Source of the DNA: Eledone cirrhosa
Taxonomy: Eukaryota
Reading direction: 5' to 3'
NCBI GenBank assembly: GCA_964016885.1
Contig: OZ024742.1
Coordinates: 148,304,001-148,368,000 of the forward strand
Length of the DNA: 64,000 nucleotides
Made by a program: the position numbers and the translations under genes. The notes beneath the pieces are model-generated. The model searched no databases and was not told where the DNA came from. It worked only from the letters and a program-made list of their open reading frames with translations. Of this stretch, positions 1 through 64,000 are shown piece by piece (the stretch's first letter is position 1; every line of letters begins with the position of its first letter).

Positions 1-1399
1 CAACCATTACTACTACAACCATTACCACCACCATAACAACCATTACCACCTCCGCAATCAATACTACTACAATCATTACCACCACCATACCAACTATTAC
101 CACCACCACAACAGCCTTTACCACCTCCGCAATCATTACTACTACATCCATTACCACAATCATAACAACCATTACCACCTCCGCAATAATTATTACAACA
201 ACCATTACCAACACCATAACAACCATTACCATCTCCGCAATCATTACTACTTCAACCATTACCACCTCCGCAACCATTACTACTACAACCATTACCACCA
301 CCATAACAACCATTAACACCTCCGCAATCATTACTACTACAAACATTACCACCACCGCAATCATTACTACTACAACCATTACCACCACCATAACAACCAT
401 TACCACCTCCGCAATCATTACTACTACAACCATTACCACCACCATTAAAACCATTACCACCTCCTCAACCATTACCACTACCATAACAACCATTACCACC
501 TCCTCAACCATTACTACTACAACCATTACCACTACCATAACAACCATTACCACCTCCGCAATCATTACTACTACAACCATTACCACCACCATAAAAACCA
601 TTACCACCTCCTCAACCATTACTACTACAAACATTACCACTACCATAACAACCATTACCACCTCCGCAATCATTACTACTACAACGATTACCACCTCCGC
701 AATCATTACTACTACAACCATTACCAGCACCATAAAAACCATTACCACCTCCTCAACCATTACTACTACAACCATTACCACTACCATAACAACCATTACC
801 ACCTCCGCAATCATTACTACTACAACGATTACCACCTCCACAATCATTACTACTACAACCATTACCACCACCATAACCACCATTACCACCTCCTCAACCA
901 TTACTACTACAACGATTACCACCACCATAACAACCATTACCACCTCCGCAATCATTACTACTACAACGATTACCACCACCATAACAACCATTACCACCTC
1001 CGCAATCATTACTACTACAACCATTACCACCACCGCAATCATTACTACTACAACCATTACCACTACCATAACAACCATTACCACCTCCGCAATCATTACT
1101 ACTACAACCATTACCACCACCATAACCACCATTACCACCTCCTCAACCATTACTACTACAACGATTACCACCACCATAACAACCATTACCACCTCCGCAA
1201 TCATTACTACTACAACGATTACCACCACCATAACAACCATTACCACCTCCGCAATCATTACTACTACAAACATTACCACCACCGCAATCATTACTACTAC
1301 AACCATTACCACCACCATAACAACCATTACCACCTCCGCAATAATTACTACTACAAACATTACCACCACCGCAATCATTAGTACTACAACCATTACCAC

Positions 1400-4300
1400 C
1401 ACCATAACAACCATTACCACCTCCGCAACCATTACTACTACAAACATTACCACCACCGCAATCATTACTACTACAACCATTACCACCAACATAACAACCA
1501 TTACCACCTCCGCAGTCATTACTAATACAACGATTACCACCACCATAACAACAATTACCACCTCCGCAATCATTACTACTACAACCATTACTACCCCCAT
1601 AACAACCATTACCTCCACCATAACAACCATTACCACCACCGCAATCATTAGTACTACAACCATTACCACCACCATAACAACCATTACCACCTCCGCAACC
1701 ATTACTACTACAAACATTACCACCACCGCAATCATTACTACTACAACCATTACCACCACCATACCAACCATTACCACAACCACACAGCCATTACCACCTC
1801 CGCAATCATTACTACTACAACCATTACCACCAACATAACAACCATTACCACCTCTGCAATCATTAATACTAGAACCATTACCACCTCTGCAATCATTACT
1901 ACTACAACCATTACCACCACCATAACAACCATTACCACCTCCGCAATCATTACTACTACAATCATTACCACTACCATAACAACCATTACCACCTCCGCAA
2001 TCATTACCACCTCCGCAATCATTACTACTACAACCATTACCACCACCATAACAACCATTACCACCTCCGCAACCATTACTACTACAAACCTTACCACCAC
2101 CGCAATCATTACTACTACAACCATTACCACCACCATAACAACCATTACCACCTCCGCAGTCATTACTAATACAACGATTACCACCACCATAACAACAATT
2201 AGCACCTCCGCAATCATTACTACTACAACCATTACTACCACCATAACAACCATTACCTCCACCATAACAACCATTACCACCACCGAAATCATTACTACTA
2301 CAACCATTACCACCACCATAACAAACATTACCACCACCATAACAACCATTGCCACCTCCGCAATCTTTACTACTACAACCATTACCACCACCATACCAAC
2401 CATTACCACAACCACACAGCGATTACCACCTCCGCAATCATTACTACTACAACCATTACCACCACAATAACAACCATTACCAACTCTGCAATCATTATTA
2501 CTAGAACCATTACCACAAACATTACCACCTCTGCAATCATTACTACTATAACCATTACCACCACCATAACAACCATTACCACCTCTGCAATCATTACTAC
2601 TAGAACCATTACCACCACCATAACAACCATTACCACCTCTGCAATCATTACTACTACAACCATTACCACCACCATAACAACCATTACCACCACCATAACA
2701 ACCCTTACCACCTCTGCAATCATTACTACTACAACCATTACCACTACCATAACAACCATTACCACCTCCGCAATCATTACTACTACAACCATTACCACTA
2801 CGATAACAACCATTACCACCTCCGCAATCATTACTACTTCAAGCATTACCACCTCCGCAATCATTACTACTACAACCATTACCACCACCATAACAACCAT
2901 TACCACCTCCGCAATCATCACTACTACAAACATTACCACCTCCGCAATCATTACTACTACAACCATTACCACCACCATAACAACCATTACCACCTCCGCA
3001 ACCATTACTACTACAACCATTACCACCACCATAACAACCAATACCACCTCCGCAATCATTACTACTACAACCATTACCACCACATAACAACCAATACCAC
3101 CTCCGCAATCATTATTACAACAACCATTACCACCACCATAACAAACATTACCACCTCCGCAATCATTACTACTTCAACCATTACCACCACCATAACAACC
3201 AATACCACCTCCGCAATCATTATTACAACAACCATTACCACCACCATAACAACCATTACCACCTCCGCAACCATTACTACTACAACCATTACCACCACCA
3301 TAACAACCAATACCACCTCCGCAATCATTACTACTACAACCATTACCACCACATAACAACCAATACCACCTCCGCAATCATTATTACAACAACCATTACC
3401 ACCACCATAACAACCATTACCACCTCCGCAACCATTACTACTACAACCATTACCACCACCATAACAACCATTACCACCTCTGCAATCATTACTACTACAA
3501 CCATTACCACCACCATAACAACCATTACCACCTCCGCAACCATTACTACTACAACCATTACCACCATCATAACAAACATTACCACCTCCACAACCATTAC
3601 TACTACAACCATTACCACTACCATAACAACCATTATCACCTCCGCATTCATTACTACTACAACCATTACCACCACCATAACAAACATTACCACCACCATA
3701 ACAACCATTGCCACCTCCGCAATCTTTACTACTACAACCATTACCACCACTATTACCACCACCACAACAGCCATTACCACCTCCGCAATCATTACTACTA
3801 CAACCATTAGCACCATCATAACAACCATTACCACCTCCGCAATCATTATTACAACAACCATTACCACCACAATAACAACCATTACCATCTCCGCAATCAT
3901 TACTACTTCAACCATTACCACCTCCGCAATCATTAATACTACAACCATTAGCACCACCATAACAACCATTAACACCTCCGCAATGATTACTACTACAAAC
4001 ATTACCACCTCCGCAACCATTACTACTACAACCATTACCACTACCATAACAACCATTACCACCTCCGCAATCATTACTACTACAACGATTACCACCACCA
4101 TAACAACCATTACCACCTCCGCAATCATTAATACTACAACCATTACCACCACCATAACCACCATTACCACCTCCGCAACCATTACTACTACAACCATTAC
4201 CACTACCATAACAACCATTACCACCTCCGCAATCATTACTACTACAACGATTACCACCACCTCCGCAATCATTACTACTACAACCATTACCACCACCATA

Positions 4301-7300
4301 ACAACCATTACCACCTCCGCAATCATTACTACTACAAACATTACCACCACCGCAATCATTACTATTACAACCATTACCACCACCATAACAACCATTGCCA
4401 CCTCCGCAAGCTTTACTACTACAACCATTACCACCACCATACCTACCATTACCACAACCACACAGCCATTACCACCTCCGCAATCATTACTACTACAACC
4501 ATTACCACCACAATAACAACCATTACCACCCCCATAACTACCATTACCACCACCATAACAACCATTACCACCTCTGCAATCATTACTACTAGAACCATTA
4601 CCACCACCATCACAACCATTACCACCTCTGCAATCATTACTACTAGAACCATTACCACCACCATAACAACCATTACCACCTCTGCAATCATTACTACTAC
4701 AACCATTACCACTACCATAACAACCATTACCACCTCCGCAATCATTACTACTTCAAGCATTACCACCTCCGCAATCATTACTACTACAACCATTACCACC
4801 ACCATAACAACCATTACCACCTCCGCAACCATTACTACTACAAACATTACCACCACCGCAATCATTACTACTACAACCATTACCACCACCATAACAACCA
4901 TTACCACCTCCGCAGTCATTACTACAACAACCATTACTACCATAATAACAACCATTACCTCCACCATAACAACCATTACCACCACCGCAATCATTACTAC
5001 TACAACCATTACCACCACCATAACAAACATTACCACCACCATAACAACCATTGCCACCTCCGCAATCTTTACTACTACAACCATTACCACCACCATACCA
5101 ACCATTACCACAACCACACAGCCATTACCACCTCCGCAATCATTGCTACTACAACCATTACCACCACAATAACAACCATTACCACCCCCATAACTACCAT
5201 TACCACCACCATAACAACCAATACCACCTCTGCAATCATTACTGCTAGAACCATTGCCACCACCATAACAACCATTACCACCTCTGCAATCATTACTACT
5301 AGAACCATTACCACCACCATAACAACCATTACCACCTCTGCAATCATTACTACTACAACCATTACCACCACCATAACAACCATTACCACCTCCGCAATCA
5401 TTACTACTACAACCATTACCACTACCATAACAACCATTACCACCTCCGCAATCATTACTACTACAACCATTACCACCACCATAACAACCATCACCACCTC
5501 CGCAGTCATTACTAATACAACGATTACCACCACCATAACAACCATTACCTCGACCGCAATCATTACTACTACAACCATTACTACCACCATAACAACCATT
5601 ACCTCCACCATAACAACCATTACCACCACCGCAATCATTACTACTACAACCATTACCACCACCATAACAAACATTACCACCACCATAACAACCATTACCA
5701 CCTCCGCAATCTTTACTACTACAACCATTACCACCACCATAGCAACCATTACCACAACCACACAGCCATTACCACCTCCGCAATCATTACTACTACAACC
5801 ATTACCACCACAATAACAACCATTACCACCAACATAACAACCATTACCACCTCTGCAATCATTATTACTAGAACCATTACCACCACCATAACAACCATTA
5901 CCAACACTGCAATCATTATTACTAGAACCATTACCACCACCATAACAACCATTACCACCTCTGCAATCATTACTACTACAACCATTACCACCACCATAAC
6001 AACCATTACCACCTCCGCAATCATTACTACTACAACCATTACCACCACAATAACAACCATTACCATCTCCGCAATCATTACTACTTCAACCATTACCACC
6101 TCCGCAATCATTAATACTACAACCATTACCACCACCATAACAACCATTAACACCTCCGCAATCATTACTACTACAAACATTACCACCTCCGCAACCATTA
6201 CTACTACAACCATTACCACTACCATAACAACCATTACCACCTCCGCAATCATTACTACTACAACGATTACCACCACCATAACAACCATTACCACCTCCGC
6301 AATCATTAATACTACAACCATTACCACCACCATAACCACCATTACCACCTCCGCAACCATTACTACTACAACCATTACCACTACCATAACAACCATTACC
6401 ACCTCCGCAATCATTACTACTACAACGATTACCACCACCTCCGCAATCATTACTACTACAACCATTACCACCACCATAACAACCATTACCACCTCCGCAA
6501 TCATTACTACTACAAACATTACCACCACCGCAATCATTACTATTACAACCATTACCACCACCATAACAACCATTGCCACCTCCGCAAGCTTTACTACTAC
6601 AACCATTACCACCACCATACCTACCATTACCACAACCACACAGCCATTACCACCTCCGCAATCATTACTACTACAACCATTACCACCACAATAACAACCA
6701 TTACCACCCCCATAACTACCATTACCACCACCATAACAACCATTACCACCTCTGCAATCATTACTACTAGAACCATTACCACCACCATCACAACCATTAC
6801 CACCTCTGCAATCATTACTACTAGAACCATTACCACCACCATAACAACCATTACCACCTCTGCAATCATTACTACTACAACCATTACCACTACCATAACA
6901 ACCATTACCACCTCCGCAATCATTACTACTTCAAGCATTACCACCTCCGCAATCATTACTACTACAACCATTACCACCACCATAACAACCATTACCACCT
7001 CCGCAACCATTACTACTACAAACATTACCACCACCGCAATCATTACTACTACAACCATTACCACCACCATAACAACCATTACCACCTCCGCAGTCATTAC
7101 TACAACAACCATTACTACCATAATAACAACCATTACCTCCACCATAACAACCATTACCACCACCGCAATCATTACTACTACAACCATTACCACCACCATA
7201 ACAAACATTACCACCACCATAACAACCATTGCCACCTCCGCAATCTTTACTACTACAACCATTACCACCACCATACCAACCATTACCACAACCACACAGC

Positions 7301-10300
7301 CATTACCACCTCCGCAATCATTGCTACTACAACCATTACCACCACAATAACAACCATTACCACCCCCATAACTACCATTACCACCACCATAACAACCAAT
7401 ACCACCTCTGCAATCATTACTGCTAGAACCATTGCCACCACCATAACAACCATTACCACCTCTGCAATCATTACTACTAGAACCATTACCACCACCATAA
7501 CAACCATTACCACCTCTGCAATCATTACTACTACAACCATTACCACCACCATAACAACCATTACCACCTCCGCAATCATTACTACTACAACCATTACCAC
7601 TACCATAACAACCATTACCACCTCCGCAATCATTACTACTACAACCATTACCACCACCATAACAACCATCACCACCTCCGCAGTCATTACTAATACAACG
7701 ATTACCACCACCATAACAACCATTACCTCGACCGCAATCATTACTACTACAACCATTACTACCACCATAACAACCATTACCTCCACCATAACAACCATTA
7801 CCACCACCGCAATCATTACTACTACAACCATTACCACCACCATAACAAACATTACCACCACCATAACAACCATTACCACCTCCGCAATCTTTACTACTAC
7901 AACCATTACCACCACCATAGCAACCATTACCACAACCACACAGCCATTACCACCTCCGCAATCATTACTACTACAACCATTACCACCACAATAACAACCA
8001 TTACCACCAACATAACAACCATTACCACCTCTGCAATCATTATTACTAGAACCATTACCACCACCATAACAACCATTACCAACACTGCAATCATTATTAC
8101 TAGAACCATTACCACCACCATAACAACCATTACCACCTCTGCAATCATTACTACTACAACCATTACCACCACCATAACAACCATTACCACCTCCGCAATC
8201 ATTACTACTACAACGATTACCACCACCACAACAACCATTACCACCTCCGCAATCATTACTACTACAACCATTACCACCACCATAACAACCAATACCACCT
8301 CCGCAATCATTACTACTTCAAGCATTACCACCTCCGCAATCATTACTACTACAACCATTACCACCACCATAACAACCATTACCACCTCCGCAATCATTAC
8401 TACTACAACCATTACCACTACCATAACAACCATTACCACCTCCGCAATCATTACTACTTCAAGCATTACCACCTCCGCAATCATTACTACTACAACCATT
8501 ACCACCACCATAACAACCATTACCACCTCCGCAATCATTACTACTACAACCATTACCACTACCATAACAACCATTACCACCTCCGCAACCATTACTACTA
8601 CAAACATTACCACCACCGCAATCATTACTACTACAACCATTACCACCAACATAACAACCATTACCACCTCCGCAGTCATTACTAATACAACGATTACCAC
8701 CACCATAACAACAATTACCACCTCCGCAATCATTACTACTACAACCATTACTACCCCCATAACAACCATTACCTCCACCATAACAACCATTACCACCACC
8801 GCAATCATTAGTACTACAACCATTACCACCACCATAATAACCATTACCACCTCCGCAACCATTACTACTACAAACATTACCACCACCGCAATCATTACTA
8901 CTACAACCATTACCACCACCATACCAACCATTACCACAACCACACAGCCATTACCACCTCCGCAATCATTACTACTACAACCATTACCACCAACATAACA
9001 ACCATTACCACCTCTGCAATCATTAATACTAGAACCATTACCACCTCTGCAATCATTACTACTACAACCATTACCACCACCATAACAACCATTACCACCT
9101 CCGCAATCATTACTACTACAATCATTACCACTACCATAACAACCATTACCACCTCCGCAATCATTACCACCTCCGCAATCATTACTACTACAACCATTAC
9201 CACCACCATAACAACCATTACCACCTCCGCAACCATTACTACTACAAACCTTACCACCACCGCAATCATTACTACTACAACCATTACCACCACCATAACA
9301 ACCATTACCACCTCCGCAGTCATTACTAATACAACGATTACCACCACCATAACAACAATTAGCACCTCCGCAATCATTACTACTACAACCATTACTACCA
9401 CCATAACAACCATTACCTCCACCATAACAACCATTACCACCACCGAAATCATTACTACTACAACCATTACCACCACCATAACAAACATTACCACCACCAT
9501 AACAACCATTGCCACCTCCGCAATCTTTACTACTACAACCATTACCACCACCATACCAACCATTACCACAACCACACAGCGATTACCACCTCCGCAATCA
9601 TTACTACTACAACCATTACCACCACAATAACAACCATTACCAACTCTGCAATCATTATTACTAGAACCATTACCACAAACATTACCACCTCTGCAATCAT
9701 TACTACTATAACCATTACCACCACCATAACAACCATTACCACCTCTGCAATCATTACTACTAGAACCATTACCACCACCATAACAACCATTACCACCTCT
9801 GCAATCATTACTACTACAACCATTACCACCACCATAACAACCATTACCACCACCATAACAACCCTTACCACCTCTGCAATCATTACTACTACAACCATTA
9901 CCACTACCATAACAACCATTACCACCTCCGCAATCATTACTACTACAACCATTACCACTACGATAACAACCATTACCACCTCCGCAATCATTACTACTTC
10001 AAGCATTACCACCTCCGCAATCATTACTACTACAACCATTACCACCACCATAACAACCATTACCACCTCCGCAATCATCACTACTACAAACATTACCACC
10101 TCCGCAATCATTACTACTACAACCATTACCACCACCATAACAACCATTACCACCTCCGCAACCATTACTACTACAACCATTACCACCACCATAACAACCA
10201 ATACCACCTCCGCAATCATTACTACTACAACCATTACCACCACATAACAACCAATACCACCTCCGCAATCATTATTACAACAACCATTACCACCACCATA

Positions 10301-13300
10301 ACAAACATTACCACCTCCGCAATCATTACTACTTCAACCATTACCACCACCATAACAACCAATACCACCTCCGCAATCATTATTACAACAACCATTACCA
10401 CCACCATAACAACCATTACCACCTCCGCAACCATTACTACTACAACCATTACCACCACCATAACAACCAATACCACCTCCGCAATCATTACTACTACAAC
10501 CATTACCACCACATAACAACCAATACCACCTCCGCAATCATTATTACAACAACCATTACCACCACCATAACAACCATTACCACCTCCGCAACCATTACTA
10601 CTACAACCATTACCACCACCATAACAACCATTACCACCTCTGCAATCATTACTACTACAACCATTACCACCACCATAACAACCATTACCACCTCCGCAAC
10701 CATTACTACTACAACCATTACCACCATCATAACAAACATTACCACCTCCACAACCATTACTACTACAACCATTACCACTACCATAACAACCATTATCACC
10801 TCCGCATTCATTACTACTACAACCATTACCACCACCATAACAAACATTACCACCACCATAACAACCATTGCCACCTCCGCAATCTTTACTACTACAACCA
10901 TTACCACCACTATTACCACCACCACAACAGCCATTACCACCTCCGCAATCATTACTACTACAACCATTAGCACCATCATAACAACCATTACCACCTCCGC
11001 AATCATTATTACAACAACCATTACCACCACAATAACAACCATTACCATCTCCGCAATCATTACTACTTCAACCATTACCACCTCCGCAATCATTAATACT
11101 ACAACCATTACCACCACCATAACAACCATTAACACCTCCGCAATCATTACTACTACAAACATTACCACCTCCGCAACCATTACTACTACAACCATTACCA
11201 CTACCATAACAACCATTACCACCTCCGCAATCATTACTACTACAACGATTACCACCACCATAACAACCATTACCACCTCCGCAATCATTAATACTACAAC
11301 CATTACCACCACCATAACCACCATTACCACCTCCGCAACCATTACTACTACAACCATTACCACTACCATAACAACCATTACCACCTCCGCAATCATTACT
11401 ACTACAACGATTACCACCACCTCCGCAATCATTACTACTACAACCATTACCACCACCATAACAACCATTACCACCTCCGCAATCATTACTACTACAAACA
11501 TTACCACCACCGCAATCATTACTATTACAACCATTACCACCACCATAACAACCATTGCCACCTCCGCAAGCTTTACTACTACAACCATTACCACCACCAT
11601 ACCTACCATTACCACAACCACACAGCCATTACCACCTCCGCAATCATTACTACTACAACCATTACCACCACAATAACAACCATTACCACCCCCATAACTA
11701 CCATTACCACCACCATAACAACCATTACCACCTCTGCAATCATTACTACTAGAACCATTACCACCACCATCACAACCATTACCACCTCTGCAATCATTAC
11801 TACTAGAACCATTACCACCACCATAACAACCATTACCACCTCTGCAATCATTACTACTACAACCATTACCACTACCATAACAACCATTACCACCTCCGCA
11901 ATCATTACTACTTCAAGCATTACCACCTCCGCAATCATTACTACTACAACCATTACCACCACCATAACAACCATTACCACCTCCGCAACCATTACTACTA
12001 CAAACATTACCACCACCGCAATCATTACTACTACAACCATTACCACCACCATAACAACCATTACCACCTCCGCAGTCATTACTACAACAACCATTACTAC
12101 CATAATAACAACCATTACCTCCACCATAACAACCATTACCACCACCGCAATCATTACTACTACAACCATTACCACCACCATAACAAACATTACCACCACC
12201 ATAACAACCATTGCCACCTCCGCAATCTTTACTACTACAACCATTACCACCACCATACCAACCATTACCACAACCACACAGCCATTACCACCTCCGCAAT
12301 CATTGCTACTACAACCATTACCACCACAATAACAACCATTACCACCCCCATAACTACCATTACCACCACCATAACAACCAATACCACCTCTGCAATCATT
12401 ACTGCTAGAACCATTGCCACCACCATAACAACCATTACCACCTCTGCAATCATTACTACTAGAACCATTACCACCACCATAACAACCATTACCACCTCTG
12501 CAATCATTACTACTACAACCATTACCACCACCATAACAACCATTACCACCTCCGCAATCATTACTACTACAACCATTACCACTACCATAACAACCATTAC
12601 CACCTCCGCAATCATTACTACTACAACCATTACCACCACCATAACAACCATCACCACCTCCGCAGTCATTACTAATACAACGATTACCACCACCATAACA
12701 ACCATTACCTCGACCGCAATCATTACTACTACAACCATTACTACCACCATAACAACCATTACCTCCACCATAACAACCATTACCACCACCGCAATCATTA
12801 CTACTACAACCATTACCACCACCATAACAAACATTACCACCACCATAACAACCATTACCACCTCCGCAATCTTTACTACTACAACCATTACCACCACCAT
12901 AGCAACCATTACCACAACCACACAGCCATTACCACCTCCGCAATCATTACTACTACAACCATTACCACCACAATAACAACCATTACCACCAACATAACAA
13001 CCATTACCACCTCTGCAATCATTATTACTAGAACCATTACCACCACCATAACAACCATTACCAACACTGCAATCATTATTACTAGAACCATTACCACCAC
13101 CATAACAACCATTACCACCTCTGCAATCATTACTACTACAACCATTACCACCACCATAACAACCATTACCACCTCCGCAATCATTACTACTACAACCATT
13201 ACCACCACAATAACAACCATTACCATCTCCGCAATCATTACTACTTCAACCATTACCACCTCCGCAATCATTAATACTACAACCATTACCACCACCATAA

Positions 13301-15700
13301 CAACCATTAACACCTCCGCAATCATTACTACTACAAACATTACCACCTCCGCAACCATTACTACTACAACCATTACCACTACCATAACAACCATTACCAC
13401 CTCCGCAATCATTACTACTACAACGATTACCACCACCATAACAACCATTACCACCTCCGCAATCATTAATACTACAACCATTACCACCACCATAACCACC
13501 ATTACCACCTCCGCAACCATTACTACTACAACCATTACCACTACCATAACAACCATTACCACCTCCGCAATCATTACTACTACAACGATTACCACCACCT
13601 CCGCAATCATTACTACTACAACCATTACCACCACCATAACAACCATTACCACCTCCGCAATCATTACTACTACAAACATTACCACCACCGCAATCATTAC
13701 TATTACAACCATTACCACCACCATAACAACCATTGCCACATCCGCAAGCTTTACTACTACAACCATTACCACCACCATACCTACCATTACCACAACCACA
13801 CAGCCATTACCACCTCCGCAATCATTACTACTACAACCATTACCACCACAATAACAACCATTACCACCCCCATAACTACCATTACCACCACCATAACAAC
13901 CATTACCACCTCTGCAATCATTACTACTAGAACCATTACCACCACCATCACAACCATTACCACCTCTGCAATCATTACTACTAGAACCATTACCACCACC
14001 ATAACAACCATTACCACCTCTGCAATCATTACTACTACAACCATTACCACTACCATAACAACCATTACCACCTCCGCAATCATTACTACTTCAAGCATTA
14101 CCACCTCCGCAATCATTACTACTACAACCATTACCACCACCATAACAACCATTACCACCTCCGCAACCATTACTACTACAAACATTACCACCACCGCAAT
14201 CATTACTACTACAACCATTACCACCACCATAACAACCATTACCACCTCCGCAGTCATTACTACAACAACCATTACTACCATAATAACAACCATTACCTCC
14301 ACCATAACAACCATTACCACCATCGCAATCATTACTACTACAACCATTACCACCACCATAACAAACATTACCACCACCATAACAACCATTGCCACCTCCG
14401 CAATCTTTACTACTACAACCATTACCACCACCATACCAACCATTACCACAACCACACAGCCATTACCACCTCCGCAATCATTGCTACTACAACCATTACC
14501 ACCACAATAACAACCATTACCACCCCCATAACTACCATTACCACCACCATAACAACCAATACCACCTCTGCAATCATTACTGCTAGAACCATTGCCACCA
14601 CCATAACAACCATTACCACCTCTGCAATCATTACTACTAGAACCATTACCACCACCATAACAACCATTACCACCTCTGCAATCATTACTACTACAACCAT
14701 TACCACCACCATAACAACCATTACCACCTCCGCAATCATTACTACTACAACCATTACCACTACCATAACAACCATTACCACCTCCGCAATCATTACTACT
14801 ACAACCATTACCACCACCATAACAACCATCACCACCTCCGCAGTCATTACTAATACAACGATTACCACCACCATAACAACCATTACCTCGACCGCAATCA
14901 TTACTACTACAACCATTACTACCACCATAACAACCATTACCTCCACCATAACAACCATTACCACCACCGCAATCATTACTACTACAACCATTACCACCAC
15001 CATAACAAACATTACCACCACCATAACAACCATTACCACCTCCGCAATCTTTACTACTACAACCATTACCACCACCATAGCAACCATTACCACAACCACA
15101 CAGCCATTACCACCTCCGCAATCATTACTACTACAACCATTACCACCACAATAACAACCATTACCACCAACATAACAACCATTACCACCTCTGCAATCAT
15201 TATTACTAGAACCATTACCACCACCATAACAACCATTACCAACACTGCAATCATTATTACTAGAACCATTACCACCACCATAACAACCATTACCACCTCT
15301 GCAATCATTACTACTACAACCATTACCACCACCATAACAACCATTACCACCTCCGCAATCATTACTACTACAACGATTACCACCACCACAACAACCATTA
15401 CCACCTCCGCAATCATTACTACTACAACCATTACCACCACCATAACAACCAATACCACCTCCGCAATCATTACTACTTCAAGCATTACCACCTCCGCAAT
15501 CATTACTACTACAACCATTACCACCACCATAACAACCATTACCACCTCCGCAATCATTACTACTACAACCATTACCACTACCATAACAACCATTACCACC
15601 TCCGCAATCATTACTACTTCAAGCATTACCACCTCCGCAATCATTACTACTACAACCATTACCACCACCATAACAACCATTACCACCTCCGCAATCATTA
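1400..15700. repeat. 7160-bp higher-order tandem duplication (2 copies)
   Basis: ORF landmarks recur at a constant +7160 offset (1771/8931, 2403/9563, 3343/10503, 4449/11609, 5749/12909, 7927/15087). Only a few substitutions were seen between copies. Confidence 0.93.
3855..8208. repeat. 2178-bp higher-order duplication nested in the 7160-bp unit (repeated at +7160)
   Basis: Landmarks recur at a +2178 offset (4449/6627, 5105/7283, 5749/7927) with shared rare variants such as GCAAGCTTT and ACCATCTCC. Confidence 0.9.
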
Positions 15701-18700
15701 CCACCACCATAACAACCATTACCACCACCGCAATCATCACTACTACAAACATTACCACCACCGCAATCATTACTACTACAATCATTACCACCACCATAAC
15801 AACCATTACCACCTCCGCAACCATTACTACTACAACCATTACCACCACCATAACAACCATTACCACCACCGCAATCATTACTACTACAAACATTACCACC
15901 TCCGCAACCATTACTACTACAACCATTACCACCACCATAACAACCATTACCACCTCCGCAATCATTACTACTACAACGATTACCACCACCATAACAACCA
16001 TTACCACCTCCGCAATCATTACTACTACAAACATTACCACCACCATAACAACCATTACCACCACCATAACAACCATTACCACCTCCGCAATCATTACTAC
16101 TACAACGATTACCACCACCATAACAACCATTACCACCTCCGCAATCATTACTACTACAACCATTACCACCACCATAACCACCATTACCACCTCCGCAACC
16201 ATTACTACTACAACCATTACCACTACCATAACAACCATTACCACCTCCGCAATCATTACTACTACAACGATTACCACCACTATAACAACCATTACCACCT
16301 CCGCAATCATTACTACTACAACGATTACCACCACCATAACAACCAGTACCACCTCCGCAATCATTACTACTACAAACATTATCACCACCATAACAACCAT
16401 TACCACCTCCGCAATCATTACTACTACAACGATTACCACCACTATAACAACCATTACCACCTCCGCAATCATTACTACTACAACGATTACCACCACCATA
16501 ACAACCAGTACCACCTCCGCAATCATTACTACTACAACCATTACCACCACCATAACAACCATTACCACCTCCGCAATCATTACTACTACAAACATTACCA
16601 CCACCGCAATCATTACTACTACAACCATTACCACCACCATAACAAACATTACCACCACCATAACAACCATTGCCACCTCCGCAATCTTTACTACTACAAC
16701 CATTACCACCACCATACCTACCATTACCACAACCACACAGCCATTACCACCTCCGCAATCATTACTACTACAACCATTACCACCACAATAACAACCATTA
16801 CCACCCCCATAACTACCATTACCACCATCATAACAACCATTACCACCTCTGCAATCATTACTACTAGAACCATTACCACCACCATAACAACCATTACCAC
16901 CTCTGCAATCATTACTACTAGAACCATTACCACCACCATAACAACCATTACCACCTCTGCAATCATTACTACTAGAACCATTACCACCACCATAACAACC
17001 ATTACCACCTCTGCAATCATTACTACTACAACCATTACCACCACCATAACAACCATTACCACCTCCGCAATCATTACTACTACAACCATCACCACTACCA
17101 TAACAACCATTACCACCTCCGCAATCATTACTACTTGAAGCATTACCACCTCCGCAATCATTACTACTACAACCATTACCACCACCATAACAACCATTAC
17201 CACCTCCTCAAACATTACTACTACAAACATTACCACCACCGCAATCATTACTACTACAACCATTACCACCACCATAACAACCATTAACACCTCCGCAGTC
17301 ATTACTAATACAACGATTACCACCCCCATAACAACAATTACCACCTCCGCAATCATTACTACTACAACCATTACTACCACCATAACAACCATTACCTCCA
17401 CCATAACAAACATTACCACCACCGCAATCATTACTACTACAACCATTACCACCACCATAAGAAACATTACCACCACCATACCAACCATTACCACAACCAC
17501 ACAGCCATTACCACCTCCGCAATCATTACTACTACAAACATTACCACCACAATAACAACCTTTACCACCCCCATAACTACCATTACCACCACCATAACAA
17601 CCATTACCACCTCTGCAATCATTACTACTAGAACCATTACCACCACCATAACAACCATTACCACCTCTGCAATCATTACTACTACAACCATTACCACCAC
17701 CATAACAACCATTACCACCACCATAACAACCATTACCACCTCTGCAATCATTACTACTACAACCATTACCACTACCATAACAACCATTACCACCTCCGCA
17801 ATCATTACTACTACAACCATTACCACCACCATAACAACCATTACCACCTCCGCAATCATCACTACTACAAACATTACCACCTCCGCAATCATTACTACTA
17901 CAACCATTACCACCACCATAACAACCATTACCACCTCCGCAACCATTACTACTACAACCATTACCACCACCATAACAACCAATACCACCTCCGAAATCAT
18001 TACTACTACAACCATTACCACCACATAACAACCAATACCACCTCCGCAATCATTATTACAACAACCATTACCACCACCATAACAACCATTACCACCTCCG
18101 CAATCATTACTACTTCAACCATTACCACCACCATAACAACCAATACCACCTCCGCAATCATTATTACAACAACCATTACCACCACCATAACAACCATTAC
18201 CACCTCCGCAACCATTACTACTACAACCATTACCACCACCATAACAACCAATACCACCTCCGCAATCATTACTACTACAACCATTACCACCACATAACAA
18301 CCAATACCACCTCCGCAATCATTATTACAACAACCATTACCACCACCATAACAACCAATACCACCTCCGCAATCATTACTACTACAACAATTACCACCAC
18401 CATAACAAACATTACCTCCTCCGCAATCATTACTACTACAACCATTACCACCACCATAAGAAACATTACCACCACCACAACAGCCATTACCACCTCCACA
18501 ATCATTACTACTACAACCATTACCACCATCATAACAACCATTACAACCTCCGCAATCATTAATACTACAACCATTGCTACCAACATAACAACCATCACCA
18601 CCTCCGCAATCATTATTACAACAACCATTACCACCACCATAACAACCATTACCACCTCCGCAATCATTACTACTACAAACATTACCACCACCATAACCAC

Positions 18701-18799
18701 CATTACCACCTCCGCAATCATTACTACTACAACCATCACCACTACCATAACAACCATTACCACCTCCGCAATCATTACTACTTCAAGCATTACCACCAC

Positions 18800-21700
18800 C
18801 ATAACAACCATTACCACCACCATAACAACCATTACCACCTCCGCAATCATCACTACTACAAACATTACCACCTCCGCAATCATTACTACTACAACCATTA
18901 CCACCACCATAACAACCATTACCACCTCCGCAACCATTACTACTACAACCATTACCACCACCATAACAACCAATACCACCTCCGCAATCATTACTACTTC
19001 AACCATTACCACCACCATAACAACCAATACCACCTCCGCAATCATTACTACTACAACCATTACCACCACCATAACAACCATTACTACCACCGCAATCATC
19101 ACTACTACAAACATTACCACCACCGCAATCATTACTACTTCAAGCATTACCACCTCCGCAATCATTACTACTACAACCATTACCACCACCATAACAACCA
19201 TTACCACCTCCTCAAACATTACTACTACAAACATTACCACCACCGCAATCATTACTACTACAACCATTACCACCACCATAACAACCATTAACACCTCCGC
19301 AGTCATTACTAATACAACGATTACCACCCCCATAACAACAATTACCACCTCCGCAATCATTACTACTACAACCATTACTACCACCATAACAACCATTACC
19401 TCCACCATAACAAACATTACCACCACCGCAATCATTACTACTACAACCATTACCACCACCATAAGAAACATTACCACCACCATACCAACCATTACCACAA
19501 CCACACAGCCATTACCACCTCCGCAATCATTACTACTACAACCATTACCACCACAATAACAACCTTTACCACCCCCATAACTACCATTACCACCACCATA
19601 ACAACCATTACCACCTCTGCAATCATTACTACTAGAACCATTACCACCACCATAACAACCATTACCACCTCTGCAATCATTACTACTACAACCATTACCA
19701 CCACCATAACAACCATTACCACCACCATAACAACCATTACCACCTCTGCAATCATTACTACTACAACCATTACCACTACCATAACAACCATTACCACCTC
19801 CGCAATCATTACTACTACAACCATTACCACCACCATAACAACCATTACCACCTCCGCAATCATCACTACTACAAACATTACCACCTCCGCAATCATTACT
19901 ACTACAACCATTACCACCACCATAACAACCAATACCACCTCCGCAATCATTACTACTACAACAATTACCACCACCATAACAAACATTACCTCCTCCGCAA
20001 TCATTACTACTACAACCATTACCACCACCATAAGAAACATTACCACCACCACAACAGCCATTACCACCTCCACAATCATTACTACTACAACCATTACCAC
20101 CATCATAACAACCATTACAACCTCCGCAATCATTAATACTACAACCATTGCTACCAACATAACAACCACCACCACCTCCGCAATCATTATTACAACAACC
20201 ATTACCACCACCATAACAACCATTACCACCTCCGCAATCATTACTACTACAAACATTACCACCACCATAACCACCATTACCACCTCCGCAATCATTACTA
20301 CTACAACCATCACCACTACCATAACAACCATTACCACCTCCGCAATCATTACTACTTCAAGCATTACCACCTCCGCAATCATTACTACTACAACCATTAC
20401 CACCACCATAACAACCATTACCACCACCATAACAACCATTACCACCTCCGCAATCATCACTACTACAAACATTACCACCTCCGCAATCATTACTACTACA
20501 ACCATTACCACCACCATAACAACCATTACCACCTCCGCAACCATTACTACTACAACCATTACCACCACCATAACAACCAATACCACCTCCGCAATCATTA
20601 CTACTTCAACCATTACCACCACCATAACAACCAATACCACCTCCGCAATCATTACTACTACAACCATTACCACCACCATAACAACCATTACCACCACCGC
20701 AATCATCACTACTACAAACATTACCACCACCGCAATCATTACTACTTCAAGCATTACCACCTCCGCAATCATTACTACTACAACCATTACCACCACCATA
20801 ACAACCATTACCACCTCCTCAAACATTACTACTACAAACATTACCACCACCGCAATCATTACTACTACAACCATTACCACCACCATAACAACCATTAACA
20901 CCTCCGCAGTCATTACTAATACAACGATTACCACCCCCATAACAACAATTACCACCTCCGCAATCATTACTACTACAACCATTACTACCACCATAACAAC
21001 CATTACCTCCACCATAACAAACATTACCACCACCGCAATCATTACTACTACAACCATTACCACCACCATAAGAAACATTACCACCACCATACCAACCATT
21101 ACCACAACCACACAGCCATTACCACCTCCGCAATCATTACTACTACAACCATTACCACCACAATAACAACCTTTACCACCCCCATAACTACCATTACCAC
21201 CACCATAACAACCATTACCACCTCTGCAATCATTACTACTAGAACCATTACCACCACCATAACAACCATTACCACCTCTGCAATCATTACTACTACAACC
21301 ATTACCACCACCATAACAACCATTACCACCACCATAACAACCATTACCACCTCTGCAATCATTACTACTACAACCATTACCACTACCATAACAACCATTA
21401 CCACCTCCGCAATCATTACTACTACAACCATTACCACCACCATAACAACCATTACCACCTCCGCAATCATCACTACTACAAACATTACCACCTCCGCAAT
21501 CATTACTACTACAACCATTACCACCACCATAACAACCAATACCACCTCCGCAATCATTACTACTACAACAATTACCACCACCATAACAAACATTACCTCC
21601 TCCGCAATCATTACTACTACAACCATTACCACCACCATAAGAAACATTACCACCACCACAACAGCCATTACCACCTCCACAATCATTACTACTACAACCA

Positions 21701-23130
21701 TTACCACCATCATAACAACCATTACAACCTCCGCAATCATTAATACTACAACCATTGCTACCAACATAACAACCACCACCACCTCCGCAATCATTATTAC
21801 AACAACCATTACCACCACCATAACAACCATTACCACCTCCGCAATCATTACTACTACAAACATTACCACCACCATAACCACCATTACCACCTCCGCAATC
21901 ATTACTACTACAACCATCACCACTACCATAACAACCATTACCACCTCCGCAATCATTACTACTTCAAGCATTACCACCTCCGCAATCATTACTACTACAA
22001 CCATTACCACCACCATAACAACCATTACCACCACCATAACAACCATTACCACCTCCGCAATCATCACTACTACAAACATTACCACCTCCGCAATCATTAC
22101 TACTACAACCATTACCACCACCATAACAACCATTACCACCTCCGCAACCATTACTACTACAACCATTACCACCACCATAACAACCAATACCACCTCCGCA
22201 ATCATTACTACTTCAACCATTACCACCACCATAACAACCAATACCACCTCCGCAATCATTACTACTACAACCATTACCACCACCATAACAACCATTACCA
22301 CCACCGCAATCATCACTACTACAAACATTACCACCACCGCAATCATTACTACTTCAAGCATTACCACCTCCGCAATCATTACTACTACAACCTTTACCAC
22401 CACCATAACAACCATTACCACCTCCTCAAACATTACTACTACAAACATTACCACCACCGCAATCATTACTACTACAACCATTACCACCACCATAACAACC
22501 ATTAACACCTCCGCAGTCATTACTAATACAACGATTACCACCCCCATAACAACAATTACCACCTCCGCAATCATTACTACTACAACCATTACTACCACCA
22601 TAACAACCATTACCTCCACCATAACAAACATTACCACCACCGCAATCATTACTACTACAACCATTACCACCACCATAAGAAACATTACCACCACCATACC
22701 AACCATTACCACAACCACACAGCCATTACCACCTCCGCAATCATTACTACTACAACCATTACCACCACAATAACAACCTTTACCACCCCCATAACTACCA
22801 TTACCACCACCATAACAACCATTACCACCTCTGCAATCATTACTACTAGAACCATTACCACCACCATAACAACCATTACCACCTCTGCAATCATTACTAC
22901 TACAACCATTACCACCACCATAACAACCATTACCACCACCATAACAACCATTACCACCTCTGCAATCATTACTACTACAACCATTACCACTACCATAACA
23001 ACCATTACCACCTCCGCAATCATTACTACTACAACCATTACCACCACCATAACAACCATTACCACCTCCGCAATCATCACTACTACAAACATTACCACCT
23101 CCGCAATCATTACTACTACAACCATTACCA
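18800..23130. repeat. 1607-bp higher-order repeat (~2.6 copies)
   Basis: Landmarks at 19492/21099/22706 and TCAAGC variants at ~19141/20748/22355 are spaced by 1607 bp. Confidence 0.88.
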
Positions 23131-26100
23131 CCACCATAACAACCATTACCACCTCCGCAACCATTACTACTACAACCATTGCCACCACCATAACAACCAA
23201 TACCACCTCCGAAATCATTACTACTACAACCATTACCACCACATAACAACCAATACCACCTCCGCAATCATTATTACAACAACCATTACCACCACCATAA
23301 CAACCATTACCACCTCCGCAATCATTACTACTTCAACCATTACCACCACCATAACAACCAATACCACCTCCGCAATCATTATTACAACAACTATTACCAC
23401 CACCATAACAACCATTACCACCTCCGCAACCATTACTACTACAACCATTACCACCACCATAACAACCAATACCACCTCCGCAATCATTACTACTACAACC
23501 ATTACCACCACATAACAACCAATACCACCTCCGCAATCATTATTACAACAACCATTACCACCACCATAACAACCAATACCACCTCCGCAATCATTACTAC
23601 TACAACAATTACCACCACCATAACAAACATTACCTCCTCCGCAATCATTACTACTACAACCATTACCACCACCATAAGAAACATTACCACCACCACAACA
23701 GCCATTACCACCTCCACAATCATTACTACTACAACCATTACCACCATCATAACAACCATTACAACCTCCGCAATCATTAATACTACAACAATTGCTACCA
23801 ACATAACAACCATCACCACCTCCGCAATCATTATTACAACAACCATTACCACCACCATAACAACCATTACCACCTCCGCAATCATTACTACTACAACCAT
23901 TACCACCACCATAACCACCATTACCACCTCCGCAATCATTACTACTACAACCATCACCACTACCATAACAACCATTACCACCTCCGCAATCATTACTACT
24001 TCAAGCATTACCACCTCCGCAATCATTACTACTACAACCATTACCACCACCATAACAACCATTACCACCTCCGCAGTCATTACTAATACAACGATTACCA
24101 CCACCATAACAACAATTACCACCTCCGCAATCATTACTACTACAACCATTACTACCACCATAACAACCATTACCTCCACCATAACAACCATTACCACCAC
24201 CGCAATCATTACTACTACAACCATTACCACCACCATAACAAACATTACCACCACCATAACAACCATTGCCACCAACATAACAACCATTACCAACTCTGCA
24301 ATCATTACTACTACAACCATTACCACCACCATAACAACCATTACCACCTCTGCAATCATTACTACTACAACCATTACCACCACCATAACAACCATTACCA
24401 CCACCATAACAACCATTACCACCTCTGCAATCATTACTAATACAAACATTACCACTACCATAACAACCATTACCACCTCCGCAATCATTACTACTTCAAG
24501 CATTACCACCTCCGCAATCATTACTACTACAAACATTACCACCTCCGCAATCATTACTACTACAACCATTACCACCACCATAACAACCATTACCACCTCC
24601 GCAACCATTACTACTACAACCATTACCACCACCATAACAACCATTACCACCTCCGCAATCATCACTACTACAAACATTACCACCTCCGCAATCATTACTA
24701 CTACAACCATTACCACCACCATAACAACCATTACCACCTCCGCAACCATTACTACTACAACCATTACCACCACCATAACAACCAATACCACCTCCGCAAT
24801 CATTACTACTTCAACCATTACCACCACCATAACAACCAATTCCACCTCCGCAATCATTACTACTACAACCATTACCACCACCATAACAACCATTACCACC
24901 ACCGCAATCATCACTACTACAAACATTACCACCACCGCAATCATTACTACTACAATCATTACCACCACCATAACAACCTTTACCACCTCCGCAACCATTA
25001 CTACTACAACCATTACCACCACCATAACAACCATTACCACCTCCGCAATCAATACTACTACAATCATTACCACCACCATAACAAACATTACCACCTCCGC
25101 AACCATTACTACTAGAACCATTACCACTACCATAACAACCATTATCACCTCCGCAATCATTCCTACTACAACGATTACCACCACCATAACAACCATTACC
25201 ACCACGGCAATCATTACTACTACAACCATTACCACCACCTCAATCATTACTACTACAACCATTACCACCACCATAACAAACATTACCACCACCATAACAA
25301 CCATTACCACCTCCGCAATCATTACTACTACAACCATTACCACCACAATAACAACCATTACCACCCCCATAACTACCATTACCACCATCATAACAACCAT
25401 TACCACCTCTGCAATCATTACTACTAGAACCATTACCACCACCATAACAACCATTACCACCTCTGCAATCATTACTACTACAACCATTACCACCACCATA
25501 ACAACCATTACCACCTCTGCAATCATTACTACTACAACCATTACCACCACCATAACAACCATTACCACCTCCGCAATCATTACTACTACAACCATTACCA
25601 CCACCATAACAACCATTACCACCTCCGCAGTCATTACTAATACAACGATTACCACTACCATAACAACCATTACCACCTCCGCAATCATTACTACTACAAC
25701 CATTACTACCACCATAACAACCATTACCACCTCTGCAATCATTACTACTACAACCATTACTACCACCATAACAACCATTACCTCCACCATAACAACCATT
25801 ACCACCACCGCAATCATTACTACTACAACCATTACCACCACCATAAGAAACATTACCACCACCATACCAACCATTACCACAACCACACAGCTATTACCAC
25901 CTCCGCAATCATTACTACTACAACCATTACCACCACAATAACAACCATTACCACCCCCATAACTACCATTACCACCACCATAACAACCATTACCACCTCT
26001 GCAATCATTACTACTAGAACCATTACCACCACCATAACAACCATTACCACCTCTGCAATCATTACTACTACAACCATTACCACCACCATAACAACCAATA

Positions 26101-29100
26101 CCACCACCATAACAACCATTACCACCTCTGCAATCATTCCTACTACAACCATTACCACCACATAACAACCAATACCACCTCCGCAATCATTATTACAACA
26201 ACCATTACCACCACCATAACAACCATTACCACCTCCGCAATCATTACTACTACAACCATTACCACAACCATAACAACCATTACCACCTCCGCAATCATTA
26301 ATACTACAACCATTACCACCACCATAACAACCATTACCACCTCCGCAATCATTACTACTACAACAATTACCACCACCATAACAAACATTACCACCTCCGC
26401 AATCATTACTACTACAACCATTACCACCACCATAAGAAACATTACCACCACCACAACAGCCATTACCACCTCCGCAATCATTACTACTACAACCATTACC
26501 ACCATCATAACAACCATTACAACCTCCGCAATCATTAATACTACAACCATTGCTACCAACATAACAACCATCACCACCTCCGCAATCATTATTAGAACAA
26601 CCATTACCACCACCATAACAACCATTACCACCTCCGCAATAATTACTACTACAACCATTACCACCATCATAACCACCATTACCACCTCCGCAATCATTAC
26701 TACTACAACCATTACCACTACCATAACAACCATTACCACCTCCGTAATCATTACTACTACAACCATTACCACCACCATAACAAACATTACCACCTCCGCA
26801 ATCATTACTACTACAACCATTACCACTACCATAACAACCATTACCACCTCCGCAATCATTACTACTACAACCATTACCACCACCATAACAACCATTACCA
26901 CCTCCGCACTCATTACTACTACAACCATTTCCACTACCATAACAACCATTACCACCTCCGCAATCATTAATACTACAACCATTACCACCACCATAACCAC
27001 CATTACGACCTCCGCAATCATTACTACTACAACCATTACCACCACCATAATAACCATTACCACCTCCGCAATCATTACTACTACAACCATTACTACCACC
27101 ATAACAACTATTACCTCCACCATAACAACCATTACCACCACCGCAATCATTACTACTACAACCATTACCACCACCATAAGAAACATTACCACCACCGTAC
27201 CAACCATTACCAAAACCACACAGCCATTACCACCTCCGCAATCATTACTACTACAACCATTACCACCACAATAACAACCATTACCACCCCCATAACTACC
27301 ATTACCACCACCATAACAACCATTACCACCTCTGCAATCATTACTACTAGAACCATTACCACCACCATAACAACCATTACCACCTCTGCAATCATTACTA
27401 CTACAACCATTACCACCACCATAACAACCATTACCACCACCATAACAACCATTACCACCTCTGCAATCATTACTACTACAACCATTACCACTACCATAAC
27501 AACCATTACCACCTCCGCAATCATTACTACTACATCCATTACCACCACCATAACAACCATTACCACCTCCGCAATCATCACTACTACAAACATTACCACC
27601 TCCGCAATCATTACTACTACAACCATTACCACTACCATAACAACCAATACCACCTCCGCAATCATTACTACTACAACCATTACCACCACATAACAACCAA
27701 TACCACCTCCGCAATCATTATTACAACAACCATTACCCCCACCATAACAACCATTACCACCTCCGCAATCATCACTACTTCAACCATTACCACCACCATA
27801 ACAACCAATACCACCTCCGCAATCATTATTACAACAACCATTACCACCACCATAACAACCATTACCACCTCCGCAACCATTACTACTACAACCATTACCA
27901 CCACCATAACAACCATTACCACCTCCGCAATCATTACTACTACAACCATTACCACCACCATAACAACCATTACCACCTCCGCAATCATTACTACTACAAC
28001 CATTACCACCACCATAACAACCATTACCACCTCCGCAATCATTACTACTACAACAATTACCACCACCATAACAAACATTACCACCTCCGCAATCATTACT
28101 ACTACAACCATTACCACCACCATAAGAAACATTACCACCACCACAACAGCCATTACCACCTCCGCAATCATTACTACTACAACCATTACCACCATCATAA
28201 CAACCATTACAACCTCCGCAATCATTACTACTACAACCATTACCACCACCATAACAACCATCACCACCTCCGCAATCATTATTACAACAACCATTACCAC
28301 CACCATAACAACCATTACCACCTCCGCAATCATTACTACTACAACCATTACCACCACCATAACAAACATTACCACCTCCGCAATCATTACTACTACAACC
28401 ATTACCACCATCATAACCACCATTACCACCTCCGCAATCATTACTACTACAACCATTACCACCATCATAACCACCATTACCACCTCCGCAATCATTACTA
28501 CTACAAACATTACCACCTCCGCAATCATTACTACTACAACCATTACCACTACCATAACAACCATTACCACCTCCGCAATCATTACTACTACAACCATTAC
28601 CACTACCATAACAACCATTACCACCTCCGCAATCATTACTACTACAACCATTACCACCACCATAACAACCATTACCACCTCCGCAATCATTACTACTACA
28701 ACCATTACCACTACCATAACAACCATTACCACCTCCGCAATCATTAATACTACAACCATTACCACCACCATAACCACCATTACGACCTCCGCAATCATTA
28801 CTACTACAACTATTACCACCACCATAACAACCATTACCACCTCCGCAGTCATTAATAATACAACGATTACCACCACCATAACAACAATTACCACCTCCGC
28901 AATCATTACTACTACAACCATTACCACCACCATAACAAACATTACCACCACCAAAACAACCATTGCCACCTCCGCAATCTTTACTACTACAACCATTACC
29001 ACCACCATACCAAACATTACCACCACCACACAGCCATTACCACCTCCGCAATCATTACTACTACAACCATTACCACCAACATAACAACCATTACCACCTC

Positions 29101-32100
29101 TGCAATCATTACTACTAGATCCATTACCACCACCATAACAACCATTACCACGACCGCAACCATTACTACTACAACCATTAATACCACCATAACAAACATT
29201 ACCACCTCCGCAACCATAACTACTACAACCATTACCACCACCATAACCACCATTACCACCTCCGCAACCATTACTACTACAACGATTACAACCACCATAA
29301 CAACCATTACCACCTCCGCAATCATTACTACTACAACCATTACCACTACCATAACAACCATTACCACATCCGCAATCATTACTACTACAACGATTACAAC
29401 CACCATAACAACCATTACCACCTCCGCAATCATTACTACTACAACCATTACCACCACCATAACAACCATTACCACCTCCGCAACCATTACTACTACAACT
29501 ATTACCACCACCATAACAACCATTACCACCTCCGCAACCATTACTACTACAACCATTACCACTACCATAACAACCATTACCAGATCCGCAATCATTACTA
29601 CTACAACCATTACCACCACCATAACAACCATTACCACCTCCGCAACCATTACTACTACAACCATTACCACCACCATAACAACCATTACCACCTCCGCAAC
29701 CATTACTACTACAACCATTACCACTACCATAACAACCATTACCACATCCGCAATCATTACTACTACAACCATTACCACCACCATAACAACCATTACCACC
29801 TCCGCAACCATTACTTCTACAACCATTACCACCACCATAACAACCATTACCACCTCCGCAACCATTACTACTACAACCATTACCACCACCATAACAACCA
29901 TTACCACCTCCGCAACCATTACTACTACAACCATTACCACCACCATAACAACCATTACCACCTCCGCAACCATTACTACTACAACCATTACCACTACCAT
30001 AACAACCATTACCACATCCGCAATCATTACTACTACAACCATTACCACCACCATAACAACCATTACCACCTCCGCAACCATTACTACTACAACCATTACC
30101 ACCACCATAACAACCATTACCACCTCCGCAACCATTACTACTACAACCATTACCACCACCATAACAACCATTACCACCTCCGCAACCATTACTACTACAA
30201 CCATTACCACTACCATAACAACCATTACCACATCCGCAATCATTACTACTACAACCATTACCACCACCATAACAACCATTACCACCTCCGCAACCATTAC
30301 TACTACAACCATTACCACCATCATAACAACCATTACCACCTCCGCAATCATTATTACAACAACCATTACCACCACCATAACCACCATTACCACCTCCGCA
30401 AACATTACTACTACAACCATTACCACTACCATAACAACCATTACCACCTCCGCAATCATTACTACTACAACCATTACCACCACCATAACAACCATTACCA
30501 CCTCCGCAGTCATTACTACTACAACCATTACCACTACCATAACAACCATTACCACCTCCGCAATCATTACTACTACAACCATTACCACCACCATAACAAC
30601 CATTACCTCGACCGCAATCATTACTACTACAACCATTACCACCACCATAACAACCATTACCACAACCATAACAACCATTACCACCTCTGCAATCATTACT
30701 ACTACAACCATTACCACCACCAGAACAACCATTACCACCTCCGCAATCATTACTACTACAACCATTACCACCACCATAACAACCATTACCACAACCATAA
30801 CAACCATTACCACCTCTGCAATCATTACTACTACAACCATTACCACCACCAGAACAACCATTACCACCTCCGCAATTATTACTACTACAACCATTGCTAC
30901 CACCATAACAACCATTACCACCACCATAACAACCATTACCTCGAACGCAATCATTACTACTACAGCCATTGCTACCACCATAACAACCATTACCACCTCC
31001 GCAATCATTATTACTACAACCATTACCACCACCATAAAAACCATTACCACGACCGCAATCATTACTACTCCAACCATTACCACCACCATAACAACCATTA
31101 CCACCTCCGCAACCATTACTACTACAAACATTACCACCACCGCAATCATTACTACTACAACCATTACCACCACCATAACAACCATTACCACCTCCGCAGT
31201 CAATAATAATACAACGATTACCACCACCATAACAACAATTACCACCTCCGCAATCATTACTACTACAACCATTACTACCACCATTACAACCATTACCTCC
31301 ACCATAACAACCATTACCACCACCGCAATGATTACTACTACAACCATTACCACCAACATAAGAAACATTACCACCACCATACCAACCATTACCACAACCA
31401 CACAGCCATTACCACCTCCGCAATCATTACTACTACAACCATTACCACCACAATAACAACCATTACCACCCCCATAACTACCCTTACCACCACCATAACA
31501 ACCATTACCAGCTCTGCAATCATTACTACTACAACCATTACCACCACCATAACAACCATTACCACCACCATAACAACCATTACCACCTCCGCAATCATTA
31601 CTACTACAACCATTACCACCACCATAACAACCATTACCACCTCCGCAATCATCACTACTACAAACATTACCACCTCCGCAATTATTACTACTACAACCAT
31701 TACCACCACCATAACAACCATTACCACCTCCGCAATCATTACTACTACAACCATTACCACTACCATAACAACCATTACCACCTCCGCAATCATTACTACT
31801 ACAACCATTACCACCACCATAACAACCATTACCACCTCCGCAGTCATTAATAATACAACGATTACCACCACCATAACAACAATTACCACCTCCGCAATCA
31901 TTACTACTACAACCATTACCACCACCATAACAAACATTACCACCACCATAACAACCATTGCCACCTCCGCAATCTTTACTACTACAACCATTACCACCAC
32001 CATACCAAACATTACCACCACCACACAGCCATTACCACCTCCGCAATTATTACTACTACAACCATTGCTACCACCATAACAACCATTACCATCACCACCA

Positions 32101-33141
32101 CCATAACCATTACCACGACCGCAATCATTACTACTACAACCATTACCACCACCATAACAACCATTACCACCTCCGCAACCATTACTACTACAAACATTAC
32201 CACCACCGCAATCATTACTACTGCAACCATTACCACCACCATAACAACAATTACCACCTCCGCATTCATTACTACTACAACCATTACTACCACCATAACA
32301 ACCATTACCACCACCATAACAACCATTACAACCACCGCAATCATTACTACTACAACCATTACCACCACCATAACAAACATTACCACCACCATAACAACCA
32401 TTGCCACCGTCGCAATCTTTACTACTACAACCATTACCACCACGATACCAACCATTACCACAACCACACAGCCATTACCACCTCCGCAATCATTACTACT
32501 ACAACCATTACCACCACCATAACAACCATTACCACCAACATAACTACCATTACCACCACCATAACAACCATTACCACCTCTGCAATCATTACTACTAGAA
32601 CCATTACCACCACCACAACACCCATTACCTCGACCGCAATCATTACTACTACAACCATTGCTACCACCATAACAACCATTACCACCACCGCAATCATTAC
32701 TACTACAACCATTACCACCACCATAACAACCATTACCACCTCCGCAACCATTACCACCACCATAACAACCATTACCACCTCCGCAATCATTACTACTACA
32801 ACCATTACCACCACCATAACAACCATTACCACCTCCGCAATCATTATTACAACAACCATTACCACCACCATAACAACCATTACCACCACCATAACAACCA
32901 TTACCACCACCGCAATCATTACTACTTCAACCATTACCACCACCATAACAACCATTACCACCTCCGCTATCATTACTACTTCAACCATTACCACCTCCGC
33001 AATCATTAATACTACAACCATTACCACTGCCATAACAACCATTACCACCACCGCAATCATTACTACTACAACAATTACCACCACCATAACAACCATTACC
33101 ACCTCCACAATCATTACTACTACAAACATTACCACCACCAT

Positions 33142-34480
33142 ATGGTTTTTATGGTGGTGGTAATGGTCGTTATGGTGGTGGTAATGGTTGTAGTAATAAT
33201 GATTGCGGTGGTAGTAATGGTTGTTATGGTGGTGGTAATGGTTGTTATGGTGGTAGCAAGGGTTGTAGTAGTAATAATTGCGGAGGTGGTAATGATTGTT
33301 ATGGTGGTAGTAATGGTTGTTATAGTAACGATTGCGGAGTTGGTAATGGTTGTTATGGTGGTAGGAATGGTTGTATTAATAATGATTGCGGAGGTGGTAA
33401 TGGTTGTTATGGTGGGGGTAATGGTTGTTATGGTGGTAGTAATGGTTGTAGTAGTAATGATTGCGGAGGTGGTAATTGATGTTATGGTGGTGGTAATGGT
33501 TGTTATGGTGGTAGTAATGTTTGTAGTAGTAATGATTGCGGAGGTGGTAATGGTTGTTATGGTGGTGGTAATGGTTGTAGTAGTAATGCTTGCGGAGGTG
33601 GTAATGGTTGAAGTAGAAATGATTGCGGAGGTGGTAATGGTTGTATGGTGGTAGTAATGGTTGTAGTAGTAATGATTGCAGTGGTGGTAATGGTTGTTAT
33701 GGTGGTGGTAATGGTTGTAGTAGTAATGCTTGCGGAGGTAGTAATGGTTGAAGTAGAAATGATTAAGGAGGTGGTAATGGTTGTTATCGTGCTGGTAATG
33801 GTTGTAGTATTAATGATTGCGGAGGTGGTAATGGTTGTTATGGTGGTGGGAATGGTTGTTGTAATAATGATTGCGGAGGTGGTAATGGTTGTTATGATGG
33901 TGGTAATGGTTGTAGTAGTAGTGATTGCGGAGGTGGTAATGGTTGTTATGGTGGTGATAACGGTTGTAGTAGTAATGATTGCGGAGGTGGTAATGGTTGT
34001 TATGGTGGTGGTAATGGTTTTTATGGTGATGGTAATGGTTGTAGTAGTAATGATTGCGGAGGTGGTAATGGTTGGTATGGTGGTGGTAATGGTTGTAGTA
34101 GTAAAGATTGCGGAGGTGGTAATGGTTGTTATGGTGGTGGTAATCGTTGTAGTAGTAATGAGTGCGGAGGTGGTAATGGTTGTTATGGTAGTGGTAATGT
34201 TTGTAGTAGTAATGATTGCGGAGGTGGTAATGGTTGTTATGGTGGTGGTAATGGTTTTTATGGTGATGGTAATGGTTGTAGTAGTAATGATTGCGGAGGT
34301 GGTAATGTTTGTTATGGTGGTGGTAATGGTTGTAGTAGTAATGATTGTGGAGGTGTTAATGGTTGTTATGGTGGTGGTAATTGTTGTAGTAGTAATGATT
34401 GCGGAGGTGGTAATGGTTGTTATGGTAGTGGTAATGGTTGTAGTATTAATGATTGCGGAGGTGGTAATGGTTGAAGTATT
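33142..34480 (-). repeat. Inverted block of the satellite
   Basis: Sequence switches abruptly to the GT-rich reverse complement at ACCATATGGT (33137-33146) and switches back at GTATTAATAC (34476-34485). Confidence 0.97.
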
Positions 34481-37400
34481 AATACAACCATTACCACCTC
34501 CGCAACCATTACTACTACAACCATTACCACCACCATAACAACCATTACCACCTCCGCAATCATTACCACTACAACCATTACCACCACATAACAACCATTA
34601 CCACCTCCGCAATCATTACTACCACCATACCAACCATTACCACCACCGCAAGTATTACTACTACAACCATTACCACCACTGCAATCATTACTACTACAAC
34701 CATTACTACCAGCTTAACAACCATTACCACCACCATAACAAGCATTACCACCTCCGCAATCAATACTACTTCAACCATTACCACCTCCGCAATCATTACT
34801 ACTACAACTATTACTACCACCATAACAACCATTACCACCACCATAACAACCATTAGCACCTCCGCAATCATTACTACTACAAACATTACCACCACCATAA
34901 CAACCATTGCCACCTCCGCAATCATTACTACTACAACCATTACCACCACCATACCAACCATTACCACCACCACAACAACCATTACCACCACCGCAATGAT
35001 TACTACTACAACCATTACCACCACCATAATAACCATTACCACCTCCGCAATTAATATTACAACAACCATTACCTCCACCATAACAACCATTACCACCTCC
35101 GCAATCATTACTACTTCAACCATTACCACCTCCGCAATCATTACTACTACAACCATTACCACCACCATACCAACCATTACCACCACCAAAATAACCATTA
35201 CCACCACCTTAACAACCATTACCACCTCCGCAATCATTACTACTACAACCATTACCACCACCATAACAACGATCACCACCTCCGCAATCATTACTACTAC
35301 AACCATTACCACCACCATAACAACCATTACCACCTCCGCAATCATTACTACTATAATCATTACCACCACCATAACAACCATTACCACCTCCGAAATCATT
35401 ATTACTACAATGATTACCACCACCATAACAACCATTACCACCTCCGCAATCATTACTACTATAACCATTGTTCCCACGATAACAACCATTATCACCACCA
35501 TAACAACCATTACCACCTCCGCAATCGTTACTATAACAACCATTACCACCACCATAACAACCATTACTACTACCGCAATCATTATTACTACAACCATTAC
35601 CACCACCATAACAACCATTACCACCACCATAACAACCATTACCACTTCCACAATCATTACTACTACAACCATTACCACCATCATAACAACCATTACCACC
35701 ACCGCAATCATTACTACTACAACCATTACCACCATCATAACAACCATTACTACCACCGCAATCATTACTACTACAACCATTACCACCATCATAACAACCA
35801 TTACCACCACCGCAATCATTACTACTACAACCATTACCACCACCATAACAACCATTACCACTTCCACAATCATTACTACTACAACCATTACCACCATCAT
35901 AACAACCATTACCACCACCGCAATCATTACTACTACAACCATTACCACCATCATAACAACCATTACTACCACCGCAATCATTACTACTACAACCATTACC
36001 ACCATCATAACAACCATTACCACCACCGCAATCATTACTACTACAACCATTACCACCACCATAACAACCATTACCACCACCGCAATCATTACTACTACAA
36101 CCATTACCACCATCATAACAACCATTACCACCACCGCAATCATTACTACTACAACCATTACCACCACCATAACAACCATTACCACTTCCACAATCATTAC
36201 TACTACAACCATTACCACCATCATAACAACCATTACCACCACCGCAATCATTACTACTACAACCATTACCACCACCATAACAACCATTACCACTTCCACA
36301 ATCATTACTACTACAACCATTACCACCATCATAACAACCATTACCACCACCGCAATCATTACTACTACAACCATTACCACCATCATAACAACCATTACCA
36401 CCACCGCAATCATTACTACTACAACCATTGCTACCACCATAACAAACATTACCACCACCGCAATCATTACTACTACAACCATTATCACCACCATAACAAC
36501 CATTACGACCCCCGCAATCGTTACTATAACAACCATTACCACCACCATAACAACCATTACCACCTTCGCAATCATTACTACTTCAACCATTACCTCCTCC
36601 GCAATCATTACTACTACAACCATTACTACCACCATAACAACCATTACCACCACCATAACAACCATTACCACCTCCGCAATCATTACTACTACAACCATTA
36701 CTACCACCATTACAACCATTACCACCACCATAACAACCATTACCACCTCCGCAATCATTACTACTGCAACCATTACCACCACCATAACAACCATTACCAC
36801 CACCATAACAACCATTACCACCTCTGCAATCATTACTACTACAACCATTACTACCACCATAACAACCATTACCACCACCATAACAACCATTACCACCTCC
36901 GCAATCATTACTACTGCAACCATTACCACCACCATAACAACCATTACCACCACCATAACAACCATTACCACCTCTGCAATCATTACTACTACAACCATTA
37001 CCACCACCATAACAACCATTACCTCGACCGCAATCATTACTACTACAACCATTGCTACCACCATAACAACCATTACCACCTCCGCAACCATTACTACTAC
37101 AAACATTACCACCTCCGAAATCATTACTACTACAACCATTACCACCACCATAACAAACATTACCACCTCCGCAACCATTACTACTACAATCATTACCACT
37201 ACCATAACAACCATTACCACCTCCGCAATCATTACTACTACAACCATTACCACCATCATAACAACCATTACCACCACCGCAATCATTACTACTACAACCA
37301 TTACCACCATCATAACAACCATTACTACCACCGCAATCATTACTACTACAACCATTACCACCATCATAACAACCATTACCACCACCGCAATCATTACTAC

Positions 37401-40400
37401 TACAACCATTACCACCACCATAACAACCATTACCACTTCCACAATCATTACTACTACAACCATTACCACCATCATAACAACCATTACCACCACCATAACA
37501 ACCATTACCACCACCGCAATCATTACTACTACAACCATTACCACCATCATAACAACCATTACCACCACCGCAATCATTACTACTACAACCATTACCACCA
37601 CCATAACAACCATTACCACTTCCACAATCATTACTACTACAACCATTACCACCATCATAACAACCATTACCACCACCGCAATCATTACTACTACAATCAT
37701 TACCACTACCATAACAACCATTACCACCTCCGCAATCATTACTACTACAACCATTACCACCATCATAACAACCATTACCACCAACGCAATCATTACTACT
37801 ACAACCATTGCTACCACCATAACAACCATTACCACCTCCGCAACCATTACTACTACAAACATTACCACCTCCGAAATCATTACTACTACAACCATTACCA
37901 CCACCATAACAAACATTACCACCTCCGCAACCATTACTACTACAATCATTACCACTACCATAACAACCATTACCACCTCCGCAATCATTACTACTACAAC
38001 CATTACCACCATCATAACAACCATTACCACCACCGCAATCATTACTACTACAACCATTACCACCATCATAACTACCATTACCACCACCGCAATCATTACT
38101 ACTACAACCATTACCACCATCATAACAACCATTACCACCACCGCAATCATTACTACTACAACCATTACCACCATCATAACAACCATTACCACCACCGCAA
38201 TCATTACTACTACAACCATTACCACCACCATAACAACCATTACCACTTCCACAATCATTACTACTACAACCATTACCACCATCATAACAACCATTACCAC
38301 CAACGCAATCATTACTACTACAACCATTACCACCATCATAACAACCATTACCACCACCGCAATCATTACTACTACAACCATTGCTACCACCATAACAAAC
38401 ATTACCACCACCGCAATCATTACTACTACAACCATTATCACCACCATAACAACCATTACGACCCCCGCAATCGTTACTATAACAACCATTACCACCACCA
38501 TAACAACCATTACCACCTTCGCAATCATTACTACTTCAACCATTACCTCCTCCGCAATCATTACTACTACAACCATTACTACCACCATTACAACCATTAC
38601 CACCACCATAACAACCATTACCACCTCCGCAATCATTACTACTACAACCATTACTACCACCATTACAACCATTACCACCACCATAACAACCATTACCACC
38701 TCCGCAATCATTACTACTGCAACCATTACCACCACCATAACAACCATTACCACCTCCGCAATCATTACTACTACAACCATTACTACCACCGTAACAACCA
38801 TTACCACCACCATAACAACCATTACCACCTCCGCAATCATTACTACTACAACCATTACCACCTCCGCAACCATTACTACTACAAACATTACCACCTCCGA
38901 AATCACTACTACTACAACCATTACCACCACCATAACAAACATTACCACCTCCGCAATCATTACTACTTCAATCATTACCACTACCATAACAACCATTACC
39001 ACCTCCGCAATCATTACTACTACAACCATTACCACCACCATAACAACCATTACCACCTCCGCAACCATTACTACTACAAACATTACCACTACCATAACAA
39101 CCATTACCACCTCCGCAGTCATTACTACTACAACCATTACCACTACCATAACAACCATTACCACCTCCGCAATCATTACTACTACAACCATTACCACCGC
39201 CATAAAAACCATTACCACCTCCGCAACCATTACTACTACAAACATTACCACTACCATAACAACCATTACCACCACCGCAATCATTACTACTACAACCATT
39301 ACCACCATCATAACAAACATTACCACCACCGCAATCATTACTACTACAACCATTATCACCACCATAACAACCATTACGACCCCCGCAATCGTTACTATAA
39401 CAACCATTACCACCACCATAACAACCATTACCACATTCGCAATCATTACTACTTCAACCATTACCTCCTCCGCAATCATTACTACTACAACCATTACCAC
39501 CACCATAACAACCATTACCTCCTCCGCAACCATTACTACTACAACCATTACCACCACCATAACAACCATTACCACCACCGCAGTCATTACTACTACAACG
39601 AATAACACCACCATAACAACCATTACCACCTCCGCAATCATTACTACTACAACCATTACTACCACCATAACAACCATTACCACCTCCGCAATCTTTACTA
39701 CTACAACCATTACCACCACCATACCAACCAATACCACCACCACAACAACCATTACCAACTCCGCAATCGTTACTATAACAACCATTACCACCACCATAAC
39801 AATCATTACCACCTCCGCAATTATTACTACTACAACCATTGCTACCACCATAACAACCATTACCACCACCATAACAATCATTACCACCTCCGCAATCATT
39901 ACTACCACAACCATTACCACCACCATAACAACCATTACCACGACCGCAATCATTACTACTACAACCATTGTTACCACCATAATAATCATTACCACCTCCG
40001 CAATCATTACTACTACAACCATTCCTACCACCACAACAACCATTACCACCACCATAACAACCATTACTACCACCGCAATCATTATTACTACAACCATTAC
40101 CACCACCATAACGACCATTACCACCACCATAACAACCATTACCACCTCCGCAATCATTACTACTACAACCATTACCACCACCATAACAACCATTACCACC
40201 TCCGCAATCATTACTACTACAACCATTACCACCACCACAACAACCATTACCACCTCCGCAATCATTACTACTACAACCATTACCACCACCATAACAACCA
40301 TTACCCCCTCCGCAATCATTACTACTACAACCATTACCACCACCACAACAACCATTACCACCTCCGCAATCATTACTACTACAACCATTACCACCACCAT

Positions 40401-42420
40401 AACAACCATTACCACCTCCGCAATCATTACTACTACAACCATTACCACCACCACAACAACCATTACCACCTCCGCAATCATTACTACTACAACCATTACC
40501 ACCACCATAACAACCATTACCACCTCCGCAATGATTACTACTACAACCATTACCACCACCACAACAACCATTACCACCTCCGCAATCATTACTACTACAA
40601 CCATTACCACCACCATAACAACCATTACCACCTCCGCAATCATTACTACTACAACCATTACCACCACCATAACAACCATTACCACCACCATAACAACCAT
40701 TATCACCTCCGCAATCATTACTACTACAACCATTACCACCACCATAACAACCATTACCACCACCATAACAACCATTACCACCTCCGCAATCATTGCTACT
40801 TCAACCATTACCACCTAAGCAATCATTACTACTACAACCATTACCACCACCATAACAACCATTACCACCTCCGCAATCATTACTACTACAACCATTACTA
40901 CCACCATAACAACCATTACCACCACCATAACAACCATTATCACCTCCGCAATCATTACTACTACAACCATTACCACCACCATAACAACGATTACCACGTC
41001 CGCAATAATTACTACTACAAACATTACTACCTCCACAATCATTACTATAACAACCATTACCACCACCATAACAACCATTACCACCTCCGCAATCGTTACT
41101 ATAACAACCATTATCACCTCCGCAATCATTACTACTACAACCATTACCACCACCATAACAACCATCACCACCTCCGCAATTATTACTACTACAACCATTG
41201 CTACCACCATAACAACCATTACCACCTCCGCAATTATTACTACTACAACCATTACCACCACCATAACAACCATCACCACCTCCGCAATTATTACTACTAC
41301 AACCATTGCTACCACCATAACAACCATCACCACCTCCGCAATTATTACTACTACAACCATTACCACCACCATAACAACCATTACCACCTCCGCAATTATT
41401 ACTACTACAACCATTACCACCACCATAACAACCATCACCACCTCCGCAATTATTACTACTACAACCATTGCTACCACCATAACAACCATCACCACCTCCG
41501 CAATCATTTACTACTACAACCATTCCTACCACCATAACAACCATTACCACCACCATAACAACCATTACCACCTCCGCAATCATTATTACTACAACCATTA
41601 CTACCACCAGAACAACCATTACCACCACCATAACAACCATTACCACCTCCACAATCATTACTACTACAACCATTACGTCCACAATAGCAACCATTACCAC
41701 CTCCGTAATCATTACTACTACAACCATTACCACCACCATAACAACCATTACCACCCCCGCAACCATTACTACTACAACGATTACCACCACCATAACAACG
41801 ATTACCACCTCCGCAATAATTACTACTACAACCATTACCACCACCATAACAACCATTACTACCACCGTAATTATTATTACTACAACCATTACCACCACCA
41901 TAACAACCATTACCACCTCCGCAATCGTTACTATAACAACCATTACCACCTCCGCAATCATTACTACTACAACCATTACCACCACCATAACAACCATCAC
42001 CACCTCCGCAATTATTACTACTACAACCATTACCACCACCATAACAACCATTACCACCTCCGCAATCATTATTACAACAACCATTACCACCACCATAACA
42101 ACCATTACCACCTCCGCAATCGTTACTACTACAAACATTACCACCACCGCAATCATTACTACTACAACGATTACCACCACCATAACAACCATTACCACCT
42201 CCGCAATCATTACTACTACAACCATTACTACCACCATAACAACCATTACCACCACCATAACAACCATTCCCACCACCGCAACCATTACTACTACAACCAT
42301 TACCACCACCATAACAACCATTACCACCTCCGCAATCATTACTACTACAACCATTACCACCACCATAACAACCATTACCACCAACGCAATCATTACTACT
42401 ACAACCATTACCACCACCGC

Positions 42421-43160
42421 AATCATCATCAACATTACCACTATTAACATGACCAGAACAATCATTACCACTATTACAACCATTACTAACACTATCAACA
42501 CCTCTACCATTCCCAACACATCCCCCAAAATCACTACATCAATCCACACAATATCATCACAGCCACCATCACAACAACAAATAAAGCAAACATCACTAGC
42601 AACACAACATCGACCACTACTCCTACCACCACCACCACCTCTACCTCTACAACCACTACCACTAGAAACACCACCAGAACAACCATTGGAACCACTACCA
42701 ACACTACTACAACCACCACAAATACGACTACTAACTACCAGTAATACCACCAATAATATTCACCCCGACACATAGCAGGACCAGCGAGATAACATTTCCG
42801 TGGTTTCTCAATCTGCTAGAAATAGCAGTCAAATCTTCCTCGAATAAGGAGAGTAGAAATTGTGAAATGTAATTCTACACGCCGACAGAAAAAGTATGTG
42901 GTCATAGCTGAAATGCTGTTGATTATAAGCCTGTTTGGTCAGGCTGATCTTGGGCTAATAACAACAAAAATATCATCAACACCATAAACAGCAGCAATAA
43001 CAATATCCATAACCACCCCATCAACTCCTCAACAACATCATCAGCAGCAACAGCAACATCATCATTATCAACAACAGCAACACGATCAACAACAGCAGCA
43101 ATAGCAACAACAACAACAACAATAATAACATTAACATCAACAACAACAATCACAGCACAT
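42421..43160. repeat. Degenerate ACC/ACA/ACT trinucleotide low-complexity sequence at the satellite edge, interrupted by ~190 bp of other sequence
   Basis: Same strand bias and 3-nt periodicity as the satellite but no 54-bp period (42421-42772 and 42960-43160). Confidence 0.8.
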
Positions 43161-43487
43161 ATTCATGTCTACTAGTTTGCGTCTCTATAACAGAACCTAC
43201 ACGTAGAATCGGCCATCTTGTTACCTTATCGCTTCAAATGCAACCAGCCTCGCTTAACCAGAGATTTACTTTTCACAGCAAACAGACATTTCACGCTAGA
43301 CTAGTGATACCACCGCTACCACTAAATAGCACTATTATCACCACAAAAAATCCCACCTTCAATCTAAATGCAAACTTCACCACGGCTACCATCATCGACG
43401 CCATTATAACTATTATCGTTTTCACTTGTATTATCGTAACTAACGCCATCACCACCACCAAGAATATAAAGATTGATTTCTAATTGA

Positions 43488-44272
43488 TGCACAAGACCAG
43501 CACATTTTGAAGGAAGAGCGCAGGTGATTAAATGAACCCGGAGTGTTTGACTGGTACTTTGTTTTATCAACCCGGAAGGATGTAGTGACCTACATTCCGC
43601 GGGCTCACATACATTCTCTGTGCGTGATTTGGCTCAGTTCAGCCAATCAGCGCCAGTAGAAGAGGATGTATCCCTACGCGCCCTGAGGAAGAAATTCCCC
43701 GCGAAGATTTGAAGAATCTCTCTCTTGTACCGGAAACTTCAAGCCAGCAACACGCATAATGTAACGGTGACATATTGTCCCTAGCCTCGCCGGCTTAACG
43801 GCGCTATGGCACATTCCCTTTTGTAACCTCTTCTTATCTGTAACTTCAACCATATAAGTTAACAAACATTGTGTGTGCTACATAAAAAATAAACATACAT
43901 TTCATCTCTAATTTCTGCTGTTGAAATCGTTGTTATGTTACTCGTGTCTCAATGACATCTATAATCCATGCTGCTGGAATTGGCGACCTGACGAAAGGAA
44001 TATTGTAAATAGATGGTAAATAGATCGAGGGACCTTCCCTCACGTCTATGTCGACAAGATAATCCAACGAGGATACTATCACTTACCACACTGGCAACTA
44101 ACGACCTTCAATCATCTACCCTGTTAAAGTAACGACCATCTATAACTAATACTGCTAAAGATGAAAGCAAAGTTGAACCCTGCAGGATTTGAACTCGGAA
44201 CGTCAAAAGCAAGAACAAATATCGCAGTGGCATTTTATCTGATGCTCTACCAGATCTGCCAATACACCATTC
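43488..44272 (-). mobile_element. Diverged tRNA-derived SINE split by an insertion
   Basis: 43488-43580 (GCACAAGACCAGC...CTGGTACTTTGTTTTATCAACCCGGAAGGA) and 44160-44272 (GATGAAAGCAAAGTTGAAC...GGATTTGAACTC) join to match the SINE copy at 47375-47535. Confidence 0.75.
43581..44157 (+). mobile_element. LTR-like insertion inside the SINE
   Basis: Starts TGTAGTG and contains a CCAAT motif (~43644), a TATA-like CATATAAG (43851), AATAAA (~43888) and a PBS-like TGGCGACC (43981). The 3' terminus and TSD are imperfect. Confidence 0.4.
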
Positions 44273-45078
44273 TTAATAACATCAACATAAACATTAACAC
44301 CAATTTGGTATTCACTACTACCACTAACTTCGGCATGTCCTCCGTGTCGAAGATGATTCGAAGGTTTCTGTAATTCTGGGTCATTCTTTCATGAATCTTA
44401 TCGGTGTGGTGTGGAGAAAAAAATCTACAGTTCTATCCCCACAGTGCTTAGTCTTGATGGTCTCTGTATCAATGACTAAACTGTGTTAGGACGATGGAAA
44501 ATCACAGTATGTTATGGTCCACCTTGATATTTGCACATCTGTGGGATTTGAATCCATAGACGGAGTTTCAACTCAGAATGTAAACAACTGGAAGAGATAC
44601 CACAAGACATCGCCCGCCCTCCTAATAATTCTGCCAACCCATCGCACTTTTTATCAACTCAGAAAGGATAAAAGGCGAACTTAACCTCGAAAATCGAAAC
44701 TATTTTAATGATTTGACACCATATAAGTTTTCACCATTTTATATGCAGTTGTTTAACACCAAGTCAGTCCAGAACGAGCATAAATATGATCTAAGATATT
44801 CCATCTATCCCGATCTCAATTTCTGCCTTGATACAGTGCACTTCAAACCATGTGATACAACGTGATTTTTTTCTTTTCTATAACGCTAAAGATTTGGATG
44901 TAATTTCTAGAAAGAGGAGTGATCTCATAGAGTGTCTCACGTTAGTTCACCACTTATTATATTAATGAAAGATGACATACCAATCGGAATTCACTTATCT
45001 TTCTGTTTCAGGAAAAAGAAAATGCAAATTTTGTCCAATCTGAAGATAAACAAATGCGATATGTAATGTGACTCAACG

Positions 45079-45248
<170 letters not shown>

Positions 45249-45631
45249 GGTAAATTATATGAGTTGCTAATACAACAGTAAAAGGCATTCAGATACTTAA
45301 AGCTCTAATGTGATTTTTTTTCAATAGCCAGATTGGCAAAAGGCAGTGCAGAGGTAAATCAAGTTAGTTTACTTCCGGTCATCGTAGATTTGCAAATCAC
45401 AGAGCATATATAACATAAGTGATAGATCACCAAGGTTAATAATCAATATTTATTTGATTTACATATGTTTCATTCTTCTCTTTCAATACCTTTGTAGAGA
45501 AATCATCACAATCAATTATATATAACATAGAAAAGGTTTGCCGACCGCCATTGTTAGTGAGGGTTATATGTGATGATATCTGTATGTGTATGTGCGTTTA
45601 TATAGGTATATCTACGTACTCAACTATCGTC

Positions 45632-45763
<132 letters not shown>

Positions 45764-46202
45764 GTATATGTGAGTATATATATGTATAAGGGTGTGTGCA
45801 AGCCTATAATGGCGCTACTTGTACAGATATGGGTGTTTTGTGGCTATATGTACCTTGTAAAATAAACAGGTACATATACGAAACCCGAATGCTGGAAAGC
45901 TCTAGATAATTTTAGCCAATACGGGCATTTATAGAGTTTTATAATATCAACACCTATAATACCATTTAGTGAGGTTGAATTCGATTGTAACTTCAGTGAA
46001 TAAATAGTATTGTATATGCACTAACCACAATCAAGCAGTATATTCATGTGGTCATTTGCATATAGTGCAAGCTTGGCTGGTTATATTTAATTGGCAGTAG
46101 CACTAAGACAGTATTTAAGCATAATAGAGGTGTAAATGAAAACATATATAAACATATATTATACAAACATATATTATATATATGATATATATAAGCATAT
46201 AT

Positions 46203-46529
46203 TATACAATAAATATATGGGTAGCCTCGCTGTCGAATAAAAATATTTTCCCGTAACAAAACGAAAAAAACATTTCTCTCTATTTTCTTCTATGAATATA
46301 TCACAAAGTTGCCAGCATATTCTGAGAGTGTCAGACAATGCTGTTTCAAGATTTTTTAATCGTTCATTAGTGACACTCACATCTCCAGTGTTGTCTGGCA
46401 CTCTAGATGTGATACTGGCAACTCCATGGTATATTCATAGAGGAAAACAGAGAAAAAAAAATCCGTTTCGTTTCGTTACGGAAAAATATTTTTCTTCGAC
46501 AGCGAGGCTACCTATATATTTATTGTATA
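46203..46529. repeat. Diverged fold-back element (arms ~46203-46343 and ~46386-46529)
   Basis: GGTAGCCTCGCTGTCGAA / TTCGACAGCGAGGCTACC, AGTTGCCAG / CTGGCAACT and GAGTGTCAGACAA / TTGTCTGGCACTC are reverse complements. A ~80-bp tail and (TA)n follow. Confidence 0.85.
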
Positions 46530-46608
46530 TAAACGTATTATATATCTTTATATATGTCAGCATATACAGCTCTATTATGCTTAAACGCTGACTTAGTGCG
46601 ACCGTCAG

Positions 46609-46800
<192 letters not shown>

Positions 46801-47374
46801 GAATGTGGTATGTGTGTGCGGGCGCACACGTGCATGTGCTTGCATATGTCTGGATGCATTTGTATGATCAGGAAGGTTTATCATTTGCTTAGAATACATG
46901 AATAACTTACATTGAGTATGGAAGTATTCGATCGAATGTTTCATTATGCCTTCCAACGCCAATTCCTATTCAGGCGGCAATCAGATTAATGAGTTGAAAT
47001 GAGTCGAAATGGCGAAGAACAGAAGAGCAGAGAGAAAGGTGGAAAGGGTGAGTGAGATAGAGAGTACAATGGCACGAGAAAAGTGAGGAGGGAAGCGTAT
47101 TTCAGTGTAGATATGCATTGCAGGGCGTGAAGAGAATGTAGGAGATATGAATGGGAAAAAAGCCTGAAAGGATTATAGTGAAAACTGAGAGACATAGGAG
47201 AGGCAGGTGGAATAAAAAGAGAATGTGTAGAACCTATAGGAGATGTGGGGAAAGGCAATATGGGGTGCTACAGAAATGACAGTAGATGATAATATAAAGA
47301 GAGAGAGAACAAAGAGATGACGAGGTGACTATGAGAATGATATCTAAATTATATTTTGATAGAGATGAAATAGT

Positions 47375-47535
47375 TGTTTCTACTTTTAGCACAAGGCCAG
47401 CAATTACTGGTACTTTATTTTATCGACCCCGTAAGGATGAAAGGCAAAGTTAACCTGGGCGGGATTTGAACTCAGATCATAAAGGGACGTAACTATTCTA
47501 GAAAGCATGGCGTCCGACTCCCTACCGATACTGCC
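47375..47535 (-). mobile_element. tRNA-derived SINE, family 1
   Basis: B-box-like GAGTTCAAATCCC on the - strand. Flanked by a 17-bp TSD GATAGAGATGAAATAGT (47358-47374, 47536-47552). Confidence 0.9.
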
Positions 47536-47683
47536 GATAGAGATGAAATAGTGTCGAAATATTGTTAACCGAATTGTGTGAAAAGGAAAGCAAAAAGCGA
47601 CAGGTAAACTCCTGGAGGGTTGAGCTTGTGATTCTCTATCAATTCTCGATTAACGTAAATTCATTTTATTTACGTCGCAAACT

Positions 47684-47916
47684 TAGGGCGGTGGATTGGC
47701 AGTATCCGTAGAGAGTCGGACGCCATGCTTTGCATCATAGAGTTACGGCCCTTTACGGTCTGAGTTACGGCCCTTTACGGTTCAAATCGCGCCGAGGTTA
47801 ACTTTGGCTTTCATTCTTACGGGGTCGATAAAATAAAGCACCAGTAACGTACTGGGGTCGATTTAATCGACTTTCACGTCTCCCCAAATTACTGGCTTGT
47901 GCCTATACTAAAAATC
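47684..47916 (+). mobile_element. tRNA-derived SINE, family 1, near full length
   Basis: A-box-like TGGCAGTATCCG and B-box-like GGTTCAAATCGC. 16-bp TSD ATTTACGTCGCAAACT (47668-47683, 47917-47932). Internal duplication of GAGTTACGGCCCTTTACGGT. Confidence 0.92.
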
Positions 47917-48094
47917 ATTTACGTCGCAAACTCTTAGGAAGAATACATGCGAATGCTACAATGTCCTGAGATAAAAGACTTGTCTTCCAAATGAAAGCAC
48001 AGCTACTGTTGTGTCAGTTTTACTAACCAGTTTTTCTTTATGTTGGACGAGCCTCAAAATTTACATGTATGTGTGTTGTGTGAGTGTCGAGTTC

Positions 48095-48437
48095 ATGTCG
48101 TTGATCTCTAGCATCGGGACAAGTCCAAATATATTGGAGGAATATACGAATGACCATGGTTTTGCACCTGGAAAGTTTCCCTCCGAAGCACAAGCCTGGG
48201 CAAGGTTGTTTGTGGAAGACCAGCAGTCACCCATGCAAACCAGCCTCCTCTCTCCACGCCACCGACGTTGTCCAAGGGAAAGGCAATGGCCGATACAGTT
48301 TGGCACCAGTGACGTCGCAACTCATTTCTACAGCTGAGTAAACTGGAGCATCGTGTCTTGCTCAAGGACACCACACATAACCCATACTGAGAATCGATTG
48401 CAAGCCAAATGCTGTAACCACTAAGCCATGCGCCTTC
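48095..48437 (-). mobile_element. tRNA-derived SINE, family 2
   Basis: The - strand begins GAAGGCGCATGGCTTAGTGGTTACAGC (tRNA-like head), followed by the central GTGTCCTTGAGCAAGACAC motif common in invertebrate core-domain SINEs. Confidence 0.75.
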
Positions 48438-48658
48438 ATATGTTAATAATAGCAACTTAATATCGCAAAGCATTTTGTTCGACGCTCTGCTGATTCGATG
48501 CTGCTTATCAACCACCGTTTAAAACAAATCTAATATACTACTGTTACAATCTTAACGATGTCGGATGGATCAAAGCAAATACCCCGCTGAAGTTATATGA
48601 CAAAATACTCTTGGGCAGTTACTCAACCAAATCGATGTTGCAGACTTGTTAAAATAAT

Positions 48659-48756
48659 TGTTTCTACTTTTGGCACAAGGCCAGCAATTACCCAGTACAT
48701 TACTGGTACTTTATTTTATCGACCTCGTAAGGATGAAATGCAAAGTTAACCTCGGC
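48659..48756 (-). mobile_element. 5'-truncated SINE, family 1
   Basis: Matches 47375-47460. TSD AAAATAAT (48651-48658, 48757-48764). Confidence 0.85.
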
Positions 48757-49304
48757 AAAATAATGATTAATCTTAAGAATGTTTGTGAAGATTGATATAT
48801 AGACACATGAATTTAGTATATCACTGGAACTTCCGTGAATCAGTTGCTATCTTATTAGAAGTATTGCTATCTTATTAGAAGTCTTTATTGAAGATTACTT
48901 CTTGTTTAGCGTCGGCTACACGTCTGAGGAGGGAGCCCAGAGAGGTTGAGTGGCTTTGCAGCGGGTGTCACTGACCATCGTCCGGGAGAATGCTTTTGCC
49001 ATCTTGTCAGCGGGGCGCAGCACTTCTGTCGTCTTGCCCCTTCACCTCTCCCCTCTCTTCTGCGATACCAGAGCTCTTACCTCCCCCCTCCCCTCCCGAT
49101 CTTTTCTTCTTCCTTTCTCTCCTCTTTTTTTTAAATATCTATATATTTTTCTATATTTCCCTATTCTTTCTTTTCTTTTGTTTCCTCTTCTTTTTTATTA
49201 CTTCTACATCGAAAATAAACACATCGATATCAAAATTGATTTTGCTTCCCGTTTGTGATCGTATATGTGAGTATGTTTGTCCATGTATGATTGCATATTC
49301 ATTA

Positions 49305-49627
49305 AGTAACGTTGTTATTGTTCGACTGCTATCGTTTCCGACGATGACTGTTCCAGTTGATTCAAACAACAGAACTGCCTGCTCGTGAAATTAACTTGTA
49401 AGTAACTGAGTATTCCACAGAGATGTGCATCTTTAACGTAGTTCCCAAGGAGATAAAGTGCGACACAGTTCGGGACAAGTCAGGACCCTTGTATTATAGG
49501 TGCAACTAATTTTGCCAGCATTGTGAAATAAATCGTCTTGCACAAGAACACAACGCACTGCCCAGTCCGCGTATCGAACACATGGCATTACGATCGTAAG
49601 CCAAACACCCTGACCATTAAGCCACAC
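49305..49627 (-). mobile_element. tRNA-derived SINE, family 3
   Basis: The - strand head is GTGTGGCTTAATGGTCAGGGTG...GTTCGATACGC, followed by GTGTTCTTGTGCAAGAC, similar to family 2, but with a different tail. Confidence 0.7.
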
Positions 49628-50902
49628 TTAACCACGCGTAAAGCGCAATAAATACCACTTATTTCAAATGTAGTCCGTTTGGGATGTTTTATTGTGTTTC
49701 CGAATAAAGCCTTTCATTTAACTCTATCATTGCTCCACTTTTGTAAGGTATTAACGGACTGTACTAGCGGAAATTCTTTCTCATTGACATAATGCTATGG
49801 GAACTAAACTGTTGTAACGTATACTATATATGTTAATTCAGTTTTTGTATTTAGTTATAAGCCAATCCGTACAGAAATTTAGCTCGATATTCGGATTGAC
49901 CAAGTAAAATGCTTTCGATGGCGTATATTGATTTGATGATTTGATTGCTTGCATTAGTGTCTTCATGTGTTCAGTTATAACGGTGCCATATCTGGCTGTT
50001 TGCTCCTCAATACATGTGGGTAAAATGCAGAAATTTATTTTCTACGTAGAAAAGTGGAAGCCTTGTGGAGAACATGAATGTCTAGCATAGTTTTATGTAA
50101 GCCAGGTTGAGAGAATATTGTTGTAAAATGTGGTCTCCAACTACAACACGCCTCCAACAGCCCAAAGTCAGCAGCTAGGAAACTGCAAGCCTGCCCAGCT
50201 TGCCAACTTGCTTAGAATGGAAGAAATAGAGACACCAGACTGGATATCTTGTGTAATGTTGTTCTCCACTGCCCGGGTTTACACCGACTGCATTCGCTGC
50301 CAACCATACACCAACTCTCTGCATTGGCAACTCCACCGGTTTAAATAATCGACCTCCTGTAAGACGCACAAAACACCCGTACATCATGCTTCAAATCAGT
50401 CACGTGATTCATTGTTCGTTTTTCCTCTCTTTCTTTTGTAAATCTGGGGAAAAGTGTTACGAATTCGAGTGATACAATCTCCTTCGTAACAATATATTTG
50501 TTTGTCATTGGGCGCCATGTTTGATAAGTTTCATGTTAGTTAGTCTAAATTGGGTGATTTAAGTGCATGTAGTTTGGTGTGTATGCAGGAGGAGGAGGGG
50601 GGGGGCAAATTTAGTTTATGGGGTATGTATACAGAGACGGATGGGAGAATATTTGTAAAAGAACGGAGGAATATATGTGTATAGAAAGAATTTATTGTTT
50701 AGAAAAAATCAATTTGGGGTTTAGCTTTCAAAATTTAATTGTATTCTGATGAATGTCAAGCGTGACTAGTTAAGTTCGAAAGTCTGGTTGTGGTAGCTAG
50801 AGGATTTAAATAAAGGTGTCTGCTGTTGTTGGCGGTGTATTTGCGTTGGGGTTATAATAAATATCTAAAGCCTGAGGTGAGTAGATGATTATTATGGCGG
50901 TG

Positions 50903-51245
50903 CAGAGGTTCTCAAACTGGGCGCTAACGCTCCTTGGGGGCGTTGAGAAGGTCCTAAGGGGCACTGGGGCCTAAGAGGTCGGTGGGGTTCGGTATAGATT
51001 ATATTATAGCATATTAGATATCAAATGATACATATATATAAATATAGTAAAATAAAAAAAAGGTATATTTATTTATACATAGTATATATAGTATTATTTA
51101 TTATATATCAATTAACGATTTTATTTATTATATATTATTTACAATTTGCATGTAGGCAGGTCTCTCTGGCAATAGGATCGGGGAGCGTTGAGGGTATTAC
51201 CTGGTCGTGAGGGGGCGCTGGCCCCCAAAGGTTTAAGAACCTCTT
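50903..51245. mobile_element. hAT-type non-autonomous DNA transposon (MITE)
   Basis: TIRs CAGAGGTTCTCAAAC / GTTTAAGAACCTCT(T). 8-bp TSD TGGCGGTG / TGGTGGTG (7 of 8 match). Confidence 0.85.
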
Positions 51246-51453
51246 TGGTGGTGGGATTTATGTACAAAGGTTTAAGACTTTGTCTATATGCAATGAATGT
51301 TTATTTACAGTGGTTCTGAAGTTATGTTACTGCAGGTAATTTGCTATTAATAGTAAAATATAGTTTTATATGTATTTGGTTTTGTTCATTTATCAAATTG
51401 GTTTCACTTTACTAGTGAGTGCTGATGAATAATTATTTTGGTGTTTTAGTTAT

Positions 51454-51800
<347 letters not shown>

Positions 51801-51805
51801 TATAT

Positions 51806-51954
51806 ATAGGAAAAAGTAAGACCCCGACGGCAGAGCTCAAGCCGTTTCGACGGCTATTTCTGGACTTTTTTCTATTTCCCACTCTACTACCCTAAGTATT
51901 GAGTACTCGCGTGCGTTATGGTCCATCTGGTTCCTTAACACAATTCCTTTGTTA
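51806..51954 (+). mobile_element. Miniature relic of the Naiad-like PLE (inverted pLTR piece + sense tail) within (TA)n
   Basis: 51806-51866 matches 55930-55990 in the same orientation. 51872-51954 matches the reverse complement of ~55850-55933 with several mismatches. Confidence 0.88.
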
Positions 51955-51990
51955 TATATATATATATATACACATATATATATACATATG

Positions 51991-52041
<51 letters not shown>

Positions 52042-52042
52042 G

Positions 52043-52129
<87 letters not shown>

Positions 52130-52149
52130 TATATATGTATATGTGTGTG

Positions 52150-52225
<76 letters not shown>

Positions 52226-52346
52226 GTATGTATGTGCGTGTGTATACGTCTACGTGTATGAATGCATATATGTATATATATATATATATATGTTAACGAG
52301 TATATCGAAAAGATAATCAGTATAGCTCCCGGTCATTCGAAATATA

Positions 52347-52427
<81 letters not shown>

Positions 52428-52428
52428 A
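51955..52428. repeat. Interrupted (TA)n microsatellite tract
   Basis: Direct reading. Confidence 0.95.
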
Positions 52429-52586
52429 GAGGCTATATTTAATTTGCTGGGATACAACAAGCAAAATATTTTTATAACTGATATAAAGCACTGAACAAAT
52501 TATTGGAGTAAATATACAATATATTAACAAATGGAAACTGTATTTATAAAACCATATTTATTTCATTATACATATTTCAAGGGCCA

Positions 52587-54155
52587 TTATACACAGTGAT
52601 CCCGGACATGACTGCAGCCCAGATCGAAAAACAGACCAACTCCATTTGGTTCGATATCTGTAGGAGAAGACAACTCCCAAATAAAGTTAAGCTCAACTAC
52701 CCCACTAGAAATAGCAGACTGCCCACTTTCTACCACCTCATCAAGACCCACAAGAATAGTACTAAGACCCAAATAAGACCCATCGTCTCTAGCATAGAAG
52801 GACCCCTATACAAAATTTCCTGGCTTCTCTCCTAGGTCCTCAAGCCTCTACTCTCCACCTTCCCCGGGCATGTCAGTAGCTCCGACGAAGTTATACGTAG
52901 ACTACACCAACTCCAGCCAGAACAACTTAAACTAAATAAATACGCTTTTAACCTCGACGTTGTCTCCCTCTACACTACAGTCCCCGCTCATCCAGCTGTC
53001 GATTTATTGACGGACTGCGTGGTCGCAGAGGACATCCACTGCTACGGCCTCCACCCGACGGACATACACCAGCTTTTGTCCTTCACAGTAGACAACACGT
53101 ACTTCACCTTCCACCACCACACATACAGACAGACAACAGGATTACCCATGGGATCCAGCCTATCGGGCCTGCTGGCCATCACCTACATGAACCAGCTAGA
53201 ATGCCGAGCCCTCAACACCTGCCATTCCCATGCCTTCTTCACCCGATATGTAGATGACATACTCATCCTTACATCATCCCGTGAGGAGGCAGAGAAAATA
53301 TACTCAACATTCTCCAGCATGGACGCCAGTATAAAGTTCAGCATGGAACACCCCGATGACCGCGGATCCCTATCCCTACTGGACTTCCAACTCAGGGTAA
53401 CAGAGGAAGGCAACATCCACACCTGCTTCTATAAAAAATCCGCCAGCAGGGACCTGTTCGTACATTTCAGATCGGCCCTCCCACTCGGTGCCAAGTTCGG
53501 ATACATAAGGAACGAACTGGCACGTATCAAGAACAAATGCACCGACGCTAGAGACCGAGACACACACACCACACATTTCCTGGAAGTACTCAAACTGAAC
53601 GGATACACGACATCCACCACAAACCGTGCCAGAAAGAACAGAGGACACCACACCCGAGGCACTAACACTTGCTTCCTGAAGCTCCCACACTTCAGTGAAG
53701 AAACAACAACAGCCATCCGCAGAGCCATCAGACGAGAGGGACTGGATATCCAACTGGCCCACTCGGGTCCTTCTCTGCGCGGACGGCTGGCCAACAGACA
53801 CCCCACCAGACATGACAACTGCTGCAGACTAGCCAACTGCCCCATCAACGACACAGATCTATGCCACCAGGCTTACGTAGTATACAGACTAGAGTGTGAC
53901 AAATGCAACAACTTCTACGTAGGTAGCACCACCAGACCACTCCACATAAGAATAAAAGAACACCTCAATACTAACGCTTCCTCATTTAAGAAACACCTAG
54001 TTAAATGCAAAAACACCGATAAAACCATAACAGTTAGGATAGAAACTAAGGAAAGAAACCTCGGCAATCTTAGAATTAAGGAAGCACTAATTATAGATAA
54101 AACACAACCACCAATCAATAATAGACTAGAACTCAACACCCAATTTATAACCTGA
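52587..54155 (+). pseudogene. 5'-truncated Penelope-like retroelement ORF (reverse transcriptase + GIY-YIG endonuclease) with one in-frame stop
   Basis: ORFs 52596-52835 and 53007-54155 share a frame and are separated only by TAG at 52833-52835. Motifs: KTHK..RPIVS, LDVVSLYT, GLPMGSSLS, RYVDD, LSLLDF, a Cys-rich linker, and VVYRLEC...FYVGSTTRPLHIRIKEH. Confidence 0.93.
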
Positions 54156-54519
54156 TAGGGCCTCTAGCCACTTATTTACACCCCCCACACACACACACGC
54201 TTACACCTCCACTTATTCTCTCACACATACACACACAAAACCAGTTCTAACACCAGATAACACCTACCCCCCACATTTACGAATAGACCTATCTTCCCAC
54301 ACTCACACACACATACCTACACCTTCATGCATTCTCCCACACACTTATACAGGCATGTATATAAAATAAAAACAAAAAAACCCTAAACAAACCCCCTTTA
54401 AAGGGAGACTACTCTTTATCCACCTAATTTTAATTCTTTGATATTAGAGATAGAACAGATACTCTATACTATTTCCTGTCAGCATGGCTTGGCTAGATAT
54501 TTAAAGCGCTGGTTTGAGA

Positions 54520-54590
54520 CCTTTATTTCCCTCCGAAGAAGAGATATTATCTCGAAAATTAAGAACATTTTAATAAATTCAAGGTAAAGG
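54520..54590 (+). ncRNA. Degenerate type I hammerhead-like motif in the PLE1 3' end
   Basis: CCTTTA..CCCT-CCGAAGA-A-GAGATA/TATCTC-GAAA-ATT...AAT-TC-AAGGTAAAGG. The core has U4->C and stems I and III are imperfect. Confidence 0.55.
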
Positions 54591-54678
54591 ACGAATTATC
54601 AACAACATCTTTTACAATTGCGTTCTTTTTTCTATGTCCATATCTGCATTGTTTTGGCTTTATTACACATATTCAAAC

Positions 54679-54719
<41 letters not shown>

Positions 54720-54856
54720 GTCAATACTCATCTTTTTCCATTTATCTGGGGGTTCTAAACCCCGTTATCAAGCTAAAGTTCCTTTAGTCAAAAATACGGT
54801 GAAAGCTATATATTTTCTAATTTCAAACTCGCTCACTGTTTCAAAACATACTTACT

Positions 54857-54935
<79 letters not shown>

Positions 54936-55013
54936 TATATACATACATACACATACACTTACATGCAAGTAGACAAACCTATAGACGTGCATATATATAT
55001 GCAAGTACATACA

Positions 55014-55055
<42 letters not shown>

Positions 55056-55178
55056 TGTGTTTATATATGAGTTCATACATTATGAGCATTCAACTTCCCC
55101 CACCAAAAAATAACATACAGAATGGTTGCATTTTTTAAGGGTATGTCAATATTTAGTTATAAAACTAACCTATATTAT

Positions 55179-55242
55179 ATTTTATCTGATGAAAGCGCAC
55201 CATAGTTTGCTCTGGTGGCCCTTGAAATATGTATAATGAAAT
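55179..55242 (+). ncRNA. Minimal type I hammerhead ribozyme (PLE-type)
   Basis: ATTTTAT-CTGATGA-stem II (AAGCGCACCA/TGGTGGCCCTT)-GAAA-TATGTA-TA-ATGAAAT. Predicted cut after 55235. Confidence 0.75.
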
Positions 55243-55277
55243 AAATATGGTTTTATAAATATAGTTTCCATTTGTTA

Positions 55278-55309
<32 letters not shown>

Positions 55310-55630
55310 GTAATAATAATAAAATTGAAGACTAAAATCCAAAGAGGGCTCCACATATGACTTATTATCTTCGTTTTTTCGTTCATTGCCAGAGAACGTC
55401 TCTATGCACCACCTAAGAGAACATTAGTCTACGACCTCTTTTATACCATAAACGTGGTTCTGTCTTTGCGCGTAATTGTTTTTCACCGCTCCTATTAATG
55501 ACGTATTATTTGTTTTTTCCCGTTCTTTGCCAGCGAACGTTACCATGAACCAAAGTATCGTCTTCCTGTCTTCCTCCGGTTGCAACGTTTTTTGAAATAT
55601 CCAGTTCTGCGTTTACAGATTGACTTTGTT

Positions 55631-55681
55631 AGTTTCAGAAGATCCCGTTATGGGTGAAAGCACCGATTCTTTGCTTAAACT
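55631..55681 (+). ncRNA. Degenerate type I hammerhead-like motif
   Basis: AGTTT-CAGAAGA-TCCC/GGGT-GAAA-GCA...TGC-TT-AAACT. Stems I and III are perfect, the core has U4->A, and (TA)n starts ~20 nt downstream. Confidence 0.6.
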
Positions 55682-55697
55682 TTAATCTGTTATTTTA

Positions 55698-55763
<66 letters not shown>

Positions 55764-55784
55764 ATGTATTTATATATGTATTTA

Positions 55785-55853
<69 letters not shown>

Positions 55854-55944
55854 CGAAGGAAATGTGGTAAGGAACCAGGTGGACCATAACGCACCAAAGT
55901 ACTCAATACTTGAGGTAGTAGAGTGGGTAATAGGAACCAGTAAG

Positions 55945-56038
55945 ACCCCGACAGCTGAGCTCAAGCCGTTTCGACGGCTAATTCTGGACTAAATGAAAAT
56001 TTATCCTGGTATTTAAATAGCCGATCTTCTCAAGGGGT
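55945..56038 (-). ncRNA. Type I hammerhead ribozyme, U3-A8 core variant (3' pLTR of PLE2)
   Basis: On the - strand: ACCCC-TTGAGAA-GA(T)CGGCTA...TAGCCGTC-GAAA-CGGCT..AGCTG-TC-GGGGT, with a canonical GUC cleavage triplet. Confidence 0.8.
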
Positions 56039-57142
56039 AATTCCATATATGGTCAAAGTGATTGTCAAAAATCAGTAGTAATTCTGTGGTTGCAAATTAG
56101 TAGGGGAGATGGTGGCTAAACCTGCCAGTAGGAGAAAGAGGGGAGGGGGTGGAGTAGCCCCAATCAAGCGTTGGTAGTGCCAGCTACAGCTGGGCATGAG
56201 GTCAAAGAAGATACAGGGGAGGGGGAGGGGGAGGGGGAGGAAGTCGGAACGGTAGGTAGAACAATGGGGGTAGAAATATATAGGAAAGAAAAAATACTGA
56301 GAGTGAAGAAAAGCAAATAAGTGTAAAGAAAAAAGTAAAGTAAATTAAATTCTACGACCTAGGTCTCAGGCTATTGTTAGGCTAGAATAAAATAAATAAA
56401 GAAAGAAAGAAGTAAAGAAATAAATAAATAAAGAAATAACGAAATAAGTAAAAGAACTAGGTGGGACGGATAAGGCAAGGACCCTTTTAAGAGGTATAAG
56501 TACGTAAATGATACGGTGACGGGTCAACAAAAGGGGCCAAAATGCTAAAGAGACTACCACGAAATAAACAATAAAGGTTTCCATCCCGGGCCAGCAACGA
56601 CCCAGTGCAGCAAAGTGAACTTGTACGAGATAATAATTCTGAGTCCCGAGAAAAATATATACTAATGCTAACTCTAAAAGATCTAAAACAAGCTACATGA
56701 AAGTTCGTACGAAATAAAGGTAGAATACGGAGAAATAAATTCAGAATCCACCCCGCCCAGAAGAAAAGCGAAGCAAGAAATACTGAAACGAAAAAATAAG
56801 GCATAAGTGCCACTAAGAAATATAGAGGGCACAGAGAATAGTGGGAGCGGTCGGAAAAAGGGGGCAAGTATCCGGGGTCTAAGCCAACTGCTATAAAGGG
56901 CGGAGTCCGCCAAATCTATCATAGACTAGGGGAGGGGGTGGTGGGGGTACTAAGGCTACATGGGGCCAAAGGGCAGCCTCGGGTGGGCGAGAAAAGACGC
57001 CGACAAAGGAGAAGAGCTGGGGTAGAAGGACTAAGGAGAGAGGGGGGAAGGAAATAAAGGAAGCGATAAAAGAATACAAAGAAGATCTTACGTCTTCCTT
57101 GGCAAGCAGGGGTTACCCATTGCAAAATCGGCAAGTGGGGTG

Positions 57143-58483
57143 TTATAGCCCTAGTCTACCCCCCCCCCCCGGGTCATTATGGGGTTTGAGGGCGAGGTAA
57201 GTCCTACGCAATCTATGTTTACATGCAGTAACCAGTTCATCTTTCTTGTTTAGGAGTTGGTCCGTCGAAAACAGCATTTGTAAAGTTTCCTCCGAGCATA
57301 AATTGCACGGACGGCGTCCTCCCGTGTAAGAATTGGCTCTGGACAGTAATCTCCAAGTGAGATCATAGGTGATGTTGTTGTCCTTGAGGTCCCATATGTG
57401 GCCCGAAAGTGTAGTGGCGTGACGCCGGGCCGGGTTTCGGAAGGTATGTCTATGTTGGTATAGCCGGGTCTTGAAGTCACATGCGGTAAGTCCTATATAG
57501 GCTTTGTTGGAGGTATCCGTCCTCACGTTGCACTGGTAGATCACATTACGGTCTCTGCATCTATTGTCGAGTGGGCAAATAGATCTATCCGGGCAGTTAC
57601 ACCTCCTGGTCGGTTCTCCACTGCTATTTAGGTTATTTCTGCCATCGGGGTTGAGTTTTTTGTTGTTAGAGGAGACGATGTTTTGTGCGAAGTTTGGTGT
57701 AGTGCTGTAAGAGAGTTTGATGGTATTTTTGTTAATTATGTTGTGGTAGCGGTGTTGTAATGGGAAGTGTTTTTCAATGAGCCTAAAGAATAGTTTCCCG
57801 ATGGGAGTTGTCACCTCTGCGTTGTGGGGAGGATTGAACCATGTTACATTGCGTGAGCGGCGGTGTCTCCTGCTGGTTCCGCTAATGGGAGCTGGACAGT
57901 AGGATATTTCCTCCCGGAAACCACTCCGCTTGAGGGCCTGGTTGTAATAAGGCGCATGTTCATCGAATATCCGCTCATTAGCTGACAAACGGGATATGCG
58001 GAGGGAGATGTTTTTGACCAGGTTGTTTGTGATGTTCCTAGGATGGTTTGATCGGCGGTGGATGTAGTGCAGATTGTCATTAGGTTTCCTGTATGGGTAG
58101 TACAGGTCGTTTTCGAGGTCGAGGGTCACGTCCAGGAAGTTTACTCGGGTCAGGGACGTTTGTAGGGTTATTTTAAATCCCCAGTCGCGGAAGAATCTGA
58201 TTAATTGTTTCCGGACCCGATCTGTACTACTGGGGTTGTACCCTTTAAGGGTAAGGAGCCCATCATCACGGTACAATCCACCACCGAATGCAGGAAACAT
58301 ATCAGTGAGTTTGGCTATTAGGAATAATCCTATAAGATCTGTGACCTCCGCCGAATCCGTGGCGCCCATGCTGACGTCGAAGGGTGAGTCGGGAGTTCTT
58401 TTTATCCATTTAGAGTCGTCAAAGAGTAAGACTGTCTTCCTGGCGTGGAGGATGATTTTTCTTTCCTGGTCGGTGATGGACAC
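57143..58483 (-). CDS. Penelope-like (Naiad-like) RT C-terminal part + Cys-rich linker + GIY-YIG endonuclease, N-terminally truncated
   Basis: Motifs FDVSMGATDSAEV, GLYRDDGL, VNFLDVTLDL, YRKPND..YIH..SNHP, WFNPP, CNC..CPL..C, and VIYQC...YIGLT..FKTRLYQH. No stops or frameshifts. The clade name is from my recollection of the motifs. Confidence 0.9.
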   Translation of the reverse strand: MSITDQERKIILHARKTVLLFDDSKWIKRTPDSPFDVSMGATDSAEVTDLIGLFLIAKLTDMFPAFGGGLYRDDGLLTLKGYNPSSTDRVRKQLIRFFRDWGFKITLQTSLTRVNFLDVTLDLENDLYYPYRKPNDNLHYIHRRSNHPRNITNNLVKNISLRISRLSANERIFDEHAPYYNQALKRSGFREEISYCPAPISGTSRRHRRSRNVTWFNPPHNAEVTTPIGKLFFRLIEKHFPLQHRYHNIINKNTIKLSYSTTPNFAQNIVSSNNKKLNPDGRNNLNSSGEPTRRCNCPDRSICPLDNRCRDRNVIYQCNVRTDTSNKAYIGLTACDFKTRLYQHRHTFRNPARRHATTLSGHIWDLKDNNITYDLTWRLLSRANSYTGGRRPCNLCSEETLQMLFSTDQLLNKKDELVTACKHRLRRTYLALKPHNDPGGGGRLGL

Positions 58484-58485
58484 AA

Positions 58486-59070
58486 GTCACCGTATCATTT
58501 ACGTACTTATACCTCTTAAAAGGATCCTTGCCTCTTCCGTCCCACCTAGTTCTTTTACTTATTTCGTTATTTCTTTATTTATTTATTTCTTTACTTCTTT
58601 CTTTCTTTCTTTATTTTATTCTAGCCTAACAATAGCCTGAGACCTAGGTCGTAGAATTTAATTTACTTTACTTTTTTCTTTACACTTATTTGCTTTTCTT
58701 CACTCTCAGTATTTTTTCTTTCCTATATATTTCTACCCCCCATTGTTCTACCTACCGTTCCGACTTCCTCCCCCTCCCCCTCCCCTGTATCTTCTTTGAC
58801 CTCATGCCCAGCTGTAGCTGGCACTACCAACGCTTGATTGGGTCTACTCCACCCCTCCCCTCTTTCTCCTACTGGCAGGTTTAGCCACCATCTCCCCTAC
58901 TAATTTGCAACCACAGAATTACTACTGATTTTTGACAATCACTTTGACCATATATGGAATTACCCCTTGAGAAGATCGGCTATTTAAATACCAGGATAAA
59001 TTTTCATTTAGTCCAGAATTAGCCGTCGAAACGGCTTGAGCTCAGCTGTCGGGGTCTTACTGGTTCCTAT
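58486..59070 (+). repeat. Inverted pLTR copy of PLE2
   Basis: Reverse complement of 55930-56520 with a few substitutions and one indel in the (GGGGGA)n run. Confidence 0.96.
58962..59055 (+). ncRNA. Type I hammerhead ribozyme, U3-A8 core variant (inverted pLTR)
   Basis: Same motif as 55945-56038 on the opposite strand. GTC at 59048-59050. Confidence 0.8.
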
Positions 59071-59319
59071 ATATATATATATGTATTTATATATGTATTT
59101 ATGTACATATATATGTTTGATGGTATATATATGGCCAGTTGATGAGCAATCAATGCTTTTACATGAATATTCAGTATCAAAAGTGGAGATTAATACCAAC
59201 ATCTGTTACTTATTGATCTATGATGTAGAACGTTTATATTAAGAAAGTGAGATCAAAATTTCAGTTCAACATATCGATTTAAAAAAGTGACGTACATATT
59301 CTGATTCTAATCTTCATTG

Positions 59320-59416
59320 TCTCTGACGAGCAATTCAATCGCAGAGTCGAGCTGAATGTAACCGATTAATGCTCCAAACTAGTCATTTGCGAAACACCTG
59401 TTACGTGTGATTAAGA
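59320..59416 (+). ncRNA. Decayed hammerhead-like motif
   Basis: CTGACGA-GCAA...TTGC-GAAA-CAC...GTG-T. Position 17 is G and stem I is poor, so it is probably inactive. Confidence 0.4.
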
Positions 59417-59571
59417 ATAAAATATGTTGAACTGAAACTTCGATTCTCTTTCTAATATATTTATTAATGTATAAAGTAGTGTAATTAATAGGAAACATTG
59501 TGAGATGTGTAATAAAAGACCGATACAATGCGATAGAAAAATACAAAGAGCAAATGATGACAAATAAACAA

Positions 59572-60228
59572 AGAACTTTCTCGCATTCGTATTCGTCTGT
59601 GGCGATTGTCAAACTGATCTGAAGTTATAAAGTGTTGGTGTATATATAAAGGATTTTGGTATGTGTCTAGGGAAGTGTTAATGAGGTGTAATGTACTTTG
59701 TTTTTATTTTATTTTCATTAAAAGACATCTATATTATACCTCATTAACACTTCCGCACACACACACCCAAATTAATTTTCTGTTCATATAAACCAACAAA
59801 ACTTTAAACACTCATTGACTTTGTTTTTTTATTTTATTTTATCCTATTCCTTTACTAAATGCCACTTAGAGAAATTTGACCTGTATGACCCCTTCCAAAC
59901 CAACAACAACATCTCTCAAAAAAACAAAAACAAAAAAAAAAAACTCATTAACTTTGTTTTATACTTTGATTTTTATCTTATTTCTTTCCCAAAGGTAATT
60001 TAGGTAAATCTGACCATCGCAATGTCTCCTCACCCCCAACACCTCCCAATACTACCATCTCGATTTTTCTCTCCGTTTTATAATTATTTTTTATTTTTAA
60101 TCAAAAGGTGACATGTACTTTACACCCCAACACTTCCCCAGACACACCCAAATTCTTTATATATTCACCAACACGTTATAACTTCAGATCAGTTTGACAG
60201 TCGCCATTGCCGAATGCGAGGAAGTTCT
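59572..60228. mobile_element. Non-autonomous element with ~120-bp diverged terminal inverted repeats (MITE/fold-back)
   Basis: TGGCGATTGTCAAACTGATCTGAAGTTATAA vs TTATAACTTCAGATCAGTTTGACAGTCGCCA. Termini AGAACTTTCTCGCATTCG / CGAATGCGAGGAAGTTCT. No clear TSD. Confidence 0.75.
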
Positions 60229-60417
60229 GCAGAAAGTTAACTAGGTTTAAACAAAAACTTATTAGATCTACATAGTAAAATTGTAAAATTGTAAAAATTA
60301 TAAAATTATAAAATTAAATTGTTATAGAATTCCAGCTACATTCTTTTCCTTTTCTTCAAAGATACCTTACTGTACCAAGGATTGCATGTATTTTCCAATA
60401 TATATATACATATATAT

Positions 60418-60880
60418 ATATTGTTATGCTTTGGGAGGGTCATGTTGCCAATAAGAAACACACGCACCACATGTTTTCACTCCAATTTATTATAAATTAA
60501 ATTTATAAATTTAAGAATTTATAAATTTCCGGTTGGTTGGTTGGTTCCATAACCGGACGGTTGTTCATATATTGTCAAAGTTCTTTCGTCACACAGGAGA
60601 GGCACAAAACAAAGAAAAGAATCCCCAGTCACTGAAGAGGTCACAGAATTTGTGACGAAAGAACTTTGACAATATATGAACAACCGTCCGGTTATCGAAC
60701 CAACCAACCAACCGGAAATTTATAAATTCTTACATTTATAAATTTAATTTATAATAAATTGGAGTGAAAGCAACTGGTCGTGTTTCTTATTGGCAACATG
60801 ACCCTCCCAAAGTATAACAATATCAGTTTCAACACACGTTTTCAGATAAAGAATCTTGCTAAACAAATTCAGAAACGAAA
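60418..60880 (+). mobile_element. ORF-less PLE relic forming a ~175-bp-arm palindrome plus tail, between (TA)n tracts
   Basis: Arms 60418-60593 and 60651-60823 are near-perfect reverse complements. The spacer and right arm contain a hammerhead, and a ~55-bp tail leads into (TA)n. Confidence 0.82.
60628..60670 (+). ncRNA. Minimal type I hammerhead ribozyme
   Basis: GTCA-CTGAAGA-G-GTCACA/TGTGAC-GAAA-GAAC-TT-TGAC. Predicted cut after 60666. Confidence 0.78.
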
Positions 60881-60949
60881 TATATATATATATACATATA
60901 TGTATATATATATATACATATTATATATATACATATATTATATATATAC

Positions 60950-61041
<92 letters not shown>

Positions 61042-61414
61042 TGTATAGGTGTATAGTTATATAATTATATATGATAATGACATACGTATAATGACATGTG
61101 TATAACTGATAATGTGATAATGACATGTGTATAACTATAACATACGTAGTCACGCTGTCATCAGTATTTCAATCCCCCGATTATAACACCTAACTAGAAT
61201 ATACAATAAAACAGTTATTATTTGCATATCACAAATAATCATATTCTTACAGTAAGTGCCAAGGGGCATAACCACAAATACAAAATTATACGTTTTACAA
61301 CTATATCTCAGATATTCAAGGCTTTATCTATTTGTCTATTGATTTTTATAGAATAAATTTTGAAGTTTTATGCATATTTTAAGATATATTTCACAAATAC
61401 ACCCCCCCCCCCCA

Positions 61415-61535
<121 letters not shown>

Positions 61536-61626
61536 TATGTATAGAGATGTATGACATACATTTTCTGAGAGAGACTCAGGTGCCGATCTGGTCACTAGAT
61601 GCGACATCGGCGCGATTGAGTCATTT

Positions 61627-62042
61627 CTAATGCAATCCTAACTTAGATGAACTGGTCATGTCCTACGGATGCCTGAGGACCGCACGCCCAAAGTACGGTT
61701 ATACAGTTAACTTCATAATGGTGCAAATAATGTTGGTAGACCATTACTCAGATATAAAGAAAAGGTCTTAGCTGCTGACCGTGTAAAAATGAGAAATAAC
61801 TTCCATGAGGATATAAAGAAATTAAAATATTTTCGTCTGGTCCATCTTCGTGATCTAAGATCTAACACCAAGATTCGATCAAACCTTCTATTCTGCTCCC
61901 CTCAAAATCCTGTCATCTACATCAAATGTGGCTTGATATGTAAATCAGCCGCAAGGCTGAAGCGCCATGTAAGGCATAACCATAGAAAAAGAATCAATCA
62001 CGTGACATCGAGGTCAATCAGTGGAAATTTTAGTAAGTAAGT
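61627..62042 (+). mobile_element. Degenerate 3' end of an RTE-clade LINE
   Basis: The frame from 61627 reads LR*TGHVLRMPEDRTPK..LYS*L..G....GRPLLRYK, then a C2H2-like CGLICKSAARLKRHVRHNH. Ends in a short (TAAG)n tail. Confidence 0.8.
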
Positions 62043-62523
62043 TAATTTTATAATTTTCTTATTTTACGTCTCTCATATTATTGTTCTGCAACCCCATGCA
62101 TTGAACCACAAAGTTACTAAGACAAAACCTATATATTTGCTTGCATTGATATGCATCCGTATGTATATATATGTTACTAGATATTAATTCTTTATAATTA
62201 TCTCCAAATTATTTGTCGAGCAATATTGTCCATGACTGCTGCTATGGTAGCAGGCAGGCCGCTGGCTTATTAGCAAACTACTTTCCACTGATTGACCTCG
62301 ATGTCACGTGATTGATTCTTTTTGAATTTGCCACCGACGCAGAGGCAGTGATTTTCTCAATGGCTAGGAATTCAGTCCACGCTTTGCTATTTTCTATCCA
62401 CTGAATTATTTTTTAATAAGTTTCCAGAGTCCACGCTTAGATGAGAATAGTCTTCCCTGACCCTATATATTTGCTAGCATTGATATGCATCTGTATGTAT
62501 ATATATGTTACTAGATATTAATT

Positions 62524-62558
<35 letters not shown>

Positions 62559-62684
62559 ATAAGAAACGGAGAATCAGTGTTGCGACGAATAAAATGTATT
62601 ATACATATTACAATTGTTTTTCCGGCGACCAGCTCGAGGCACGATCGATGTAATACTCGAACCGGACTCTGAAATCGCAAGGTC

Positions 62685-62687
<3 letters not shown>

Positions 62688-62770
<83 letters not shown>

Positions 62771-62866
62771 TGTATGTATGTATGTATGTATGTATGTATG
62801 TATGTATGTATTATGTATGTATGTATGTATGTATGTATGTATGTATGTATGTATGTATGTATGTAT
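62688..62866. repeat. (TA)n(TATG)n compound microsatellite
   Basis: Direct reading. Confidence 0.98.
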
Positions 62867-63492
62867 GCCAGGTCACCAGTCGGTGCTACTGGTAACATGT
62901 ATCCCAGTACAACCTGTCTCATGGTCGGGTCGTTGGCGACTAAACTGGCAACCCCACCAACGTTTCTTGGTGAGGAGGGTGACTTTGGACATCCTGCAGG
63001 ACTAAAAACAAAACCTGTCAAAGGGCAAAGGAGCTCTTAAGAGTCGATGGCCATCCAAAATCACCGGCAGAGATGACCCCTTAGACTTTGTCAAGGCAGA
63101 ATTCTAAGAGAAGGAAAACTCTGATATAACACCTGCAACTCTGATGGTATCCAATGATGTTGACTTGTTCTTCTTTTTGGTAAATATCATCTTGGTTAAG
63201 AGAGTGGGACTGGCTTTGTGCAGTGCCTTTGCTCACTATAAAAGCTTCACGGCACAGGCATTGCTTTATATCTGGAGATATCTCTGCACTTGTCGTCACA
63301 TGGTACCATGGGCCCAGCACTATGTGTCAATAATTGTCACAAGTGTAGTGTTTGTACCAGAGTTTTCAAGTCGCTGGCTGGACTAAAAAGTCACACTCGT
63401 TCAGCGCATCGGTAGGGGTTCTCCTACATGGATATAAGGTAGTGGCCGTACTCGAAAACGAGTTGGCAGCCATCATGTATGTATGTATGTAT
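62867..63492 (+). mobile_element. Internally deleted RTE-like retroelement (5'UTR-like head + 3' end) within (TATG)n
   Basis: 63335-63415 reads CHKCSVCTRVFKSLAGLKSHTRSAHR* (C2H2 finger typical of RTE ORF ends), followed by a short UTR and (ATGT)n tail. The GC-richer 5' part resembles an RTE leader (inference). Confidence 0.6.
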
Positions 63493-63607
63493 ACGTATTG
63501 TTATTACTCTGGGGTACCTTTCCCCATCCGAGTGGTAAAGCTACAGACCGAATTTGCATTCGTTAGCTTGGCCGCGAACTAAAGCTTCGTTAATGCTGTA
63601 CTAAATT

Positions 63608-63687
<80 letters not shown>

Positions 63688-63712
63688 ATAGACGTTCTTG
63701 TGAGCAATTAAA

Positions 63713-63776
63713 TTTTATTATACATATTTCAGAGGTACTTGAATCAAGTTCAATAGTACGTCCTCATCAGATAAAA
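63713..63776 (-). ncRNA. Minimal type I hammerhead ribozyme (same family as 55179-55242), ~30 nt upstream of (TA)n
   Basis: On the - strand: TTTTAT-CTGATGA-GGACGTAC..TTGAA/TTCAA-GTACCTCT-GAAA-TATGTA-TA-ATAAAA. Confidence 0.8.
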
Positions 63777-64000
63777 TAAAATGATACATGACATACCCTG
63801 ACATGTTAAATGGTTAAGATTTAATCAAGGTAGTGATTAACTTGTGAGAAAACTCAATATGTATACCCTACAAATGAGAACATGCAAAAACGTAATAGAA
63901 TCAATAGAGAGGGTGTGAGTAAGAAAAAGATTGCTTTAATGCAGTTATAGAGTTATTAAAGTTTGAAATACTACTGTAGGACTATAGAGGAAGACTATAC

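What the first reader, a model, noticed from the sequence alone, without database searches (positions are those of the whole stretch)
55945..59055. Naiad-like element carries a rare U3-A8 core-variant hammerhead with a long stem II
Seen: the core reads UUGAGAA instead of CUGANGA, with intact stems, GAAA and a GUC triplet, in both pLTR copies. Established: C3-G8 is a tertiary Watson-Crick pair, so U3-A8 is the compensatory double change, and standard CUGANGA searches miss it. The relic at 51806-51866 has G-C where these copies have G-U in stem III, which fits the predicted fold. The stem III loop contains the palindrome GAGCTC, a possible dimerisation site (inference).
Basis: partly seen in the sequence, partly recalled or inferred. 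Interest (0 to 1): 0.72.

Follow-up and report, generated by a model that had tools for sequence, protein, structure and literature searches.

The report
Hydra retrotransposon hammerhead with cut scars
A very abundant, recently active jumping gene of the Hydra type (not Naiad) carries a hammerhead-shaped RNA with an already published U-A core pair, and about a quarter of its complete motifs have that pair mismatched, while many tiny back-to-back copies start exactly at the predicted cut site, which likely records weak self-cutting in the living animal.

Summary
The motif is real: identical type I hammerhead-like folds with a UUGAGAA core at 58962-59055 (+) and 55945-56038 (-). The element is not a Naiad. 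It is a Hydra-clade Penelope-like element (RT, CxCX5C linker, C-terminal GIY-YIG, DKT, (TA)n target; 3.53-kb unit). The two copies are an inverted pair from one insertion. U3-A8 is already published for Penelope hammerheads (Schistosoma, about 1,300 hits) and is not rare here: 7,011 Y3/A8 cores against 59 with G8. The family shows no C3-G8/U3-A8 covariation. About 25% of cores are C3·A8 mismatches that form a run of subfamilies ancestral to the window's, and an old subfamily has U3·G8. The other core bases, the stems and the GAGCUC loop stay fixed while loop II drifts. In 27 of 50 short head-to-head copies both arms end at the predicted scissile bond (2.8% expected), yet 29 of 40 longer copies read through it. 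Best reading: a slow ribozyme whose cleavage is real but largely dispensable. No cleavage assay or RNA data. The scan noted a mismatch family in this genome, and such scars in other genomes, before.

The parts
55945..56038 (-). Type I hammerhead-like motif in the sense of the element (3' pLTR); core UUGAGAA 56033-56027, C17 at 55950
55852..55944 (-). Sequence after stem I, including the tail; the copy ends about 100 nt after C17 in (TA)n (inferred distal reverse-transcription start)
56039..57142 (-). About 1.1-kb 3' UTR
57143..58486 (-). 5'-truncated ORF (residues 277-717 of the 717-aa protein of intact copies, 99% identical): RT with YRDD, CxCX5C linker, C-terminal GIY-YIG-like domain with CxxC and CxH
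58486..59070 (+). Inverted 5'-truncated piece of the same 3' end (97.8% to 55930-56520), ending 17-20 nt after C17 in (TA)n
58962..59055 (+). Second, identical hammerhead-like motif: stem I 58962-58966/59051-59055, core 58967-58973, stem II 58974-58982/59020-59027, GAAA 59028-59031, stem III 59032-59036/59044-59048, loop with GAGCTC 59038-59043, C17 59050
51806..51866 (-). Relic of an older subfamily: 3' half of the motif only (no stem I 5' strand, no core), joined to an inverted tail at about 51872-51940

Best explanation
This is the end repeat of a recently active Hydra-clade Penelope-like retrotransposon, and it carries a type I hammerhead fold with a U3-A8 core that likely cuts its own RNA after GUC, slowly and in only part of the molecules. 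Shown: the clade motifs, a 3.53-kb unit with one motif per unit and the cut site 190 nt upstream of the first Met, copy ends 17-20 and about 100 nt downstream of the cut site, conserved stems and core apart from positions 3, 7 and 8, and a pile-up of copy 5' ends at the scissile bond. Inferred: the RT starts internally at those two downstream sites, as shown in vitro for the anole PLE. On uncut (or re-ligated) RNA it runs through the motif and makes long or tandem copies. On RNA already cut it runs off after 17 or 100 nt, adds an untemplated base, and leaves the tiny head-to-head copies. Cutting is thus likely real but not needed for insertion, so the 3-8 pair could drift through U3·G8, U3-A8 and C3·A8 while the fold was kept. 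A competing hairpin (stem II 3' strand with stem III 5' strand) and dimer formation through the palindromic stem III are predicted to tune the rate.
For: Clade: RWR, DKT, CNC-X5-C, CxxC..E and CxH in a natural 717-aa copy match Craig 2021 section 11. Selection on the fold: across 11 subfamily groups (114 copies) 3 of 29 structured columns of the 3' half vary against 17 of 37 in loop II (p = 0.003). With ten core-region positions left open, 100 listed copies keep U4, A6, A8 and A9 in 100, G5 in 99 and G10.1 in 96, while N7 takes all four bases (counted by eye). Scars: 470 short head-to-head junctions genome-wide; in the first 50, both arms end within 1 nt of the cut in 27 (uniform null 2.8%), 43 of 100 arm ends fall exactly on it, and the base before GGGG is T 19, A 13, G 6, C 0 in 38 arms of that class. 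Read-through: 29 of 40 copies that continue into the ORF keep the site intact (by eye). Literature: internal RT starts, protein-assisted cleavage, and cleavage not needed for insertion in vitro (PMC11167929); U3-A8 reported active in vitro (as cited in PMC3088659).
Against: No cleavage assay and no RNA reads. About 25% of cores have a C3·A8 mismatch and still spread; single 3 or 8 changes abolished cleavage in the anole PLE ribozyme. In a type III hammerhead scan only the C3G/G8C swap rescued this region, which implies low activity for U3-A8 there (PMC9901934). No covariation above shuffles; RNAalifold does not return the hammerhead fold; folding z-score is only -0.9; the fold is lost in three of four wider upstream contexts tested. 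Scars also occur with tails linked to C3·A8 subfamilies (5 of 7 and 3 of 22), which fits a cause independent of core chemistry. Frangieh 2024 found no RNA reads ending at the cut site.
Confidence: 0.66

Rival explanations
1. The motif is a nearly dead hammerhead kept as a protein-binding or RT-positioning structure. The pile-up of 5' ends marks a transcription start (C|G fits a pyrimidine-purine start, from recall) or an RT stop at the three-way junction, not a cut.
For: C3·A8 subfamilies lasted over many tree steps. Exact matches to the 3' half (53,660) far outnumber full cores (7,011), and the RT starts lie just downstream. Scars also occur with C3-type tails. HHR mutants insert normally in vitro.
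Against: Ends stop before C17, not at the base of stem III (C in 0 of 38 arms of the class). An extra G, expected from a cap, is seen in only 6 of 38. Only 1 of 40 ORF-continuing copies begins exactly there, which is unlike a main start site. The unpaired catalytic bases stay fixed while N7 is free.
Confidence: 0.2
2. Cleavage is efficient and is followed by ligation into unit or dimer circles, which the RT copies by rolling circle; read-through copies come from circles, not from uncut RNA.
For: Head-to-tail arrays of near-identical units (0-12 differences within arrays, 9-93 between). Both arrays with four full units alternate A-B-A-B. Proposed by Cervera and De la Pena 2014.
Against: In one A-B-A-B array the partial 5' unit is A-type, out of phase with a dimer circle, and another array is A-A-B, so DNA-level duplication or template switching fits as well. 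A mismatched core is hard to square with efficient obligatory cleavage.
Confidence: 0.1
3. In the C3 subfamilies the core is re-registered (C3 pairs with G7, no N7) and stays active.
For: G7 appears on the same tree branch as C3 and is in 95 of 100 listed C3 cores.
Against: G7 persists in later U3 subfamilies; the lack of N7 change in C3 groups was not tested statistically; I found no precedent in the papers read.
Confidence: 0.03
4. The element is a Naiad, and the motif is the missing Naiad hammerhead.
For: Only the (TA)n target, which Hydra elements share.
Against: The endonuclease is C-terminal, no CCHH is seen, and the Hydra motifs are present.
Confidence: 0.01

Closest known systems
Hydra clade of C-terminal-EN Penelope-like elements (Craig et al. 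2021, PMC8557442; section 11, passages, supplement parts 1-2 and one search read)
   Same: Single ORF RT-linker-GIY-YIG, DKT, CxCX5C, CxxC and CxH, no CCHH, (TA)n target, inverted 5' piece and tail, type I hammerhead with a palindromic stem III near the 3' end.
   Different: All 26 Hydra rows of File S2 have CUGANGA and 3-4 bp stems III with 1-3 nt loops. This family has Y3/A8, a 5-bp stem III with a 7-nt loop, a 37-nt loop II, a 3.5-kb unit (theirs are mostly under 3 kb) and RWR for RWK.
U3-A8 minimal hammerheads of Schistosoma mansoni Cercyon PLEs (Cervera and De la Pena 2014, PMC4209133; parts 1-2 of 4 read, supplements not read)
   Same: U3-A8 core in a pLTR, missed by the standard descriptor, over a thousand copies, palindromic helix III and predicted dimer.
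   Different: Those are minimal motifs without helix III; this one can form stem III alone. No C3·A8 or U3·G8 subfamilies and no cut-site copy ends are mentioned in the parts read.
Natural U3-A8 hammerheads (Perreault et al. 2011, PMC3088659; section 8 and passages read)
   Same: U3-A8 named as a natural compensatory variant, active in vitro by citation.
   Different: There it is covariation with C3-G8; inside this family no C3-G8 lineage was found.
Poseidon_Ac PLE of Anolis (Frangieh et al. 2024, PMC11167929; parts 1-2 of 4 read)
   Same: Two internal RT starts that define the tail; hammerhead at the pLTR-ORF junction; cleavage not needed for insertion.
   Different: Canonical C3-G8 core, different clade, and no RNA ends found at the cut site, whereas copy ends pile up there in this genome.

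Membership tests
Naiad PLE | N-terminal GIY-YIG endonuclease before the RT | tested here: not met
   RT (YRDD) precedes VIY..YIG at the C-terminus
Naiad PLE | DKA motif | tested here: not met
   DKT
Naiad PLE | CX2-5CxxC finger and CCHH in the endonuclease | tested here: not met
   Linker is CxCX5C; no CCHH seen by eye
Hydra PLE | Single ORF with C-terminal GIY-YIG | tested here: met
   717-aa ORF with VIY..YIG read by eye. Pfam gives no hit on it; the homolog P0001 scores GIY-YIG at 26 bits
Hydra PLE | DKT | tested here: met
   112 of 120 listed homologs share it
Hydra PLE | RWK | tested here: inconclusive
   RWR at the same place; RWK in 84 and RWR in 30 of 120 homologs
Hydra PLE | CxCX5C linker | tested here: met
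   CNCPDRSIC
Hydra PLE | CxxC and CxH around the conserved E and N, no CCHH | tested here: met
   CNLCSEE..NK..CKH
Hydra PLE | (TA)n insertion | tested here: met
Hydra PLE | Groups with Hydra proteins in an RT tree | not tested
   Reference proteins were seen only as paper text; similarity to Hydra-1_Obim noted by eye
Type I hammerhead ribozyme | Three stems around the core with NUH site | tested here: met
   87% of cells paired in 48 distinct rows
Type I hammerhead ribozyme | U4 G5 A6 A9 G12 A13 A14 A15.1 U16.1 H17 conserved | tested here: met
   0 of 10 vary among 11 groups (the 5' ones partly fixed by the search patterns); left open
Type I hammerhead ribozyme | Watson-Crick pair between 3 and 8 | tested here: inconclusive
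   Met in the window copies (U-A). C·A in 25 of 100 listed; U·G in 20 of 27 of an old subfamily
Type I hammerhead ribozyme | Covariation in the stems | tested here: inconclusive
   Score 0.049 against 0.050 in shuffles; the stems barely vary
Type I hammerhead ribozyme | Site-specific self-cleavage | not testable with these tools
   Indirect only: copy ends at the predicted bond

The most novel reading that the evidence does not exclude
The genome holds a fossil record of a Penelope hammerhead cutting in vivo, and cutting acts as a brake: it turns templates into 17- or 100-nt dead ends. Selection therefore kept the ribozyme weak, the lineage passed through U3·G8 and a long C3·A8 phase, and even mismatched RNAs were cut, in trans by U3-A8 partners through the invariant GAGCUC dimer loop or with help from the element's protein.
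Probability: 0.22. Interest if true: 0.75.

Novelty: new variant of a known kind. Interest (0 to 1): 0.48.

Why it matters
What hammerheads do in Penelope-like elements is open: activity in vitro is low, mutants insert normally, and no cut RNA ends were found in the anole. This family gives a natural allelic series at the 3-8 pair (U·G, U-A, C·A) on an otherwise fixed fold, with intact recent copies and countable cut-site scars per subfamily. That makes the link between cleavage rate and transposition directly testable. It also shows that CUGANGA-only searches miss thousands of motifs in one genome. The U3-A8 variant alone is not new.

Tried and rejected
Rfam: no hammerhead hit. DNA search of the own genome with the 131-bp motif gave no candidates, because common words are skipped; patterns were used instead. 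Pfam gives nothing on the Hydra ORF. No RNA holder listed; the four runs laid were contigs of one study, perhaps the assembly's own sample. A C3-G8 subfamily was sought and rejected: 11 C3-G8 matches against 14 C3 matches for the A9G control, and 1 of 100 listed in the C3 group. Rooting failed: the protein tree (26 of 59 rows kept, 45% cover cut-off) puts the distant outgroups on the intact young copies, a likely artefact; outgroup-state counts are mixed and lean to a root near the old C3 group. So the order of U3·G8 and the older U3-A8 groups is unresolved. The rooting step did not apply, so that tree is read unrooted. Covariation and RNAalifold gave no support. The automatic end-caller stopped at subfamily variants, so those 40 rows were read by eye. 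A dimer-circle origin of the A-B-A-B arrays was considered and left open. Przybilski and Hammann 2007 and Nelson and Uhlenbeck 2008a,b are not held, so no rates for U3-A8, C3·A8 or U3·G8 are quoted. A sequence look-up in earlier findings returned nothing.

Full report
Observation. The window holds ACCCC-UUGAGAA-stem II-GAAA-stem III-GUC-GGGGU at 58962-59055 (+), with C17 at 59050, and an identical copy at 55945-56038 (-). The 103-nt piece folds as a three-way junction, but its energy is unremarkable (z = -0.9). A descriptor finds one hit per strand in 45-64 kb and none in 200 shuffles. Rfam finds no hammerhead. The two copies belong to a 591-bp inverted repeat (97.8%): a 5'-truncated body on the minus strand and an inverted piece of its own 3' end, both ending in (TA)n. 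The relic at 51806-51866 is the 3' half only.

The element. The ORF at 57143-58486 (-) has an RT followed by CNCPDRSIC, VIY..YIG, CNLCSEE and CKH. Intact natural copies give a 717-aa ORF with RWR and DKT in a 3,531-bp unit, one motif per unit, the cut site 190 nt upstream of the first Met. These are the features that Craig et al. 2021 give for the Hydra clade; Naiads have an N-terminal endonuclease (PMC8557442). The protein search found 2,049 relatives among 7,996 scored, and most of the 120 listed carry the same motifs. The family is young and large: at least 65 places match a 200-aa piece at the top score (150 scored of 64,291 candidates), and a 23-mer from the 3' half has 53,660 exact matches, 0 for the reversed control.

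The 3-8 pair. With equal flanks, Y3/A8 gives 7,011 matches, Y3/G8 59 and the A9G control 35. Of the 59, 11 are C3-G8, no more than the 14 C3 matches of the control, so they look like later mutations; 1 of 100 listed C3 cores has G8 (543 in all). C3·A8 is 25 of the first 100 matches (about 1,750 if extrapolated from the start of contig 1), 22 of 100 have C3 when the core is left open (by eye), and T>C stands at about 25% depth in three of four laid contig sets of one study. A small, diverged subfamily has U3·G8 in 20 of 27. A tree of 114 of 158 extracted ends (44 dropped as truncated or lacking the 3' half), with positions 3 and 8 masked, is a ladder: youngest U3-A8 groups, then a continuous run of C3 groups (support 0.97 and 1.0 at its borders), then older U3-A8, then U3·G8. 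The window's group is the youngest (0.65 differences per copy against 4.9-9 for the C3 groups), so its U3-A8 most likely arose from C3·A8 by a C-to-U change. The root is unresolved. The sample is enriched for G8 copies, which distorts the majority base of one three-copy group.

Selection on the fold. Among 11 groups, 3 of 29 structured columns of the 3' half vary against 17 of 37 in loop II (p = 0.003; the 5' half was left out of this test because the patterns fixed it). Loop III varies in 0 of 7 columns. There is no covariation above shuffles, and the 3-8 pair forms in 29 of 48 distinct rows (50 rows given: the window and 49 of 70 picked copies, leaving out most G8-selected copies and inverted partners). 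RNAalifold prefers other pairings. Stem II's 3' strand and stem III's 5' strand can form a competing hairpin (0.24 against 0.76 in 127 nt of the window's group, dominant in several others), the full fold fails in three of four contexts with 150-300 nt upstream and holds with 60 nt or less, and co-folding two motifs gives the double-hammerhead arrangement. These are predictions without tertiary contacts.

Cut-site scars. Prompted by earlier notes on other genomes, I searched for short head-to-head junctions: 470 loci. In the first 50, all on contig 1, both arms end within 1 nt of the scissile bond in 27, against 2.8% under a uniform null; 43 of 100 arm ends are exact; in 38 arms of that class with a spacer the base before GGGG is T 19, A 13, G 6, C 0. 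The rule is conservative: three more look exact by eye. The outer ends lie 17-20 and about 100 nt after C17. That is what RT run-off with an untemplated base on a cut RNA would give. The null is crude, and a start site or an RT stop is not excluded. Tails linked to C3 groups give 8 of 29 (5 of 7 and 3 of 22) against 22 of 38 for U3-type tails (p = 0.025), but age differs, and the link from tail to core rests on four copies each, with one U3-A8 exception. Among 40 of 306 copies that continue from the tail into the ORF, 29 read through the site, 1 begins exactly on it, 3 begin 2-3 nt upstream and 7 downstream (by eye).

Mechanism. Shown: anatomy, counts, conservation, end positions. From the literature: internal RT starts define the tail, cleavage is protein-assisted and not needed for insertion (PMC11167929, parts 1-2 of 4); PLE hammerheads cleave weakly and are thought to work as dimers (PMC4209133, parts 1-2 of 4). 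Inferred: uncut or re-ligated RNA gives long and tandem copies, cut RNA gives tiny ones, and weak cutting lets the 3-8 pair drift. I put this at 0.66, a nearly dead structural motif at 0.2 and efficient cutting with circles at 0.1.

Against what is known. U3-A8 is in print for natural hammerheads (PMC3088659, section 8 and passages) and for Schistosoma PLEs, about 1,300 hits. All 26 Hydra rows of Craig's File S2 are CUGANGA. A deep scan of a type III hammerhead found only the C3G/G8C swap rescued (PMC9901934, passages). I also saw part 1 of 5 of the 2026 retrozyme preprint and passages of PMC3884650 and PMC7151607, which add nothing decisive. Searches showed no paper on a Hydra U3-A8 family, on C3·A8 subfamilies or on copy ends at PLE cut sites; most hits were seen as listings only, and Cervera's supplements, figures and the preprint's supplements were not seen and may bear on this. 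Earlier notes of this scan report a mismatch family in this genome and scars in other genomes; they are leads, not support.

Verdict. A real motif in a misnamed element, with a known variant core. The added value is the allelic series and the cut-site scars: new variant of a known kind, interest 0.48.

Noticed in passing
G000:C1:437.199-437.215 Mb (L156, L121, L122) and C1:91.47-91.49 Mb (L123, L151): Both arrays with four full units alternate A-B-A-B (1 site; 4 shared sites); another array (L157-L158) is A-A-B. A dimer circular template, template switching or DNA-level duplication all fit.
   Followed up: partly
upstream of the array in L151-L152: About 30 tandem copies of a 55-bp piece of the ORF sit at the 5' truncation point.
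   Followed up: no
window 52512-54155 (+) and 54518-54592: A second, unrelated PLE (RT and C-terminal GIY-YIG by Pfam, one in-frame stop) ends in a hammerhead-like fold whose core reads CCGAAGA or similar, with a UUC site.
   Followed up: no
window 55186 (+), 63770 (-), 60632 (+), 50746 (+), 59323 (+): Further CUGANGA..GAAA relics of other repeat families; 55186, 60632 and 63770 have a clear stem II.
   Followed up: no
alignment A1 columns 9-12 with 18-21: Position 3 varies between U and C, and both pair with G in an alternative 4-bp hairpin that would hide the core (49 of 50 rows paired).
   Followed up: no
window 51454-51808 and 54914-55119; 52512-52586 and 55216-55290: Inverted duplications of flanking and repeat sequence around the second PLE.
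   Followed up: no
window 1 to about 41000: A long degenerate satellite of 12-, 15-, 18- and 21-nt steps with an inverted block at about 33644-34483.
   Followed up: no
L122 about 5500-5800; L040: Pieces of a more distant Hydra-like endonuclease lie next to copies of this family (41% identity in L040); a possible closer outgroup.
   Followed up: no
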